Of a stretch of 64,000 nt of DNA, positions 1 to 64,000 are shown one piece after another (position 1 is the first letter of the stretch; every line of letters starts with the position of its first letter). Source of the DNA: an uncultured Verrucomicrobiae bacterium. GTDB lineage: Bacteria; Verrucomicrobiota; Verrucomicrobiia; Chthoniobacterales; UBA10450. Both the position numbers and the translations under genes were made by a program. Location: contig CAVYXA010000001.1 in NCBI GenBank assembly GCA_963772365.1, forward strand, positions 320,001-384,000, given 5' to 3'. The notes below the pieces were generated by a model that was not told the origin of the DNA, made no database searches, and saw only the letters and a list, made by a program, of their open reading frames with translations.

Positions 1-1757
1 CCGGCGTGCAGCCGCAATCAGAAACGGTCTGGCGTCAGGCGACCAAGTACGACGTGCCGCGGCTCGCCTTTATTAATAAAATGGACCGGGTCGGCGCTGA
101 CTTTGAGATGTCCGTGGGCAGCATTCACAAGAAACTGGGCGCGAACGCGTGGCCCGTTTTGCTACCGCTTGGCAAAGAGGACCAGCTTAAGGGGCAATTA
201 GACGTTATTAATAAGAAGGCGATCATTTATTCCGACAGCGACCAGCTTGGATCGACATATGAAGTCACGGATTTGCCCAAGGAACATGTTGCTGCTGTCG
301 ATAAGGCTTACAACAATCTGGTCGAGCAAATTTCGAATCTCGACGACGAAGTCGCCGAAGCTGTTTTGGAAGAAAAACCAATTACGCCGGAGCTTTTGAA
401 GGCCGGCATTCGCCGGCAAACCATCGCGAATAAGTTCGTCCCAGTCATCGGTGGTTCGGCTTTGAAGAACATCGGTGTGCAGTATCTGGTCGATGCGGTA
501 GTCGATTATCTGCCGAGTCCTCTCGATATTCCGGCAGCGAAAGGAATGGAGCCCGACACGCACGAGCCAATGGATGCGCCGACGGATGACAACGGAAACT
601 TCTGCTCGCTGGCATTCAAACTTTGGAGCGATCCGTTTGTCGGGAAACTCGTTTTCTTCCGTGTTTACTCGGGCACGCTCAGCAAAGGCGACACGGTTTA
701 CAATCCGCGCACGAATAAACGCGAACGCATTTCGCGTCTCATTCAGATTCAAGCCGATAAACGCGAAGACATCGAGACCTGTTACTCTGGCGACATCGCG
801 GCGATTGTAGGAATCAAGAACATTACAACGGGTGACACGCTTTGCGACGAAGACCATCCGATTCTGCTCGAGCCGCCCACGTTTCCCGATCCTGTTATTT
901 CAATGGCGATCGAGCCAAAAACAAAATTGGACCAGGAAAAAATGGGAATCGCGCTGCAGCGACTGGCCGAAGAAGATCCGACTTTCCGCGTCTACACTCA
1001 CGAGGACACCGGCCAGACGATCATCGCCGGCATGGGCGAGTTGCATTTGGAAATCATTCGCGACCGCATGTTCCGCGAGTTTAAAGTGGACGCGAACGCG
1101 GGCAAACCGCAGATCGCTTATCGGGAGACGATCACTGGAAGCGCCCATGGCGTTGGGAAGTTGATCAAGCAATCAGGCGGGCGAGGTCAGTACGGCCATG
1201 TGGAAGTGGATGTGCGGCCCGGCAGCCGCGGCACGGGTTTGGTTCTTGAGAATAAGATCGTCGGTGGCGTTATCCCACGCGAATACATCCCGGCGGTTAA
1301 GAAAGGCGTCGAAGAAGCGGTGCTCAACGGCGTGCTCGGCGGTTATCCCGTTGTCGATGTGGAAGTCGATATTGTTTACGGATCGTTCCACGAAGTCGAT
1401 TCGAACGAGCTCGCGTTCAAGATGGCGGCGATTTTCGCGATGAAAGACGGCTTCAAACAGGGCAAACCGATTTTGCTCGAACCGATCATGAAAGTGGAAA
1501 ACATCACGCCGGACGAATTTCAGGGCGACATTTGCGGTGACTTGAGTCGGCGCCGTGGCAGCATTAACAGCATTGAATCGCGCGGCAATCTGGCGATTAT
1601 TCATGCGGATGTTCCACTTGCCGAATTGTTCGGTTACGCGACCGCGATTCGGTCGTTGTCCAAAGGCCGATCGAGTTACTCGATGGAACCGTCACATTTC
1701 CAACAAGTGCCGGCGAATTTGGTCGCGGCGATTCTCGATCAGAAGGAGACAAAATGA
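1..1757 (+). CDS. fusA: Elongation factor G (5' truncated by window edge)
   Basis: NKMDR GTPase motif, [21 protein letters not shown]; reading frame open from the window start. Confidence 0.98.
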
Positions 1758-2065
1758 GCAACGGCCAGCGCATTCGCATCCGGTTGAAAGCTTTCGATCA
1801 CCGGATGCTGGATCAATCGGCCGTTGAAATCGTCGAAACGGCGAAGCGGACCGGTGCCCGCGTGGCCGGACCGATTCCGCTTCCGACATTGATCGAGAAG
1901 TTCACGGTGAATCGCTCACCCCATGTCGATAAGAAATCGATGGATCAATTTGAAATCCGCACCCACAAACGGCTGCTCGACATCATCGAGCCGACTGCGA
2001 AGACGGTGGATGAACTCAAGAAACTGAACCTGCCCGCCGGCGTGGACATTACGATCAAGATCTAA
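1754..2065 (+). CDS. rpsJ: 30S ribosomal protein S10
   Basis: [29 protein letters not shown] overlap with fusA. Confidence 0.98.
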
Positions 2066-2093
2066 CGAAAACGAGAGTTGCAGACATACAATC

Positions 2094-2846
2094 ATGAGCA
2101 TCGGGTTACTTGGACAAAAGATCGGAATGACCAGCGTTTACGACGCCGATGGTCGCATGCGTCCTGTGACCGTGATCGCAGCAGGCGACAATGTTTTAGT
2201 CCGGCGTGTGACGATGGAGAATGATGGTTACTCAGCTGTTCAGGTGGGATACGATTCACAAAAGGAATCGCGAGTCGGAAAAGCCTTGTTAGGGGGATTC
2301 AAGAAGGCCGGCGTGGAACCAAAGAAATTCATCCGTGAATTCCGGCTCGAGGCAGATCTTCCTGAAGGAGAGATCGATCTTAGAGTGACCCAGTTTCAAG
2401 CGGGCGATTTTGTCGATGTTATCGGGCGCTCGAAAGGCAAAGGCTTCCAGGGCGTGATGAAGAAACACAACTTCCATGGTCAGGGCGCGGCCCATGGATC
2501 GAAGACGCATCGACGCAATGGGGCGATCGGAAATCGTTCCACGCCCGGACGAATCTGGAAAAATATGGGCATGCCTGGTCACCTCGGCGATGAGCGCGTG
2601 ACCGTACAAAATCTTCAGGTTATGCAGGTGCGAGAAGCGGAGAAGATTATCTTAATTAGCGGCGCGGTTCCGGGTGCGAATGGGAGTTATGTAGTGGTTC
2701 GCCCGGCGATCAAGAACCCTGGCGCGCGCATTGCGGCGCACCAGGCTCACGCAAAGGCGGACAAGGCCTCCGTGGTGAAAAGTCCGGCTGCGAGGAGGGC
2801 TGAGGCGCTTGCGGCAGCCAAGCCAGGCGAGGCGGAGAAGAAATGA
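2094..2846 (+). CDS. rplC: 50S ribosomal protein L3 (Ala/Lys-rich C-terminal extension)
   Basis: GQKIGMT, GRSKGKGFQG, GAVPG; operon position. Confidence 0.97.
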   Translation: MSIGLLGQKIGMTSVYDADGRMRPVTVIAAGDNVLVRRVTMENDGYSAVQVGYDSQKESRVGKALLGGFKKAGVEPKKFIREFRLEADLPEGEIDLRVTQFQAGDFVDVIGRSKGKGFQGVMKKHNFHGQGAAHGSKTHRRNGAIGNRSTPGRIWKNMGMPGHLGDERVTVQNLQVMQVREAEKIILISGAVPGANGSYVVVRPAIKNPGARIAAHQAHAKADKASVVKSPAARRAEALAAAKPGEAEKK

Positions 2847-3451
2847 GCGCGAAAGTTTTAAGTAAAGCCGCCGCGAAAGAAGCGAAGATCGACATCATCG
2901 AAGATGGTCGTGGTACGCAAGCTCTTCACGATACTGTCGTGGCGATGCGAGCTGCGAGACGTTCCGGGACCGCCAATACGAAGACCAAAGCGGAAGTCGA
3001 TCTGTCGGGCGCGAAACCATGGCGACAGAAAGGAACCGGTCGCGCTCGCGCCGGCTACAAGTCTTCGCCCCTGTGGCGTGGAGGCGGAGTCGTATTTGGA
3101 CCGAAACCGCGCGACTATTCCAAGAAAGTATCCAAATCGGTGCGCCAGCTCGCATTTCGCAAAGCGCTGAGCGAGCGGATCAATGCCGGCGACGTGCTCA
3201 CCATCGAGAAATTTACTGTGCCGGAGATCAAGACCAAATCGTTCGTCGCGTTGCTGAAGAAACAAACAGATGCGGACAAGGTCCTTCTGATCTCAGATTC
3301 ATTTGACGAACCAACGTTCAAGTCAGCCCGGAACGTAAAGCCGATCAAACTGGCGACCGCGTCAGATGTAAATGCAGAACAATTGCTCGCCTTCGATAAA
3401 ATTTTGGTGACGCAGAAAGGGCTCGAACAACTAGCGGGAAGATTGAAATGA
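2843..3451 (+). CDS. rplD: 50S ribosomal protein L4
   Basis: KPWRQKGTGRARAG, GGGVVFGPKPRDY. Confidence 0.97.
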   Translation: MSAKVLSKAAAKEAKIDIIEDGRGTQALHDTVVAMRAARRSGTANTKTKAEVDLSGAKPWRQKGTGRARAGYKSSPLWRGGGVVFGPKPRDYSKKVSKSVRQLAFRKALSERINAGDVLTIEKFTVPEIKTKSFVALLKKQTDADKVLLISDSFDEPTFKSARNVKPIKLATASDVNAEQLLAFDKILVTQKGLEQLAGRLK

Positions 3452-3726
3452 ACGATCACGATATCATTCAGACCGCTTCATTGACCGAGAAGTCGACGTT
3501 AATGAGCGAGAAGCAGAACAAGTACGTTTTTCGCGTCAATCCCCGAGCGAACAAGATTCAGATCAAACAGGCGGTGCAGCGCTTGTTTCAGAAGCAGGTT
3601 GTCGATGTAAACACGTGCAATTATGCCGGCAAAGAAAAGCGGCTTCGCGGTCCGCTCGGGCGGCGTCCACATTGGAAAAAGGCAATTGTCACGTTGAAGG
3701 AAGGCGAGAAGATCGATCTCGTGTGA
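3448..3726 (+). CDS. rplW: 50S ribosomal protein L23
   Basis: [22 protein letters not shown]. Confidence 0.97.
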
Positions 3727-3733
3727 TTTTGCC

Positions 3734-4579
3734 ATGGCACTGAAAAATTATCGTCCACTGACACCGCCGCAGCGGTTCAAGTTGCTTCCTGGTTTTGACG
3801 AAATCACGAAGTGGAAACCGCATAAGGCTCTGGTTGAGCCAAAGAAGAAAACCGGCGGCCGGAACAATTACGGCCGATTAACTTCGCGACACATCGGCGG
3901 TGGTCACAAGCAGAAATATCGCAAGATCGATTTCAAGCGAGCCAAGCGCGGAGTAACGGCCGAAGTGCTCGGGATCGAATACGACCCGAACCGCTCGGCG
4001 CGAATTGCCCTGATCAAATATAGCGATGGCGAGCTGAGCTATATTCTTGCTCCAAATGGGCTCGCGGTAGGATCGACAGTCGCTGCTGGAGAGGATGTCG
4101 CGCCGCACATCGGCAACGCCTTGCCGCTTCGCGTCATTCCGTTAGGCACAAACATTCACAACATCGAATTGAAGCCGGGACGTGGTGGGCAAGTCGCGCG
4201 AAGCGCGGGGCAACAGGCAATCCTGAATAACCTCGAAGGCGGTTATGCGCTGGTGAAAATGCCTTCCGGTGAAGTGCGACGGATTCATGAGAACTGCTTT
4301 GCCACGATCGGTCAGGTCGGAAATGTCGATCACATGAACGTGGCCAGCGGCAAAGCCGGCCGCACTCGCTGGCAGGGACGACGACCGCACGTGCGCGGAA
4401 TGGTAATGAACCCGATTGATCACCCGATGGGCGGCGGCCAAGGTAAATCGAAGGGTGGCGGCGGCCGACATCATCCCGTCAGTCCATGGGGACAATTGGC
4501 AAAAGGATTTAAGACGCGTGCGAAACGGAAACCGAGCGATCGCTTTATTTTGGAAAGGCGAAAGAAGAAGAAGGCGTAA
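3734..4579 (+). CDS. rplB: 50S ribosomal protein L2
   Basis: [31 protein letters not shown]. Confidence 0.98.
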
Positions 4580-4625
4580 CGAGTCGTCATGCGCCGCCGG
4601 ATTCATCCGCAAGAATTTGACTTTT

Positions 4626-4904
4626 ATGGCTAGATCATTGAAAAAAGGCCCCTTCGTCGATTTTCATCTTTTGGACAAGATCGACAAGATGAACGCCTCG
4701 GGCGGAAAAAAAGCGATCAAGACCTGGTCGCGCCGCTCGATGGTGACGCCGGATTTTGTCGGCCACACGTTTTTGGTTCATAACGGAAAGAATTTTAATT
4801 CTGTCTTTATCACCGAAAACATGGTGGGCCACAAACTTGGCGAATTTTCGCCTACGCGCGTGTTCAAGAAACACGGCGCGCATACGGCGAAGGTTACGAA
4901 ATAG
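4626..4904 (+). CDS. rpsS: 30S ribosomal protein S19
   Basis: [28 protein letters not shown]; start trimmed to ATG 4626. Confidence 0.97.
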
Positions 4905-4913
4905 AGAGAAGTT

Positions 4914-4993
4914 CCAATTGCCAATTTCCAATTTCCAATTGAGGAGACACGGCGGTTGCCGCACTCAATTGGCGATTGGCATTTGGCAATTGG
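4914..4993. repeat. Imperfect inverted repeat built from CCAATTN-type heptamers (30-bp arms)
   Basis: ccaattgccaatttccaatttccaattgag (4914-4943) pairs with ctcaattggcgattggcatttggcaattgg (4964-4993). Confidence 0.85.
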
Positions 4994-5760
4994 CGGTGTT
5001 AGGCGCGTTTGTCTGTTACGGCAGCGACGCGGGAAATAGTTCTTTGTCAGAATCCAAAGAGAGCGCGCAACCCACGGTCACGGCCACGGCGTTGCTGGCG
5101 CAGAATGAAGAGTTACGACACGAGTTGTCGATTGCTCAGGAGTCGGTGAAGACATTAAGCAGCAGTCTGGCGGAATCGAATGCCGAAGCAGAATTGTTTC
5201 GGCGCAAATATTCCGATTTAGAGCTGCGGATGGAAGGTCTGGGGCTCGCCGCGGCTAATAAAGACCGGGCGAAACTCGAACAGCGTCTCCTGACGGCGGT
5301 GAGCGATTTGCATCTCGCGCAGAAAGAACGCGAAGAATATCGCGATCAGATGCTCCGATTGCAGGAGGCGATGTTGCATTATTTGAAAACATCGCAGGCG
5401 GGCGACGCTCAGGCACGAATGGATGTGGAAACGCAACTGCGCAGCACGACCCAGCTCACGACAAGATCGACAAATTCTCCGGCCGATCCGGCAAGGCCGG
5501 GTTTGATGGACGGCAGCGTGATCAGTGTGAAGGAGGATTGGTCGTTTGTGGTCGGCAATATCGGGGGAAACCATGGCGTGAAAATTGGCATGCCGATGCG
5601 AGTGATGCAGGGCGATCAGAGGATTGCGAGTGTGCGAGTGGTTGATGTTCGACAGAGAATTTGCGGTGCAATTGTTCAGGAAATGGATTCGAAAAAAGAA
5701 CGGATAAAAGTGGGCGATCGCCTTCAGGTGGACGCGAAGCCCAACGTAAGTTTGAAATAA
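4918..5760 (+). CDS. Hypothetical exported coiled-coil protein with C-terminal beta-rich domain, inserted in the S10 operon
   Basis: Long ORF between rpsS and rplV: hydrophobic N-terminus, heptad-like helical middle, beta-rich C-terminus (FVVGNIGGNHGVKIGM). Start uncertain; TTG 4918 chosen. Confidence 0.75.
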   Translation: MPISNFQLRRHGGCRTQLAIGIWQLAVLGAFVCYGSDAGNSSLSESKESAQPTVTATALLAQNEELRHELSIAQESVKTLSSSLAESNAEAELFRRKYSDLELRMEGLGLAAANKDRAKLEQRLLTAVSDLHLAQKEREEYRDQMLRLQEAMLHYLKTSQAGDAQARMDVETQLRSTTQLTTRSTNSPADPARPGLMDGSVISVKEDWSFVVGNIGGNHGVKIGMPMRVMQGDQRIASVRVVDVRQRICGAIVQEMDSKKERIKVGDRLQVDAKPNVSLK

Positions 5761-5762
5761 AA

Positions 5763-6242
5763 ATGGAAGTTAGATCGATTTACAAATATGCGCGGATTTC
5801 GCCGTTTAAGGTGCGCGAAGTCACGCGAGAGATTCAGGGACTGCCGGTCTCGGCGGCGCTCGATCTACTCGCTTTTACTCCGAAAAAAGCGGCGTTTCTC
5901 ATTGGTAAAACGCTGAAGAGCGCTGTCGCAAACGCGGAGAACAACGCGAACCTCAAGCCTGATGGTTTGGTGGTGAAAGAGGCTGTCGTGGGCGAAGGAC
6001 CAACGATCAAGCGGATCATGGCGCGTGCCCGAGGTAGCGCCAGTGGAATCCTGAAGCGGACGAGTCATATCCGCATCGTGCTGTCGGATGAAATTGCGAT
6101 TGAAACGCGCGAGACGCGAAAAGCAAAACGCAAAACCGAAGAAAAGGCCGCAAAGAAAACGACAGCGGGCGAGGAAGGATCGACAACAGAAGAGAAAAAA
6201 CCGAAGGGCAAGAGAGCGGTATCGAAGAAACCGAAAAAGTAA
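5763..6242 (+). CDS. rplV: 50S ribosomal protein L22 (Lys/Glu-rich tail)
   Basis: [32 protein letters not shown]. Confidence 0.97.
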
Positions 6243-6247
6243 TCGTT

Positions 6248-6937
6248 ATGGGACAAAAAGTTAATCCGATTGGTTTTCGACTGGGCGTAAATCGCGACTG
6301 GCGCTCGCGCTGGTACGCATCGCCTCAGGAATTGCCGGCTTTTCTTCATAGCGATCTGGAGATTCGCGGTTACGTGAAAAAGAAGCTCCAGTTCGCCGCG
6401 GTATCCAAAATTGTCATCGAGCGGGCGTGGAACAGCATTCGCGTCACCATTTTTACCGCGCGTCCAGGGATAGTGATCGGACGCAAAGGCGCCGAGATCG
6501 AGAAGATGACCGAAGAAATTTCCAAGATGGCCCAGGGCAAACAGATTAAGATCGACATCCAGGAGATCAAACAGCCCGAGCTCGACGCGCAGTTAGTCGC
6601 GGAGAACGTGGCGCTGCAAATCGAGCGTCGGATTGCCTATCGGCGCGCGATGAAAAAGGCGGTGCAAACGGCGATGGATTTCGGTGCGCAGGGCATTCGC
6701 CTCCGGTGCTCCGGACGCCTCAATGGCGCGGAAATTTCGCGCTCGGAATGGTATCGGGAAGGGAAAGTACCGCTGCACACGTTGCGCACTGGAATTGATT
6801 ATGGATTCGCCGAGGCGAATACGGTTTACGGGAAGATCGGCGTGAAATGCTGGATGTGTAAGAAAGAAGAGGCTCCGAGCGAACCACCCCCCGCAGCTGC
6901 GCCACCGCCACCACCCGCTGAGCCTGCTGCAGTTTAA
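6248..6937 (+). CDS. rpsC: 30S ribosomal protein S3
   Basis: [28 protein letters not shown]. Confidence 0.98.
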
Positions 6938-6951
6938 CGGAGAAGAGAAGT

Positions 6952-7377
6952 ATGCCATTAATGCCCAAACGTGTGAAGTATCGGAAGACCCAGCGGGGAA
7001 GCCGCAAGGGGACTGCTTCGCGCAATCTTAAGATCGATTTCGGCGAATTCGGCCTGCAGACTCTCGAGCGAGCGTGGATTACTAACACGCAATTGGAGGC
7101 CGCGCGCGTGGCGCTAACTCGCAACATGAAGCGCAAAGGCAAATTGTGGATCCGCATTTTCCCTGACAAATCAGTTACGGCGCGTCCGCCGGAAACGCGA
7201 ATGGGTAAGGGAAAAGGCCAGCCGGAATTCTGGGTCGCAACGGTCAAGCCTGGAAATATCCTTTTCGAATTGGATGGAGTGCCGGAGTCAGTCGCGCGCG
7301 AATCGCTTCGCCTGGCGGCGGACAAATTACCGGTCCGAACCAAGTTTTTAACACGTCACCATGTGAGGGCAGCCTAA
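6952..7377 (+). CDS. rplP: 50S ribosomal protein L16
   Basis: [15 protein letters not shown]. Confidence 0.98.
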
Positions 7378-7378
7378 G

Positions 7379-7582
7379 ATGAAGATGAAGGAAATCATCG
7401 ACATGACGACGGATGAATTGCACACGAAGACGCGCGATCTGCGTCAGGAAAAGCTGCACCTGCGTCTGCAACAACAAAGTGGACAGTTGGAACAGCCAAG
7501 CCGTTTACGGCTGGTTCGACGCGACATCGCCCGGATTGAAACCGTTCTGACGCAGAGATCGAAGCAAGAGGTGCAGAAATAA
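7379..7582 (+). CDS. rpmC: 50S ribosomal protein L29
   Basis: GQLEQPSRLRLVRRDIARIETV; operon position. Confidence 0.95.
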   Translation: MKMKEIIDMTTDELHTKTRDLRQEKLHLRLQQQSGQLEQPSRLRLVRRDIARIETVLTQRSKQEVQK

Positions 7583-7585
7583 TTT

Positions 7586-7918
7586 ATGGCCGAACAAGAT
7601 CGACAATCGATGGAGCAGGCTGGGCCAACTCCCCCGGCTACAGCGACGCCGCCACCATTGCCGGCCTCTGTTACCCGAAGCTCGCGCAAGACACGAACCG
7701 GGGAAGTAATTTCCGATCGGATGAACAAAACGATCGTCGTGCGCACAGTGACGCGCGTGCCGCACCCGCGCTTCGGCAAGATCGTTAAGCAAATGAAGAA
7801 GTTTTACGTGCACGACGAAGAGAACAAAGCAAAGACGGGCGACACGGTCCGGATCATGGAGACGCGCCCCTTGAGCAAGTTGAAGCGGTGGCGTCTCGTT
7901 GAGGTTTTGCAGAAATAA
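7586..7918 (+). CDS. rpsQ: 30S ribosomal protein S17 (Pro/Ala-rich N-terminal extension)
   Basis: [26 protein letters not shown]. Confidence 0.97.
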
Positions 7919-7940
7919 ATGGAGTGAGAGGACAAACTCG

Positions 7941-8306
7941 ATGGTACAGATTCGATCCAGATTGGATGTAGCTGATAACACTGGCGCGCGCATGGCGACG
8001 ATGATCGGTGTGATCGGCAAGCGTACCCTGTATGCGCGGGTCGGGGACGTCATTACTGCGAACGTGAAAGAAGCCAGTGCGAGCGGCACTGTAAAAAAAG
8101 GTGAAGTCGTTCGGGCAGTGCTGGTGCGCACACGGCAACCTGTAAAGCGCGAAGATGGATCGCTGTTGCGCTTTGATAACAATGCAATCGTTATCATCGA
8201 CAAAGATTTGAATCCGCGCGGAACGCGCATTTTCGGACCGGTCGCGCGCGAACTGCGCGAGCGCAACTTCATGAAAATTGTTTCGCTGGCTCCGGAGGTT
8301 TTATGA
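7941..8306 (+). CDS. rplN: 50S ribosomal protein L14
   Basis: [26 protein letters not shown]. Confidence 0.98.
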
Positions 8307-8602
8307 ATCGGATGAAATTTCACGTGAAGAAGGGCGATGAGGTCGAAGTGATCTCGGGGAATTTTCGCGGCTCGACTGGCAAAGTTCTCGCGGTGATCCC
8401 GAGCAAACAGCGTGTGCTTATTGAGGGCGTGCGGATTATTAAAAAGCATCTGCGCAAATCGCAGGACAATCCCACGGGCAAGATCGCCGAGCGTGAGGGC
8501 CCGATCCATATTTCGAACGTGAAGTTAATTGGCGCCGAGAAAAAGGCGGACAGGAAAACTAAGAAGAAGCCCAAAAAAGAAGCTGAGAAGAAGGCGGCAT
8601 GA
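8303..8602 (+). CDS. rplX: 50S ribosomal protein L24
   Basis: [14 protein letters not shown] motif, PIHISNV. Confidence 0.97.
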
Positions 8603-9177
8603 TCGAGAACGAATTTTATCGACACTACAAGGAACGCGTAATGCCGGCACTCCGGGAACGGCACGGCTACAAGAACGTCCACCAGATTCCGAAGGTGGAG
8701 AAAGTCGTGATTAATACGTCAGTCGGGTCCCAGGCGGACGTGAAGACTGCATTGGGCGAAGCAAAGGCGGAACTTGCGTTAATCACTGGACAACGCGCGG
8801 CCGAGACGCGGGCCAAAAAAAGCATCGCGAATTTCAAGCTGCGCAAAGACCAGGCGATCGGTGCGAAAGTGACCTTGCGCGGCCAGCGGATGTACGAATT
8901 TCTGGAGCGCTTGATCAAAGCTGCGCTGCCGCGGATTCGCGACTTTCGCGGTGTTTCACCTCGTTGTTTCGATAGCAATGGTAACTATACGCTGGGTGTC
9001 TCCGACCAGTCGATTTTCCCCGAAGTCGAGCTCGATAAAATCAAGCGCAACATCGGATTTGATGTTACAATCGTCACGACTGCGAAGACGAACGAGGAAG
9101 CCAAATCGCTGTTGAGCGAAATGGGAATGCCCTTCAGCGACCGGGCGAAAAAGCCGGCCGCCCAACCCACGTCCTGA
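8599..9177 (+). CDS. rplE: 50S ribosomal protein L5
   Basis: KKSIANFKLR, LPRIRDFRG, GNYTLG. Confidence 0.98.
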   Translation: MIENEFYRHYKERVMPALRERHGYKNVHQIPKVEKVVINTSVGSQADVKTALGEAKAELALITGQRAAETRAKKSIANFKLRKDQAIGAKVTLRGQRMYEFLERLIKAALPRIRDFRGVSPRCFDSNGNYTLGVSDQSIFPEVELDKIKRNIGFDVTIVTTAKTNEEAKSLLSEMGMPFSDRAKKPAAQPTS

Positions 9178-9180
9178 TTT

Positions 9181-9579
9181 ATGAGTACCGTTACCGATCC
9201 AATTGCCGATTTAATCGCGCGACTGCGCAATGGAGCGCAGGCGCAGAAGATCGACATGTTCGTTCCGTACTCGCGAATCAAAGCCGAGGTTGTCCGAATT
9301 TTGAAAGAGGAAGGATATATCAGCGAGTACGCGATCGATACCGAAGCGGCCCGTCCACGAATAAAAATCACGAATAAATTAGTGGACCGCTCCTGCGCGA
9401 TTACTGGCTTGAAACGGGTGAGCCGGCCTGGGTTACGCCGGTACGTTGGGGCTGACGAGATTCCGCGCGTGCTTGGCGGAATGGGCGTGGCGATTTTGTC
9501 CACATCGCGCGGAGTGTTGTCGGGTCGGGAGGCGAAGAAGCAAAAGATCGGCGGCGAGTTGCTAGCCTACGTTTGGTAA
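9181..9579 (+). CDS. rpsH: 30S ribosomal protein S8
   Basis: TDPIADL, RVSRPGLRRY, GGELLAYVW. Confidence 0.98.
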   Translation: MSTVTDPIADLIARLRNGAQAQKIDMFVPYSRIKAEVVRILKEEGYISEYAIDTEAARPRIKITNKLVDRSCAITGLKRVSRPGLRRYVGADEIPRVLGGMGVAILSTSRGVLSGREAKKQKIGGELLAYVW

Positions 9580-9595
9580 TAATTTCACAAATATC

Positions 9596-10135
9596 ATGTC
9601 ACGAATTGGAAATAAACCGGTCGAGATTCCCGACAAAGTAAAAGTGAATGTCGGCAATGATGGATCTGTTGCGGTGGAAGGCCCGAAAGGGAAACTGAAC
9701 TGGAAACTGCCGCGCCAGATTTCGGCTAAAATCGATAACAATCGTGTTCTGGTTGCTCGAGCGGCTGAGTCGCGGAGTGTGAAGGCGTTGCACGGCCTTT
9801 CCCGCAGTCTGGTTCACAACATGGTCCAGGGTGTGAGTCAGGGTTTTACCAAACAGCTTGAGATTGAAGGCGTCGGATTCAAGGCCGCTGTGCAAGGGTC
9901 GAACCTGAATCTGAGTCTCGGCTTTTCGCATCCCGTTCTATTTCCGATTCCCAAGGAAATTAAAATCACTGTGACCGACTCGACCAAGATCAACATCGAA
10001 GGTGTGGACAAAAAACTAGTCGGTCAGGTCGCTGCGGATATCCGCCGATTCTATCCGCCAGAGCCGTACAAAGGCAAAGGCGTGCGCTATGCCGGGGAGC
10101 AGATTCGCCGCAAGGAAGGCAAGACGGTCCAGTAG
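9596..10135 (+). CDS. rplF: 50S ribosomal protein L6
   Basis: [20 protein letters not shown]. Confidence 0.98.
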
Positions 10136-10137
10136 TT

Positions 10138-10503
10138 ATGGCAACGTTCAATCGAAAAGCGGCGCGGGAGCGTTTGCATCGGCGGATTCGGAAAAAGGTT
10201 TCGGGCACGGCAGAGCGGCCGCGTCTAGCCATCCATTTTTCTGGGAAGCACATCTATGCACAGGTGATCGACGATTCAGTCGGCAAAACATTGATTGCAG
10301 CATCGACAACCCAGAAAGATGTGCTGGGGAAAAACAAAGTTGCAGCCAACCGCACGACAGCCGAGATGGTCGGTAAAGTGATCGCCGAACGGGCAATTGG
10401 TAAGAAGATCGACAAGGTTGTCTTCGACCGCGGCGGTTTCCAGTACCAAGGCAAAGTAAAAGCATTGGCGGACGCAGCGCGCGCCGGTGGCCTAAAGTTT
10501 TAA
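10138..10503 (+). CDS. rplR: 50S ribosomal protein L18
   Basis: [19 protein letters not shown]. Confidence 0.98.
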
Positions 10504-10507
10504 TTTC

Positions 10508-11071
10508 ATGGCACAAGGAACTTCAGGTAGCAGACGACCCGATTCGCGCACGACCGAGAGGATGCCGGCAGCGAGGGGTGACACGACTGAGAAAGTCGTT
10601 TTCATCAATCGTTGCGCAAAAGTCGTGAAAGGCGGGCGACGGTTCAGCTTCAGCGCGTTGATCGTGGCCGGCGATCATGATGGAAAAGTCGGTGTTGGTT
10701 TTGGCAAGGCGAATGAAGTCTCGGAAGCGATTCGTAAGGCTTCTGACGCGGCCAAAAAATCGATGCAAAAAGTTTCGTTACACGAAAACACAATTCCGCA
10801 CGAAGTGGTGGGTGAATATGACGGCGCGCGCGTACTTTTGCGGCCGGCATCGCCCGGAACCGGTGTTATCGCAGGTGGTGGAGTGCGAGCTGTAGCGGAA
10901 GCCGCTGGAATTCGAGATGTGTTGGCGAAATCACTCGGCTCGAGCAATCACGCCAATGTAGTAAAGGCTACGATCGCAGCGTTACGCTCTTTGCGCCGTC
11001 GCGATGAAATTTTTAAAGTGCGCGGGTTACGATCTGATGGGGAAACGAAGCAATATGTTACGACTTCATAA
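10508..11071 (+). CDS. rpsE: 30S ribosomal protein S5
   Basis: [22 protein letters not shown]. Confidence 0.98.
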
Positions 11072-11642
11072 TCTACGCCCGCGTCCCGGCGCCCGGCATC
11101 GAGTGAAACGTCTCGGCTGTGGCGAGAGCTCTGGTCATGGCAAAACCAGCGGCAAAGGGCATAAGGGACAAAAGGCGCGATCGGGTGGCAGCCTTCGGCT
11201 TGGATTTGAAGGTGGCCAGATGCCGTTGATCCGAAGGTTGCCTAAGCGGGGGTTTAATAATGCGGCGTTTCACAAACGCTACGCGACTGTAAATCTCGAT
11301 GATCTCAATGCTTTCAAGAGCGGGACTCTGGTGAACGAGCAGTTGCTTCGTGAATCGAATTTGGTACGCGGGAAGGTGGCCGGAATCAAAATCCTTGGCG
11401 ATGGTGAATTGAAACATGGTCTTACGGTCGAGGTCGACAAGATCAGTGCGGGAGCCCGGGAAAAGATCGAAAAAGCTGGCGGAACAATTACCTTGCGCGC
11501 TCGCGGTACCGAGCGAAGAGCTGTCGATCTTCCGGCTGAAGCGGGTCCGGCAGCGCAAGTGGCAGAGGAGTCGAAAAAATCAGTGAAAAAGTCGGTGGCG
11601 AAAAGCAAATCGCCAAAGAAAAGGGCGGCACGTAAGAGTTAG
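11055..11642 (+). CDS. rplO: 50S ribosomal protein L15 (basic C-terminal extension)
   Basis: [33 protein letters not shown]. Confidence 0.97.
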
Positions 11643-11727
11643 TCGCGATGATCAGTTGTCGGCTGGTTTTATCTCGAATCGCGCGGAAGCTGGCATTTTG
11701 CCGGCTTGTGACCTAGGGGATTAACAA

Positions 11728-13233
11728 ATGGTTTCGGCCTTTCTAAACTCCGTCAAGATTCCAGAGTTACGCCGGCGAATCCTGTTTACGCTTGCCGTGA
11801 TCGTCATTGTCCGTCTGGGCGCCGCGATTACGACACCTGGCGTGAACCCAGCCGTATTGCAGGAATGGTTTGCAACCGCAGCCAAGGGTGGCGGTGGTGG
11901 CCTGGGCGCGCTGTTTAATTTATTCAGCGGCGGTGCTCTGGAGAATTGCGCTGTGTTTTCGTTAGGGATCATGCCGTACATCAGCGCGCAGATCATGATG
12001 CAGTTGCTCACAGCGGTGATACCGCAGCTGGGAAGAATGGCGCGGGAAGATAACGGTCGTCAGAAGATCATGCAGCTGACTCGATATGCGACGGTCGCCA
12101 TATGTATTTTTCAAGGTTACATGCTGGCTTTGTCGTTTCAGCATCCAGAGTCGTATCACATTGTGCTGGGAGGTATTTCCGACACAATCCAGCGACTCGG
12201 CATTCCGCTGGTCGAAGACACGGGCTGGTGGTTTCGCATCGTAACGGTGATCTCACTCACCACCGGCACGCTTTTCCTGATGTGGTTGGGCGATCAGATT
12301 ACCGACCGCGGAATAGGAAATGGAATTTCCCTCATTATAACGATCGGTATCGTCGCACGCTTGCCCGCGGCGTTGGCGCAGGCATGGAAAACTTTCGTGC
12401 CGTCGGCCCAAACCGGGACCAGCCAGGTTAATCCGGCGATTCTGGTGCTGATGGTGGCGTTCTTATTCATTGTGATCGCCGGCGTCATCGCAATTACCCA
12501 GGGTGTGCGCAAAATCACGGTCCAGTACGCCAAGCGCGTGGTGGGCCGAAAAATGTACGGCGGGCAGACGCAATACATGCCCTTGAAGGTGAATTATGCA
12601 GGAGTGATGCCGATCATTTTCGCCTGGGCGTTGCTCTTATTCCCGACGACGATCGTAAGCTTCGCTTTCAAGAACAGCCCTACGGCTGCGCGCATCGCCG
12701 CTGCTCTTTCAACCGGCTGGCCACACTATGTGGTTCTGGCAGGAATGATTTTCTTCTTCAGTTATTTCTGGGTCGCGACGCAGTTTCAACCGGCGCAAAT
12801 CGCTGACGATCTGAAGAAGTACGGCGGTTATATCCCGGGTGTGCGTCCGGGAAAACCGACTGCAGATTTTCTGGATTTCACGATGACGCGACTAACTTTT
12901 GCCGGCGCGGTATTTTTGACGCTGATTGCAATTTTGCCGGCGTTAATGAGCCAGGGATTGAACGTGCCGACGATTACGGCGCAGTTTTTCGGGGGCACGA
13001 GCTTGCTAATTATCGTGGGCGTAATTTTGGACACAATGCGACAGGTGGAGACGCATCTGATCCAGCGGCATTACGACGGGTTTTTGAGAAAAGGCCGCAT
13101 TCGTGGTCGATCATTTGATCGAGCATCCTATAGTCGCGGCGACGCGGCTGCTCAAGGGACGTTGATGTGGCTTTACGTTGGCATCGCGGCACTCGTTATT
13201 GCCGGCGTGGCAATTTTTCTTTACGGCCGCTAG
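11728..13233 (+). CDS. secY: Preprotein translocase subunit SecY
   Basis: LGIMPYISAQI, GIGNGISLII, GGYIPGVRPG, GGTSLLI. Confidence 0.98.
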   Translation: MVSAFLNSVKIPELRRRILFTLAVIVIVRLGAAITTPGVNPAVLQEWFATAAKGGGGGLGALFNLFSGGALENCAVFSLGIMPYISAQIMMQLLTAVIPQLGRMAREDNGRQKIMQLTRYATVAICIFQGYMLALSFQHPESYHIVLGGISDTIQRLGIPLVEDTGWWFRIVTVISLTTGTLFLMWLGDQITDRGIGNGISLIITIGIVARLPAALAQAWKTFVPSAQTGTSQVNPAILVLMVAFLFIVIAGVIAITQGVRKITVQYAKRVVGRKMYGGQTQYMPLKVNYAGVMPIIFAWALLLFPTTIVSFAFKNSPTAARIAAALSTGWPHYVVLAGMIFFFSYFWVATQFQPAQIADDLKKYGGYIPGVRPGKPTADFLDFTMTRLTFAGAVFLTLIAILPALMSQGLNVPTITAQFFGGTSLLIIVGVILDTMRQVETHLIQRHYDGFLRKGRIRGRSFDRASYSRGDAAAQGTLMWLYVGIAALVIAGVAIFLYGR

Positions 13234-13242
13234 ACTTCCGGG

Positions 13243-13902
13243 GTGAAAAGACGACTCGTTCTTCTCGGCGCGCCAGGTTCCGGAAAGGGGACACAGGCCG
13301 AATTGATCACCCGTCAGTTCGGGATTCCCGTAACATCGCCCGGTGCGATTTTGCGACGGGAACGCGATCTCGGAACGCCGCTGGGTTTGGCTACGGCTGA
13401 AATTACCCAGCGTGGCGGATTGGTGTCGGATGAGATCATCGTTAAACTGATTGAGGATTGGTTGCGGCTGCACGGCGCGCATGGTTTCGTGTTCGACGGA
13501 TTTCCCCGCACGTTACCGCAGGCGCAAAGTTTGGAAGCAATTTTGAAACGTGTGCGTACCGCACTCGATCTCGCCATCTGGCTGGAAGTTTCTGAAAAGA
13601 CAGTGCTGGATCGGATCTCTGGCCGTTTGCAATGCGGCGAGTGCGGCTTCACTACGAGTGCATCGAGTGCAAAATTTTCCGAGCGGCCGATTTGTCCCTA
13701 CTGTGACGGACCGTTGGTTCGGCGTAACGACGACGATGCGAGTGTGCTGCAAACGCGACTCCAGGAATATCGAGGTAAAACTGAGCCGCTGGCGACTTTT
13801 TACAGCAAGATGTCGATCTTACATCGGATCGACGGCAATCGGGATCGGGAAACGGTTTTTGGGGATATCTCTCGATTAATCGAGAACAAATTGCCGGCAT
13901 GA
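13243..13902 (+). CDS. adk: Adenylate kinase with CxxC/CxxC zinc LID
   Basis: GAPGSGKGTQ, FDGFPRT, CGEC...CPYC. Confidence 0.95.
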   Translation: MKRRLVLLGAPGSGKGTQAELITRQFGIPVTSPGAILRRERDLGTPLGLATAEITQRGGLVSDEIIVKLIEDWLRLHGAHGFVFDGFPRTLPQAQSLEAILKRVRTALDLAIWLEVSEKTVLDRISGRLQCGECGFTTSASSAKFSERPICPYCDGPLVRRNDDDASVLQTRLQEYRGKTEPLATFYSKMSILHRIDGNRDRETVFGDISRLIENKLPA

Positions 13903-14675
13903 TTCCAATTAAGAGCCCGAAAGAAGCCGACAAAATGCGGCAGGCTTGTCGCACCGCGAGCGATGTTCTCGACCGCGTAACGGAACTAATTCGCCCGGGA
14001 ATCTCGACCAAGGAAGTGGATGAGGCGGCAGCTGATTTCATGCAGGAAGCAAACGTGAAGAGCGCCTTTCTCGGTTATCGGCTGGGTCATCGCATTTTCC
14101 CGGGAAACATCTGTATTTCGCTCAATGACGAAGTCGTGCACGGGATTGGCAGCCAACGGCGGATCCAATACGGGGATATCGTAAAGCTAGATATTGGCGT
14201 GATCCAAAATGGATGGGTGGGGGACACAGCGGCAACGATCCCGGTGGGGATGATCGGCGACCGCGTGGAATTATTGTTGCGCGCGACTCAGAACGCACTG
14301 GATCGAGCTATTCGTATCGCACATGAAGGCGCACGGCTGGGTGATATTTGCGCGGAAATCGAAGATGAAGCGAAACGCCATCGCTTTTCAGTAGTTCGAG
14401 AATTTGTTGGACACGGAGTAGGACGAAAATTGCACGAAGAACCGCAGATCCCCAATTATGGCAAGCGCGGCAGCGGTCCAAGGCTGAAAGCCGGCATGAC
14501 GCTCGCCATCGAACCAATGATCAACATGGGCGCAGCAGACGTGCGGTTACTGGAAGATGGCTGGACGGTCCGAACCGCCGATGGGCTGCCTTCGGCCCAT
14601 TTTGAACACACAGTTCTAATTACGAAGGACGAGCCGGAAATCCTTACATGGCGCGGAAAGACGCAATTGAAGTAG
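13899..14675 (+). CDS. map: Type I methionyl aminopeptidase
   Basis: [28 protein letters not shown]. Confidence 0.97.
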
Positions 14676-14866
14676 AAGGCACAGTTGTCGAACTGCTGCC
14701 CAATACGATGTTCCGGGTCCAACTGGCCAATGGCCATCGCGTCCTCGCGCATATCTCAGGCAAAATGCGGCTGCACTTCATTCGCATCTTGCCAGGAGAC
14801 AAAGTTATGCTAGAGATTTCTCCCTACGATTTGTCGAAGGGCCGGATAACGTTCCGGCAAAAGTGA
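14648..14866 (+). CDS. infA: Translation initiation factor IF-1
   Basis: [26 protein letters not shown]. Confidence 0.98.
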
Positions 14867-14904
14867 CACGCTGGCTGATCGCCGCGTTGTTTGTTTTGTA
14901 GACG

Positions 14905-15018
14905 ATGAAAGTACGACCATCAGTTAAGAGGCTTTGTGCCAGTTGTAGAATTGTGAAACGCAAGAATGTGATCCGCGTGATTTGCAAAAATCCGCGCCAC
15001 AAACAGCGCCAGGGGTGA
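14905..15018 (+). CDS. rpmJ: 50S ribosomal protein L36 (zinc-binding type)
   Basis: Read by hand (below ORF-track cutoff): [37 protein letters not shown]. Confidence 0.97.
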
Positions 15019-15059
15019 GCCTTGTAGACGAATTCGAGGATTTAACGATTTAATAGAAC

Positions 15060-15455
15060 ATGCCAAGATTACTCGGGGTTGAGATTCCAGCGGATAAACG
15101 CATCGAAGCGTCGCTCACCTATATCTACGGAATCGGGCTGGCCACCGCCAAACGAATTCTGGAGCAGACTAATATCGACCCAAATTTACGGGCGAAGAAC
15201 CTGACGCCTCAGCAGTTGAACGAAATCATTCACGCCATCACGAATAACAAACTGAAAATCGAGGGCGATCTGCGTCGCGAAGTGCAGAGTAATTTAAAGC
15301 GTTTACAGGCAATCAATTGTTACCGGGGCATTCGACACCGGCGCGGCTTACCAGTCCGAGGCCAGCGAACATCGACAAATGCCCGAACCCGCAAAGGCCC
15401 GCGCAAGACCGTCGGCGTCATCCGAAGCAAGGAAGCAAAATCGGGTGTGGTCTAA
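15060..15455 (+). CDS. rpsM: 30S ribosomal protein S13
   Basis: [25 protein letters not shown]. Confidence 0.98.
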
Positions 15456-15467
15456 AGATTAATCATT

Positions 15468-16064
15468 ATGGCTGAACCGAAGCATCCGAAGAACGAAAAG
15501 GAAACAGCAGAGCCTACCACGACTGTCGACGCGAAAGTTGTGGCATCGGGAGATGGTGGGGCGGCTGCTCCGGCCGAAGTTGCGCCGAAAACAGAGAAGA
15601 AGCCGGCGAAAGGAAAAAAAACTGAAGTAGCAACAGCGGCGCCTCCGGCGGAGAATCTTTCGCTGTCACCCGATGACATCGAGAAACCGAAGATCGTTAA
15701 GGCAAAAGGCGCAAAGAACATCCATTCAGGAATCGCACACGTTCTGGCCACGTTTAACAACACGATCGTGACGATCACCGATATGAACGGGAACGTGATC
15801 GGTTGGTCCAGCGCGGGAAAAGTTGGCTTCAAAGGATCGCGCAAGAGCACAGCCTACGCAGCGCAAATGGTGGCGCAGGACGCATCCCGCCAGGCGATGG
15901 GCCACGGCCTGAAAGAAGTCGAGGTCTTGGTTAAAGGACCTGGTGCGGGCCGCGAATCCGCTGTCCGAGCGTTACAGGCAATTGGTCTCGATCTCACTTT
16001 AATTCGTGACGTGACGCCAGTTCCGCACAATGGCTGCCGCCCACCCAAACAACGCCGCGTCTAA
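15468..16064 (+). CDS. rpsK: 30S ribosomal protein S11 (long low-complexity N-terminal extension)
   Basis: [30 protein letters not shown]. Confidence 0.97.
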
Positions 16065-16100
16065 AGTCCCGTCACTCGTACCTATTACTCATTACCCTGC

Positions 16101-16712
16101 ATGGCTAGATACACCGGACCAAAAACAAAAGTCAGCCGACGATATGGTGTGCCGATCTTCGGCTCATCGAAGTCGCTCGAACGAAAGAATTACCCTCCGG
16201 GGATGCACGGTCCCAGAGGTTCCCGGCGCAAACAATCTGATTACGCGATCGCGCTCGGCGAGAAGCAGAAGCTTCGATATCAGTACGGCCTTCTGGAACG
16301 CCAGTTCCGACGAATCTTCCAGAGTGCATTACGCAAACGTGGTGTTACCGGCGAAACGCTTCTCCAGCTTCTGGAGACGAGGATCGACAATGTCGTGTAT
16401 CGGCTGGGTCTGGCCAACACGCGAAGCGCAGCCCGCCAGCTGGTTTCGCACGGGCATGTTTTGGTCAATGGCCGACGCGTGAATATTGCCTCCTATAACG
16501 TGAAAGCCGGCGACGAAATTTCGATTAAGGACAAACCGAAATCTCGTCAGCTCGTCCTTCGCAATCTCGATCTCACCCAGATCTCACCCGTCCCTGATTG
16601 GCTGACAGTCGATCGCGACGCCCTTAAGGGCAAAGTCGCGCGGATTCCGACCCGGGAAGAGATGCAGCCGATCGTGAACGAGCAGCTTATCGTCGAGTTG
16701 TATTCTCGATAA
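16101..16712 (+). CDS. rpsD: 30S ribosomal protein S4
   Basis: MARYTGP, EKQKLR, ARQLVSHGH, IVELYSR. Confidence 0.98.
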   Translation: MARYTGPKTKVSRRYGVPIFGSSKSLERKNYPPGMHGPRGSRRKQSDYAIALGEKQKLRYQYGLLERQFRRIFQSALRKRGVTGETLLQLLETRIDNVVYRLGLANTRSAARQLVSHGHVLVNGRRVNIASYNVKAGDEISIKDKPKSRQLVLRNLDLTQISPVPDWLTVDRDALKGKVARIPTREEMQPIVNEQLIVELYSR

Positions 16713-16926
16713 AGTCGAGCGCTTTATCGTAGCTCTTTCGCTGGAGAAAGTGGTTCAATCGCGGGTCGACTGACCCCGACAAGGCGGCCTGCAATTGATC
16801 GATCTTTTCAGAAACGGCGCGCAATCGCGCCATGTGCTTCGCTTCATCGCGCCGACTTTCTTGATCTTGAATAATGGCGAGTCGTTCCCGCAGAGCATCG
16901 GCAAGATCGACAATGCCATTTTCCAT
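16687..16926 (-). CDS. Small helical hypothetical protein, convergent with rpsD
   Basis: 79-aa ATG ORF with protein-like composition (RLNHFLQRKSYDKALDFI). Confidence 0.65.
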   Translation of the reverse strand: MENGIVDLADALRERLAIIQDQESRRDEAKHMARLRAVSEKIDQLQAALSGSVDPRLNHFLQRKSYDKALDFIENTTRR

Positions 16927-16984
16927 CGGCTAATAATAAACAATTGATGTTCATCGGTGTCTATTCGGGGTTAAAATCTGCCGT

Positions 16985-17425
16985 GTGAGCAAGAACCCGC
17001 CGAAGCGAATCCTGATCGTCGACGATGAGGTCGGTTTGCTTCGCATAATGCGCGAAGCGCTCGCAGCTTCGTTCCACTGCGAGGTCGATACTTCGCCGCG
17101 GCCGGAATACGGTTTCGAACTGGCCCTCAGGAAGACCTACGATTTGTTCATCTTCGATTTTTCCATGCCGATGATCGATGGCGCGATGCTCTTTTTTTTG
17201 ATCGGTAAAGTGTATGGCAATGTTGAACCGGTACGGGTGGTCCCGCCGCTTTTGCTCGTGTCGGGCAGGGGCGACGAAAGGCGGGTCCAGGAGCTTTTGA
17301 AAGAACCCAGTGTGGGTGGTTTCGTTGCGAAACCATTTTCGATGAATCGGCTTCTCGATAAAGTGCGAGAGATTTGCCGGGGGATCAAGACCGCCAGCTC
17401 CAGCGCGAATTTAACGGGTGCCTGA
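16985..17425 (+). CDS. Single-domain response regulator (REC)
   Basis: RILIVDDE, DFSMPMIDG, KPF. Confidence 0.9.
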   Translation: MSKNPPKRILIVDDEVGLLRIMREALAASFHCEVDTSPRPEYGFELALRKTYDLFIFDFSMPMIDGAMLFFLIGKVYGNVEPVRVVPPLLLVSGRGDERRVQELLKEPSVGGFVAKPFSMNRLLDKVREICRGIKTASSSANLTGA

Positions 17426-17731
17426 CTCAGACAAAAGCTGACGCTTCCCTTCCAGCCAATCCGAATCCGAATCGCCCGGCAGACCGAGCCGATGTCGACG
17501 CTCAGAAATGAAATAGGCGCGCATACGGATTTGTTCATCGCTCGGCTCTGACGATGGCGCCTGCTTTGGGCTTTTTGCCGGCGCGATTTTTGCAGATTTC
17601 TTACCGCGGGAGGAAACGCCTTTGCGGACTGATGTCGATCTTCGACGCGTTGTTTTCTTCTCGCCGCCAACCCCGCAAGAGCCCCTCGCCTCCGGCGAGC
17701 CATTGTTCCTTGTATTCGAATTTTTCGGCAC
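17411..17731 (-). CDS. DUF2934-like small protein
   Basis: EQIRMRAYFISERR...DSDWLEG pattern after a basic disordered N-terminus. Confidence 0.75.
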   Translation of the reverse strand: MPKNSNTRNNGSPEARGSCGVGGEKKTTRRRSTSVRKGVSSRGKKSAKIAPAKSPKQAPSSEPSDEQIRMRAYFISERRHRLGLPGDSDSDWLEGKRQLLSESGTR

Positions 17732-17837
17732 AGAATTCGATTAACCTGCAGTGCGCGATTCGCAAATTTTTTCTCAGTTCAACGCTCATTTTCTATGCTG
17801 CTTGGACAGTCACTCGATTCGGCATACCCTTGTCGTC

Positions 17838-18248
17838 ATGCGGCATTTCGTTTTCCGGTGGGGAATCACGACTCTGGCAGTCATGGTTGCCTCATCGTTG
17901 ATCGAGGGGATTCGCTACGACAGCGTAGCCGCTTTGATCGGGGCGGCGCTGTTGCTCGGAATTTTAAACGCTTTTCTCCGGCCGATCTTGTTGATTCTGA
18001 GCGCACCGCTTATTTTGCTGAGTCTGGGGTTCTTCATTCTAATCGTAAACGGGCTAATGCTCCTCATCGTCCCGCACATCGTCTGGGGTTTTCAGGTAGA
18101 TAGTTTCTGGAGCGCATTTTGGGGCGCAATCGTGATCAGTATTGTCAGCTGGATTCTGAGTGCATTTTTCCGCGGCAGTGATGGCCGGGTTCACGTATTA
18201 ACGCATCACACTCAGATCAAACGTGTGCAGGGTCGCGTTGTGAAATAG
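17838..18248 (+). CDS. Phage holin family / YvlD-like 4-TM membrane protein
   Basis: GILNAFLRPIL, SLGFFILIVNGLML, FWSAFWGAIVISIVSW. Confidence 0.85.
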   Translation: MRHFVFRWGITTLAVMVASSLIEGIRYDSVAALIGAALLLGILNAFLRPILLILSAPLILLSLGFFILIVNGLMLLIVPHIVWGFQVDSFWSAFWGAIVISIVSWILSAFFRGSDGRVHVLTHHTQIKRVQGRVVK

Positions 18249-18510
18249 CAGTGGCGATCCGGAACATAACTCGGGAAAAAAGCTCCACGATCACTTAAAC
18301 ACGGATAGTCGACAGAGGTGGTCCGTGGATTGGCGGTTCGCCTTTGCGTGGGGAGTTGTTGAAACTCTGTCTTTTCCAGGGCGTTGGCTCCCGCGCAGCT
18401 CTGGCGAATCCTGCCGAGATTCCCACAAAAGGGAGAGTGCAAAACCGGCCTCCGGGCTGGTCTGCTTCCTGCTTTACACAGCCGAGCACTTTTAACCTGC
18501 AATCGTAATT

Positions 18511-20217
18511 ATGGTAAACCTTCTCAAATCCCTGGGCTGTGCGGCGGCGGCGTTGCTCGGTGCATTGTCCTTTTCTCAAGCACAAACCAGCGCGCCAGAC
18601 CCAGCGACCGGACAAGCTCCAGCTACTGCGGTTTCATCTACCGGTTCGACTGCGAAGAGCGCGGACAACTCGTCCTTGACGTTGGTGCAGGCGCCCACAG
18701 GTAACGCACCCACGCCGGGAGCACCTGCAGTTGCTGTGAAGAGCGATACCGCGTCTCCGGCAGATGAACAGGGCGGAGGTGTTGGAGTTCGCGAATTTCA
18801 AGGCGACGATGTCGGCCAGGTTCTGCGATTGCTTGCTCGTCAGGCGAAAATCAATCTTGTGGTGAGTGAAGCTGTGACCGGCACAGTCACGATGCGGTTG
18901 GAAGACGTCACTGCGCTTCAGGCAATCGAGATCATCGTCAAAGCCAAGGGACTGTTCCTGGATAAAATCGACAATGTCTATTACGTGAAGACGGATGCGG
19001 AACGCGCCAAGGAACCGACGGAATCGGACAGCTACCAATTTAGCTATGCTCGGGCGAAAGATGTTGCCCCGTTAATCGCGTCGCAGTTGGCCAGCGGGGT
19101 CGCGCCGCAAGTTGACGAGAGAACGAACACCGTCTTCTTCCGCGAGACCCGCAGCAATATCGATCACATTCGCGGGATGCTGGTGCAGATCGATAAACCG
19201 ACCCGGCAGGTGATGATCGAAGCGCGTCTGGTCGAAGTGACGGCCAATCCCAAGCAGAGCTACGGAATCAATTGGGGCGGGGTGCTTGGAAGTTCTACCA
19301 ATCCCCAGACATTCTCTTATACAGGAACGAATGGCAAAGTGGATCCGATCACCGGGCAACTGATTAAAAGCGATCCTCAATTGGGCAACGCAGCGAATTC
19401 GAATTTCTATGGCAACCTTTCCCATTTGACCGGTCAGTTTGCGATTCTTACATTACCACAGTTTTCGGCTACTCTGCGCCTGCTCAACGAGGATAGTGAT
19501 GCCGAATTTCTGGCTAACCCGCGAATCGTCACGGCCGACAATCAGCAGGCTAAAATTGAAATCTCTCGGGCCCAGCCCGTGCCGCAGTTGAATTTCAACG
19601 AGCAAACCGCTCAGGCGGTCTTCAGCGGATTCCAGGATAAAAAGTTTGGCAACACCCTGCTGGTTCGCCCTTCTGTAAACAAAGACAATTTTGTCACGCT
19701 AAGCGTAAAACCAGAGATCAGCAACAAGGTCGGTGATCAGACGTTCACCTTCAGCGGCGCGACCGTGGCGAGTCCGATTATCGACACACGCTCTCTCGAC
19801 TCGAATGTTCTTATCAGAAGCGGTGACACTCTGGCGATCGGCGGCTTGCTGCAAGACGAAGTGAGCAAGGGGCGAAGCAAGGTCCCGGTGCTCGGGGATG
19901 TCCCCATTTTCGGCTATTTCTTCCAGGAACGCTTAAATGCGCGCACGAAACGCAACCTGCTGGTGTTTGTTACCCCGACAATTCTGGATGCGCGATATGG
20001 CACGGGATTGGAGGACCAGGTCTCAGGAATTCATCACAGTGGCGAAGAGTTTGCCGATCCTGACGGCTGGCGCAATAACGCGAAGGGCGCCATTCGTCTG
20101 GTTCCGACAGCACAGCGTCAGGTCGCCGCGGATTACGCCAAGCCAGGCGTGCCGCCGGCGCCGGAAGCAGCGTCCGAAGTGCAATTTAAGTCTTCAGCCA
20201 AGGATCGCGATTTTTAG
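18511..20217 (+). CDS. Outer-membrane secretin (PilQ/GspD family)
   Basis: Signal peptide, QVMIEARLVEV, LANPRIVTADNQQA, GDTLAIGGL, KVPVLGDVP, LLVFVTP. Confidence 0.93.
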   Translation: MVNLLKSLGCAAAALLGALSFSQAQTSAPDPATGQAPATAVSSTGSTAKSADNSSLTLVQAPTGNAPTPGAPAVAVKSDTASPADEQGGGVGVREFQGDDVGQVLRLLARQAKINLVVSEAVTGTVTMRLEDVTALQAIEIIVKAKGLFLDKIDNVYYVKTDAERAKEPTESDSYQFSYARAKDVAPLIASQLASGVAPQVDERTNTVFFRETRSNIDHIRGMLVQIDKPTRQVMIEARLVEVTANPKQSYGINWGGVLGSSTNPQTFSYTGTNGKVDPITGQLIKSDPQLGNAANSNFYGNLSHLTGQFAILTLPQFSATLRLLNEDSDAEFLANPRIVTADNQQAKIEISRAQPVPQLNFNEQTAQAVFSGFQDKKFGNTLLVRPSVNKDNFVTLSVKPEISNKVGDQTFTFSGATVASPIIDTRSLDSNVLIRSGDTLAIGGLLQDEVSKGRSKVPVLGDVPIFGYFFQERLNARTKRNLLVFVTPTILDARYGTGLEDQVSGIHHSGEEFADPDGWRNNAKGAIRLVPTAQRQVAADYAKPGVPPAPEAASEVQFKSSAKDRDF

Positions 20218-20239
20218 ATCGACAACGAATGTGGGGTTG

Positions 20240-20277
20240 AGAGGGGGCGGATGCTCGCAAGGTGTCCGCCCTCTTTT
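20240..20277 (+). terminator. Intrinsic terminator between convergent genes
   Basis: agagggggcggatgc...gtgtccgccctct hairpin followed by a T-rich tract. Confidence 0.75.
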
Positions 20278-20288
20278 GTTTTGCTAAA

Positions 20289-20888
20289 CTACCCATTCAA
20301 ATATTTCGATAGTCGCGCACGCAACTCCGTCCGCGCTCGAAAGAGAACGCTCTTCACTGCAGGCACGGATAAACCGAGAATCTCTCCGATCTCTTCATAA
20401 CTGAGCTCCTCATATCTTCGAAGGATTAGCGCCATGCGCTGCGTTTCAGGCAGCTGCATGATCGTGTCTTCAATAGCCCGCTGCAGCTCGGCCTCCAGTA
20501 GCGATGAATCCGGCGTCGGATTGTTCTGATCTCTTACGGGAAGTTCTCCGTCGCCGCTTTCAATTTGTAACGGAACGTGAGAATGCCGTTTGGTCCGGCG
20601 GAGTTCATTGAAAACGAGGTTACGCGTAATTTTGAGCAACCAGGTGGTGAATCTTGCTCGGGCTACGTAACGCCCCGAGCTCTTCCACACGCGAATGAAG
20701 ACTTGTTGCGCAATATCTTCGACATCGGAATTGCTGCCGAGCATTCGCGCGACTGTTCCCACGACCAAACCCTGATGTCGTTCGATCAATCGTTCGAACG
20801 CTTGCGTATCTCTATCGGCCACGAGGCGCATCAGACGAACGTCCTCGATTTGTTCGAGGTCATCCGGCGGTTTCGGATTCGTGGACAT
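20289..20888 (-). CDS. ECF sigma-70 factor (RpoE-like)
   Basis: EDIAQQVFIRVW, FTTWLLKI, LSYEEIGEILG...VKSVLFRAR. Confidence 0.93.
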   Translation of the reverse strand: MSTNPKPPDDLEQIEDVRLMRLVADRDTQAFERLIERHQGLVVGTVARMLGSNSDVEDIAQQVFIRVWKSSGRYVARARFTTWLLKITRNLVFNELRRTKRHSHVPLQIESGDGELPVRDQNNPTPDSSLLEAELQRAIEDTIMQLPETQRMALILRRYEELSYEEIGEILGLSVPAVKSVLFRARTELRARLSKYLNG

Positions 20889-20974
20889 TGCGAACAATAC
20901 GGCAGGAGTCACGCGCGAGCACGAATGAGCACGGGGCGACTAAGCTGTTTTCCGTTGCAACGCAAGGCGTAGCC

Positions 20975-22144
20975 ATGCATGATTCCGCGGCAAAGATGAA
21001 TCACCGGCTCATTCCTACCGAACTCAGGTCCATCGCGAAAAAGATTGAGGCCGGCCGGCGAATCTCCGAATCCGACGCTCTCGATCTCTATCGCTCGAAC
21101 GATCTGAACGCGCTCGGAATGATGGCGAACGTCGTGCGCGAAAGAAAGAACGGGAACTTCGCGACTTACATCCACAATCGATACATCAATTATTCCAATA
21201 TCTGCCTGCTCTCCTGTCAGTTCTGCGCCTTTGCAGCTAAAAAGCGCGATGCGCACGCATTTGAATACGCGATCGATGAGATCGTTCGGGCCGTTCGCGA
21301 CGCTCTCCCGCTTGGGATTACCGAAGTCCACATGGTGGGAGGCCTGCATCCGACTCTGAAAAAGCAATGGTATCTCGATCTGCTGCACGAATTGCGGGCG
21401 CTCGATCCCGATCTTCACATCAAAGCTTTCACCGCCATTGAAGTGCGCCATCTAGCCCAGCGGATTTTCAAAATGTCGATCCGCGAAACATTAGAAACGC
21501 TGCGCGAAGCCGGCCTCGGCTCGATCACCGGTGGCGGCGCAGAGATTTTCGATCCAGAAGTCCGGGATCGGATCTGTCGTGGCAAAGAAACGGCGACTGA
21601 ATGGCTCGATGTGCATCGCACCTGGCATGGCATGGGCGGACGCAGCACCTGCACGATGCTGTATGGTCATATTGAAACTCTATCCCAACGCGTCGACCAT
21701 CTGTGTCAGTTGCGCGAATTACAGGACGAGACCAATGGGTTTACCGGTTTTGTTCCATTCGCGTTTGAACCGTCCCGCTCCTTCGGAATTCTTTCTGATA
21801 TCAAGCCGACCTCGCCCTTTGAACAGCTTCGGAATCTGGCCGTAAGCCGGATTTACCTCGATAACATCGATCATCTCACCGCTTATTGGGTTAGTCTGGG
21901 ACTACCGCTCGCTCAGGTTTCGCTGAGCTACGGCGTAGACGATCTGCATGGAACAATCCTCGAGGAGAAGATTTTCCACATGGCTGGCGCGACTACTCCG
22001 CAACAGCAGACGATCGCAGCACTCGAACATGCAATTCGAGAGGCCGGTCGCGATCCAAGGCAGCGCGATAGTCATTACCGGCACATTTCTGCGGGGCCCG
22101 TAAATGGCGAAAAGGTAGATTCGACAGAATTGGCCTGGGCGTAA
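20975..22144 (+). CDS. mqnE: Aminofutalosine synthase (radical SAM, futalosine menaquinone pathway)
   Basis: CLLSCQFCAF motif, VHMVGGLHP, GGGAEIF, TMLYGHIE; adjacent to mqnA. Confidence 0.88.
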   Translation: MHDSAAKMNHRLIPTELRSIAKKIEAGRRISESDALDLYRSNDLNALGMMANVVRERKNGNFATYIHNRYINYSNICLLSCQFCAFAAKKRDAHAFEYAIDEIVRAVRDALPLGITEVHMVGGLHPTLKKQWYLDLLHELRALDPDLHIKAFTAIEVRHLAQRIFKMSIRETLETLREAGLGSITGGGAEIFDPEVRDRICRGKETATEWLDVHRTWHGMGGRSTCTMLYGHIETLSQRVDHLCQLRELQDETNGFTGFVPFAFEPSRSFGILSDIKPTSPFEQLRNLAVSRIYLDNIDHLTAYWVSLGLPLAQVSLSYGVDDLHGTILEEKIFHMAGATTPQQQTIAALEHAIREAGRDPRQRDSHYRHISAGPVNGEKVDSTELAWA

Positions 22145-22909
22145 TTGAAGCCACTCCACCTCGGCTGCGTAAAATACCTGAACGCCCGGCCGCTCGTTCA
22201 CGGCTGGCCCGAGCGGGTGGTATTGGATCACCCGGCTTCACTCTGCGCCCAATTAGCCAGGGGCGACCTAGACGTGGCGCTTGTATCCAGCTTCGAATTC
22301 TTGCGCAATCCGATCTATCGGATTGTGGATGGCATCTCCATATCTTCTGATGGCCCCGTTTATAGCGTCGTAGTTGCGCACGGTGGTGCGCTCAGCGATG
22401 TGGAAGAAATCGAGCTCGATCCCGCTTCGGAAACTTCGGTCAATCTTTTGCGTTGTCTCCTGGCTTCTAAAAATTTCGCGCCGCGGTTAACGACAGTATC
22501 GACAGCCTGGATCAGTTCGCATCGGGCCCGACTTTTCATCGGTGATCAAGCCATTCGTTTTCGTCAGGAACACGAAACGGAATTCGAATTTTGGGATCTC
22601 GGCGCGGCTTGGAAGGAACTTGTCAATCTACCGTTCGTCTACGCGCTCTGGCTGGTCAGGCCGGAGTTTCCTGAACCTGACACTGTCGCACAGAAGTTGC
22701 GGGAGTTGCGCGACCGGAACCTGCCTCGAATCAAGCAACTGATTTCGAAAGAAACGAAGTTCGATCTCGATTTTTGCGAACGCTATTTTGCAGAGAACAT
22801 CCGATTCAGCTTTGGGGAACGAGAAAAGAAAGGTCTGCTCACTTTCGCCAATTTATGCGTCAAGCACGGTCTGCTGCCCGACCGAAATCGTTCGCTCGAG
22901 CTCGTCTAG
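22145..22909 (+). CDS. mqnA: Chorismate dehydratase (futalosine pathway)
   Basis: YLNARPL, GPVYSV, SETSVNL, IGDQA, DLGAAW...LPFVYALW. Confidence 0.88.
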   Translation: MKPLHLGCVKYLNARPLVHGWPERVVLDHPASLCAQLARGDLDVALVSSFEFLRNPIYRIVDGISISSDGPVYSVVVAHGGALSDVEEIELDPASETSVNLLRCLLASKNFAPRLTTVSTAWISSHRARLFIGDQAIRFRQEHETEFEFWDLGAAWKELVNLPFVYALWLVRPEFPEPDTVAQKLRELRDRNLPRIKQLISKETKFDLDFCERYFAENIRFSFGEREKKGLLTFANLCVKHGLLPDRNRSLELV

Positions 22910-23848
22910 ATAAGATCGACATCCGCGTCGGGATCTCCGGCTGGCGTTATCCGGGGTGGCGGGGCAAATTTTACCCGAAAGACCTGCCGCAACGCCGCGA
23001 GCTCGAATTTGCTGCGAGCAAATTCAATTCCGTTGAGATCAACGGCTCGTTCTACTCACTTCAGCTTCCCTCCAGCTATCAGCGCTGGTATGCGGAAACG
23101 CCCGATGATTTTCTCTTTGCGGTCAAAGGAGGGCGATTCATCACTCACATGAAAAAGCTTCGCGAGGTTAGAACTCCGCTGGCCAACTTCTTTGCTTCGG
23201 GTGTACTCTGCGTTGCGAGAAAAACTTGGCCCGATCCTGTGGCAGTTGCCTCCCAATCTCGGGTGGGACCGACAGCGCTTGCAGACTTTTCTTGGGTTGC
23301 TCCCTCGTGAAACGGCCGAGGCGGCGAAGCTCGCAACCAAACACGACGACAAACTAAAAGCGCCAGCCTGGACCAGGATCGACATCTCGCGTCTCCTTCG
23401 TTATGCCATCGAAGTCCGTCACGATAGTTTCATGACTCCTGATTTTTTCGATCTGCTGCGCCGGTGCAATGTCGCATTCGTCTTCGCCGATACTGCCAAG
23501 AAATGGCCTTACGCCGAAGATTTGACCGCAGATTTCATTTACATCCGCCTTCATGGCGCCGAAGAAATTTATGTCAGTGGTTATGGCGACCACGCGTTGA
23601 ATTGGTGGGCAGAGCGGATCGAGAAATGGCAGCATGGCCGACAACCTCTCGACGCGACTGTTATTGGGTCTGCCCGAGGCGACAATAGAGCGCGTGATGT
23701 GTTTGTTTATTTCGATAACGACGCCAAAGTATTCGCGCCGTTTGACGCCATCCGGCTTTGCCAGAGATTGCAGCGCGTCGAACAGTTGCCGGTTGATCGG
23801 CCGGAGCGTGAACCAAGAGCAAAACGAAAATGCGCACCATCATTGTAA
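22855..23848 (+). pseudogene. DUF72 (YecE-like) protein, one apparent frameshift near 23209
   Basis: GISGWRY...VEINGSFY in one frame continues as KLGPILWQLPP...YIRLHG...YFDND in another; start uncertain; the indel may be sequence error. Confidence 0.85.
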
Positions 23849-24891
23849 CCGGTTCAGCCGGCCTGATTGGTTCTGAAACCGCCAGGTATTTTGCCGGAAA
23901 AGGCGGGCGCATCGTGGGAATCGACAACGATATGCGCTCGCAATTTTTCGGGCCAGAAGCTTCGACAAAGAAAACGCGCGACGCTTTGATCAAGAATCTC
24001 CGCAGTTACGAGCATCATAGCATCGACATTCGAGATGCGGCCAAGATCGACAGTTTATTCAAACAACATTCCGGTAACGTTGACGCGATCGTGCATACTG
24101 CTTCTCAGCCGTCGCATGACTGGGCGGCGCGCGATCCGCAAACCGATTTCACGGTAAACGCGAACGGCACCCTCAACTTATTGGAAGCGGCACGGAAGTT
24201 CTGCCCCGAAGCCGCCTTCATTTTTACATCGACAAATAAAGTCTATGGCGACACGCCCAATCGTTTGCCCTTGCGAGAGCTGGAAAAACGCTGGGAGATC
24301 GAACCCGGCCATAAATACGAACCGGGCATCTCCGAGTCGATGAGTATCGACAACACGAAACACTCTTTGTTTGGCGCGTCGAAAGTTGCGGCGGATGTGC
24401 TCGTGCAGGAATACGGACGCTATTTTGGAATGCCGACGGTTTGCTTCCGGGGAGGTTGCCTTACCGGACCGGCCCACGCCGGAACTGAGCTTCACGGGTT
24501 CCTTTCCTATTTAATGATCTGCACTGTCACCGGACGCCCGTATCGCGTTTTCGGTTACAAAGGAAAACAGGTGCGCGACAACATTCACAGCTTCGATCTG
24601 GTCGAAGCGTTTGCGGAATTCCTCCGCGCGCCGCGCGTCGGCGAGGTTTACAACATTGGCGGCGGCCGTCACAGCAATTGCTCGATGCTGGAAGCGATCG
24701 AGATGTGCGAGCAAATCAGCGGCAAGAAACTACTTTGGACTTACGAAGAAACGAACCGGATAGGCGATCACATCTGGTGGATCAGCGATGTGCGAAAGTT
24801 TCAATCCCATTATCCGAATTGGAAGTTCCGCTACGGAATGCGAGAAATTCTGGAAGAAATCCATCGCGCGGTCGCAACCAAGCCGCTTTGA
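23830..24891 (+). CDS. NAD-dependent epimerase/dehydratase (CDP-paratose 2-epimerase-like)
   Basis: [29 protein letters not shown]. Confidence 0.9.
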
Positions 24892-24908
24892 AATTTGAGC
24901 GACTAACC

Positions 24909-25331
24909 TCAATACTGCTCGCCTTCATCCTCGGTCGGGAGCACGCGATCTTCCGCTGCCCAGGCGTGAATCATCACCCCGATCCAGTAGAAAACGAGGA
25001 TGCCGATTCCAAAGCCGGCGGAAGCGAACGCCGCTAGAAGTCCGAAGGCGATGGCCACCGGCGTGATCAGGAACAGCAAAACCGCGCCCATGACCCGGTG
25101 ACCCTTGTAGATGTGCCCGAGCCCCGGAACAATACTCAGCAGGATTGCCATCGCATCGCTCGCTTTTGGCTCGGCCGGCTTGGTCGCTTCGCGTGTCCAA
25201 TCGCAGTTGGTACACGCCTCGGCGTCCTCCGGTAAAATCGCACCGCAATAGGGACAGGCCATGGTCCCGGGCGGCGTGCTCGGCCCGGTTTGCGTCGGTG
25301 CATCTGTATATTCGACGTCCATAAGATCCAC
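24909..25331 (-). CDS. Zinc-ribbon membrane protein
   Basis: CPYCG...CTNC followed by PGLGHIY and two hydrophobic segments. Confidence 0.75.
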   Translation of the reverse strand: MDLMDVEYTDAPTQTGPSTPPGTMACPYCGAILPEDAEACTNCDWTREATKPAEPKASDAMAILLSIVPGLGHIYKGHRVMGAVLLFLITPVAIAFGLLAAFASAGFGIGILVFYWIGVMIHAWAAEDRVLPTEDEGEQY

Positions 25332-25433
25332 AATTCAAAGTCACAATTTGCATGATGTTCGTCAAGCAATTGTCGGGGTCTCGCGAAAATCCTTTGGGAT
25401 TGGCGTCTGTCACAGACGCCCTACAATTACACG

Positions 25434-26189
25434 ATGCCTTCGCTCGTCGCCGTCGCCGCTTACATTGACGATTTACTTCGTATCCGCGACATCCAGGATT
25501 GGCCAAACGCCCTGAATGGTCTTCAAATCGAAAACTCCGGGCGAGTGACCAAGATCGGCGCATCGGTGGACGTTTCGACGCGAATACTGAAAGCGGCAGC
25601 CAAAAAAAATGTCGATCTTCTGATCGTCCATCACGGTTTGTTCTGGCCGGGACTGCAACCGGTGACAGAGTCATTGCATCGGCAATTGCGGATTGCATTC
25701 GAACACAACATCGCGCTTTACAGCGCACATCTTCCGCTCGATGTGCATTCCCGATTGGGGAACAATTCGCAACTCGCGGCTGCCCTTGGTTTGAAATCGA
25801 CTAAGCCGTTCCTCGAAGAGAAAGGTCAATCGATCGGATTAAGAGCGCGTTTTTCATTATCGAGAGAACAGCTGGTTCGCCGGGTGAGCAGTGTGTTAAA
25901 GGCTCCAGTGAAAACGTTTCGATTCGGACCGAAAACGACGAAAAATATTGCCGTCGTGACCGGCGGCGCGGGCTCGGAAATTTACCGCGTCGCGGAGCAG
26001 CAGATCGATACCTTCATCACCGGCGAAGCGCCGCATTGGGCGGCTATTGCCGCGGAAGAACTCGAAATCAATCTGATTCTCGGCGGCCATTACGCGACCG
26101 AAACCTTCGGCGTCAAAGCTTTAGCCGCGCATTTATCGAAACGCTTCAAACTTCCGTGGGAATTGATTGGTTTTCCCACGGGACTGTAA
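25434..26189 (+). CDS. Nif3-like dinuclear metal centre protein (YbgI/DUF34)
   Basis: NGLQIE, IVHHGLFW, HLPLD, GGHYATETFG. Confidence 0.95.
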   Translation: MPSLVAVAAYIDDLLRIRDIQDWPNALNGLQIENSGRVTKIGASVDVSTRILKAAAKKNVDLLIVHHGLFWPGLQPVTESLHRQLRIAFEHNIALYSAHLPLDVHSRLGNNSQLAAALGLKSTKPFLEEKGQSIGLRARFSLSREQLVRRVSSVLKAPVKTFRFGPKTTKNIAVVTGGAGSEIYRVAEQQIDTFITGEAPHWAAIAAEELEINLILGGHYATETFGVKALAAHLSKRFKLPWELIGFPTGL

Positions 26190-26193
26190 GCCA

Positions 26194-27807
26194 ATGGCAG
26201 CGGCGCAAGATCGACAATCGAGCACGCGCGCGACTGGCGTCGTTGGGCTGGCGATTCTTTGCAGCCGCCTTCTCGGTCTGATTCGAGAACAGGTGTTTGC
26301 GGGGCTGTTTGGCGCTGGAAGAAATCTCGACGCATTCCTGATGGCGTTTCGCCTGCCGAATCTGCTGCGCGATCTGTTTGCCGAGGGCGCGCTTTCGACA
26401 GCGTTCATTACAACGTTTTCGCAAAAGATCGCAGTCGAAGGTGATGAATCGGCCTGGCGGCTGGCAAATAAAGTCGCGACCCTCACGGCCCTTTTCATGA
26501 GCGCGGTGACGCTGCTCGGGATCATTTTTGCGCCTCAGCTTGTCGATCTTCTCACCTGGGGCGCGTGGTCACCGGACAAGACTGCGCTAACCATTCTGCT
26601 TACGCGGATCATGTGGCCATTCATGCTTCTGGTTTCCCTGGCTGCGCTAGTGATGGGAATGCTGAACGCGAAACATGTGTTTGGACCGCCGGCCATGGCG
26701 TCGAGCTATTTCAATCTCGGCTCGATTATTGCCGGTGTCGGCATTGGTTGGTGGCTGGACCCGCACTTCGGCGCTCGCTCGCTCACCGGTTTAGCAATCG
26801 GAACATTGATCGGCGGCGCCTGGCAATTGAGCGCCCAATTTCCATCTTTGCGACGCGTCGGCTATAAATACAGGCCGGATTTTCACTGGCGTGATGAAGG
26901 CGTGCGCACGGTGCTAACGCTGATGGCTCCAGCCGTAATCGCCGCGAGCGCCGTCCAGGTCAACGTGCTCGTAAATAGCGGATTTGCTGCGAGTCTCGGC
27001 AACGGCCCGGTGAGTTGGCTCAACATCGCCTTTCGGTTGATGCAATTGCCATTGGGAATCTTCGGTGTTGCCATCGGCACGGTCACGCTTCCGCTCGTTT
27101 CGAAAAGTGCCGCGGTGGGAAACATGGATCAGTTCCGCGCGATTCTCGCTCGCGGGATGCGACTCGCGTTCCTACTCACCATCCCGTCCGCGATCGGTCT
27201 GGCGATGCTGGCGTCGCCAATAATCAGCGTGATTTATCAGCACGGTCGATTCACGCCGGAAATGACGCGTCAAACGGCTGGCGCGCTGCGCTTTTACGCT
27301 ATCGGCCTGGTTTCGTATGCAGCGCTTAAAGTGCTGACGCCCGCGTTTTACGCGATTGGAAAACGCAATACGCCGATGATTGTGAGCTTTCTCGCGATCG
27401 GCACAAATCTCTTTCTCAACTGGCTGTTCACCTTTCGCCTCGGGTGGGGTCATCGCGGCCTGGCTTTTTCCACAAGCATCGTGGCGACCATCAATTTCCT
27501 GTTGCTCTACTCGTTGATGCACCAGCAAACGCAGCGGCTCGAGACGCGCCAATTGCTCGAGGGCCTAGGGAAAATCTGCATCGCGGGCGCCTTGCTCGCG
27601 CTCGTCTGTTGGGCGGCAAATTACTGGTGGCTCGGTGCCTGGGCCCAACTGCGTTTTGTTCCCAAGCTTTGGATCCTGCTTGCAACCATTGCTTTTGGTG
27701 CCGGAATATTTTTCGGAACAGCCCTTCTGCTCCGGGTAAGCGAAGTTCAGGAAATTGTCGATCTCTTCCGGCGCAAATTCTGGCGGCCCAATCAGCCGAG
27801 CGCGTGA
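26194..27807 (+). CDS. murJ: Lipid II flippase MurJ (MviN)
   Basis: SRLLGLIRE, AFRLPNLLRDLFAEGALSTAF, RLMQLPLGIFG. Confidence 0.95.
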   Translation: MAAAQDRQSSTRATGVVGLAILCSRLLGLIREQVFAGLFGAGRNLDAFLMAFRLPNLLRDLFAEGALSTAFITTFSQKIAVEGDESAWRLANKVATLTALFMSAVTLLGIIFAPQLVDLLTWGAWSPDKTALTILLTRIMWPFMLLVSLAALVMGMLNAKHVFGPPAMASSYFNLGSIIAGVGIGWWLDPHFGARSLTGLAIGTLIGGAWQLSAQFPSLRRVGYKYRPDFHWRDEGVRTVLTLMAPAVIAASAVQVNVLVNSGFAASLGNGPVSWLNIAFRLMQLPLGIFGVAIGTVTLPLVSKSAAVGNMDQFRAILARGMRLAFLLTIPSAIGLAMLASPIISVIYQHGRFTPEMTRQTAGALRFYAIGLVSYAALKVLTPAFYAIGKRNTPMIVSFLAIGTNLFLNWLFTFRLGWGHRGLAFSTSIVATINFLLLYSLMHQQTQRLETRQLLEGLGKICIAGALLALVCWAANYWWLGAWAQLRFVPKLWILLATIAFGAGIFFGTALLLRVSEVQEIVDLFRRKFWRPNQPSA

Positions 27808-28907
27808 TCCAGGTCTTCAATCAAATCGTCGGCATTTTCGAGCCCGATTGATAAACGCAGCAAGCCGGGCGGTGATGTTGTTCCCGGTCCTTCGATTGAT
27901 GCGCGATGCTCGATCAAACTTTCGACACCACCCAGGCTGGTCGCGCGAGTAAAAATCTTTGTCTTCGCCGCGACTGACATCGCTGCATCGCTTCCATCTT
28001 TGACTTCGAACGACAGCATCCCGCCAAACGAGGACATTTGTTTCGCGGCGATCTCGTGACCAGGATGCGATTTCAATCCGGGATAATGCACACGGCCCAC
28101 TTGTCGATGCTGGGCTAGAAACGTCGCGACTTTGGCTGCGTTCTCGGAATGCGCCCGCATCCTCCAGGGCAAAGTACGCATGCCGCGCAAGATCAGCCAG
28201 CAATCGAAAGGTGAGGGGACCGCGCCACCCTCGTACTGGATATTATGGATGCGTTGAAAGAACTCGCCCTCGGATTTCGATACGACGATTCCTCCGAGCA
28301 CATCGCAGTGGCCGCCGAAATATTTTGTGGTCGAATGCAAAACCAGATCGGCGCCGAGTTCGAAAGGTCGCTGGAGAACCGGCGCCCAGGTGTTGTCGCA
28401 AACACAAATTGCCCCGGCGTCATGAACGACATCTGCCACCGCCTTCAGATCGACAATTTTCAACAGCGGGTTCGATGGCGTCTCCATCCAGGCCAGTTTC
28501 GTTTTCGCTCGAATAGCTTTCTTCACCGCGCTGAGATTGCTCATGTCGATGAAATCGGCCTCAAGGCCCCAACGAAGGAAAATCTCACGGACAATTCGCG
28601 ACGTCCCGTAGTAAGCATCGACGTGGGCAACCACGTGGTCGCCCGGCGCTAACGCCTGGAAGATCGACATCGTGGCGCCGCTTCCCGATGCAAATGCAAC
28701 GGCACTGGTGCCGCCCTCGAGAGCGCTGATCCCTTGCTCGAGCGCCTGGCGATTCGGATTATTGTTCCGGGCGTACATGAATCCGCGCGAATAACTTCCT
28801 TCCACATCGCGCTCGAAGGTCGTCGAAAGATGAATCGGCGGTGAGACTGCGCCTGTAGCCGGATCGATCGACTGACCCGCATGCACCGCGATAGTTTCAA
28901 TTTTCAT
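27792..28907 (-). CDS. PLP-dependent transsulfuration enzyme (cystathionine gamma-synthase/lyase family)
   Basis: METPSNP, DNTW, HSTTKYFGGH, ATSLGGVESL. Confidence 0.93.
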   Translation of the reverse strand: MKIETIAVHAGQSIDPATGAVSPPIHLSTTFERDVEGSYSRGFMYARNNNPNRQALEQGISALEGGTSAVAFASGSGATMSIFQALAPGDHVVAHVDAYYGTSRIVREIFLRWGLEADFIDMSNLSAVKKAIRAKTKLAWMETPSNPLLKIVDLKAVADVVHDAGAICVCDNTWAPVLQRPFELGADLVLHSTTKYFGGHCDVLGGIVVSKSEGEFFQRIHNIQYEGGAVPSPFDCWLILRGMRTLPWRMRAHSENAAKVATFLAQHRQVGRVHYPGLKSHPGHEIAAKQMSSFGGMLSFEVKDGSDAAMSVAAKTKIFTRATSLGGVESLIEHRASIEGPGTTSPPGLLRLSIGLENADDLIEDLDHALG

Positions 28908-29063
28908 TTGGCTGTGACGCTACTTGATTTCGCACGCCGCTGTCGATCTTACTGCATGTTTCGTTTGGCTCTCGCGGCTTTGAGAGTTGACTCGCGAACG
29001 CTTTCGGAGTTGACGGCTGGATTTGTCCAGCGCAAATAGCAAGCCTGCCCTTTGGGTAATTCC

Positions 29064-30326
29064 ATGACGATTTACGACGACGAAGTTTTTAAAATGGCGT
29101 GCGACCAGTTTCAGGTCATCGCCGATTACCTCAGCATCGACAAGAACGACCGGGAATGGGCGACCTATCCCAAGCGCGCTGTCGCAGTGACGCTGCCGGT
29201 CCACATGGATGACGGCACTACCAAAGCTTTCCAGGGTTATCGAGTCCAACATCACATCGCCCTCGGACCGACCAAAGGCGGCACGCGTTTCGCGCCATCA
29301 TTGTCGATGGGTGAAACGGCTGCGCTGGCCATGTGGATGAGCTGGAAATGCGCCCTCGCCCAATTGCCTTACGGCGGAGCGAAAGGCGGCGTGGCAGTCG
29401 ATCCAACGAAATTATCGCACGCGGAGCTCGAGGCCGTATCTCGCCGCTATATGCAGGAAATGATCCCATTTGTCGGGCCGCATACCGACATCATGGGACC
29501 CGACATGGGCACGAACGAACAGATCATGTCGTGGTTCATGGATACCTATTCGGTTTACATGGGTTATGCCGTAAACGAAATCGTGACTGGGAAACCGGTT
29601 TCCATCGGCGGGACCGAAGGCAGGCGAGAATCGACCGGGCGTGGTGTGGTTTATCTAATCGAGCGCGCGATGAACATGCTGAAGATGGATCCGGAAAAGT
29701 GCACAGCTATCGTGCAGGGATTTGGGAATGTCGGTTCGGTCGCGGCGCTTTCGCTTGCGCTCAAGAGCGGAGTAAAGGTCGTCGGGATCAGCGATGCCTA
29801 CGCGGCAGTCTACAATTCAAAAGGGATCGACGTGAAGGCAGCCGAGCAACATGTGTTAAAAAAGGGGTCGCTCAAGGCTTTCGACCAGGGCGACCGTGTC
29901 GATCCAAACGAGTTGCTGACGTTACCCTGCGATATTCTGGCGCCGTGCGCGGTTGATCGCGTGATCACTGATAAGAATGCTGGAAACATCAAGTGTCGTA
30001 TTCTGGCTGAAGGAGCGAATGGGCCAACTACGCCTGCAGCGGATTTAATTCTGGATCAGCGTCCAGATGAGGTATTTGTAATTCCCGATATACTTTGCAA
30101 CGCCGGCGGCGTTATTGTCTCGTACTTCGAATGGGTCCAGGGTCTGCAAAGCTTCCTTTGGAGCGAATCCGAAGTGACCGACAAGCTCTTCCGAATTCTC
30201 GAGCACTCTTTCGCGCAGGTGATCCGGCGGGCTCGCGACCATAAAATTTCCCATCGCACGGCAGCCATGGCGATTGGTGTTGAGCGGGTGCTTAAAGCCA
30301 AGCAAATGCGCGGTTTGTTCCCATGA
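29064..30326 (+). CDS. Glu/Leu/Phe/Val (glutamate) dehydrogenase
   Basis: GPTKGGTR, LPYGGAKGG, QGFGNVG, EGANGPTT, SYFEWVQ. Confidence 0.95.
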   Translation: MTIYDDEVFKMACDQFQVIADYLSIDKNDREWATYPKRAVAVTLPVHMDDGTTKAFQGYRVQHHIALGPTKGGTRFAPSLSMGETAALAMWMSWKCALAQLPYGGAKGGVAVDPTKLSHAELEAVSRRYMQEMIPFVGPHTDIMGPDMGTNEQIMSWFMDTYSVYMGYAVNEIVTGKPVSIGGTEGRRESTGRGVVYLIERAMNMLKMDPEKCTAIVQGFGNVGSVAALSLALKSGVKVVGISDAYAAVYNSKGIDVKAAEQHVLKKGSLKAFDQGDRVDPNELLTLPCDILAPCAVDRVITDKNAGNIKCRILAEGANGPTTPAADLILDQRPDEVFVIPDILCNAGGVIVSYFEWVQGLQSFLWSESEVTDKLFRILEHSFAQVIRRARDHKISHRTAAMAIGVERVLKAKQMRGLFP

Positions 30327-30332
30327 GCCGCG

Positions 30333-31277
30333 ATGAAGGCTTCGCATCGCGAAGATAACCGGCTAGATCGACAACTCGACGTTTTAACGGACGAGGAGAA
30401 CGGCGTGCGGATTATCGTTTCGCGTCTCGGCGCGGAGTTGATTAGCCTGGCCCGAGCGGACGAAACCGGCCAATGGACCGGTTTCCTCAATCGCGATGAT
30501 GACCTCAGCGCACCCGCGTCTGGCTGGGCGAATCACGCCACGGTAATGGGTTACTATTTGCACAGGCTAAAAAATGGCCGGAGTTCTTATCGCGGCCACG
30601 AGATCAAAGGCGGCACGCACGGTTTTCTTCGCCACAAAAAATGGAATCTGGCGGAGTGCGAAACCAACAGTGGCGCATGGCTGACCTATCGCATTACACC
30701 GCGGGATTTTTCCGAGGCCGAATATCCTTTGCGAGTCAGCCTCAATCTCACTTACAGGATCGACAACGAAAAGGTGGTCGTCACTTTTGCTTTTCGAAAT
30801 GAGGAACCGGAATTGACCGCGCACGTCGGCTTTGGGTTACACCCGGGTTTTGGCGCCACTTCTTTCGATGCTTTCCGGTTCCAAATGCCGCGGGGCCTTT
30901 ATCGCCGCTATTTTTCTCGGGAGAATTATCTCTCCGGCGAAACACGCGATATTGAGTTTTCGGGAGGCGAAATGCCGTTTCCCAAGAGTGAGCTTCCCGG
31001 GTCAGTCATCCTTCAATTGCTCGATGTTCCGCGACCTCAATTTTCGTTTGTCGATCCCCCGAGTGGTCGCTGGGTGATTGTCGATCTTAGTGGAGTGCCT
31101 TATCTCACCTTGTGGTCCGATGGCGGGCCGTTTCTCTGTATCGAGCCCTGCTGGGGCCTAACCGATCACCATCAGCAACGCGCTTTTGAAAACAAAGAGG
31201 GAATCCAAATAATCCCGCCTGCTGGTGAATTGCGAGCGTCCTTTAGCATGCTTCCGCAGTTTGCTTCCTGCGATTAG
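30333..31277 (+). CDS. Aldose 1-epimerase family protein
   Basis: GAELISL, THGFLR, GLHPGF, FLCIEPCWG. Confidence 0.8.
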   Translation: MKASHREDNRLDRQLDVLTDEENGVRIIVSRLGAELISLARADETGQWTGFLNRDDDLSAPASGWANHATVMGYYLHRLKNGRSSYRGHEIKGGTHGFLRHKKWNLAECETNSGAWLTYRITPRDFSEAEYPLRVSLNLTYRIDNEKVVVTFAFRNEEPELTAHVGFGLHPGFGATSFDAFRFQMPRGLYRRYFSRENYLSGETRDIEFSGGEMPFPKSELPGSVILQLLDVPRPQFSFVDPPSGRWVIVDLSGVPYLTLWSDGGPFLCIEPCWGLTDHHQQRAFENKEGIQIIPPAGELRASFSMLPQFASCD

Positions 31278-31315
31278 AATTGCTCACTACAAGTTTCTGA
31301 TCTCTGATTGCTGAT

Positions 31316-32293
31316 ATGCGGCTGGCTACAGTCATTCCTGAAGGTAAATCTACCCCGCTGGCGGCGGTTTCGGTGGACCCGAATCGCTTTGTTAGTTTGC
31401 ATACGTTCCTGAATTTTTTCGGTCTGCGCGATCTGCCGGAGAAAGCAACTGCCCCATTGGAGGATTTTCTTCCGCCGATCATGGGCCGGTTATCTGAGCT
31501 CACCCGCAAATTGAGTGACTGGCCGGAGCATCACGTGGTCTTTCAGAAACGCGGCGGAACAACTTTCCGGGCAAAGAGACTTTTAGCGCCCATTCTTCGT
31601 CCACCCACATTGCGCGAGTTCTATGGATTTGAGCAGCATGTGCGCACGGTTCGCAATCGACATGGACTTGATATGCCACAAAGATGGTACGAGATCCCTG
31701 CATTCTATTTCTCGAATCCGAACTCGCTGATCGGCAATGATGCGGAGGTCTTCGCGCCGGCCGGTTCGAATGAATTGGATTACCAACTTGAACTCGGCGT
31801 CGTCATTGGAAAATCAGCTCGCGACATCTCTACGGAACAGGCATGGCAATGCGTGGCTGGATTTACCATTTTCAACGATTTCAGTGCCAGGGATCTGCAA
31901 CGTGCGGAAATGGAGGCAGGGCTCGGTCCCGCCAAGGGGAAAGATTTCGCTACAGCGGTCGGACCCGCTCTTGTGACTCGGGACGAATTCAGCGATAAGA
32001 TCGACAAAGAAAGAATCTCACTGGATATGCGAGCTCGCGTGAATGGGCGGCAATTATCCTGGGGGAATAGTTCCACGCTGTTTCATAGTTTGCCCAAAAT
32101 GATCGCTCATGCCGCGCGAGATTCCGATCTTTTTCCCGGCGCGTTGCTTGGGACTGGTGGAGTTGGCGGCGGATGCATTTGGGAGTTGGGTCCGGAAAAT
32201 ACTGGCGGCTGGCTCAAGCCGGGCGACGTGGTCGAGTTGGAAATCGAGAGAATCGGCGTGCTACGGACGCGAGTAATCGCACGGAAACAATAA
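31316..32293 (+). CDS. Fumarylacetoacetate hydrolase family protein
   Basis: PAFYFSN, LDYQLELG, NDFSARDLQ, KGKDFAT, WLKPGDVVELE. Confidence 0.92.
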   Translation: MRLATVIPEGKSTPLAAVSVDPNRFVSLHTFLNFFGLRDLPEKATAPLEDFLPPIMGRLSELTRKLSDWPEHHVVFQKRGGTTFRAKRLLAPILRPPTLREFYGFEQHVRTVRNRHGLDMPQRWYEIPAFYFSNPNSLIGNDAEVFAPAGSNELDYQLELGVVIGKSARDISTEQAWQCVAGFTIFNDFSARDLQRAEMEAGLGPAKGKDFATAVGPALVTRDEFSDKIDKERISLDMRARVNGRQLSWGNSSTLFHSLPKMIAHAARDSDLFPGALLGTGGVGGGCIWELGPENTGGWLKPGDVVELEIERIGVLRTRVIARKQ

Positions 32294-32304
32294 CTCTGAT
32301 TGCG

Positions 32305-33222
32305 ATGGCAGCTTCCCTTCACGCTTTGCTGAGTCAATCAATCGATTACGCCGGGATGTTCCCGCCCTGCGCTCTCGATTTGGAACCGGCTCTCAAAAAC
32401 CAGGCAGAGTATGTCCGTTCGCCTGAATCGTGGATGCTCAGCACGTTTGTTCTTGCGGTGGCGAAGTTCGACAACGCCGTGTCGTTTGTATCAATGTTCG
32501 ATCTCAAATATCCGCTGCGCATCTCTGCTCTCGGACCGAAAACCAAAACGGGCGAGGCTTTTCGGACGGCATTGAAGGAGACAGTGGAAGCTATTCGAAA
32601 ATTCTCCGGACAGCATGCCGATCGCGTCGAGGTGAACCAGCTAGAAATGCCGGTTCGGTCCGATGTCGATCTTGGCTTACTCGCCGACGCGCGGTCGATC
32701 TTTGGTGACATGCAGGTGAATGTGTTTTGGGAAGCGCCGGCGGAAAGCGCCGAACGCGTGATCAAAATGCTAGCCAAACACGAAGCCGAGAATCATGCGA
32801 GGCCATTTGGATATAAATTGCGGACAGGAGGAGTGACCGCAGATGCATTCCCGACGTCGGAACAGATTTCGTCAGCACTTGTGGCGGCGGCTCAGCATCA
32901 CGTGCGCATCAAGTTTACGGCGGGCCTGCATCATCCGATTCGGCAGTTTCGTGATGAAGTGAAAACCAAAATGCATGGGTTTCTAAATGTGCTCGGGGCG
33001 GGCGTGCTGGCGGCTGAGCACACCTGGGATCAAGGACAAACCTCGGCCATGCTGGAAGACGAAGATCCCGGATCGTTTTCGTTTGATGATACGCTTTTTG
33101 CCTGGCGCGATTGGAAAATTGCCACTCATCGGATCAAGGCACGCCGAAAATTTGTGACTTCGTTCGGCAGTTGCAGTTTCAATGAGCCGCGAGAGGATCT
33201 CCGGACATTAAGATTTCTGTAG
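32305..33222 (+). CDS. Conserved hypothetical protein in FAH cluster
   Basis: IDYAGMFPP, KLRTGG, KFTAGLHHP, SFGSCSFNEP motifs; function not assigned. Confidence 0.8.
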   Translation: MAASLHALLSQSIDYAGMFPPCALDLEPALKNQAEYVRSPESWMLSTFVLAVAKFDNAVSFVSMFDLKYPLRISALGPKTKTGEAFRTALKETVEAIRKFSGQHADRVEVNQLEMPVRSDVDLGLLADARSIFGDMQVNVFWEAPAESAERVIKMLAKHEAENHARPFGYKLRTGGVTADAFPTSEQISSALVAAAQHHVRIKFTAGLHHPIRQFRDEVKTKMHGFLNVLGAGVLAAEHTWDQGQTSAMLEDEDPGSFSFDDTLFAWRDWKIATHRIKARRKFVTSFGSCSFNEPREDLRTLRFL

Positions 33223-33275
33223 CGGCAGTCTGTGACGTCGCAACTTTTTGTCGAAGGGAATAGCGGCAGTCATAG
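33219..33275. repeat. Degenerate GTAG-type REP pair
   Basis: GTAGcggcagtctgtgacgtcg, then a partial second arm cggcagtcatag. Confidence 0.45.
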
Positions 33276-33410
33276 CTGATTAGCTTAAGTCCTCCTTAGC
33301 CTTCAGAAATATCGTCAAAATTCCTGTATAAATGAGCTTGACTATTTGGGCCGAAACCAAGTAAGAACCGGTTCGGTCGGGGACTAAACCGAATAATAGG
33401 AGATAAATCT

Positions 33411-34031
33411 ATGAACAAAAAATCACTTCTTGTGATGGCCATGGTCGCGAGCGTGGCCCTGTTTGCGGTCAGCGGTTTCGCCGATACTCGCGATACTCTG
33501 TTTCTCACACCACCGAATGTTGGTCATCAACTCGGCGCAGGCGCCGGCGGTACCCGCGGCGACTATGTCACCATGACCGGGGACTTTGACCTCTTACACA
33601 TCGGCATCCAGGGCGAAATTGCCGTGGGCGCTCAGTTAACATTCAACGCCTATGTATACACCGGAGACGGCTCAACGCAGTTGGCGGTCGGCCCCGATAT
33701 GACCTTTACGGGCGATGGAACTGAGCAGTTCTACAACCTGCCGATTAACTTCACGCTCTTGAGCGGCCAGAGCTATGACATCGGTATCGATTTCCATAGC
33801 TTCAGCGACCCGAACTGGCAGGTTGAATACTACTTCTTCGACGCCAGCGGCAATCCTCCGTTCCAAGTGGGACCGTTCATGGTTACCGACGGCGAAGAGA
33901 GCCACTGCGGCTCTTGCAACATCTTCGCTCCCAACCTCGTCGTCGACAACGTTCCGGAGCCGGGTTCTTTGACGCTTCTGGGCATGGGCATTCTCAGTGT
34001 CATTGGCGTGCTGCGCCGCAAGCTGTTCTAA
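33411..34031 (+). CDS. PEP-CTERM sorting-domain surface protein
   Basis: Signal peptide; C-terminal VPEPGSLTLLGMGILSVIGVLRRKLF. Confidence 0.93.
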   Translation: MNKKSLLVMAMVASVALFAVSGFADTRDTLFLTPPNVGHQLGAGAGGTRGDYVTMTGDFDLLHIGIQGEIAVGAQLTFNAYVYTGDGSTQLAVGPDMTFTGDGTEQFYNLPINFTLLSGQSYDIGIDFHSFSDPNWQVEYYFFDASGNPPFQVGPFMVTDGEESHCGSCNIFAPNLVVDNVPEPGSLTLLGMGILSVIGVLRRKLF

Positions 34032-34148
34032 AAATCACCATCCGGTGATACATGCTCCGGCGTTTTTGTGTGCTGCGAATAGGTTGGTATTCGGACTATA
34101 TTCTGACGCGGCGCTGAAAGCGTCTGAGCTTTTGCCACGGTTGGCTCT

Positions 34149-34200
34149 GTGGCGCGAGCGCTGTGGATTGAATATGCCGGGGCGCGTTACTGTGATGAGC
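34149..34200 (+). pseudogene. Possible 5' remnant of a REP-associated tyrosine (Y1/RAYT) transposase
   Basis: GTG-ARALWIEYAGARY resembles the MARPLRIEYPGAxYH start of this family; similarity stops after about 14 codons. Confidence 0.5.
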
Positions 34201-34250
34201 CGGAGCTATGCCGTTGTTGGCGTTTCCTAGAAACGCCCTACAATTGGCCA

Positions 34251-35498
34251 ATGCCGCAACAGAGTTTCATCGAGGTTCCGCGAGATTCGCATTTTCCGTT
34301 GGAGAACCTGCCCTTCGGTGTGTTCAAGCCGCGCGATGGTGACGCGCGGATCGGTGTCGCGATTGGCGAAGAGATTGTCGATCTTTCCGTGCTCGAGGAG
34401 AAAGGCCAGCTCGAGTTTGGCCAGGATCGACATCTCTTTTCCCGAGATTCGCTGAATTTATTTCTCACGCTCGGGCGTCCGGCCTGGCGCAAAGCCCGCC
34501 AGATTATTCAACATCTGCTCGATGCGAATACATCGACACTCCGCGATGATGTCGATCTTCGTTCCCGAGTTTTTCATCGTCAGCGTGATGTCACGATGCA
34601 ATTGCCCGCGCGTATTGGCGATTACACCGATTTTTATTCTTCTTATCAGCACGCGTTCAACGTCGGGACGATGTTTCGCGGGCCCGAGAACGCGCTCATG
34701 CCAAACTGGAAATGGCTGCCGGTGGGATACCATGGACGCGCCAGTTCGATTGTCGTTAGCGGAGCGCACGTTCGGCGCCCCCAAGGGCAAATCAAACCGC
34801 CCGACGCGCCAACTCCGGTATTCGGGCCGACTAAGAGCCTCGATTTCGAACTTGAACTGGCGTTTCTGATTGGGCCCGGCAATCGGCTGGGCGAACCCGT
34901 GCCGGTCGATCGCGCGACGGATCACATCTTCGGTTTCGTCTTGATGAACGATTGGAGTGCGCGCGACATCCAGGCATGGGAATATCAACCACTCGGTCCA
35001 TTTCTGGCCAAGAATTTCTGCACCAGCATCTCGCCCTGGGTCGTAACGATGGAAGCACTCGAGCCATTTCGAAAACCGCTGCCGCCGCAGGAACCTGAGC
35101 CATTGCCCTATTTGCGCGGAAAAAACGATTTTACCTTCGACATCAATCTGGAAGCGCGCCTGCAGACCGCGAAGATGAAGGCGCCGCATACGATCACCCG
35201 TACAAACTTTCGAAATCTTTATTGGAGCATTTGCCAGCAACTCGCTCATCACACCGTGAACGGTTGCAACCTTGAGGCTGGCGATTTGCTGGCCAGTGGC
35301 ACGATCAGCGGCGCCACCGAAGAATCGCGCGGCTGCATGCTGGAGTTAACCTGGCGCGGCGCTAATCCATTGAAGCTGCCCGACGGTGAAACCCGCAAAT
35401 GGCTTGAGGATGGCGACACGCTGTCGATCACCGGCTGGTGCCAGGGGGACGGCTATCGCGTCGGCTTTGGCGAGGTAAGCGGAAAAATAGTGTCGTGA
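34251..35498 (+). CDS. fahA: Fumarylacetoacetase
   Basis: HFPLENLPFGVF, GDYTDFYSS, PVGYHGRASS, LDFELE, NDWSARDIQAWEY, GPFLAKNF. Confidence 0.96.
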   Translation: MPQQSFIEVPRDSHFPLENLPFGVFKPRDGDARIGVAIGEEIVDLSVLEEKGQLEFGQDRHLFSRDSLNLFLTLGRPAWRKARQIIQHLLDANTSTLRDDVDLRSRVFHRQRDVTMQLPARIGDYTDFYSSYQHAFNVGTMFRGPENALMPNWKWLPVGYHGRASSIVVSGAHVRRPQGQIKPPDAPTPVFGPTKSLDFELELAFLIGPGNRLGEPVPVDRATDHIFGFVLMNDWSARDIQAWEYQPLGPFLAKNFCTSISPWVVTMEALEPFRKPLPPQEPEPLPYLRGKNDFTFDINLEARLQTAKMKAPHTITRTNFRNLYWSICQQLAHHTVNGCNLEAGDLLASGTISGATEESRGCMLELTWRGANPLKLPDGETRKWLEDGDTLSITGWCQGDGYRVGFGEVSGKIVS

Positions 35499-35961
35499 CT
35501 ACGGTATCATTCCAACCGTACGCGCCGCGATCATTTCGATTCATCGAGCTGCTGAAGATCGATGATTGGCGGATGAAACTCTACGGGATCGCGTGGAAAG
35601 CCGAACTGCCGAGAAAAGAATTGATCGAAGCGGCTAAACTTATCGCCGCCGATGTTCTGGCCCGCGAGACGGCAAACAACTATAAACTCGGATTCATCGG
35701 CGCACACGATGGCCGCGGCGCTTGCTTTGTCTTTGTCGATCTTGGGGAAATGAGAACGATTTGTTTCATCGGGTGTCTCTCTCCCGCTTGGATGAGCCGC
35801 AAAAGCTGGAGCCGTGGCGGGCAGGTGATTCCTCCGTGTGCGTATGGGATTTGCGTCTGCAAAACTTCGAGCGCGAAGCCTGGATCAGACATGTGCTCAA
35901 AAAATCGGATGCGCCGGATTTCGAGGGTTATTTGAGCGAGCGATTGAATGAGGTCGCCTAA
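35495..35961 (+). pseudogene. Hypothetical protein, apparent frameshift near 35742
   Basis: WRMKLYGI...CFVFVD frame continues as WGNENDLFHRV...CVWDL...FEREAW in another frame. Confidence 0.65.
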
Positions 35962-36008
35962 GATTTCCCCTCGATCTGGCTGTGCTATGGTTCAAACCGA
36001 CAATACTA

Positions 36009-36048
<40 letters not shown>

Positions 36049-36227
36049 TCAAGAACGTGTTTTTGCGCGGGTTTTCATCGGCTTGCGCACGGTTGCAGAC
36101 GCCAGGTGATTGGCCATTTAGCATTCGCGCTGCGTTGCGCAGAATTGCGCCCGTTTACACGAAAAGGACTGGCACACCGTAGAAAACGACCGTGAAAAGA
36201 CTCATTCTCTTTTTGCCAGCATGTAGC

Positions 36228-36713
36228 TCAAGCCGGCAAATGCGTTTCTCCGTGCCTTAACTCCGCAAGCTGTTCATCGAACGTCATCGCTTTGATGTGC
36301 GCATGGATGTGCTGGTGGTCATGCTCGTGCCGAATCACCAATGCCGGGTCGCCGGACAGCGCCTGGAGTTTGTCAACGCAGACACCGAAGACCGGAACGA
36401 GCTGCACGCCTTTGATCTTGCCCGCTGCTACGGCATCTTCGATTTGGTCAATTGAAGCTTGGGCAACACGTGCGGCACTTGCAGCAAGCTCTTGTTTACG
36501 TGCGCTTATAGACTCAGCCTCGCGCGCTTCAACCGCCCGGACCGTCTCTCGCGTCACATAACACGCGCGACAGATTTTCCGCGCCGATACCCCCTCGCTT
36601 AGTAACCGCATTAGTTCCCGGTAAATGCGCGGACGTTCGCGCAAGAGACGCTCGCCAGTGTAGTTGCCCTTCGGCCTCGGCTGATTCCTCAATGAGTCGT
36701 TCTCGGCTGGCAT
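36228..36713 (-). CDS. HTH-containing hypothetical protein (possibly small-terminase-like)
   Basis: LLSEGVSARKICRACYVTRETVRAV HTH-like segment, helical middle, His-rich tail; function inferred only. Confidence 0.6.
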   Translation of the reverse strand: MPAENDSLRNQPRPKGNYTGERLLRERPRIYRELMRLLSEGVSARKICRACYVTRETVRAVEAREAESISARKQELAASAARVAQASIDQIEDAVAAGKIKGVQLVPVFGVCVDKLQALSGDPALVIRHEHDHQHIHAHIKAMTFDEQLAELRHGETHLPA

Positions 36714-36847
36714 TACGTTCGCCTGAACGTTTACGCCTTACTTTGAGCAAACGCAACAGCCTTAAATGATAGCGAATCGAAGCAAAATGTCGGCGACCAT
36801 TTTTACTCTTGAAGCGCCCCGCATGGCGACGACAAGATGATGCCATT

Positions 36848-37306
36848 ATGAATGTCGCCCGTCATTTTGCCGCAACTTGCGCGGTTGTTTGTATTGTGAG
36901 CCATGCTCTAGCTGGCGAGTTTTCCGATCGAGACGGCAATTGGTGGAACACGCGTTCGAATACAGAGAAGGCTATCTACACATTAGGAATGATCGACGGC
37001 GTCGAGACTGCTGGCGCAATGCTGACACAAAAAAGCCGAAGTGTCTCAGATGACTTCGAAAGCGATTTCGCGCGATTGTTTGTAAAGACAGAAGTCAAGC
37101 AACTAAGGGAAGGAATGGATCGCTTCTACAGTGACTTTCGCAATCGCCGCGTCCCCACTTCCGACGCTTTATGGCTGGTCGCTTTGCAGATCAGCGGCGT
37201 ACCTGAAGATGAAGTCGAGCGACTTACAGTTTCGGTAAGGCGGGCGTCGTCCGAGGCTAACGCTATTGAGTTAAAGAAGGAAAAGGAAAAACTGTCACCG
37301 CCCTGA
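36848..37306 (+). CDS. Secreted hypothetical protein (weakly Rap1a immunity-like)
   Basis: Signal peptide ending ALA; DGNWW...YTLGMIDG...MDRFY pattern. Confidence 0.65.
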   Translation: MNVARHFAATCAVVCIVSHALAGEFSDRDGNWWNTRSNTEKAIYTLGMIDGVETAGAMLTQKSRSVSDDFESDFARLFVKTEVKQLREGMDRFYSDFRNRRVPTSDALWLVALQISGVPEDEVERLTVSVRRASSEANAIELKKEKEKLSPP

Positions 37307-37361
37307 GACTGTGGCTCAGAGCTACGGCGAAGGCCAACAAATCAGTGTCCGGACGCCGCCA

Positions 37362-37811
37362 ATGAAACGTTTCTTTGTCGCGCTCATCGCCTTGCTGATT
37401 TGTTGGTGCGCAAACGTCGAGTACACCGCTTATTCGGGCAGGCAACAAGATTGGCCGGTCGCCAGGGGTTCATTTGTGCAACGCAAGTTCGATGTGCCGC
37501 TTTATTTGGGGCCGCCTGATAAACCGTACCGGGTGATTGGTTCTATTGAAACCGCAGCTCCGATAGGGATTTTCGAGAGCGGTTATAGCGAGACGCTCCG
37601 GCCAGCCGCCAGAGAAGCCCGCAGGCATGGAGCAGATGCGATCGTGTTACTGGGGCGCGAGACGAATGTAACTGGGATGCTCAGCACAAGCTCCGCGTCT
37701 GCCAGCATTCGCGCTGTTGGCAATACGGCTTCCGGCAGCGCTTGGGGTTGGGGAGCAACGACGCCAATGCGACAAGCCCGCGCCCGCGTTCTCGCTATTC
37801 AATTTTTGTAA
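37362..37811 (+). CDS. Putative lipoprotein
   Basis: MKRFFVALIALLICWCA signal; PPDKPYRVIG...EARRHGADAIV. Confidence 0.75.
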   Translation: MKRFFVALIALLICWCANVEYTAYSGRQQDWPVARGSFVQRKFDVPLYLGPPDKPYRVIGSIETAAPIGIFESGYSETLRPAAREARRHGADAIVLLGRETNVTGMLSTSSASASIRAVGNTASGSAWGWGATTPMRQARARVLAIQFL

Positions 37812-37924
37812 TCAACCGGCGGCGCTATTTTTCTCGGCGTTTGATGTTCTTCAGATACCAACGAGAAGGGAACGTTCAAAGAGGCCGGATAGCTCACGGG
37901 CAAGCGCAAAAATCGGAGCCCGTC

Positions 37925-38365
37925 TTAAGGATTGAAGTTATAGTATTTTCCACCCCATTCTCGGGGATTGTACGTCGTACCATTGGGTCCGACCCATCTG
38001 ACCGGGTGTTCGGGAGTGATTCCCATCTGTGACAAATAGCGTTGCCGTTTCACCTCCGAAGTAAACGTGATGGGCACAGTGAAGACCTTACCCTTGTATG
38101 AGACAGCAACCTTAGATGCACTTCCCGCGTACAGCTTTAAGCGCGTCTTCTCGGCAATCACAATGTCGCCTGACTTTAGATGAATCTTGGTGGGATGCGT
38201 TACAACCAGGGTGCCGTATTGCCAACCAGTCGATGGTTCTGGATCGATAAAACCGAGCGCATCGGTTTGAGCGGAGCTATTTTTCGCGGCATAATGAGAC
38301 TGAGCACCGGCTGGCGACGCTCCGACAGTCCAAAATGCGATCACAGCAAGAATAACGATGTGCAT
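37925..38365 (-). CDS. Secreted hypothetical protein
   Basis: MHIVILAVIAFWTVGASPAGA signal peptide, beta-rich mature part. Confidence 0.65.
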   Translation of the reverse strand: MHIVILAVIAFWTVGASPAGAQSHYAAKNSSAQTDALGFIDPEPSTGWQYGTLVVTHPTKIHLKSGDIVIAEKTRLKLYAGSASKVAVSYKGKVFTVPITFTSEVKRQRYLSQMGITPEHPVRWVGPNGTTYNPREWGGKYYNFNP

Positions 38366-39063
38366 GCTATCCTTGTAACGAGAAAGAGCTGAGCCAGCAA
38401 TCAATAATCGCCCCACGGTGACTGTGATTTCACCAACCAATCAAACCAGTTTTCTCGCCCGTTCCAATCGTGACCGCAGATCCTCCAGTACATGTCTTCA
38501 TGGATTTTCCTAAGATTTATTTCGTTCACCAGAACCAACGCGATTTTTGTCCACGCTTGGCGCTAGGATAAAGAAAAGCCCAGCGTAAAATACGGCTAAC
38601 GCGAAAACAGGTACGCGGACATCGTTGATCATGTTGTCGTTCATAAGAGTTCTCGTTTCGACATGGTATGAAAAGCCACTACCTACTACATCCTTCCTAT
38701 GCGACTCGGCTGGAGAAATTCTGGGTATTGCTCATCAGTTGCTATGTAATGCAGGCCGATGATCACGCTAAACGGCGGCATACTCCGCCCGTCGAGCGCT
38801 GGCTTGTCGGGTCTGCTGTTCACCACAGGAACAAAATAGAAGAGCACCGACAATCAGCGAGCTGCCTTTGTGATACGAACTCTTCGCCAAAACGCCCAAA
38901 CTAATGCCCTGCCTTAGTTCTGAAGCGAGTCCTTTTCTCGCCTGTAAAAAGCAAACTCTTTGAATCCAACGTCGGCACAGCCTTACCGTAATCAGCGCGC
39001 CAAAAAGAGCCTCAGTCCATTCCGAATCTAAAGCAGTCGCTTCGTCGAACAGAAACATCTTAT

Positions 39064-39432
39064 TCACTTCCAGACGATTGCTTTTGCTCGGTATTGAATA
39101 TCCGTAAAGCTACCGCCCTCTCCACCCCATCGGCTAAATCCGAAATGCCAACCGCCCTCCTTTGTCGCTGACTCTATGTAAACAGCATCTGCCCCATGTT
39201 TGGCGGCTTCGATTCGCATCCCTTTGACGGCTTCCGCTTCAGTCTCATACTTTCCCGCAGGCGGAGTAATGATTCCGATGACGCGATGAGCTTTCTCGGG
39301 TGGCGCTTCGAAATATTGAACATGCTCCATCGTTACAGCTGCATGCGAATTCCCTTGCGGTATCCACATCTCTGGGCCGCCGCACGAAGCGAGCATCGCG
39401 AGCGAAAGTAGGAAAACGATTTTCTTCAACAC
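39064..39432 (-). CDS. Putative lipoprotein, related to 37362-37811
   Basis: Lipobox LASC; PPEKAHRVIG...EAAKHGADAV. Confidence 0.8.
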   Translation of the reverse strand: MLKKIVFLLSLAMLASCGGPEMWIPQGNSHAAVTMEHVQYFEAPPEKAHRVIGIITPPAGKYETEAEAVKGMRIEAAKHGADAVYIESATKEGGWHFGFSRWGGEGGSFTDIQYRAKAIVWK

Positions 39433-39573
39433 GGCGCTATTGAAGCAATGTTTGCCGTTTAGATGCCAGCTTTTTCTTCCCGTTTCGTCCGTCCAGCTTC
39501 GGTGAGTGTCTGCAACGTTTGACCGCTCCCGATCTTGTCAATTGCTTCTCACCGTCGAGAATCGGCTTCGTTC

Positions 39574-39747
39574 CCGTTTCCTGTGTATAGGCACGTAAAT
39601 AGGAAACGAAACAAGACGCATGGAAACGAGCTGGAAACGAACAGAAAATGAATGGCCGTTTTCCCCAGCTAGAGAGGGAAATGAGCGGGAAACGAATGAC
39701 GCCATAATGGAAACGAAGGAACGGTAAAATTATAGTTCCTCGTTTCC
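39574..39747. repeat. GGAAACGA iteron-like cluster (putative element origin)
   Basis: GGAAACGA at 39602, 39622, 39633, 39688, 39709; inverted copies at 39740 (8/8) and 39575 (7-mer). Confidence 0.7.
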
Positions 39748-41643
39748 ATCTGCGCGCTGCACGAGCGCATAGTCCCGACCGTCTTTTTTCAGCCATCCTT
39801 CACGAAAGCCTTTGGCCGCCCATTTCGAGATTGTTCCTTTGGATACTTTCATTTCTTCGGCGAGTTGGCTGCAATCGGTCACACCATCCTCAATCCATTT
39901 CCTGAAGACCTGCAATGACTCCGCCAGCTTGTGCGAAATGCTGACTGTACCTGATGTCTCGGTCACAAAGTGCCATTCGTATGCGGGGACTTCCTCTTGC
40001 GTATTCCGGCTTGGTTTGGTGAACCGGGAGATAAACCGCGCGCCTCGCTTGTCGTCCGCGTTCTGCTTGGCATCGTCCAGCGCGATAATCCAAAACACGT
40101 TATCTTCGCGCTTGCTCGTGCCGCGCATTTCACCGGAGCGCCCGGCGTGATGCACGATGACGACCGCAATCTTTCGGCGCCGTAAGTCCAAGAGCCAGTG
40201 GTTAACTTGCTCCCAACTGTCGGCTTCGTTCTCTCTCACACCGCTGGCAAGAGTTGAAAGGTTGTCCAGGATCAACGCCTTTATCCCGCTGGTGACGCAA
40301 CGGGCCGTGATCGCTTGTTGCATTTCAGGGTTCGCGATATTGAGCACTCGGCCAGCCCGTTCAAACAAGATTTCATGATTCAAAAAGTGAAGGTTTCCAT
40401 TGCTCGCGTGTAGTCCTTCAGATCTGCCGCGCATCAGATCCGGCGGCATCTCGCCATCGATGTAGAGGACATTGACTGGCGCATGCGCCGGCCAATCCCC
40501 AAGTTTTCCACCGGTGGATAACGCCTGAGCTATGCCCAGAGCAAGCCACGTCTTGCCGACACCGCGAAAGGCGAAGATAAATCCGAGATCGCCTTCGGAG
40601 AACCAGTCGCCAAGGAGTTTCTTTCGTGGAACCAAGTTGAGATCGCGCAACTCGCTCGATGTGACGACAGACTCATTGAGCGCATCGATCCATGACTTCT
40701 CCGGCTCGAAAACGACTTCGGCGTTCTTCATGGCGGCGAGCAGGTCATCGACAGTCGCACCCGCGCGCGTCCAATCGTTAAGGTCTTTGAATTGCTGCGG
40801 CGTTTTGGGCCAAAGCACCTTTCTCTCCGCGTGTGCCGCTACATCCTTGAGCCATTCATCACCCGCGCGCTTCCCGTTCTTCAATTCGTCGTTCTGTTTC
40901 CACGCGTAAACGGTCGTCCCGGCCGGGATTAGTCCAGCCACAAGCGCACCGTTTCGCGCGCCACGAGTGACAATGACTCCGGTACGTTCGCCGGATTTGT
41001 TCATAAAGGAGAAAGCGTCAAAGTAACTCTCGAAAATATGAACGGGTTCATTTGGGAGCAATTGGCCGATGATAAGCGGGCGCACCTTTGCGCCTTGCGG
41101 ATAGTATCGCCATGATCCGTCTTTCAGGCGGTAATGAACGGCAACAACTTTGTCCACGTGATCGCGTACGGGAAATGCAATGCAGCCGTCATAAAAGCCA
41201 ACAAGCCCGTTCTCTTTCGGCCAGGAACAAAACTCGATTGAGTAGCCGCGCCCGTTCGCGAGCTGTTCAATCTGATTCTCTGTGAAAGCAAGCACGCACG
41301 CACGCCAGTCCAGCGGCGATGTCGATCTTGCTGCCGATGCTTGGTTTGGAGCCGAAAGTGCAGCGCCGTTTCCTCCAGCTAACTCCAGAAACAGCTTTGT
41401 CGCGACGTTGTTCGAAACGTTGCGATGCTTTTCCAGAAAGGTGATTTCATCGCCCTCGCCGCAACCCGAATGACATTTCCAGAACCATAGTCCGGCCCCG
41501 TTCTTCCAAACGGAAAAGGAATTGTGTTTGTCATCGTGAAACGGACAACGCGCGGATTTCTTTGCGTGTTCGCCGACTCCAAGTCGATACATTAAGGTCG
41601 GAAGCGACAGCCGTTGCTTTGCCTCGCGAATGTCCGCGCTCAT
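39730..41643 (-). CDS. Primase-helicase: CHC2 zinc finger + TOPRIM-like + AAA_25/RepA-type helicase
   Basis: CPFHDD...WKCHSGCG, KDLNDW, AFRGVGKT Walker A, LILDNL, VHHAGR, RGTS. Confidence 0.9.
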   Translation of the reverse strand: MSADIREAKQRLSLPTLMYRLGVGEHAKKSARCPFHDDKHNSFSVWKNGAGLWFWKCHSGCGEGDEITFLEKHRNVSNNVATKLFLELAGGNGAALSAPNQASAARSTSPLDWRACVLAFTENQIEQLANGRGYSIEFCSWPKENGLVGFYDGCIAFPVRDHVDKVVAVHYRLKDGSWRYYPQGAKVRPLIIGQLLPNEPVHIFESYFDAFSFMNKSGERTGVIVTRGARNGALVAGLIPAGTTVYAWKQNDELKNGKRAGDEWLKDVAAHAERKVLWPKTPQQFKDLNDWTRAGATVDDLLAAMKNAEVVFEPEKSWIDALNESVVTSSELRDLNLVPRKKLLGDWFSEGDLGFIFAFRGVGKTWLALGIAQALSTGGKLGDWPAHAPVNVLYIDGEMPPDLMRGRSEGLHASNGNLHFLNHEILFERAGRVLNIANPEMQQAITARCVTSGIKALILDNLSTLASGVRENEADSWEQVNHWLLDLRRRKIAVVIVHHAGRSGEMRGTSKREDNVFWIIALDDAKQNADDKRGARFISRFTKPSRNTQEEVPAYEWHFVTETSGTVSISHKLAESLQVFRKWIEDGVTDCSQLAEEMKVSKGTISKWAAKGFREGWLKKDGRDYALVQRADGNEEL

Positions 41644-41800
41644 TGGTTGTCGATCCTGTCTTGGAGTCGCGCTTTGACTTGTTCGATCTTCCAAAAGACG
41701 AAGCTGGACGGCGCTTGCACAAAGCTGAGCAGACGATATGCTGCCATTAGTTCAGCAGTTTTGAGCGCGGCTTGCAGGCCGCGTTCTTCTTTTGGCGCTG

Positions 41801-42097
41801 TCACGATTGACCTCCGGTCTCGCCCGCGCTCGCCTTTTGTGGGTTGTAGTCGGCAGCTCGCGCCAGGAAACGATCAACTTCGGCGCGCGGAATCAGTAAT
41901 CTTCCAGCGTCGGAAATTGGTTTGACGCGTCCCGCGTAAATCTGTCGGTAGGCGTACGTCGGCGATCTCCCGACGGCTGCGGCAAACTCCCGCGGACTGA
42001 AAGCGAGCCGCTCGTTTAGGTTAACTGCTTCTGGTTTACGCGCAGGACGCGATTGCGTCTGCGCCCGATGTGTTTCTTTTTGTTTGTCGTATTGCAT
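41801..42097 (-). CDS. Excisionase-like HTH DNA-binding protein
   Basis: AFSPREFAAAVGRSPTYAYRQIYAG...RLLIPRAEVDRFL. Confidence 0.8.
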   Translation of the reverse strand: MQYDKQKETHRAQTQSRPARKPEAVNLNERLAFSPREFAAAVGRSPTYAYRQIYAGRVKPISDAGRLLIPRAEVDRFLARAADYNPQKASAGETGGQS

Positions 42098-42138
42098 CGT
42101 CTTTTTCCAGAACGATGCGACGCGACACGGTTTAATCG

Positions 42139-43188
42139 TTACGTTCCGTCAGTTTTTTTTCGTAACTTCGTCGCATTACCCCAGACGGGCAGTCCACGTG
42201 AATTACGGTGATTGGGAACCGCCACATGCCTAACGAACTCGGCAAGAGGCGCTTTGTTTCGCTTCTCTCTATTACCAACAAACCGAAGGCCGTCCGTAAT
42301 CCAATTTCTCCGGAAGTTCGCTTCCGTTGCTTTCTCGGCCTCAGCAAATCCACGCGCGACAGCAGACTTTCTTACTTCCTCCGCACGCCAGGCATATCGA
42401 CGGAAGATTGGATAACACCACCACACCCAGCGTTCTAGTGCCGTGCAATCTTTTTCTCCTTTTTCTGCCAGCCTCGCGGCTTTCTCCAGAATGTTCGACC
42501 AGTGCCGCCGATTCCACGGCACGCCTTGCGAATCTACAGCAAGACCCCAGCCTTCCCACACGTGCGCCCCTCTGAGTTTTCGCCCTTTCCAGCCGTCAGA
42601 TTCAATTATGCGCGCGGGAAATTTCGCGAGCATCTCGGCTTGAATTGCGCACGCCCTAGCGTCTGGATCATCACCTTGCCAAGCAGCGCGATTTAGCTTA
42701 AACGCAATCCACATGCTGAGAGATTCCTGCGCCTCGATCCAGGACGCGATTGAATCGAGGAGGAAAAGAAATGATACGCAATCTCCAAGCTTGGAACGTT
42801 CGTGTTCAGGCAGCACCCAAGCGAGGCGTTCAGTAGCAGGTATCGCACACAGCGCGTTGATTTCTTCGAAGTGCAATCGACGTGGTTCGTCATAACCAAG
42901 CTGCAGCGAGCGATCAGTGACAAGCGAATAACAAAGAGACATCGTGTCGATGAGGCGATTCTTCCCTGCTAACTCGATTCGTTGCGTGAGATTCTCAATC
43001 AGTCGGCCGTTCTGAAATCGCAGTTTGTCCGGTTCTGATGTGAGGCATTCCGTTTCGAGCTGGCCCCGCAAATCGTTTATAGCGTCCCACCAGATTTGCT
43101 GACCGTACGGAAAACCAATATGCAACTTTGGCGTCGCTTTTCTACGCAACCTCCACCGACGGTTGCCGCTCACTCCTTTTTTCTTCAC
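42139..43188 (-). CDS. Hypothetical protein (Trp-rich) of the integrated element
   Basis: 349-aa ORF between integrase and xis; no motif recognised. Confidence 0.65.
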   Translation of the reverse strand: MKKKGVSGNRRWRLRRKATPKLHIGFPYGQQIWWDAINDLRGQLETECLTSEPDKLRFQNGRLIENLTQRIELAGKNRLIDTMSLCYSLVTDRSLQLGYDEPRRLHFEEINALCAIPATERLAWVLPEHERSKLGDCVSFLFLLDSIASWIEAQESLSMWIAFKLNRAAWQGDDPDARACAIQAEMLAKFPARIIESDGWKGRKLRGAHVWEGWGLAVDSQGVPWNRRHWSNILEKAARLAEKGEKDCTALERWVWWCYPIFRRYAWRAEEVRKSAVARGFAEAEKATEANFRRNWITDGLRFVGNREKRNKAPLAEFVRHVAVPNHRNSRGLPVWGNATKLRKKTDGT

Positions 43189-43401
43189 AATTTTTCCGGC
43201 TAGCCTAACCGTTTAGCGTTCGAGCCGGGGCGGAGCGTTGAGGCGGTCCCCCCCGCCGGGGCCTGCCAGGTGTCGAGGCGATTCGCACGACATGGAAGTA
43301 GGCCGGCTCTGGCGGGCGCAATCGCGGGGCCGGTTTGTGCTTCACTTTCTTGCCTGCGTAGCGCGGTGGTTCCTCTGATGCGAGTGGCTTAAGGTCGGCG
43401 C

Positions 43402-44547
43402 TCATGCACTGGCGGGAAACGGAATCACGTCGGCTTGCTTTGTCGTGACCGGCGCGAACGTGACGCGCTGAGCTTGTGCGATGCTGTGCTCACGTCGCAA
43501 ATGACCATAGGTTTTCATCGCCAGCGCCCCGCCGTCCTTGTGTCCAAGCCAGCGCGAAACGGTCGGAATGTCCACGCCCGATTCGATGCAGATCGTCACA
43601 AATAAATGCCTCAAATCGTGATGGGTCAGCCGTGATATTCCGAGCTTCTTACATGCGCTATTGATTGCCCGCTGCGCTTCATTAACACAGAAAACTTTTG
43701 CTGTCGGAGGTTCCTTCAAACGCCCTTTTCGCATTCGTTGAAGCAGAACACGCAGATCGGGAATCATCGGTACTCGGCGCACCGTCCAATTCTTCGTTCC
43801 TGTTTCAGGATCGCCGCGAATGACAACTTCATTGGCCTCAAAGTCCACGTCTCGCCATTCAATCTGTACTGCTTCACCTTTTCGGCATCCAGTGAATGCC
43901 AGTCCTCGCAGAAAGTCTGCGCAATCGCGGGAACACCACGCGCCGGCACGCTCCACTGCATCTACAAGCTGTAAAAATTCTTCCCGGCTTGGAAGTGTGG
44001 GTTGTTTTGCACGCACTCGCACCCGCTCTAGTTTCGCCGCTGGATTGCCGTACATGACGCCCGCATCAATCGCTACCTCGAATACATGCCGCAGCCCAGA
44101 GATCGTGTTGTTGTATCTCGTATCCGACGCCACCTTGCGAAAACGTCGTGCCCATTCTTTACATTCCGTTCTTGTAATGCGTCGGATTTCCCGATCCGCA
44201 AGACCGGGCCAGCTTTTGAGCAGCGCTACAAAAATCTGATTCCAATAATGTCGCGTGCTCGGCTTAATGTCGGGGTTATCGGCCTGATTCTGTTGATGGC
44301 TCGCCAGCGCTTTGGCGAAAGTCATTTTGGCCGACACGTGGCCATTCCCATTCTCGAAGCGCTCCCGGTGTTCATTGAGAAATTGAGCGAGCTTCGCTTG
44401 CGCTACGCTGAAATGTGATGTGCCGAGAGCCTTCCAAACCTCTTTGCCGTGAGCGAAAGCTCTGGCATAATAGCTGCCGGACTTATGCCGAAGAAGGTTT
44501 GGAAGTCGCGTTCGTTGCCACGTTTTCGCTGCTTTGCGCTCTTTCAT
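43402..44547 (-). CDS. Tyrosine recombinase/integrase
   Basis: TGCRKGE, TKN, HDLRH, WLGH, KTY catalytic set; adjacent to tRNA. Confidence 0.96.
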   Translation of the reverse strand: MKERKAAKTWQRTRLPNLLRHKSGSYYARAFAHGKEVWKALGTSHFSVAQAKLAQFLNEHRERFENGNGHVSAKMTFAKALASHQQNQADNPDIKPSTRHYWNQIFVALLKSWPGLADREIRRITRTECKEWARRFRKVASDTRYNNTISGLRHVFEVAIDAGVMYGNPAAKLERVRVRAKQPTLPSREEFLQLVDAVERAGAWCSRDCADFLRGLAFTGCRKGEAVQIEWRDVDFEANEVVIRGDPETGTKNWTVRRVPMIPDLRVLLQRMRKGRLKEPPTAKVFCVNEAQRAINSACKKLGISRLTHHDLRHLFVTICIESGVDIPTVSRWLGHKDGGALAMKTYGHLRREHSIAQAQRVTFAPVTTKQADVIPFPASA

Positions 44548-44622
44548 AAAGCCGACCGTAGAATAGCACCGTGAAAAGCGCAACACGAATCTTTTCCAGT
44601 CGGGCGAATTACCTAGGTAAAT

Positions 44623-44695
<73 letters not shown>

Positions 44696-45381
44696 CTGTT
44701 TATTTTCGATTTTCGATCGGGGATTTGCGATTCTCGATCTTGTGCAATCACTGGCACCCCGGCTGGAACAACGCGAGGAATCGGTTGAGTTGCGCGACTG
44801 GCCACGGGTTTGAAGTCACCGGCAGTGTATCCATTTCTCGCTCCCTGGTGGATATCGTCGGCCATTGCTTATTGGTCAGGACAGCCCCGGGGGTGCGGGG
44901 AGCTCCCACGAAAGCTTTCAGGGGATTGCCGACAGCGCTCGCTTTTACCTGGGCGAGGTCGGGCGCGAGCGAAGCAAATCCTCGCGAGACATCGAGTCCA
45001 GTAGGTTTTCAGCTATGACGCCGAGCGAGTGAGGGAGAATTCAGCGTCCATTTTGGGGCGAATCCTTCGCGGAATGATCTTTGCTCTATGTTGGATCGCC
45101 GCCGAGCCAGGCGCCGCCGTTTCTTGTGTTATCAGGCCAGAACGATGCGGCCAAACTTTACCGGGTTGTGAAGAAGCTGTGAAAAAGTTGACTTTTTACG
45201 TGAGAAAGTTTTGACATCGAGGCCCAATATCTGGAATAATAGCGCGTGTTGAAAAAATTCATCCCACAGAAACCGATGTCCGGCGATCAGCGAAGGATCG
45301 TCGAACTCGGCCACCGATGATAGCAACCGATTCGCGTTTCGCGAACAACCAAGAACATCCACAACCGATTACCAAAAAACT

Positions 45382-45798
45382 ATGGCAGAACACGCTGGCA
45401 AAGACATCCTCTCGAGCGATGTCGAAATCAAAGGCTCGATCAAGTTCCAAAAAGAGCTTCTCATTGACGGGAAAGTCGAAGGCGAAATCAATTCTGATGG
45501 CGTGCTGACGATCGGTGAGAATGCGGATATTCGCGGCGAGATCAAGACGAAATCGATCACTGTGTTTGGCAAAGTCCAGGGCAACATCACGGTAGGTGAG
45601 CGTTGCGAATTGAAATCAAAGTGCGCGTTGCATGGGGATCTTAAAGGCGGCCCGCCTGGTGATCGAGGAAGGTGCGACGTTCATCGGAAAGTCGGAAGTG
45701 ACCAGTGGGATGACTGCGGCCCCCAAGCCGGCTGCGCCACTCGTCCGGAAATCGTCCGCAATGAAGAGCCGGTGAAAGCTTTCGCCGGTCGAGGCTAA
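45382..45798 (+). pseudogene. Bactofilin (polymer-forming cytoskeletal protein), apparent frameshift near 45650
   Basis: VEIKGSIKF..LLIDGKVEGEI..VFGKVQGNI repeats; LVIEEGATFIG lies in another frame. Confidence 0.88.
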
Positions 45799-45828
45799 CC
45801 GAAAGAGGGATTTTCGCTTAAGATACCA

Positions 45829-46691
45829 GTGGCCAAACCGTCGCCTGTCAAAGTCAGTGTGGAATGCCCGCACTGTGGCTTCAAGCAGATGGATTATGCT
45901 GGCGGCGAAGAGCACGATGTGCCGCCAGTGCGGCCGCTATTTTTCGCCTTTTGCGCCCAAACCTGGCCTGAAACTTCGCGACGAAGGAAGAGGCGCAGAC
46001 TGCGGCGCCGGCATCCGTCAATTTTGCAAAAATTTGGCGGTCTCTGGAATCAGCCGCGCAGATCGAGTAGTCGAATGTTTCGAGTGTCGGCGAAAGCACG
46101 AAGTAAGCGATGCCGCGAGATCGACGAATTGTCCGTCGTGCAGCGCGCATATCGATCTTCGCGATTACAAGATCGCGACGAGTTTTAGTCGCACAATTCG
46201 CACTCGGGGCGAAGTTCATCTTACCCCAAAAGGCGATCTCAGCAGCACAAGCGTGACGTGCACATCTGCTCTGATCGAAGGGAAACTGCGCGGGAATCTG
46301 CATTGCTCTGAGTCGGTCAGCGATCGACTTTGTCGGGAAACTTCCGGGACGGCTGACGGCGAAACATGTGACCGTGGAACGCAAAGCAGACGTGCAGTGT
46401 TTCCGGCGCGTGGCGGTTGGCAGTATCGAGATTAAGGGGCGAATGACGGCGGAGATCGTGGCGGAGACCTCGGTTCACATCCACAAGAATGCGTCGCTCG
46501 AAGGCAACGTGACCGCGAAAGCGATCACCGTCGAGAAAGGGCGGACTTTTTTCCGGCCAACTCATCATCGGTCAAGGCGAACTGAAGCAGGGCAGAATTG
46601 TTGCCGGAAGAAGTCCGCGGTTACCAGAGCTCGCGAATCCAGCAGGGAAATCTGGGGACCAGTGGCAATCCAGCCGCTTCCTGCTACCTAG
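45829..46691 (+). pseudogene. Zinc-ribbon + bactofilin protein, several apparent frameshifts
   Basis: CPHC, CRQC, CFEC, CPSC, then bactofilin strands (IEGKLRGNL, SLEGNVTAKAITVEKG) across three frames. Confidence 0.8.
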
Positions 46692-46705
46692 CCGACCGCA
46701 TCGCG

Positions 46706-47127
46706 ATGCAAAAAGTGCATCCGCGCAGTCCGTACGAGAAACTCGGCGGTTACGTGCACTTGCCTCGTTTGATCGACAAGGCCCGGCTGCAGCGAAAAGG
46801 TCTGCTGAACGGCTACAATTACAAGACAGTTGGCTTCGACAAACATTTGCTGGCATTTCTTAAAACTCGAACGGAGATGAATTCGAGGAAGTGGCCAATC
46901 GATTCGATGACGACTCCGCCGTCCTGGATTGGGTGCAGCGAGCCGGGCGAAAACATCCGCCCGAAGCCATCGAACAATGGAACCAGGCGATGATTTCGCG
47001 TCATCCCGATACTGCCGCAAAGAAAGCGCGCTTCCTCCATTTCCTTAAGGAAGCCGGTGGTGCGGGTCGAAAAGATATTAGCACTTACTTCGATCTCATC
47101 GAATTCGACGAAGGCCGGCTGAAATAG
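46706..47127 (+). pseudogene. DUF5069-like protein, frameshift near 46865
   Basis: PRSPYEKLGGYVHLPRLIDKAR...; C-terminus TYFDLIEFDEGR in another frame. Confidence 0.75.
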
Positions 47128-47896
47128 CCAAGTAGAACATCGACTACTACTTCCGCGAACATCTCATTCCGGCCTCTGGCCAAACCTTCCTTGCTGCCGA
47201 TGTCGATCCATTTGCCCTGAAGCTGGAAGGCTTTCACGGGCTGGCGGGTATAGAGCCATTGGACAAAACGGCCGGGCTGATCGGGATTATTTCCGGCAGC
47301 CAGATAGGTTTTAAAAAGGGCAAGCGTTCGGGACGAATAATAGTAAAGCGCGATCGCTGCCAAGTGTGCTCTTCGGTTTTTGGGGCTTTTCTTCAAAGTG
47401 TGTGATAGTTCCGGCGGCGTCGATGGCGATGTTTCCATATTTCTTGATCGCTTCCTCATCGCCTACATCATAAACAGCCACTGTGGCATCGGTGTCTTCG
47501 GCAAGCTCAATAAAATCTGCCGAGGCTTTGGCTGAACAAATTGTCTCCGGCTACAATCAGAAGAGGAGAATCGATGATCTGCTTTCGGTTCAGAACGAAG
47601 TTGAATATCGCCAATTGCTCCGAGTTTATCATCGTCATTGTTCGATCCATCATTAACAATCTTCAGTCTGAATTGTGGATGTCGATCTTGATACCGATCG
47701 GCCCAGGCTTTGGAAATCGTCGGCGAACTTGTCGTTTGTCACTACATAAATCGTTTCGAGTCGGAACGTCAATCAGATTATCGAGAACCCACTCGATGAT
47801 CGGTTTGCCCGCGACTTCCAGCAGCGGCTTGGCTTTATTCAGGGTGAGTGGATACAGCCGCGTAGCGTAGCCAGCCGCAAGGATGAGAGCGTTCAT
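47085..47896 (-). pseudogene. Sugar-phosphate nucleotidyltransferase, several frameshifts
   Basis: [31 protein letters not shown] near the C-terminus; 3' end approximate. Confidence 0.85.
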
Positions 47897-47965
47897 GAAA
47901 ATGAGTGAGATGGTTATTCCGGGGATCGCTGCTGAGCGACTGGGCAATCAGCAGTTACGATCCGC

Positions 47966-50706
47966 TCAGAATACGTCGATTGCGACTGATTTTTGCATCG
48001 CAGCAATCCGCTGCGGATCGGTGACCTTCGAATGGTTGGCACGATCGACTACATAAAACGTATCTATCGCCGCGCCAGCTTGCGTGCTGATGCGGGATAG
48101 CGCGATCGAGATTCCTCCAGGTCGAGACAGGATAAATGTCGTAGAGCAGTCCGAGTCTGTCCGGGAGCTTCGATTTGAATCAGGCTGTAATTCGCATGGG
48201 CCTTGTTGTCGATCACGATTCGGGTTGGGAATTCTACCTCCTGCGGCGATGTGCCGCCGGCTCGCATCGCGCGCGTTTTTCAGTACCGGCCAAAATCGAA
48301 ACGCGGGATTTTCCAAAGCGCTTCGCAAAGTTTTTTCGACTAAATCGACATCGCGCTGGTCGGAAACTGCGCTGACCCTTGGTGTCGCACACTCGAAAGA
48401 CATCGAGCACGATACTGTCGCTCCGGGTAAACACGTCGGCGCTTAGGATATTTAGCGGAACAACTGAAAACGAGCCCGCGATTTTGCCAGCAGTCGATCG
48501 CGGTCCCACGTGCAGAAACGGTGCCGATCGTGTGACCTTGCGCGGGCGAAGGGTTGCCAATTGATCGCCGGCGCGAGAGGCTTGATCGGGTTCGTCTGAA
48601 ACATTTTTAAGAAAGTCCCGAAGTAATTTGATGATCGATCGACAATTTCCGCCACTTCTGATCGCTCGAAATAATCATCGGGCATCAACTCGAAATGCGC
48701 CTCAATTTCCTCCGCGTAATCAGTTCGGGAGATGCTTGTAATTGTCTGCTTCCAGAGCTTCTCGTTCGATCTTGGTTTTTTCGTAGAACGATTTTCGATC
48801 CAGCAGATACTGCGAAGTGGCATCATACAGTTCCCATACAAGTGATTCCTTCCAATCCGACCATGCTTCGGCGCTTGTTCCCTGTCCGTCAGCAAGCGTG
48901 AGCAGCATGAGCGCATCGAGATTTCGCTGGTTTTTAACGATCTGTGCCAGCTCTGCGATTGTAGCTGGGTCATCGAGGTTTCTCTGCTGGGCAATGTTCG
49001 ACAGAGTCAAATGATGATCGACAAGCAGGATCAGCGATTTTCGCTGCTCGGAGGATAATTGCAGACGATTGGCCACACGCTGGGCAAAAACGGCGCTGGC
49101 TTCGGCATGAGGTCGAGCCCGACAGCTTTGCCGGTATCGTGTAAGAGCAAGGCCAGATACGAGAACAAATGTGTCTTCCAGTCTGCTCGAACAGTCTTTC
49201 GATACGGCATCAGTTTCGGGTCATTCTGTGGTGTAGCGCGTCGAGCTTGTCAATGCAAACCATGCGTATGTTCATCGGCCGTATAACGATGAAGATATTC
49301 GTGTTGTACAAGACAAGTGAGTTGACCAAATTCGGGAAGATAGCGGCCCAGAAAATCGACTCGATGCATCATGCGGAGAATCCGCGCGACTTCGCCTTTC
49401 CGCGAGAGGATCGACTTAAAGATTTCCCGCGGCTCCTTCGCGTATTGAAAACTCGCGTGACTTGTCCCAGCGATCGGCTAATCAACGTCCGCCAGGTCCG
49501 GGCTCAGATCCAGATGATGTTCTTGGGCAAGCTGAAAACGCGCATCATTTGCGTCGGTTGTTTACGAAAGAGATCGCGACGATCAGGATAGAGTTGTCCA
49601 TCACTGACGAAGAATGATTCCAGTGGCCTTTGCCGGGGCCGGATCAGAGGCAAAAAACTAAAGAGCGAACGCGTTTTGTCACTGGCCCGGCCACTGGCGA
49701 ATTGTTGCGTAATTCGTTCCGTTACCCGAAAAATATTCCGGGTGTGCCCGTAGTAATCGCGCATGAACGCTTCGCTGCGAAGCTGGCCGTTGCGCTGGGA
49801 ATAATTCAGTCGTCTGGCAATTTGTTCCTGTAATTCGAGATGCAGAATGTCGGTGGCACGGCCGGTGAGATAATGCAGGTCTGTTCGCACACGGAGAAGG
49901 AAATCGTAGGCTTTCTCGATGCGACGCTGGTCCGCTTCGCTAAGCCAATCTGTGCCGACGAGCTGATTTGTCGTCAGAGCGCCTTGCTCAAAATACGTCA
50001 TCCACAGCAAGTTCTGATAATCACGCAGGCCGCCACAGCCGTTTTTCACGTTTGGCTCCTGCATATAAACACTGTCTCCCGAATTTTTTATGTCGCGCCG
50101 TTTGGTCTCGCATCCGCATTTCGACGTATTCGCGCTCGTGTCCAGTTACGCATTTCGAACGAAATTGATCGCGAAATTCCCGTGCGAGGTCGACGATCGC
50201 CAGCTAGAAAACGCGCCTCCAGCATTGCCGTTTTTGTGAGCATATCGCGGTTGGCTTGAACGATTGCTTCCTTAATGGAGCGGGTAGAATGGCCGACTTT
50301 GAATCCGCTGTCCCACAGCAGATACAGAAGTTGCTCCACGATTTTTTCCAGATAGGGAGAAATTTTTTTCGCCCGCTGTCGATGCAACAGCATAACATCG
50401 ACATCGCTAAAGGGATTTAGTTCGCCGCGGCCATATCCTCCTATCGCCACCACGGCCAACGGCTCACCGGGACATGGGCGTCGCCAACCGCGGCGGTAGC
50501 TGCCGCAAAAACATGCTTCAGCAAAACATCCACAAATCAGCTCGACGCTGGCAAATCTCCCGTCCCCCACCTCCGGCCTGGTGTTTCAATCGGAGCCGAT
50601 GCTCTTCGATCTTTAGAAATTTTTGATAAAGCGGGAGGACATCGGTCGGGCGTTTTGAGCCCGTTGCGGCGAGCTGGTTTTCCGCATGGGCCAGAACCTG
50701 TTCCAA
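47966..50706 (-). pseudogene. glnD: [Protein-PII] uridylyltransferase, many apparent frameshifts
   Basis: [32 protein letters not shown]-domain fragments, ACT-domain DVF/DTFYV. Confidence 0.92.
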
Positions 50707-50737
50707 ATGTCGTGTAGCGGCATTGCGGAAAAAGTCG

Positions 50738-52472
50738 TCACCGGCAATCTAGCCGAGAAAACGCCTTTTCCCAATCTACCCCTCCGCAGTTGCCGGCGTG
50801 GAAATTCACTTGTCGGCGCGAAAGCGGAGACTCAGAGTTCGCCGGCCGACTGAAAGGCAAAGCGGGCATTTGTTCAGCCGACTGGTTCACTGGTCGACGT
50901 TGGAAAACTGGACTGCGGGTCGAGATCGTATCCCAGAAGCAAGCGGCCACGCAAGCAGAACGAAAAGCGAGCCGTAGGGTCGAATCATTGAGCAGATCAA
51001 TGGCCGGCAGCGTCGCAACCAATTTCTTATCAATCAACATGACATGGAAAATCATGGCCGCGCTCAGGATCGACTATGCAAAGTGAAGCACGCTCAGCCG
51101 GACACTGACACCCAGATGCGACTGCGCTCAGCACTGCGCCCCACATCAGATAACGCTCATGCATTTGTCCAAGCAAGGCGAACATCAAAAGCCACGGAGT
51201 AGCCATGGCAATCAAGACCCGGGGATCGCGGTTGTGGGCATGGCGGGCGGCGCCCCTAGCGCAAAAAACAAGCCCAGCCAGATAGAGAGCCGCAACGTCC
51301 ATTGTAATGTGAGAGTGATGGAATATGAGCCAACATCAACGGACCAAAGTGCATCCTTTAATGACCATCCCAGCCATCCAGCAAGAACGGCAGGTTATAA
51401 CAGGAGCTGACGAACAAATACGGATAATGCTCAGTGCCGTAGAGAAAGCCGACTTGCAACCAACCAAAACTTCCGCCGCAAAGAATGCCTATGACGAAAA
51501 CAGCCAGTGCGGTTGAACCAGCGATCCAAGCCCAGCGATGTCGCAGATTCCATTTACAAAAGACAATGAAAATAACGACCTCGGTAATTGCGATCGCAAT
51601 CCAGGCGGAACTCCTGAGAGAAGCCAGGGTGATACCACGAGGGCGGTAGTCGCTGCAAACCCGGACACCCATCGCAGCGCCGAATCCCATTTTTTTTGCC
51701 AAAGCGGCCAAAATAAAAAGAAGGGGACAACGAAGAGAAGTTGTCCTTTGAACATGGCGCCCGTTGCTAAAATACATCCACACCAGAACCACCGGCGAGT
51801 CGAAGCAGCTAAAGCCGCGAACAAATAAAAAGGGAGAATCCATGCATCCCATTGCGGCCAGCCATGCGCATCCAGAATCATCGATGGCTCAAACCAGGCG
51901 ACGCTCGCTGCAAGCAGAGCGCAAATCCACGCCCGATTTTCCACCGGAATGCAATGCATCCAGCGCGATCCGGTCGCGCCGGCTGCCCGGTGGACCCAAA
52001 GACGCACCAGCAGGAAAATCCCAATGGCTGACAACAATTCGCAAATCAAATTCGCCTTAAGAAGTGACGAGATATGCTCGGGACGACTGTCGTTTACTCC
52101 CGGAAATCTTTCGCGGACATACTTTGTCCAGAGCGACATCGCCAGGAGCCGCAAAGGCGGGATAATCGAGCTGGTAATCCTTTCGTAGGCCTCCTCCTTT
52201 ACCCATTCATAAACCGACAGATACCCCCGGAAGAAGTCTCCCCAGGAATTGTTTGATTGTGGATCCGGCGAAAGCTTCCGGGCCTGGGCCAGTGTCTGAC
52301 TGCCCCAATAGAATCCGTTAACCAAGTCGTGCTGAAAACGAACGTGTTTTGTCGTTTGCCAAGTCCAATTGCGAAGTTGAACACCCGCGAGCAACAATAT
52401 GCCGACGAGGACGCTCATTGAAACCCGAACTGCCCAGCGGCGCCAGTCTACACGATGAAAATAAACGGTCAT
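50738..52472 (-). pseudogene. Multi-TM membrane protein, GT-C glycosyltransferase-like, frameshifted
   Basis: WPQWD, FKGQ, QMHERY motifs with many hydrophobic segments across four frames. Confidence 0.65.
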
Positions 52473-52569
52473 TGGAACCTCCCTTAGAAGCCTTAGAAAC
52501 AGGTTCTATTCAAAACAATTAGAGCGGCAGATGTGGAAGCCTGGAAAAGATAATGGAGAGACACAAAAA

Positions 52570-52590
52570 TGGCTCCAGAAGTAGGATTCG
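52570..52590 (-). repeat. 3'-terminal tRNA-Asn fragment (att-like scar)
   Basis: tggctccagaagtaggattcg matches 57250-57270 at 20/21. Confidence 0.75.
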
Positions 52591-53039
52591 GCGGCGCCTT
52601 TTCCTATGTTCGCGCCGGAATTAAGCGCGTTTTGTTTGGGTAATCAAGCGAACTCGCCAAACTGTGAACGCGGGGCCTTTCACCGCTTTTCTTGTAATTT
52701 TCTGACACGCGGAGTGTGCCGGTTCAATCCTGCAGCCTCTGAGCGGAACTCTGAAGGCGAAAGTGCTCTTGATTGTGATTCGTTGGTTCGTTAGCTCGAG
52801 CGATCCTGAGATTTCATGCTGGTATTTAGGCCCGTCGTGCGATAGTCTCCGGATGAGGTCGATTAAAGGAGCCGACAGGCAAGTTTACTTTAAGCTCGGG
52901 ACGCCCGAAACGCAGGCACGGCGCAATTTGCGGTTCGCCGCCGTATTAGGCTTCAACCAAAGCGGGACCGGGAGTTTCGAATCAGTGGCCCACTTTCCTC
53001 TAGCACGTGGCGAGGATCGGGCAGTGCCGGCACGATCTC

Positions 53040-55337
53040 GTGACTAATGCCAAGATCAACCGCATCGCTTTCCTCGGGGATTATCTGCCTCGTCAATGCG
53101 GCATCGCGACATTTACTGCGGACATTTGTGAGGCGGTCGCAGCCGAGTATCCGTATTGCGAATGCGTAGTAGGAGCGGTTAACGATCGTCCGGAAGGTTA
53201 CGATTATTCGACACGCATCCGTTTTGAGATCGACGAAAAGGAGATCGACTCATATCGCCGCGCGGCGGATTTCTTAAACATTAATAACGTCGAGATCGTC
53301 TCGGTTCAACACGAGTTCGGCATATACGGCGGAGCCGGCCGGAAGCCATTTGCTGGCTTTCTTGCGCGACGTGCACATGCCGGTTGTGACAACACTACAT
53401 ACCGTGCTGGGTCAGCCTAATGAGGCGCAACGGTCAGTGATGGAGCAGCTCGATGCGCTCTCGAATCGTTTCATCATGATGGCGGAGCGCGGGCCGCGAA
53501 TTATTGAAGGAAGTTTACGGGGTCTCATCCGAGAAGATCGATCTGATTCCACACGGGGTGCCGGATGTGCAGTTCATCGACCCGACTTTTCACAAGGATC
53601 AGTTCGGCGTGGAAGGTAAGACGGTGCTGCTCACGTTTGGGCTTCTTTCACCTAACAAAGGCATCGAATATGTGATCGAAGCGTTACCGGCCATTCTCGA
53701 AGCGCATCCGAATGTCGTTTACATAGTCCTCGGTGCGACGCATCCCAATCTTCTTTTGCGGGAAGGTGAGTCTTATCGGTTAAAGCTTGAGCGGCTTGCC
53801 GAAGATCGGGGAGTGACCGGCAAATGTAATTTTTTACAATCGCTTCGTGAACACTGGAGGAACTAACCGACTTTATCGGTGCGGCCGATATTTATATCAC
53901 GCCGTATCTTAACGAAGCGCAGATCACTTCCGGCACACTGGCTTATGCTTTCGGCGCGGGGAAGGCGGTAATTTCCACTCCTTATCTTTACGCGCAGGAG
54001 TTACTTGCGCAGGATCGGGGTATTCTTGTGCCTTTTCGCGATAGCGCTGCTATTGCCGAAGGCAGTAGCGTCAATTTCTATCTGATCCAGCGATGATGGC
54101 TGGGACGCGAAAACGTGCATGGAAACTGGGTACGAGAAATGATCTGGCCTGTGGTGGCTCGCCGTTACATGGAAAGCTTTGAGCACGCGCGTACCGGTCA
54201 ACTGGTCCTCCCCGCAAAACCTTCGCTATTCGAACTCTGGAAAATCGTCCTTATGAATTTCCACCGCTGAAACTCGATCACCTTTTCCGCATGACCGATG
54301 ATACTGGAATTTTCCAGCACGCTATTTTTAACGTGCCGAATTACCGCGAAGGCTATTGCACGGATGACAATGCCCGCGCGTTCATCCTTACCTTACTGCT
54401 TCCTGAAATGACAAGCCGCGTCGCACAACAACGACATGGAATGCCTGGCCAGCACGTATCTTTCGTTTTTATGGGATGCGTTCGATCAGGAAACTAGTCG
54501 ATTTCGCAATTTCATGAGTCATCGCCGGGAATGGTTAGAACGCTTCGGCTCGGAGGACAGCCACGCGCGAGCCCTGTGGGCGATTGGCATGGCGCTGGGT
54601 CGATCGAAGAATGATGGCCATCGCAATCTCTGTGCGCTCTTGTTTCAGCGTGGCTTACCCGTCGTGGAAGAATTCACTTCTCCGCGAGCATGGGCCTTTG
54701 CGCTGCTTGCCATGCAAGAATACCTGCGCAACTTCTCCGGCGACCGGACAGTTAATCAGTTACGCGACGCACTAACGACGCGACTACTAGACTTGTTTCA
54801 GGCCAACAGCTCGAAGGAATGGCAATGGTTCGAACCGGTCGCGACCTACGATAACGCCAAACTTTCGCATGCGATGATCCTCAGTGGTCATTGGACTTCG
54901 CGTGGCGACGTCTTCCAGGCAGGTTTGCAGTCGCTCCGATGGCTGGTGGAAACCCAAAAAGGGGATGCCGGACATTTCGCGCCAATCGGGTGCAATGGTT
55001 TCTGGAAGCGCGGCGGGGAGAATAGCGCGCTTCGATCAACAGCCGCTCGAAGCCTATGCTATCATCTCGGCTTCTCTTGAGGCTTTTGCTCTTACCCATG
55101 ATGAATACTGGAAACGCGCAGTCGCGACGTTGTTTCGAGTGGTTCCTTGGCCGCAATGATCTGGGAGAATCGCTCTACGATTCCAGCACCGGAGGATGTC
55201 GTGATGCCTTGCATCAGGACCGCGTGAGTCAAAACGAGGGAGCGGAATCAAGTCTCGCATTTTACTTGTCTCTTGCAGAGATGATGCAGGCGGAGACCGC
55301 GCGGGATTCAAAGATCCTGAGTCGTAAAGTTGGATGA
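53040..55337 (+). pseudogene. Glycosyltransferase family 4 with C-terminal hydrolase-like domain, frameshifted
   Basis: YLPRQCGIATF, QHEFGIYGG, TFGLLSPNKGIE, YCTDDNARA, SEDSHARA, QNEGAES. Confidence 0.88.
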
Positions 55338-56781
55338 AACTTCATCCGACGGACGTCCTTCTGCGCCCGGATAATAAGCGCGTAGTCGTGCGCCCCTTTA
55401 TCTCAACCGATCCTGCACGGGTAGAACATATCATCGCCCGCGCTCTTACGCTCAGCGAGTCGGAAACCGACAAACAGCTCGCGTTAGTTCGAGCGGATTT
55501 TGGCGAGAGACATGTCGACCTTGATAAAAGTTGGCTACGGCACTTTGAAAAGGTGCGAGCACAGGTTCCCAACGGTAAAACGATTTCCAAAGCACGCCGG
55601 CTATTCATTGGTGCTCTTTTTTCCGGCGAGTACGCACTCGAATCGACCGCATTATTTAATCCCTCGATTATTCCGCACCCCGACCAGACTGGTTTAAGGC
55701 AGGGTGAACTCCGTTTTATCTTAGCCTCCGCTCGACCGGGGAAGGTCATATCTCATCGATCCAGTTTCGAGCCGGTGTGGTCCGTCGTGATCACTCAGTC
55801 CGGATCGAGAAAACGACGCCTTTCGTAACACTGCCGGAGCTTAATCCCAATCCGGCCTACCATAAACGCACCTTCCTGGACAAACTGAGCGAGATGGGGC
55901 TGGAGAACGATTGGGCCGCGTCAGTCATGGGAAGATTAGGAAAAACTTTTCTGTTTGACGAACTGGTCGAGTCCATTCAACAAGCAGCACCGGACGAGGC
56001 TTCCTCACAAGCGCGTGACGTGCAGCGAACTTTGGAATGCATGCACTGGCTCGCGGAATCCAACTACGAAATTCATTTCAAATCTTCCTCACAAATATCG
56101 GAACGCATTATCTTTCCGGTCTCGTCTAACGAGAGCAATGGGATTGAGGACGCCCGTTTTGTTCGATTTGTCGAAGACGATGGTAGCGTAATCTACTACG
56201 CGACCTACACAGCTTACAACGGCCGAGTCATTCTCCCGCAGCTGATCGAGACCGCGGATTTCCTGCACTTCCGTGTCCTGACCCTTAACGGACAGGCGGT
56301 GCAAAACAAAGGGATGGCGCTCTTTCCCAGACGCATAAACGGGTATTACGCTATGCTTTCGCGACAGGACGATGAGAATCTCTTCCTCGCCTTTTCCGAC
56401 AACCCGCATTTTTGGAGTGACCCAGAGCTACTACTAGACCCTCGCCAGCCGTGGGAGTTCGTAAAGCTGGGCAACTGTGGTTCACCAATTGAAACCGAAG
56501 CTGGCTGGTTGGTTCTCACTCACGGCGTCGGTCCAATGCGGAAGTATTGCATCGGAGCCATCTTGCTTGACCTGCACGATCCCGCCAAAATCATTGGACG
56601 ACTCAAAGAGCCGCTCTTAAGACCGGAAGGCAGTCAAAGGGAAGGCTACGTGCCAAATGTGGTTTATTCCTGTGGTTCCCTCGTCCACAACGGGCAACTG
56701 ATGCTGCCTTATGGCATCAGCGATACAGATTCTGGCATTGTCAGAGTAGAGCTAAATGAGCTTTTGGCTGGCCTTATCTAA
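55334..56781 (+). pseudogene. Glycoside hydrolase family 130 protein, frameshift near 55730
   Basis: ALFNPS, NGIEDARFV, YATYTAYNG, NKGMALFP, EGYVPNVVYSCG. Confidence 0.88.
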
Positions 56782-56912
56782 GAGGAGCGCTCTTCCAAAT
56801 ACCGCTTCTTACTGATCTATTCGTTCCCGCAATCCGCAGTCGTGTCATTCGACTTTAACCGTAAAATCCTCGAAACGGCTTTTGTCGGAAGAAGCTGGAG
56901 TCGAGCCAGTTA

Positions 56913-56987
56913 TGGCTCCAGAGGTAGGATTCGAACCTACGACCAATCGGTTAATCCCGACTGTGTCGGGACTCTAGCACTGAGCTA
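56913..56987 (-). pseudogene. Defective tRNA-Asn copy with 17-nt palindrome replacing the 5' anticodon-stem strand
   Basis: 56913-56954 identical to the tRNA-Asn 3' half; palindrome 56955-56971; D-arm remnant 56972-56987. Confidence 0.9.
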
Positions 56988-57241
56988 GGTTTATATCTGA
57001 GCAACTCCTTTCGGATTCTACGGGCAGATTTCCATGATTTGATTTCGCGTTCGCGACGCATCGCGCTGGACCTGTCGGGATAATCTTCGACCCAAGCCAA
57101 AGTCCAGGGCCCGTTCTTACGAGTAAATTTGCCCAGGATCCTATCCGTTCGATTGTGGCTTAAGATTCTTTGGGGGACGTCATCGGAATGGCCGATGTAG
57201 AATCTGCCGACTGGATTTTGGAGAATGTATACCGCAAACAT
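56951..57241 (-). CDS. Stand-alone GIY-YIG nuclease (96 aa), tRNA-Asn-associated
   Basis: AVYILQ..GRFYIG..QRILSHN..GPW..AMRREREIK; ATG 8 nt after the tRNA CCA. Confidence 0.92.
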   Translation of the reverse strand: MFAVYILQNPVGRFYIGHSDDVPQRILSHNRTDRILGKFTRKNGPWTLAWVEDYPDRSSAMRREREIKSWKSARRIRKELLRYKPSSVLESRHSRD

Positions 57242-57249
57242 GAAAAATT

Positions 57250-57324
57250 TGGCTCCAGAGGTAGGATTCGAACCTACGACCAATCGGTTAACAGCCGACC
57301 GCTCTACCACTGAGCTACTCTGGA
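57250..57324 (-). tRNA. tRNA-Asn(GTT), CCA encoded
   Basis: TCCAGAGTAGCTCAGTGGTAGAGCGGTCGGCTGTTAACCGATTGGTCGTAGGTTCGAATCCTACCTCTGGAGCCA. Confidence 0.97.
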
Positions 57325-57377
57325 TCGCTGATTGAGATCGGTCGTATATTTGTCCAGCGTTTCTCTCCAAGCAACTG

Positions 57378-57432
57378 CCAATCGGTTAATCCCGACTGCA
57401 TCGGGACTCTACCACTGAGCTACTCTGGATCG
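57378..57432 (-). pseudogene. 5' tRNA-Asn fragment carrying the same palindrome substitution, T arm missing
   Basis: TCCAGAGTAGCTCAGTGGTAGAG-TCCCGATGCAGTCGGGA-TTAACCGATTGG. Confidence 0.88.
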
Positions 57433-57536
57433 TGTTTCGCCCGATGAGCGGGCTGAATCTTGCGCAGAGGAGTGCGCGCAGCAAGTGATTTGGTTGCGGG
57501 GGGCGGATTTGAACCGCCGATCCGGCAGCTGCCGGA

Positions 57537-57800
57537 TTATGAGCGGCGAACCCTAGGAAAACCCGTAATTGCGTAAAAGCCCGCTCCTCTGCCTTGTCGT
57601 TTCAATCGGTTCTCCATCTTCCTAGCGTCGCTCAGCAACATCGGCTCGCTCTGCCAGACCATCTTCCAGGGACCGCGTCCTTTGGTCCAGCGGGATTCGC
57701 CGGAATTGTGTTGGCGCGTTCTTCTTTCAACATCATCGGTAACTCCAACATAAAATCTGCCCGTGTCATTTTGAAGGACGTAGACCCGGTAAGTTACCAA
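57537..57800 (-). CDS. GIY-YIG nuclease, distal copy with divergent C-terminus (87 aa)
   Basis: RVYVLQ..RFYVG..RRTRQHN..GPW..ARKME; TTG start. Confidence 0.9.
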   Translation of the reverse strand: MVTYRVYVLQNDTGRFYVGVTDDVERRTRQHNSGESRWTKGRGPWKMVWQSEPMLLSDARKMENRLKRQGRGAGFYAITGFPRVRRS

Positions 57801-57860
57801 AGCGCCAGAAAATTTGGTTGCGGGGGGCGGATTTGAACCGCCGATCCGGCAGCTGCCGGA

Positions 57861-58121
57861 TTATGAGCCATCCCGATGCAGACCTGTCATCGCGTAGAAG
57901 CCCGAGCCTCTCCCTTGCCGCTTCAGCCGGTTCTCCATTTTCCTTGCTTCGCCTAGAGTTATCGGCTCGCTCTGCCAGACCATCTTCCAGGGACCGCGTC
58001 CTTTGGTCCAGCGGGATTCGCCGGAATTGTGTTGGCGCGTTCTTCTTTCAACATCATCGGTAACTCCAACATAAAATCTGCCCGTGTCATTTTGAAGGAC
58101 GTAGACCCGGTAAGTTACCAA
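57861..58121 (-). CDS. GIY-YIG nuclease, array copy (86 aa)
   Basis: Same motifs; protein identical to the other 86-aa copies. Confidence 0.9.
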   Translation of the reverse strand: MVTYRVYVLQNDTGRFYVGVTDDVERRTRQHNSGESRWTKGRGPWKMVWQSEPITLGEARKMENRLKRQGRGSGFYAMTGLHRDGS

Positions 58122-58181
58122 AGCGCCAGAAAATTTGGTTGCGGGGGGCGGATTTGAACCGCCGATCCGGCAGCTGCCGGA

Positions 58182-58442
58182 TTATGAGCCATCCCGATGC
58201 AGACCTGTCATCGCGTAGAAGCCCGAGCCTCTCCCTTGCCGCTTCAGCCGGTTCTCCATTTTCCTTGCTTCGCCTAGAGTTATCGGCTCGCTCTGCCAGA
58301 CCATCTTCCAGGGACCGCGTCCTTTGGTCCAGCGGGATTCGCCGGAATTGTGTTGGCGCGTTCTTCTTTCAACATCATCGGTAACTCCAACATAAAATCT
58401 GCCCGTGTCATTTTGAAGGACGTAGACCCGGTAAGTTACCAA
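58182..58442 (-). CDS. GIY-YIG nuclease, array copy (86 aa)
   Basis: Identical repeat unit. Confidence 0.9.
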   Translation of the reverse strand: MVTYRVYVLQNDTGRFYVGVTDDVERRTRQHNSGESRWTKGRGPWKMVWQSEPITLGEARKMENRLKRQGRGSGFYAMTGLHRDGS

Positions 58443-58502
58443 AGCGCCAGAAAATTTGGTTGCGGGGGGCGGATTTGAACCGCCGATCCGGCAGCTGCCG
58501 GA

Positions 58503-58763
58503 TTATGAGCCATCCCGATGCAGACCTGTCATCGCGTAGAAGCCCGAGCCTCTCCCTTGCCGCTTCAGCCGGTTCTCCATTTTCCTTGCTTCGCCTAGAG
58601 TTATCGGCTCGCTCTGCCAGACCATCTTCCAGGGACCGCGTCCTTTGGTCCAGCGGGATTCGCCGGAATTGTGTTGGCGCGTTCTTCTTTCAACATCATC
58701 GGTAACTCCAACATAAAATCTGCCCGTGTCATTTTGAAGGACGTAGACCCGGTAAGTTACCAA
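58503..58763 (-). CDS. GIY-YIG nuclease, array copy (86 aa)
   Basis: Identical repeat unit. Confidence 0.9.
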   Translation of the reverse strand: MVTYRVYVLQNDTGRFYVGVTDDVERRTRQHNSGESRWTKGRGPWKMVWQSEPITLGEARKMENRLKRQGRGSGFYAMTGLHRDGS

Positions 58764-58823
58764 AGCGCCAGAAAATTTGGTTGCGGGGGGCGGATTTGAA
58801 CCGCCGATCCAGCAGCTGCCGGA

Positions 58824-59084
58824 TTATGAGCCATCCCGATGCAGACCTGTCATCGCGTAGAAGCCCGAGCCTCTCCCTTGCCGCTTCAGCCGGTTCTCCA
58901 TTTTCCTTGCTTCGCCTAGAGTTATCGGCTCGCTCTGCCAGACCATCTTCCAGGGACCGCGTCCTTTGGTCCAGCGGGATTCGCCGGAATTGTGTTGGCG
59001 CGTTCTTCTTTCAACATCATCGGTAACTCCAACATAAAATCTGCCCGTGTCATTTTGAAGGACGTAGACCCGGTAAGTTACCAA
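58824..59084 (-). CDS. GIY-YIG nuclease, tRNA-proximal array copy (86 aa)
   Basis: Starts 14 nt after the CCA of tRNA-fMet. Confidence 0.9.
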   Translation of the reverse strand: MVTYRVYVLQNDTGRFYVGVTDDVERRTRQHNSGESRWTKGRGPWKMVWQSEPITLGEARKMENRLKRQGRGSGFYAMTGLHRDGS

Positions 59085-59098
59085 AGCGCCAGAAAATT

Positions 59099-59175
<77 letters not shown>

Positions 59176-59258
59176 GGGTCAAGATTGCAGAATTCACCGC
59201 GAAATCAACCATCCACAGGCTTCGAGATTAGGTTGAGAGATTTTTCTCTTCGCTCAGA

Positions 59259-60185
59259 ATGACAACTATGGGAGATAGAATCCTGGTTGGCACCGCGAGC
59301 TGGTCCGATCCGGGATTTGTTCAGCATTGGTATCCGAAACGGATGCCTGCGGGTGAGCGCCTTGGGTGGTACGCGCAGCATTTCGAGCTGGTCGAAGTGA
59401 ATTCGACGTTCTATTCCGTGCCCGAGCCGCGTTTGGTCGAACGCTGGTGCCGGAGTACTCCGGATCCATTCACTTTCGACGTAAAGCTGCACCAACTGCT
59501 TTCCCGTCACTCCACGGCTTCGAAATTGTTGCCGCCAAACCTGCAGAAATGCGCCGAAATCGATTCAAAAGGAAAAGCAATACTGACGCCTGAACTGGAA
59601 GAGGCAATGATCAACGACTTTTTGCCTTCGCTGTCGATCTTTCGAAGCTCGGGAAAGTTGGGCGCACTTCTTTTGCAGCTCTCCCCCGCGTTTTCTCCAC
59701 GCCAAAACAAGTTGGTCGAACTTGAGTCGATCATTGAGAAGCTGCGCGGTTACGAGCTCGCGATAGAATTTCGCAATCGCAATTGGGCGATCGGAGATCA
59801 ATTAGGATCGACCATTGAATTCCTGCGGGATCGGAACGTGGCCTTTGTGAATGTCGATGCTCCAAAGTCCGACCATTTCACGGTCCTGCCATCCGACCTT
59901 GATGAAGTGACAAACCGCAGCATTGCGTATTTGCGCCTGCATGGCCGCAATGCCCGGGCTTACGTTACGGGCAGGACCGTGGCCGCGCGGTTTAATTATG
60001 ATTACGGCGATGAGGAAATTGGCGAGATCGCCGAGCGAACCAAATGCCTTGCGAAAAATGCGGCAACGGTCCACGTCGTGTTCAATAACAACGCGCTCGA
60101 TTACGCCCCGCGCGCTGCGGCTCGTTTGCGCAAAGCGCTCGGACAGATCGTGCCGACGATCCCGGAAACGGCGGAGTTATTTTGA
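59259..60185 (+). CDS. DUF72 (YecE-like) protein
   Basis: VGTASWS, VEVNSTFY, LLLQLSP, IEFRN, YLRLHGRN, VFNN. Confidence 0.92.
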   Translation: MTTMGDRILVGTASWSDPGFVQHWYPKRMPAGERLGWYAQHFELVEVNSTFYSVPEPRLVERWCRSTPDPFTFDVKLHQLLSRHSTASKLLPPNLQKCAEIDSKGKAILTPELEEAMINDFLPSLSIFRSSGKLGALLLQLSPAFSPRQNKLVELESIIEKLRGYELAIEFRNRNWAIGDQLGSTIEFLRDRNVAFVNVDAPKSDHFTVLPSDLDEVTNRSIAYLRLHGRNARAYVTGRTVAARFNYDYGDEEIGEIAERTKCLAKNAATVHVVFNNNALDYAPRAAARLRKALGQIVPTIPETAELF

Positions 60186-60256
60186 TCGTTCGAGCGTTTA
60201 AACCGTTAAAGCGCTCAAGCGTCCGTGAAGGACATGTCATTACGAGCCAGCGCAAA

Positions 60257-62254
60257 TTAATTCAAAGGTCGCCGTACCAACTGGCCTTTCTTGGGCGTGC
60301 CGCGCTCGACTCTGCGCCAATGCGATCCGTCATCATCCGATACTTCATAATCATTGTATTCCTGTGGGAAGTCCACGCCGATTTCGTTGTCCTTCGTGAA
60401 TACTCCAGTATGCAGATGACAGCCATTAAGCGCTCCAACGGTCCCGACTTGTTCGCCTTTCTTGATAAGAATCCGCCCGTCCTTGTCGCGGTCCTTGGGC
60501 TGAATATAGGTCATGTTAAATGACGTGAACATGTGGGCGTACGACTCCTCTTCATCACGAGCGTGTTCGATGTAGAGATAATTCGGCTCATCGAAGTCGT
60601 CCTTATCAGGGCCTCCTCTTCCCACGTCGTTGATCTGTGCGACCCACCCCGTTGCCGAGGCATAGACCGGTTCACCGCAGGATTTGGCTGTAGAGTTGGG
60701 ATTGGGCACCTTGTTTTTTGATTCGTCACCTGCCAGAACGAAGTCGATGGCAAATGCCGCGATGCCCCAATGACTGGCACCGGTAGCTTCGTTCATCCCC
60801 TGAACGACCTTCCATGCCTGCCCCGGTTTGAACGGAAGTTGTCTCTTGCTGCGTTGAAACGGCAGGGGCTGCAATTCCCCGTCAGTCTTACTGTCGATGG
60901 GGAAAGACACCAGAGTCAGCCCCGATGCCGCCATGTCTGGAGTGAGAGTTTTGAAAACGATCTTCGAATCCGTCAGAACTTTTGATGGATTTTTCATTTC
61001 ATCGAATATCCACGCCCCGGCGTGCACATTTACGTCATCGCGTCTTAATACGCCTGCGTGGCTTTGTCTCTCTATGATTTCCGATTGATTAAGCGCCTTC
61101 TTTAAGACAACTACGTCATCAATTAAACCATAGAACTGCGCCTCTGAATCGTTAACGCCCTTTCCATCACGCCGACGGCCCAAGCGAAGGCGATTGTCCG
61201 CCGCCGGTAAATCTTTATCTCTAGGATCGATGACGATCGCGGGCTGCATTAGTACACCATTGATAAACAACTTGAACGTGTTCCCCGATCGCACGACGGC
61301 CAGATTCACCCACGTCCCAGAAGCCAGGAGAGGCGAAGCGTAGATTTGCTCCTTTCCACCCACCTTCATCACAATTCGAAAACCAGCGCTTGGGGAGTAC
61401 CGCGCCTGGCCTATTACATAGGTACCGTTTGAACTCTCAGCGACAATCGGACCCGCATAAGCCGCAGCGTACTGTGGCATGAATCGCGCCAGAATTGTGT
61501 GATCGTGGTCAAAGAAGTCTCCGAATCTCAAATTTGTATCGGCATACCCGCGCCAGCCGAAATAGGCTGCTTGATTGAAGCTGAGGCCGCCCCAATTTCC
61601 TCTTATCCGTCGCGGGTACCCTTCGAGAGCTCTGTTGTTTTTGACGTCATAGCGAATGTACTCATCGCCTTTGAAGAAGAAGGCGGTTGTGCTGTTCCAC
61701 AACACTGCGGCGTCTATGTCGCTTGCCCATACTCCCTTGAAGCGATCTGTAATCTTCAGTTTCTTTGGCCTGTGCTTCTCTCGGATGTCGTACTGCATCA
61801 CCTCGTCACCCTTGAAGAAATAGGCAAAGCCGTCGTTCCACATCACGGCTGCGTCGATATCTTTATCCCAAAGTCCGTGCCAGAAAGTAGAGATGTCGGC
61901 GGGATAGCCCTCGTCCGCGCGATCCCTGGCGATGTCGTAGCGAATGTACTGATTACCCTTGAAGAAATAAGCCTTGCCGTTATTCCAGGTTAGTGCGGCG
62001 TCGATCTTGTTCTCCCAGACCCCAGGCCAATTCCCCGCGATGTGCTTCGGGTAATGCTCATCAGCTCGGTCGTTCGCAATATCATACCGAACATATTGAC
62101 CGGTATCGTAAAAGAGATAGGCCTTGCCGTTGGTCCAAACAACCGCATCGGACAGCTTCTGGGCTTTGCATTCGACGTTCCCCAGAACGATCAACACACA
62201 GGTGATTGCCGTTATAATCAACCCGCCACTGAGGTTGAGCACTCTTGATGCCAT
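60257..62254 (-). CDS. Secreted hemopexin-repeat + LamG-like + M23-family peptidase protein
   Basis: Four IDAA..WN.G.AYFFKG..Y.RYD repeats; WVNLAVVRSG..LFING..FYGLIDDV; SH..AIDF, YAHM, CHLH. Start may be 62254 or 62320. Confidence 0.85.
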   Translation of the reverse strand: MASRVLNLSGGLIITAITCVLIVLGNVECKAQKLSDAVVWTNGKAYLFYDTGQYVRYDIANDRADEHYPKHIAGNWPGVWENKIDAALTWNNGKAYFFKGNQYIRYDIARDRADEGYPADISTFWHGLWDKDIDAAVMWNDGFAYFFKGDEVMQYDIREKHRPKKLKITDRFKGVWASDIDAAVLWNSTTAFFFKGDEYIRYDVKNNRALEGYPRRIRGNWGGLSFNQAAYFGWRGYADTNLRFGDFFDHDHTILARFMPQYAAAYAGPIVAESSNGTYVIGQARYSPSAGFRIVMKVGGKEQIYASPLLASGTWVNLAVVRSGNTFKLFINGVLMQPAIVIDPRDKDLPAADNRLRLGRRRDGKGVNDSEAQFYGLIDDVVVLKKALNQSEIIERQSHAGVLRRDDVNVHAGAWIFDEMKNPSKVLTDSKIVFKTLTPDMAASGLTLVSFPIDSKTDGELQPLPFQRSKRQLPFKPGQAWKVVQGMNEATGASHWGIAAFAIDFVLAGDESKNKVPNPNSTAKSCGEPVYASATGWVAQINDVGRGGPDKDDFDEPNYLYIEHARDEEESYAHMFTSFNMTYIQPKDRDKDGRILIKKGEQVGTVGALNGCHLHTGVFTKDNEIGVDFPQEYNDYEVSDDDGSHWRRVERGTPKKGQLVRRPLN

Positions 62255-62492
62255 GGCAAATCGAACAAGAGGTTCTACAGACGCGCCTGAATTCGACAGG
62301 CTGCCGATGGGAATCCACATGAACTTGTCCTCCTCGGTTTCAAATGATATTCATCCTGGATTGAAACTGCAATCATGGAAGAGGCCATTGGCGAGTGTCA
62401 ATGCGAAATTGCAGGACGTTTGGGCACAGTGCTTTAACAGCTATCGCAGCGCGGCGACAGACACCTGAGCTGTTTTAGGTTACGCTGCAGCC

Positions 62493-63011
62493 GTGGAGGA
62501 GCCAGCGGCAACGCGAATTTACGAATCACGACTGCCAAAAACACTGGCGCGACTGAAGAAGTGGCTGGTCGCGCATCATATGACCCTGATGACAATCGCC
62601 GATACGCCCCATTCGATCGCACTGGGTTCCGCGATTGGAATTTTCTTCGGATTCACGCCTCTGTGGAGCCTAAAAACCCTGTTATCGATTGGAACCGCGT
62701 GGGTTTGTCGATCTAACAAGATTGCTGCGGCCGTTGCCGTGACCCTGCATGATGTTCTCCTGCCCTTCATGCCGGCGATTTACCTCTGGGAATACAGGAT
62801 GGGCTACCGGATCTTACACGGCGTGCGGGCGCATCGAATTCGGTTCCACCATCTGACAGTGGTTAATTATCTGCATTGGAAGACATTCGTCCGGATCATT
62901 TGGCCAACACTAGCCGGGTCGCTTCTGTTGGCGCTGCCCTCGGCCCTAATCATCTACTGCCTGATCCGACTTCTCGTGAGCCGGGCGCAGACGCCGGAGA
63001 AGGCGCGTTGA
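62493..63011 (+). CDS. DUF2062-like membrane protein
   Basis: DTPHSIALGSAIGIFFGFTP, P.IYLWEYRMG. Confidence 0.85.
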   Translation: MEEPAATRIYESRLPKTLARLKKWLVAHHMTLMTIADTPHSIALGSAIGIFFGFTPLWSLKTLLSIGTAWVCRSNKIAAAVAVTLHDVLLPFMPAIYLWEYRMGYRILHGVRAHRIRFHHLTVVNYLHWKTFVRIIWPTLAGSLLLALPSALIIYCLIRLLVSRAQTPEKAR

Positions 63012-63116
63012 TCAGGAGTTCGAGAATCACAGATTCCCGTAGCGCACCTGAAGAGTGACAATCTCCCATATTGCCGAGGAACCAGCCCCGGCGGACGGCT
63101 GTTTTTCCCTCGTAAG

Positions 63117-63132
63117 CGGCACGAGAGTTGCA
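63117..63132 (+). promoter_or_regulatory. Putative sigma-54 (-24/-12) promoter
   Basis: CGGCACGAGAGTTGCA fits TGGCACG-N4-TTGCW except for the first base; 65 nt upstream of ATG 63198. Confidence 0.55.
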
Positions 63133-63197
63133 TCAGAGAACGCCCGACTCGTTCCTCGTCTTGAGATAAGAGGCAGGGATGAGCGAGCCAAAAAACT

Positions 63198-63884
63198 ATG
63201 AAATCTTTGATCGTCATCCTCTCCAGCGGCCTTCTATGCGCTTGCGCAGACATGGTCGTGACAAAAACCGACGTAGCTACCCCTGGTGGCGGTGGCGTTG
63301 CAGCTCCTACAGATGCCAAGGATATCGGTTCGACCGGCGTTTACATGACCACAAATTGCGGCGTAGGTGCGACCAACCCACGGGCGATCTATATTCGGCC
63401 GTTTTGCATCGACAACGCGATCTTCAAGGGCGATGAGGCCGATTCGGACGGTGAAATGCCTATTCGCAAGGCGCTCACACCTGTGGAATTTGCGCAGGAT
63501 TTAAAACAAGAACTCGAGCGTATCGCTCCGGCCCGAATTCTGAAGGACAACGAGGCCCCGCGAGTCGGCTGGCTGGTCGATGGTGAATTCAGAATTGTTG
63601 ACGGGGGTAGCCCGATCGCACGCTTCTTCTTCGGAAACGTGGGTGCCGGTTTCTCCTATCTGGCTTTGCACGTCCGAGTGACCGATGTGGAACGCGGTAT
63701 TGTGGTGTATGAATTTGACATGGCCGGCGGCAGCAGATTGCAGGGAAAATTTGGAACCCTGCGGGCGAGCGGTTTGGGCAAGGCCACACATTTCGATCTA
63801 CGTAATGCAGCGGAGCGAGTTTATCTTACGTTGAGCACAAATCCGAATCGGTTCGCCGTCCACTCCTCGCCGGTTCTGCAATAG
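63198..63884 (+). CDS. Lipoprotein, DUF4410-like
   Basis: Lipobox LCAC; IYIRPF, LVDGEF..VDGG...RFFFG..GAG. Confidence 0.75.
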   Translation: MKSLIVILSSGLLCACADMVVTKTDVATPGGGGVAAPTDAKDIGSTGVYMTTNCGVGATNPRAIYIRPFCIDNAIFKGDEADSDGEMPIRKALTPVEFAQDLKQELERIAPARILKDNEAPRVGWLVDGEFRIVDGGSPIARFFFGNVGAGFSYLALHVRVTDVERGIVVYEFDMAGGSRLQGKFGTLRASGLGKATHFDLRNAAERVYLTLSTNPNRFAVHSSPVLQ

Positions 63885-64000
63885 TTCCTTAAACGGACGG
63901 CATTGCAGCCATTGCACGGCCACAGAGCTCCAGAACCGTTCGTTCCCTTGCCAATCCACTACGGTTGATTAACGTGCTGCGATTCGAGGGTCTCTTCATG

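Follow-up and report, generated by a model that had tools for sequence, protein, structure and literature searches.

The members of the Ssn family (SsnA in Neisseria meningitidis; CDD cd10448) are small GIY-YIG nucleases with a single domain, whose binding target is a hairpin repeat in single-stranded DNA, and the family is the closest described system to the locus presented here (Chenal et al., 2025; PMC11893778). According to this source, the stem sequence of the repeat matters and the loop does not, the repeat is associated with Ssn genes, and the word tRNA has no occurrence (PMC11893778). SegB of the T-even phages is a free-standing GIY-YIG homing endonuclease residing in a tRNA gene cluster (PMC2330249; PMC13096335), where it drives tandem amplification of the tRNA-plus-nuclease unit by homologous recombination (PMC13096335). 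Literature outside subscription journals and the supplements of PMC11893778 yielded no account of small GIY-YIG genes with hairpin-bearing pseudo-tRNAs, and the cassette described below has the appearance of a relative, so far undescribed, of the selfish nucleases that recognise hairpins.

The window, which is the whole stretch of 64,000 nucleotides analysed, carries on its minus strand an intact tRNA-Asn(GTT) followed by a spacer of 8 nt, a GIY-YIG ORF of 96 aa, and a 5'-truncated tRNA-Asn copy, in that order (Table 1). This layout, together with a run of 42 nucleotides identical between the two tRNA sequences, had been claimed in a preliminary description of the window and was confirmed by the coordinates, ARAGORN, Rfam, and Pfam. 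The working tRNA is the sole tRNA-Asn among the 48 tRNAs found in the genome assembly. In the downstream copy, the 3' 42 nt (56954..56913) are 100% identical to positions 57291..57250 of the working gene, and the copy received no tRNA call from ARAGORN, nor from Rfam at E <= 1. The last 12 codons of the ORF (PSSVLESRHSRD) are made up of the D-arm remnant and the palindrome TCCCGACACAGTCGGGA of this copy, in agreement with the approximately 12 codons assigned to them earlier, and the stop codon is a TAA from its old anticodon loop. The preliminary description had also pointed to AATTTT directly after the CCA end; the motif is real, but it stands equally behind the nuclease-free tRNA-Asn of L019 and is therefore tRNA trailer rather than cassette.

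Table 1. Features of the Asn locus and of the neighbouring initiator tRNA-Met array (positions of the window).
Feature	Position	Strand	Remarks
Intact tRNA-Asn(GTT)	57324..57250	-	ARAGORN; Rfam 74.6 bits
Spacer AATTTTTC	57249..57242	-	8 nt, CCA end to ATG; start of the native tRNA trailer
GIY-YIG ORF, 96 aa	57241..56954	-	Stop TAA 56953..56951; gene 56951..57241
Downstream 5'-truncated pseudo-tRNA-Asn	56987..56913	-	D-arm remnant, hairpin, 3' 42 nt including CCA
Hairpin TCCCGACACAGTCGGGA in the downstream copy	56971..56955	-	17-nt palindrome, 7-bp stem and 3-nt loop; overwrites part of the anticodon arm
Upstream full-length decayed pseudo-tRNA-Asn	57429..57353	-	Missed in the preliminary description
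Hairpin TCCCGATGCAGTCGGGA in the upstream pseudo-tRNA-Asn	57406..57390	-	Overwrites the 5' strand of the anticodon stem
Initiator-type tRNA-Met with five 321-nt units	57491..59175	-	tRNA 59175..59099

The upstream pseudo-tRNA-Asn retains a 5' stretch of 23 nt identical to the working tRNA, and its T arm and acceptor 3' strand have decayed. The same element also precedes tRNA-Asn in L015, L126, L040, and L041. The tRNA-plus-gene is flanked by a hairpin on both sides, one in each pseudo-tRNA. A scan for intrinsic terminators on the minus strand of 56700-59400 returned no terminator-like site, and no T runs follow the hairpins, on which grounds a role of the hairpin as an intrinsic terminator was rejected. 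The GIY-YIG gene is the sole ORF of the Asn unit, which holds no site-specific recombinase gene. The unit resembles tyrosine-integrase islands in that an insertion next to an intact tRNA ends, on its far side, in a partial tRNA copy, and it is unlike them in lacking an integrase, in its length of 0.3-0.4 kb, in the hairpin that overwrites part of the duplicated tRNA, and in the tandem arrays. The window also holds a classical integrase island at a tRNA, with a 39-nt 5' repeat at 36010-36048, an integrase at 43402-44586, and a tRNA at 44623-44696.

The Asn protein matched the Pfam GIY-YIG family (PF01541) with an E value of 7.1e-15 and 55.5 bits (cut-off 22.6), and it consists of a single domain at residues 2-74, with no separate DNA-binding domain. 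The catalytic residues of the GIY-YIG superfamily are the Tyr of GIY, the Tyr of YIG, an Arg, and a Glu; the protein possesses catalytic Tyr5, Tyr15, Arg25, His29, and Glu64, with Y15, R25, H29, E64, and K68 invariant in 30 aligned sequences and Y5 kept in at least 90%. Its structure model has a pLDDT of 82.8, falling below 50 in tail residues 86-93, and the top Foldseek matches of the model are 1zg2 (UPF0213 BH0048), SLX1, UvrC, and the I-TevI catalytic domain, ranks 1-12 being filled by UPF0213 proteins and the SLX1 nuclease domain. Sequence profiles matched 1zg2 (E 5.6e-18) and 1ywl (EF2693; E 2.3e-13), and an NCBIfam search matched no family. The best reading from the sequence is a single-domain GIY-YIG nuclease of an Ssn/UPF0213-like group, with UPF0213 proteins as the nearest solved relatives. 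For UPF0213 (BH0048 and EF2693), the depositors' titles state no function, and no association with tRNA genes or hairpin repeats is described for these proteins or for SLX1, which together provide the best sequence and fold matches. SLX1 further carries an extra zinc-finger part and has Slx4 as its partner.

Two sister loci lie behind other tRNAs of the same genome. Each of the five units behind the initiator-type tRNA-Met is composed of an 86-87-aa GIY-YIG gene, CTCATAA, the hairpin TCCGGCAGCTGCCGGA, and then the 3' 30 nt of the tRNA. The protein of this array shares 36% identity with the Asn protein over 67 aa (E 4e-15), in line with the earlier statement that the two are related yet distinct. 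Four of the five 321-nt units are identical, while the last differs from them at 26 of 321 positions, all within the final 95 nt, with 12.5 synonymous versus 7.5 non-synonymous changes (omega 0.15). A third GIY-YIG paralogue, not noticed before, was found behind tRNA-Lys(TTT) on contig C6. The genome also encodes a GIY-YIG protein not linked to a tRNA (L001); the repeat on its flanks has 34 copies and comes near to the NTS consensus as printed for Ssn.

The tRNA-linked layout recurs at several tRNA genes across Verrucomicrobiota (Lys, initiator Met, Asn, Pro, and Arg), with proteins of 82-96 aa throughout the tRNA-linked clades. Of 24 genomes belonging to the same family, 22 gave profile matches. 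Within the first set of loci, 48 of 95 matches were tRNA-adjacent or array members, and among the matches of at least 60 bits, 42 of 50 adjoined a tRNA or sat in tandem arrays of 310-340-nt units, the first units beginning 5-31 nt after the tRNA. Similarly, in a sample of 200 genomes of the phylum, a same-strand tRNA was located within 85 nt upstream at 17 of 27 loci. For the clades not linked to tRNAs, a search for other RNA genes with Rfam gave two tRNAs only, in 20 loci. A chance duplication, against which the preliminary description had argued, is excluded. A chance local duplication or an assembly artefact has next to no probability left; the genome does appear to be metagenome-assembled (90% completeness, related records), but dozens of assemblies made independently share the layout, purifying selection acts on the conserved ORF, and the locus lies on a 1.8 Mb contig, so that this explanation is refuted for the unit itself, the exact number of initiator tRNA-Met units aside. 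Among public sequencing runs, none contained more than 0.10 of the sampled words of 56850-59250.

The protein tree (102 rows, 12 isotype labels) required 18 changes of tRNA isotype, with a minimum of 11 and a mean of 45.8 after shuffling, and 0 of 200 shuffles came as low. The Asn protein of the window groups with Asn-linked proteins from other classes of the phylum. One clade (SH-aLRT 99) unites the units at tRNA-Lys, a second CAT-tRNA, and tRNA-Arg(CCT), and tRNA-Asn is occupied by at least three separate protein clades. The preliminary description had proposed a family with tRNA-specific members and a phylogeny against isotype as its check; a family of small tRNA-linked GIY-YIG genes exists and its clades track isotype, but the match is not one-to-one, because one clade serves several tRNAs and Asn has at least three clades. 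The pattern can equally be produced by vertical inheritance of linked loci.

The hairpins follow the protein tree in a similar manner. When eight hairpin classes were placed on it, 8 changes were needed (minimum 7; shuffled mean 27.8). From genus to genus the loop changes but the stem stays constant, the stem sequence being kept across classes of the phylum; for instance, the Asn stem occurs with other loops in L011, L040, L041, L102, L104, L107, L108, and L112. The tRNA part overwritten by the hairpin differs by clade and may be the anticodon stem, the whole arm, or the T loop. Folded as DNA, the Asn hairpin reaches -7.3 kcal/mol (z -3.2), and with as many as 3 mismatches allowed, a search of the window for its palindrome gave 3 matches, located at 2 sites, versus 0.10 expected. 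By analogy with the Ssn nucleases, the hairpin is a likelier recognition element than the tRNA, and it tracks the clades about as well.

The hairpin types differ in their spread over the genomes. The Asn type is found at the unit and one unrelated site only in this genome, and in 41 genomes it was located at 11 places, 4 of them at tRNA-Asn and 7 in unrelated contexts, so the Asn hairpin was rejected as a dispersed repeat. The type of the Lys/CAT-tRNA clade, CCCCGAA-N4-TTCGGGG, is dispersed; this genome has 13 copies and relatives have as many as 52, against 0 for the reversed control. It is present in 19 of the 41 genomes, and 16 of these 19 carry a Lys- or CAT-tRNA-linked gene, which in 13 cases is full-length and belongs to that clade and in 3 (G010, G017, and G020) is a truncated copy placed in the Lys/CAT type by its adjacent tRNA only; no such gene was found in the 22 genomes without the repeat.

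Set against the Ssn nucleases, the tRNA-linked cassettes are alike in the small single-domain protein and the flanking hairpins of the Asn unit, in the conserved stem and free loop, in nuclease clades paired with their own repeat, and in one hairpin type dispersed in tens of copies, mostly in genomes with the matching gene (PMC11893778). They are unlike Ssn in that the hairpins lie inside tRNA-derived sequence, where they replace part or all of the anticodon arm, in that the gene stands a few nucleotides behind an intact tRNA with units in tandem arrays, and in that the Asn-type hairpin is confined to its locus, apart from one unrelated site, and forms no multi-copy repeat. On this analogy, we give a probability of about one half to the reading that the Asn unit is one copy of a tRNA-embedded, Ssn-like hairpin-nuclease cassette that would spread by break and copy and multiply by unit amplification.

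A free-standing homing endonuclease of the SegB type would instead cut the double-stranded, intact tRNA gene at the anticodon arm and be copied in by double-strand-break repair, the hairpin being no more than a scar, or a change conferring immunity, that protects the spare copy from cutting. In favour of this reading, the gene lies within or next to a tRNA gene, half of which is duplicated, and the hairpin overwrites different tRNA parts in different clades. One conserved site also shows variable occupancy among relatives, since tRNA-Asn has a nuclease gene in the window, L011, L040, and L041 and none in L015, L019, and L126. SegB itself is a precedent, with a GIY-YIG gene adjoining tRNA genes and tRNA-linked tandem amplification of units (PMC13096335). 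The cassettes, however, reside in a bacterial chromosome, their array units hold the 3' tRNA part only, and none of them lacks the specific hairpin. SegB, which cuts double-stranded DNA, is larger and includes a DNA-binding part, whereas the cassette protein, single-domain and without a DNA-binding domain at 82-96 aa, appears too small for a long double-stranded target unless it is oligomeric. The intact tRNA beside the gene would remain cuttable, and a stem that is conserved across classes, tracks the protein clade, and in one type is dispersed in up to 52 copies is unlike a mere scar, all of which makes a SegB-type origin rather unlikely.

The tRNA-linked GIY-YIG genes are under purifying selection, with omega at 0.06-0.20 in 7 of 14 gene pairs, those where it was computable. 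Some tandem copies are old (dS about 0.6) and both are still conserved, which fits a retained function better than a purely selfish element, and the layout persists between genera whose synonymous sites are saturated. These observations, and the ordinary character of the neighbouring genes (GH130 and DUF72), would agree with a domesticated, immobile host module inherited vertically, acting for example in processing or in limiting recombination or transformation at tRNA operons, with the pseudo-tRNAs as remnants of old duplications; SsnA modulates transformation in Neisseria (PMC11893778). Against such a module stand its patchy distribution (among 200 other genomes of the phylum, 24 had matches at E <= 1e-15), presence and absence at the same tRNA among genera, truncated and frameshifted copies in L040, L062, L066, and L076, the four identical 321-nt units, which suggest recent amplification, and the acceptor-stem allele of the working tRNA in L040, which differs from all three of its pseudo-copies. 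The host module is accordingly judged improbable. In an empty-site comparison inside the genus, with G001, the DUF72 flank was matched at 72% identity with no adjoining tRNA and the other flank was unmatched, synteny being broken.

An action at the RNA level, in which the transcribed hairpin pseudo-tRNA would serve as a decoy, an antitoxin-like partner, or a 3' stabiliser for a nuclease acting on tRNA, is very improbable. The gene does lie on the strand of the tRNA, probably in the same transcript, starting 5-31 nt behind it, and Lys, initiator Met, Asn, Pro, and Arg tRNAs, those occupied here, are common targets of anticodon nucleases. The downstream copy, however, escapes both ARAGORN and Rfam and, without a 5' acceptor strand, cannot fold as a tRNA, and we know of no RNase in the GIY-YIG superfamily. 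SsnA neither bound nor cut RNA (PMC11893778).

For the Ssn-like cassette, we infer the substrate and cut site of the Asn nuclease, the break-repair route, and horizontal spread as follows. Like SsnA, the nuclease would recognise its own hairpin in single-stranded DNA, specifically by the stem sequence and freely as to the loop, and nick beside it. With the hairpin in place of the anticodon arm of the spare copy, the nicks would land inside tRNA-derived direct repeats, and recombinational repair between these repeats would gain or lose whole units, giving the five initiator tRNA-Met units here and the arrays in relatives. The same repair would hold the tRNA-derived arms identical to the working tRNA, and tRNA homology could carry a copy of the cassette, in a homing-like manner, into a tRNA gene of the same isotype that is still unoccupied. 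To our knowledge, no covalent DNA intermediate arises in GIY-YIG catalysis, so DNA insertion would be beyond the nuclease alone and no strand transfer is expected; in this, and in the catalytic family, the cassettes are unlike REP/RAYT (Y1) and IS200/IS605, which they resemble in having a dispersed hairpin repeat and one small repeat-flanked nuclease gene. A comparison of Ssn with REP/RAYT-type systems was made by the Ssn authors (PMC11893778).

It is possible, though tentative, that the cassettes represent a bacterial drive inside tRNA genes, in which a hairpin-guided single-strand nuclease overwrites the anticodon arm of spare or resident tRNA copies with its own hairpin, in every case beside a working tRNA, the tRNA sequence supplies the homology arms for entry into new genomes and for multiplication in place, and each clade has co-evolved with one hairpin and mostly one tRNA. 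If true, nature would supply a library of matched nuclease-hairpin pairs, at least eight in number. With the cassettes, the hairpin-specific GIY-YIG nucleases, which were described recently, would gain a branch that is embedded in tRNA genes and forms arrays, and single-stranded-DNA tools could draw on many natural nuclease-hairpin pairs. The cassettes would also account for pseudo-tRNAs and short tandem repeats near tRNA genes that are otherwise unexplained in annotation, and would show a route, neither integrase nor intron, by which selfish DNA occupies single-copy tRNA genes without destroying them.

The locus that holds the GIY-YIG unit at tRNA-Asn(GTT) lies between two ordinary neighbours, GH130 and DUF72, and starts at a tRNA-Met, which we take to be of the initiator type from its C1/A72 ends (see the table). 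The preliminary description had claimed an intact tRNA-Asn, a short spacer, a GIY-YIG ORF and a defective tRNA-Asn copy with an identical 3' end, and every observed item holds. The truncated copy is composed, 5' to 3', of a D-arm remnant, the palindrome TCCCGACACAGTCGGGA, which occupies the place of the anticodon-stem 5' strand and the first loop bases, TTAACCGAT and the terminal CCA. The claim that the ORF tail is read from the decayed D arm and the palindrome was likewise borne out: the ORF runs through both and stops at the TAA of the former anticodon loop, and the fMet ORFs are likewise terminated by this TAA in their own tRNA remnant. Beyond that description, an upstream pseudo-tRNA-Asn was found to carry a hairpin variant, TCCCGATGCAGTCGGGA, and the same TTAACCGATTGG, beyond which both the T arm and the acceptor strand are decayed. 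ARAGORN did not recognise either pseudo-tRNA-Asn copy as a tRNA, nor did Rfam at E <= 1. Also new is a third unit at the end of contig C6 of the same genome (positions 1-700, locus L003), in which tRNA-Lys(TTT), a 10-nt spacer and an 82-aa GIY-YIG ORF are followed by AGAGCAG, CCCCGAACGCTTTCGGGG and the 3' 32 nt of tRNA-Lys; an upstream pseudo-tRNA-Lys with the same hairpin type is present here as well.

Features of the locus, the hairpin types and other elements of the genome (C1, C2, C3 and C5 are contigs of the genome; other positions are in window coordinates)
Feature	Position	Strand	Remarks
tRNA-Met, presumably initiator type	59175..59099	minus	first element of locus order
fMet array	behind tRNA-Met	minus	five 321-nt units, each with an 86-87-aa GIY-YIG ORF
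61-nt gap	fMet array to pseudo-tRNA-Asn	minus	
Upstream pseudo-tRNA-Asn	57429..57353	minus	5' 23 nt identical to tRNA-Asn
Intact tRNA-Asn(GTT)	57324..57250	minus	ARAGORN, Rfam
8-nt spacer AATTTTTC	between tRNA-Asn and ORF	minus	
GIY-YIG ORF	57241..56951	minus	96 aa
5'-truncated tRNA-Asn copy	56987..56913	minus	last 42 nt identical to working tRNA-Asn
Hairpin, Lys and CAT-tRNA units			CCCCGAA-N4-TTCGGGG
Hairpin, Asn units			TCCCGAC-N2-3-GTCGGGA
Hairpin, most fMet units			(A)TCCCGC-N4-GCGGGA(T)
Hairpin, Pro units			GTCGCCGCGGCGAC
Nuclease-free Lys-type hairpins	C1:275821, C3:409235, C5:314336, C2:30102		at Gly/Ala/Gln/Ser tRNAs
Tyrosine integrase gene	43402-44586	minus	island 36010-44696
Primase-like AAA_25/CHC2 gene	39730-41694		island 36010-44696

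The 96-aa protein was assigned to GIY-YIG by Pfam (E 7.1e-15), and no family was matched in a search of NCBIfam. Its AlphaFold model comprises a single GIY-YIG domain with a mean pLDDT of 82.8, in which residues 86-93, the stretch encoded by tRNA and hairpin DNA, fall below 50. The closest solved relatives are UPF0213 BH0048 and EF2693, then SLX1, with UvrC and the I-TevI catalytic domain farther away. Across 30 aligned members, Y15, R25, H29, E64 and K68 never vary, and Y5 is almost invariant. The genome possesses nine PF01541 matches: seven tRNA-linked units, one non-tRNA copy on contig C3 and one weak match. The non-tRNA gene (L001, C3:612865-613089) lies among neighbours named by eye from their translations, presumably MoxR-like and DUF58-like, and its protein belongs to a clade that is sister to all tRNA-linked clades in a 102-row tree. 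On both sides of the gene there are inverted copies of a repeat that begins GTCATYCCGAGCG; the genome has 34 copies of this repeat, against none for the reversed control, and the repeat is close to the NTS consensus printed in the available text of the paper on Ssn, small single-domain GIY-YIG nucleases (PMC11893778).

The feature is real, recurrent and under selection. A profile of four proteins from this genome found matches in 22 of the 24 further genomes sampled from its family and in 3 of 16 from the order's other families, counts that take in the unpublished genomes G003, G008 and G014, on which alone none of the conclusions depends. At the 95 matches inspected at their loci, with 18 weaker places outside that set, 48 either follow a same-strand tRNA by no more than 45 nt or are later array members; this holds for 42/50 matches of at least 60 bits and 6/45 below. 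Three of the other eight matches of at least 60 bits are still 85-165 nt behind a tRNA (L017, L044 and L049), and at L017 and L049 the gap contains a hairpin-bearing tRNA remnant. First units start 5-31 nt past the tRNA end. The tRNAs occupied in this set are Lys(TTT), initiator Met, a second CAT tRNA (elongator Met or Ile2), Asn(GTT), Pro(GGG) and Pro(TGG). Among 200 further genomes drawn evenly from the phylum, 24 have a match at E <= 1e-15, with a same-strand tRNA at most 85 nt upstream at 17 of the 27 loci inspected, including Arg(CCT) with three tandem units, Arg(CCG), Pro(CGG) and Leu(GAG).

The units share one design. The ORF frequently terminates at a TAG within the D-loop motif GGTAGAGC and is followed by the D-stem 3' strand, a hairpin replacing the anticodon arm, the variable loop, the T arm and the acceptor strand; from variable loop to acceptor the sequence agrees with the genome's own tRNA. 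The hairpin replaces the entire anticodon arm in the Lys, CAT-tRNA, Gln and Pro cases, the anticodon-stem 5' strand in Asn, and the 3' strand plus variable loop in the fMet units of the window; in the fMet units of two other loci, L015 and L019, it lies within the T loop. One locus of the Pro clade (L058) has the mirror layout, with a 5' half and hairpin, the gene, and an intact tRNA whose upstream flank is duplicated. An upstream pseudo-tRNA is present at many loci, and at L015 and L126 one precedes tRNA-Asn with the nuclease gene absent. The pseudo-tRNAs of L020, L023 and L047 have an internal 22-23-nt insert beginning CCTGCTCGCGA, in either orientation and as a tandem pair in L047; a single copy occurs in the window's genome, at C5:18110.

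Selection on the proteins was estimated from units and homologues. Between the last fMet unit and the other four there are 26 differences in 321 positions, confined to the final 95 nt, with 12.5 synonymous and 7.5 non-synonymous changes (omega 0.15), and the first 226 nt of these units have evidently been homogenised. Among 14 homologue pairs, omega is 0.06-0.20 in the seven estimable, and the other seven show synonymous saturation (pS 0.78-0.96) with pN of 0.12-0.30. Two arrays contain copies at dS about 0.6, both conserved. Truncated or frameshifted copies exist at L040, L062, L066 and L076, and the gene at tRNA-Asn is present in some genera and absent in others. At L040, acceptor pairs are of the GAG/CTC type in the working tRNA-Asn and of the GCG/CGC type in all three pseudo-copies; working gene and remnants are therefore different alleles. 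At four Lys loci the upstream pseudo-tRNA, unlike the working gene, has a conserved promoter-like motif in front of it, so that the pseudo-copy appears to hold the original position.

The two paralogues had been thought to point to a family with tRNA-specific members and not to a chance duplication, and a phylogeny of clade against isotype had been proposed. Trees were built from matches spanning at least 58 profile positions, the second with one row per locus and label; the alignments span just 86-90 columns, and only half of the forks are resolved. The tRNA labels need 10 changes in the 86-row tree (minimum 6, shuffled mean 40.4) and 18 for 12 labels in the 102-row tree (minimum 11, shuffled mean 45.8), with none of 200 shuffles as low in either. 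The window Asn protein falls in a four-row clade (SH-aLRT 98) nested in a group of nine rows (SH-aLRT 84), eight Asn-linked ones and L112, which bears an Asn-type hairpin. Clades thus track isotype, but the correspondence is not one to one: a single clade (SH-aLRT 99) unites Lys, CAT-tRNA and Arg(CCT) units, and the occupants of tRNA-Asn fall in at least three clades (four changes, 11 rows). Since linked vertical descent yields the same clustering, the trees refute chance pairing without establishing that the nuclease reads the tRNA.

Members of one clade share the same hairpin stem in different genera, and even in different classes of the phylum, while the loop is variable. Eight stem classes, defined after seeing the data and assigned for 49 of the 102 tree rows (the remaining 53 have no hairpin of at least 6 bp, or another sequence), need 8 changes on the protein tree (minimum 7), against a mean of 27.8 and a lowest value of 24 in 200 shuffles. 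Folded as single-stranded DNA, four hairpins of this genome gave -6.9 to -12.8 kcal/mol (z -2.4 to -4.0). The Lys-type hairpin is dispersed, with 13 copies in this genome, up to 52 in relatives and none anywhere for the reversed control. Six of the 13 are located at or next to a tRNA gene or tRNA-derived sequence, including those directly 3' of tRNA-Gly(GCC) and tRNA-Ala(CGC). The hairpin also occurs 63-64 nt 5' of tRNA-Gln and tRNA-Ser(TGA), and before tRNA-Gln it replaces the anticodon arm of a tRNA-Gln remnant; none of these four places has a nuclease gene. CAG stands immediately 5' of the stem, on one strand, in 8 of the 13. The hairpin was found in 19 of 41 genomes, 16 of which have a Lys- or CAT-tRNA-linked gene (in three it is truncated and assigned by its tRNA alone); none of the 22 hairpin-free genomes has one among the matches inspected, those outside scoring E >= 1.4e-9. 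As kin genomes are not independent, this is an association and not a test. The Asn hairpin was rejected as a dispersed repeat, 4 of its 11 places in the 41 genomes being at tRNA-Asn.

Loci L069, L072, L073, L083, L090, L092, L093 and L095 hold a second GIY-YIG subfamily linked to tRNAs, whose C-terminus reads KYLKSGSGR.F..RH. In relatives, genes of this subfamily follow tRNA-Ala, tRNA-Gly and a CAT tRNA at a distance of 110-165 nt, and long hairpins intervene. The L073 unit is closed by a 14-nt tRNA-end copy and a CCCCGAA hairpin, an end that by eye matches the gene-free tRNA-Ala site of the window's genome. Another clade has no tRNA nearby (L026, L061, L064, L065, L030, L067, L068, L074 and L085); its genes are bracketed by inverted repeat copies of the form CCGCGTAAAAG..CTTCGC..CACGCGG.

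A classical integrase island in the window provides a contrast case, in which the 5' 39 nt of a CAT-anticodon tRNA (44623-44696) are repeated at 36010-36048. Contig C5 has further island-typical partial tRNA copies: a second copy of the 3' 45 nt of tRNA-Val(GAC) lies at a distance of 38 kb, and two sites have the 5' 40 nt of tRNA-Thr(TGT). For SegB, a GIY-YIG homing endonuclease of T-even phages, the available text describes nuclease-driven tandem amplification of a tRNA-plus-nuclease unit via homologous recombination, a precedent for tandem amplification of a nuclease unit linked to a tRNA (PMC13096335). The tRNA-embedded form of a hairpin GIY-YIG cassette was not found described in a literature search, and the word "tRNA" is absent from the available text of the Ssn paper (PMC11893778). 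According to that text, Ssn, the closest described system, comprises single-domain GIY-YIG proteins, defined by CDD cd10448, whose binding site is a hairpin repeat in single-stranded DNA and whose cut falls immediately upstream of that repeat; the stem sequence matters for recognition and the loop sequence does not, and the repeats flank the gene in up to hundreds of copies (PMC11893778). By analogy with this system, the units are best read as Ssn-like cassettes of a predicted hairpin nuclease, resident in tRNA genes.

Follow-up and report, generated by a model that had tools for sequence, protein, structure and literature searches.

The window, a stretch of 64,000 nt from an uncultured Verrucomicrobiae bacterium (GCA_963772365.1 CAVYXA010000001.1:320001-384000; positions are counted from its first letter), contains an array of small nuclease cassettes behind an initiator tRNA gene and, next to it, a related cassette at a tRNA-Asn gene, all on the minus strand. 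Only two intact tRNAs were called in the region by ARAGORN and Rfam, namely the initiator tRNA-Met (CAT) at 59099-59175, which heads the array (RF00005, 63 bits), and tRNA-Asn (GTT) at 57250-57324. Both were uninterrupted according to ARAGORN, and no group I intron was found in the anticodon loop, with Rfam at E values up to 1 returning these two tRNAs only.

Tandem Repeats Finder delimited the array to 57488-59128 (period 321 bp, 5.1 copies, 97% match), with five tandem cassette units at 57491-59098. Unit 1 (58778-59098) and the following three (58457-58777, 58136-58456 and 57815-58135) measure 321 bp each and are 1 nt apart in sequence, and unit 5 (57491-57814) measures 324 bp. The latter is identical to the others over its first 175 nt, carries 29 differences within positions 176-270 and is therefore mosaic. 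Each unit consists of a 14-nt spacer, an ORF, GCTCATAA, a palindrome and a copy of tRNA positions 48-77, in that order. The ORF of unit 1 (58824-59084; TTG start, 86 aa) matches the GIY-YIG nuclease family PF01541 (E 2e-12); identical ORFs occupy 58503-58763, 58182-58442 and 57861-58121, and unit 5 encodes an 87-aa variant at 57537-57800. The 321-bp units hold this ORF alone, and no tyrosine or serine recombinase was found inside the insert.

The fMet ORFs end in ...GCTCA-TAA, a remnant of the anticodon loop, immediately followed by the palindrome, which takes the place of CCTGAAGG (tRNA positions 39-46) in the pseudo-copies. Using a shuffle-tested pattern match, TCCGGCAGCTGCCGGA was located at 57521-57536, directly 3' of the stop codon, and again at 57845-57860, 58166-58181 and 58487-58502; unit 1 carries a copy with one substitution (TCCAGCAGCTGCCGGA, 58808-58823, changed base 58811). 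Allowing up to 2 mismatches, these are five matches in the window, as compared with a mean of 0.03 in 100 shuffles. DNA folding yielded -7.3 kcal/mol for TCCGGCAGCTGCCGGA and -4.1 kcal/mol for the substituted copy. Each unit is completed by 30 nt identical to tRNA-fMet positions 48-77, located at 57491-57520 (blastn, 100% over 30 nt) and, equally at 100%, at 57815-57844, 58136-58165, 58457-58486 and 58778-58807.

The last fMet pseudo-copy is now connected with the Asn locus by the native fMet-to-Asn spacer (57430-57490), whose start and end motifs match, by eye and unaligned, those of the corresponding spacer in a same-genus genome (G001). It leads to an upstream scar of the original tRNA-Asn gene (57378-57429; sequence reading and blastn), made up of tRNA positions 1-23 (57407-57429), the hairpin TCCCGATGCAGTCGGGA (57390-57406) and the 12 nt TTAACCGATTGG (57378-57389); a scar with an identical junction was found in a relative's locus (L003). 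Within the insert, a second, diverged copy of the tRNA-Asn leader was recognised by sequence reading (57325-57377). It starts with CAGTTGCT, where the native spacer has CACTTGCC, ends in CTCAATC and is closer, by eye, to the leaders of other genomes than to that of its own genome. The intact tRNA-Asn that follows, also within the inserted segment, is the sole Asn tRNA gene found in the genome. The ATG of a 96-aa GIY-YIG ORF (56951-57241; PF01541, E 7e-15) lies 8 nt past this tRNA, and the frame reads across a degenerate D-arm remnant (56972-56989) and then the hairpin TCCCGACACAGTCGGGA (56955-56971; fold -6.9 kcal/mol), stopping at the TAA of an anticodon-loop remnant (...GGGAT-TAA-CC). In the Asn copies, hairpins stand in place of CGGTCGGCTG; in the downstream pseudo-copy, where this hairpin is TCCCGACACAGTCGGGA, it is adjoined by 42 nt identical to tRNA-Asn positions 34-75, which are the 3' part of the original gene (56913-56954; blastn, 100%). 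All features listed in the initial annotation, including the fMet palindromes with their one changed base, the two Asn hairpins and the stop of all six ORFs of the window at the TAA of the anticodon loop, were recovered by sequence reading and pattern search.

Properties and occurrence of the cassette nuclease

Three of the six ORFs were scanned against Pfam, the remaining three being identical copies, and reached 46-55.5 bits with PF01541 (cut-off 22.6; E 2e-12 to 7e-15); this match of the catalytic-domain model above its curated threshold places the proteins in the GIY-YIG superfamily. Cassette ORFs comprise 86-96 aa and are single-domain, with the Pfam domain covering residues 5-71 of 86. 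Pfam and NCBIfam revealed no second protein family other than the overlapping T5orf172 and no DNA-binding module outside the catalytic domain, and no NCBIfam family exceeded its cut-offs for the cassette proteins. Residues Y7, Y17, G19, R27, H31 and E63 are invariant among 30 sequences from seven clades, and dN/dS amounted to 0.18-0.23, with 0.23 between the two fMet ORF variants. The invariant catalytic residues and the purifying selection suggest that the nuclease gene is functional.

In G001, tRNA-fMet, a 64-nt spacer and tRNA-Asn follow each other with no ORF, hairpin or pseudo-copy, and both alleles, occupied in the present genome (G000) and empty in G001, were thus seen at the fMet and the Asn gene. 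On sequence grounds, the fMet and Asn cassettes are insertions into tRNA genes, and their pseudo-copies look like recombination products. The same design recurs elsewhere in G000, with an ORF and both scars at a Lys locus, both scars and a lost ORF at a Val-cac locus and an upstream scar at a Gln locus.

Among the loci of relatives, an intact same-strand tRNA lies just upstream of the ORF in 21 of 29. The 8 exceptions all belong to one REP-flanked clade, and inverted REP-like hairpins were found as flanks at L006-L008, L011, L012, L015 and L017, likewise of one clade. A GC palindrome is present within the tRNA-derived segment 3' of the ORF in every tRNA-linked locus (21/21). In named Verrucomicrobiota MAGs, tRNA-fMet stands upstream in 27 of the 31 fMet-type loci, which were gathered with the fMet-clade alignment as query; phylum-wide, 17 of 28 loci are tRNA-adjacent and 134 of 301 genomes are positive. 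As relatives are not independent, these counts exceed the number of separate events. Occurrence is patchy: G000 lacks a Met cassette (GCCAGGG-type) that is present in relatives, and G001 lacks the fMet and Asn cassettes. One locus (L041) holds tandem 59-nt ORF-less mini-units made up only of the spacer start, GCTCATAA, a hairpin and the 3' copy, and tandem upstream scars occur at two others (L023 and L029). Viral contigs contained no fMet-clade relative, and for the Lys/Met clade three N-terminal motif matches only; within that collection, nothing therefore pointed to a phage vehicle. None of the public sequencing runs exceeded 0.10 of the sampled words of 56700-57480.

The hairpins and their pseudo-copies

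Target tRNA and hairpin type are linked to the nuclease clade; mapped on the protein tree, the tRNA/hairpin label takes 9 changes, as few as 10 groups allow, compared with a mean of 36 after shuffling. Hairpin stems differ in a compensatory manner (TCCGGC/GCCGGA versus TCCCGC/GCGGGA) and loop length varies from 0 to 7 nt, which argues for the hairpin being functional. A palindromic dsDNA site for a protein dimer was considered unlikely, because half-site spacing ranges over the same 0 to 7 nt. Palindromes are conserved between species within a nuclease clade, and one is common to the Lys, Met and Gln pseudo-copies and another to those of Pro and Val. In G000, hairpins stand on both sides of the Asn, Lys and Val cassettes.

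Two hairpin families are also present as dispersed solo copies away from tRNAs. For the Lys-type palindrome, 6 of 15 sites lie inside or at most 70 nt from a tRNA gene or pseudo-copy, with tRNA neighbourhoods making up ~0.4% of the genome. The possibility raised at the outset, that the hairpins are generic dispersed repeats, is therefore borne out as to the dispersal but not as to the lack of a tRNA or GIY-YIG bias, which is strong.

In 38 of 48 pseudo-copies from four clades, the exact tRNA match abutting the 5' side of the palindrome measures 7-9 nt, although it spans differing tRNA positions (19-26 in some clades, 31-38 in others). This implies that the cassette boundaries are set relative to the hairpin. 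At upstream scars, the match 3' of the hairpin measures 6-8 nt in 9 of 13 loci. Asn-a is an exception to this 8-nt rule, with a 7-9 nt flank in 0 of 5 pseudo-copies. Most pseudo-copies lack the 5' acceptor strand. A tRNA-like RNA was discarded as an explanation, since the pseudo-copies have no tRNA score in Rfam at E up to 1.

The rule proposed in the initial annotation, according to which the hairpin replaces one strand of the anticodon stem, describes the fMet and Asn copies of the window; elsewhere, either the entire anticodon arm has given way to the hairpin (Lys, Met, Pro and Val clades) or, in fMet-b, the T arm has. Beyond the window, a stop codon within the anticodon loop was encountered in 22 of 31 fMet-type loci and in Asn-b, but not in Lys/Met/Pro or in most Asn-a relatives. 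As to the role of the hairpin, a nuclease recognition site or REP-like end is the best supported of the three readings offered initially, because the hairpin tracks the clade, its stem covaries, it brackets cassettes on two sides, it occurs in solo copies and it parallels the pairing known from the Ssn system. A mark rendering used copies immune is plausible and fits the data, but the intact tRNA beside the cassette retains its anticodon arm and immunity can therefore not be the hairpin's whole story.

Relation to known systems

Of the published systems compared here, the Ssn family of site-specific ssDNA nucleases with their NTS/SRM hairpin repeats (Chenal et al., Nat Commun 2025, PMC11893778) comes closest. 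Ssn nucleases are single-domain GIY-YIG proteins of ~94 aa, paired with a cognate hairpin repeat that they bind as single-stranded DNA only; SsnA cuts 3 nt before a 28-nt motif, equal to 7 nt 5' of the palindrome, and its activity is abolished by the exchanges Y6A, Y17A and E64A (PMC11893778). They were presented in 2025 as the first site-specific nucleases to cut ssDNA alone, the hairpin-ssnA-hairpin architecture was flagged as IS-like by the authors and the biological role outside Neisseria was left open (PMC11893778).

Measured against this description, the cassette protein is likewise a single-domain GIY-YIG protein of ~90 aa, with the catalytic Tyr/Tyr/Glu at nearly the same numbering (Y6/Y17/E64 in SsnA, Y7/Y17/E63 in the cassettes). 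Again as in Ssn, a cognate GC hairpin flanks its gene, hairpin type and protein vary together, and some of the cassette hairpins are dispersed as solo copies. The core ATCCCGC..GCGGGAT followed by C, which was seen in fMet, in Asn-b and phylum-wide, is similar to that of NTS (ATTCCCGCG..CGCGGGAAT, likewise with a C after it), and cassette junctions lie 7-8 nt from the palindrome, as compared with the 7 nt of the SsnA cut. Unlike in the Ssn system as described, the cassette hairpin resides inside a disabled tRNA copy, with the gene directly 3' of an intact tRNA; cassette hairpins number few per genome, not hundreds; and the cassettes form tandem arrays.

The published SRM pattern gave 18 matches in G000, versus 24-34 in five block shuffles, and none at a cassette hairpin. 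By sequence, the nearest solved structures to the cassette proteins were UPF0213 (1zg2, 1ywl) and Slx1, with no Ssn protein among them. Chthoniobacter flavus, of the same order judging from related MAGs, is listed in the Ssn paper with a homologue of cd10448, the CDD model of the Ssn family, and with no SRM enrichment, and tRNA is unmentioned in that paper's main text (PMC11893778). The literature searched, whose coverage excluded most subscription journals, contained no description of small GIY-YIG cassettes lodged in tRNA genes.

As with integrase-borne tRNA islands, the tRNA is restored to an intact state upon insertion and a partial direct repeat remains; unlike these islands, the cassettes have no integrase, measure ~0.3 kb rather than kilobases and have part of the repeat replaced by the hairpin. 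A real integrase island is located elsewhere in the window, between a 39-nt tRNA-Met repeat (36010-36048) and the tRNA at 44623-44696; it measures 8.6 kb, with a tyrosine integrase inside. RAYT and IS200/IS605 enzymes belong to the HUH/Y1 superfamily and are able to rejoin DNA, and REP/RAYT and IS200/IS605 elements are not known to involve tRNA duplication. SegB, a phage enzyme, is longer than the cassette proteins and has a DNA-binding part. In REP/RAYT (Y1 transposase) and IS200/IS605, a nuclease gene is bracketed by hairpins recognised as ssDNA (PMC11893778), and the cassettes resemble REP/RAYT in their small nuclease gene between hairpin repeats that are also found solo. SegB of phages T4/T6 is described as a free-standing GIY-YIG homing endonuclease in a tRNA gene cluster (PMC13096335). 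Like segB, the cassette gene adjoins a tRNA, and segments of tRNA-derived and nuclease sequence are amplified in tandem; SegB cuts dsDNA in phage and is not known to be accompanied by hairpin-patched pseudo-tRNAs or to insert into a chromosomal tRNA gene.

Interpretation of the cassettes

The cassettes are probably tiny selfish elements lodged in tRNA genes, each combining a nuclease with its own hairpin as a cis-site, in which Ssn-like nicking drives insertion and the formation of arrays. The region would then contain two members of a small selfish family in the tRNA genes of a soil bacterium, in which a cassette pairs a single-domain GIY-YIG gene (86-96 aa) with that nuclease's own GC-rich DNA hairpin. 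This hairpin would serve as the nuclease's own cis-site, mark the cassette junctions or end and be placed in a disabled copy of the target tRNA, substituting for part of the anticodon arm. Insertion would proceed via recombination, with the tRNA sequence itself as homology, and would always leave one intact tRNA directly upstream of the nuclease gene and, downstream, a hairpin-patched 3' pseudo-copy retaining the 3' flank of the original site. The full form, represented by Asn in the window and by Lys and Val at other places in the genome, would have an extra hairpin-patched 5' scar of the original gene upstream and carry a working tRNA with its own leader inside the insert. By analogy with Ssn, the nuclease may bind the single-stranded hairpin and introduce a nick a few bases to its 5' side; the cut target, the strand and the recombination pathway are all putative. 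Breaks repaired off neighbouring tRNA-derived repeats would result in insertion into empty alleles, and the same breaks in unequal growth to arrays like that of the five fMet units; arrays could also be explained by plain unequal crossing-over without a nuclease. Replacement of the anticodon arm would make the spare copies non-functional and the direct repeats shorter. To our knowledge, GIY-YIG enzymes hydrolyse DNA and do not join it, so that every joining step would presumably fall to host recombination.

It appears unlikely that the nuclease is a classical free-standing homing endonuclease, which would cut the double-stranded anticodon-arm region of the intact gene and leave the hairpin as an unbound immunity mark or non-homology block. 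Such an enzyme would suit the coexistence of empty and filled alleles and the consistent removal of a tRNA part (the anticodon arm, or the T arm in fMet-b) from pseudo-copies by the hairpin, and the full structure (5' half-hairpin, leader, intact tRNA, ORF, hairpin-3' half) would be the expected product of double-strand-break repair with the occupied allele as template. Phage SegB cuts in tRNA genes and thereby leads to tandem tRNA-segB amplification by homologous recombination (PMC13096335). However, the cassette proteins are a bare catalytic domain, whereas characterised GIY-YIG homing enzymes possess DNA-binding modules according to the Ssn paper (PMC11893778). Moreover, an immunity scar need not remain a hairpin, yet the stems are kept by compensatory changes; the same palindrome families occur as solo copies away from tRNAs; and the intact tRNA beside the cassette would still be cuttable. 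A domesticated host function, with nuclease-hairpin pairs at tRNA loci limiting the uptake or recombination of foreign DNA, would find its counterpart in the role proposed for Neisseria SsnA, which lowers transformation with hairpin-bearing DNA about five-fold (PMC11893778), and would agree with purifying selection and wide occurrence in the phylum. We nevertheless regard it as very improbable in view of the patchy distribution among close relatives and of several hallmarks of selfish DNA, namely amplification in tandem, decay of copies, scars and mini-units devoid of an ORF.

Action of the hairpin in RNA, as a terminator, processing site or 3' stabiliser of a nuclease mRNA co-transcribed from the tRNA promoter, is distinctly improbable, even though the fMet hairpin begins right after the stop codon, the ORF, which starts 8-25 nt past the tRNA, lacks an obvious same-strand promoter, and free loops with stem covariation are equally expected of an RNA hairpin. 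No T-run follows the hairpins, and a scan for intrinsic terminators (GC stem plus T-run) called none on the coding (minus) strand of the region. The Asn-a hairpin lies inside the ORF, upstream scars bear the same hairpin with no preceding ORF, and SsnA does not interact with RNA (PMC11893778). Just 2 of the 48 tRNA genes in the genome have a cassette-type hairpin directly downstream, which also speaks against their being the terminators that tRNA genes of this genome normally use. Next to no credence can be given to the remaining initial suggestion, that the palindromes are repair footprints derived from the target itself, for instance through fold-back synthesis where an anticodon stem was broken. 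In Asn-a, the hairpin's 3' arm (GTCGG) does equal the 5' strand of the anticodon stem, but one and the same palindrome recurs in tRNAs with unrelated anticodon stems (Lys/Met/Gln; Pro/Val), and, within a nuclease clade, hairpin conservation extends across species; a footprint origin is thus unsupported.

Returning to selfish cassettes that carry their own hairpin, we tentatively consider that they might be undescribed autonomous elements of ~300 bp, in which an Ssn-type ssDNA nuclease, together with its hairpin, targets essential tRNA genes by homing. Such elements would bring in or regenerate a spare tRNA that keeps the host alive, use the tRNA as portable homology for passing between species and expand into arrays by self-inflicted breaks.

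The cassettes tie small single-domain GIY-YIG nucleases and hairpins to lodging in tRNA genes, partial duplication and amplification. For annotation, it follows that the pseudo-copies are not tRNAs and that the ORFs overlap tRNA-derived sequence. If the Ssn link holds, the cassettes would offer a testable natural function for the Ssn family, would be among the smallest self-contained mobile units known in bacteria, would account for many of the puzzling 'tRNA fragments' in MAGs and of the unannotated ~90-aa ORFs found there next to tRNA genes, and would provide many natural nuclease-hairpin pairs of differing specificities for ssDNA work. If the selfish-element reading is true, Ssn nucleases would be the engine of a widespread tRNA-gene parasite.

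Organisation of the tRNA-fMet and tRNA-Asn cassettes

The cassette and tRNA features of this region lie on the minus strand throughout, and both ARAGORN and Rfam recognised two intact tRNAs, an initiator tRNA-Met at 59099-59175 and a tRNA-Asn at 57250-57324. On its 3' side, the tRNA-fMet is followed by five head-to-tail units, seen by TRF as 5.1 copies with a period of 321 (57488-59128). Each unit opens with 14 nt of spacer and an ORF with a TTG start, which encodes 86 aa (87 aa in the distal unit) and takes its stop codon from the TAA of the remnant GCTCATAA; the palindrome TCCGGCAGCTGCCGGA comes next, and tRNA positions 48-77, copied without a mismatch, complete the unit. The palindrome had been placed at 57521, 57845, 58166 and 58487, with a single substitution at 58811 in the copy at 58808, and a pattern search agreed with these positions and with the substitution.

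The Asn locus begins with a 5' scar, in which tRNA positions 1-23 run into the hairpin TCCCGATGCAGTCGGGA, itself followed by the 12 nt TTAACCGATTGG; from this scar a 53-nt leader-like stretch leads to the intact tRNA-Asn. An ORF of 96 aa starts 8 nt past this tRNA and, near its end, passes through a degenerate D-arm and the hairpin TCCCGACACAGTCGGGA to stop at the TAA of an anticodon-loop remnant; the locus closes with an exact copy of tRNA-Asn positions 34-75. The ORFs of the window encode the GIY-YIG catalytic domain alone, without a further domain.

In a genome of the same genus (G001), tRNA-fMet and tRNA-Asn are separated at this site by a 64-nt spacer alone, with ORF, hairpin and pseudo-copy all absent; the counterpart of that spacer in the window occupies the interval between the CCA of the last fMet pseudo-copy and the upstream scar of tRNA-Asn. 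This comparison indicates that the fMet and Asn cassettes are insertions. Since the spacer joins the last fMet pseudo-copy to the Asn scar, the distal pseudo-copy is the original fMet 3' end and the original Asn gene was split, so that the working tRNA-Asn and a second, diverged leader copy sit within inserted DNA. In L003, a locus from another genus, the Asn scar has the identical junction and the leader is duplicated; the intact tRNA-Asn is there without an ORF after it, which is what a later loss of the unit between its direct repeats would leave.

Recurrence and position of the stop codon

Further loci were found in the genome carrying the window (G000). At a contig end (C6:1-700, minus strand), a full-form tRNA-Lys(TTT) cassette comprises a 5' scar with CCCCGAAAGCTTTCGGGG, the intact tRNA, a GIY-YIG ORF of 82 aa with a TGA stop ahead of the tRNA-derived part, and a hairpin-patched 3' copy. 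The tRNA-Val(CAC) at C3:636800-637060 lies between a 5' scar with the hairpin GTCGCCGCCGGCGAC on its upstream side and a pseudo-copy with GTCGCCGCGGCGAC downstream; because tRNA and pseudo-copy are separated by only 46 nt without an ORF, this locus looks like a cassette stripped of its nuclease gene. An upstream scar was also present at tRNA-Gln(TTG). At Lys, Gln and Val a hairpin takes the place of the whole anticodon arm, CCCCGAA-AGCT-TTCGGGG at the first two and GTCGCCGCGGCGAC at Val.

The fMet-type protein was matched in 34 of 61 related genomes, a tally in which G003 and G014, both unpublished, are included, and many of the matches were tandem pairs at a spacing of 304-328 bp. Among 29 loci from relatives, an intact tRNA on the same strand (fMet, Met, Asn, Pro or Lys) lay just 5' of the ORF in 21, all of which had a GC palindrome within the tRNA-derived segment 3' of the ORF. 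The remaining eight, including L021 from unpublished G014, form one clade, where inverted REP-like hairpins bracket the gene (CCGCGTAAAAGGCTTCGCCTCACGCGG or a variant of it in L006-L008, L011, L012, L015 and L017), with several solo copies nearby; this layout is that of hairpin-ssnA-hairpin or REP-RAYT. One member, L015, is located at the 3' end of a tRNA-Gln, with a duplication of roughly 25 nt. A phylum-wide sample gave matches to the family profile in 134 of 301 genomes (E up to 1e-8), with 17 of 28 newly fetched loci being tRNA-adjacent and hairpins of the types ATCCCGC..GCGGGAT and TCCCGAC..GTCGGGA.

In a set of 31 fMet-type loci from MAGs of Verrucomicrobiota, Chthoniobacterales and Ca. 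Udaeobacter, tRNA-fMet was found upstream in 27, and the ORF was ended by the anticodon-loop stop in 22, directly followed by the TCC...GGA hairpin in 21 of these (the hairpin of L050 being rearranged). Five of the 31 represent a variant with the T arm replaced and the stop elsewhere. The initial annotation had stated as a shared rule that the anticodon loop provides the nuclease stop codon. This was borne out for the fMet-a and Asn-b clades, where the hairpin stands in place of tRNA positions 39-46, and the 3' part of the anticodon loop makes up the 8 nt ahead of it, with the TAA there terminating the ORF. The stop is kept despite changed neighbouring bases, several loci having GCGCATAA or ACTCATAA and L042 a TGA at the same place. 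The ORF stops elsewhere in the Lys, Met, Pro and fMet-b clades and in most relatives of Asn-a, the clade of the window's Asn cassette, implying that the rule follows from the hairpin position in two clades and is not general.

The window also contains an 8.6-kb stretch (36010-44696) with a tRNA-Met at one end (44623-44696) and, at the other, 39 nt that repeat positions 1-39 of this tRNA (36010-36048). It encodes a tyrosine integrase next to the tRNA-Met (43402-44586; PF00589) and a primase-like protein with AAA_25/CHC2 zinc-finger (39730-41694), and is a classical integrase island. The hairpin is absent from this island, which shows copies patched with a hairpin to be peculiar to the GIY-YIG cassettes. 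Elsewhere in G000, the first 40 nt of tRNA-Thr(TGT) occur twice (C5:1430-1469 and C5:43495-43534), each time followed by the same sequence of roughly 39 nt and without hairpin, with the intact gene on contig C4; these fragments may be the ends of another tRNA-targeting element. A distance of 38 kb separates tRNA-Val(GAC) from 45 nt identical to its 3' part (C5:118825-157090), the interval probably being a large integrated element. At C5:80873-80964, ARAGORN further reported a tRNA-like gene whose anticodon has four bases (gaaa).

Linkage of hairpin, nuclease and target tRNA

Hairpin, protein and target tRNA go together. When each protein was labelled by target tRNA plus hairpin type, the protein tree required 9 changes, the minimum for 10 groups, versus a mean of 36 for shuffled labels; the tree holds 53 sequences, has modest support values and includes kin that are not independent. 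The stem covaries within the fMet clade (TCCGGC/GCCGGA versus TCCCGC/GCGGGA) and the loops vary in both length and sequence. These compensatory changes together with the variable loops point to a function of the hairpin as a folded single strand, and argue against its being either a neutral scar or a double-stranded dimer site. The catalytic residues are kept across the cassette proteins, and the ORFs are under purifying selection with dN/dS of 0.18-0.23 where dS was unsaturated.

The junctions keep a distance to the hairpin as well. Just 5' of the palindrome, an exact tRNA match of 7-9 nt was found in 38 of 48 downstream pseudo-copies from four clades, corresponding to tRNA positions 31-38 in the fMet and Asn-b clades and to positions 19-26 in the Pro, Lys and Met clades; Asn-a has a longer D-arm remnant (none of five copies within 7-9 nt). 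On the 3' side of the hairpin, upstream scars match the tRNA over 6-8 nt in 9 of 13 loci (7, 12, 12, 8, 7, 6, 7, 7, 12, 7, 7, 7 and 18 nt). These lengths indicate that the junctions are positioned relative to the hairpin and not to the tRNA fold.

The hairpins could alternatively be generic repeats without tRNA bias, as considered in the initial annotation. Hairpin repeat families are indeed abundant in G000, and dispersed copies exist, as in the Ssn system with its solo hairpins: the fMet palindrome has three further exact copies (about 0.002 expected, as estimated from base composition), the Lys-type palindrome 15 sites (up to 2 mismatches) and the Val/Pro-type hairpin 4 exact sites; the Asn-a hairpin is confined to the two Asn sites. 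A lack of tRNA bias, however, is contradicted by the Lys type, with 6 of its 15 sites inside a tRNA gene or pseudo-copy or at most 70 nt from one, a share far above the roughly 0.4% of G000 occupied by tRNA neighbourhoods. The Lys-type palindrome was also seen directly 3' of tRNA-Gly(GCC) (C1:275821), where it forms part of a longer palindrome of 34 nt that takes in the last 7 nt of the tRNA, and of tRNA-Ala(CGC) (C3:409235). An orphan small GIY-YIG ORF of about 105 aa, not tRNA-adjacent (C3:612868-613213), has the near-palindrome GTCGCTGCGGCGAC shortly past its end, and its protein forms a long branch beside the Asn-a clade.

Relation to Ssn nucleases and proposed mechanism

As described for the Ssn family (PMC11893778), SsnA of Neisseria meningitidis is a single-domain GIY-YIG protein of 94 aa which binds the hairpin repeat NTS, a palindrome ATTCCCGCG..CGCGGGAAT with oriented flanks, as single-stranded DNA only and cuts 3 nt before the 28-nt motif, that is, 7 nt 5' of the palindrome; Y6A, Y17A and E64A are inactive mutants. 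Homologues from other phyla cut near their own hairpins, a hairpin is nearby for 71% of the homologue genes, and the authors liken hairpin-ssnA-hairpin to an insertion sequence (PMC11893778). The cassettes resemble Ssn in protein format, catalytic positions, hairpin pairing, the 7-8 nt distance and, in several clades, the hairpin core, whereas their hairpins do not match the published SRM search pattern. Among solved structures, those of UPF0213 proteins and Slx1 come closest to the cassette proteins in sequence. The word 'tRNA' is absent from the main text of the Ssn paper (PMC11893778), and the full-text literature searched, which covers few subscription journals, held no description of small GIY-YIG cassettes in bacterial tRNA genes.

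The canonical full form reads, on its 5' side, leader, tRNA 1-26, hairpin and 7 nt, followed by second leader, intact tRNA, spacer and ORF and, on its 3' side, 8 nt, hairpin and tRNA 44-76. From this order we infer a mechanism of cassette insertion and array growth in which the nuclease may have a part. The original tRNA gene would suffer a break in its anticodon arm or close by, and repair would use as template an occupied allele, or a circular unit, in which 8 nt-hairpin-7 nt replaces the arm, so that the stretch between both hairpin junctions is copied in. Later breaks and unequal repair off the hairpin-bearing repeats would add scar units upstream (tandem in L023 and L029) or ORF units downstream (five at fMet here, pairs in many relatives). 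Recombination among units fits the mosaic unit 5, where 175 identical nt are followed by 29 differences in 95 nt, and the differences between scars and intact tRNAs, which fall at naturally variable positions. It also fits L041:1060-1185, where tRNA-fMet is separated from a complete cassette by two tandem 59-nt mini-units without ORF, each made up of a 7-nt spacer start, GCTCATAA, the palindrome and 30 nt copied from the tRNA 3' end; these mini-units look like non-autonomous derivatives. An experimental precedent is the phage GIY-YIG nuclease SegB, whose cleavage within tRNA sequences leads to amplification of a tRNA-nuclease segment via homologous recombination (PMC13096335). We file the finding as a putative Ssn-like nuclease-hairpin pair within a tRNA-targeting, tRNA-duplicating cassette.
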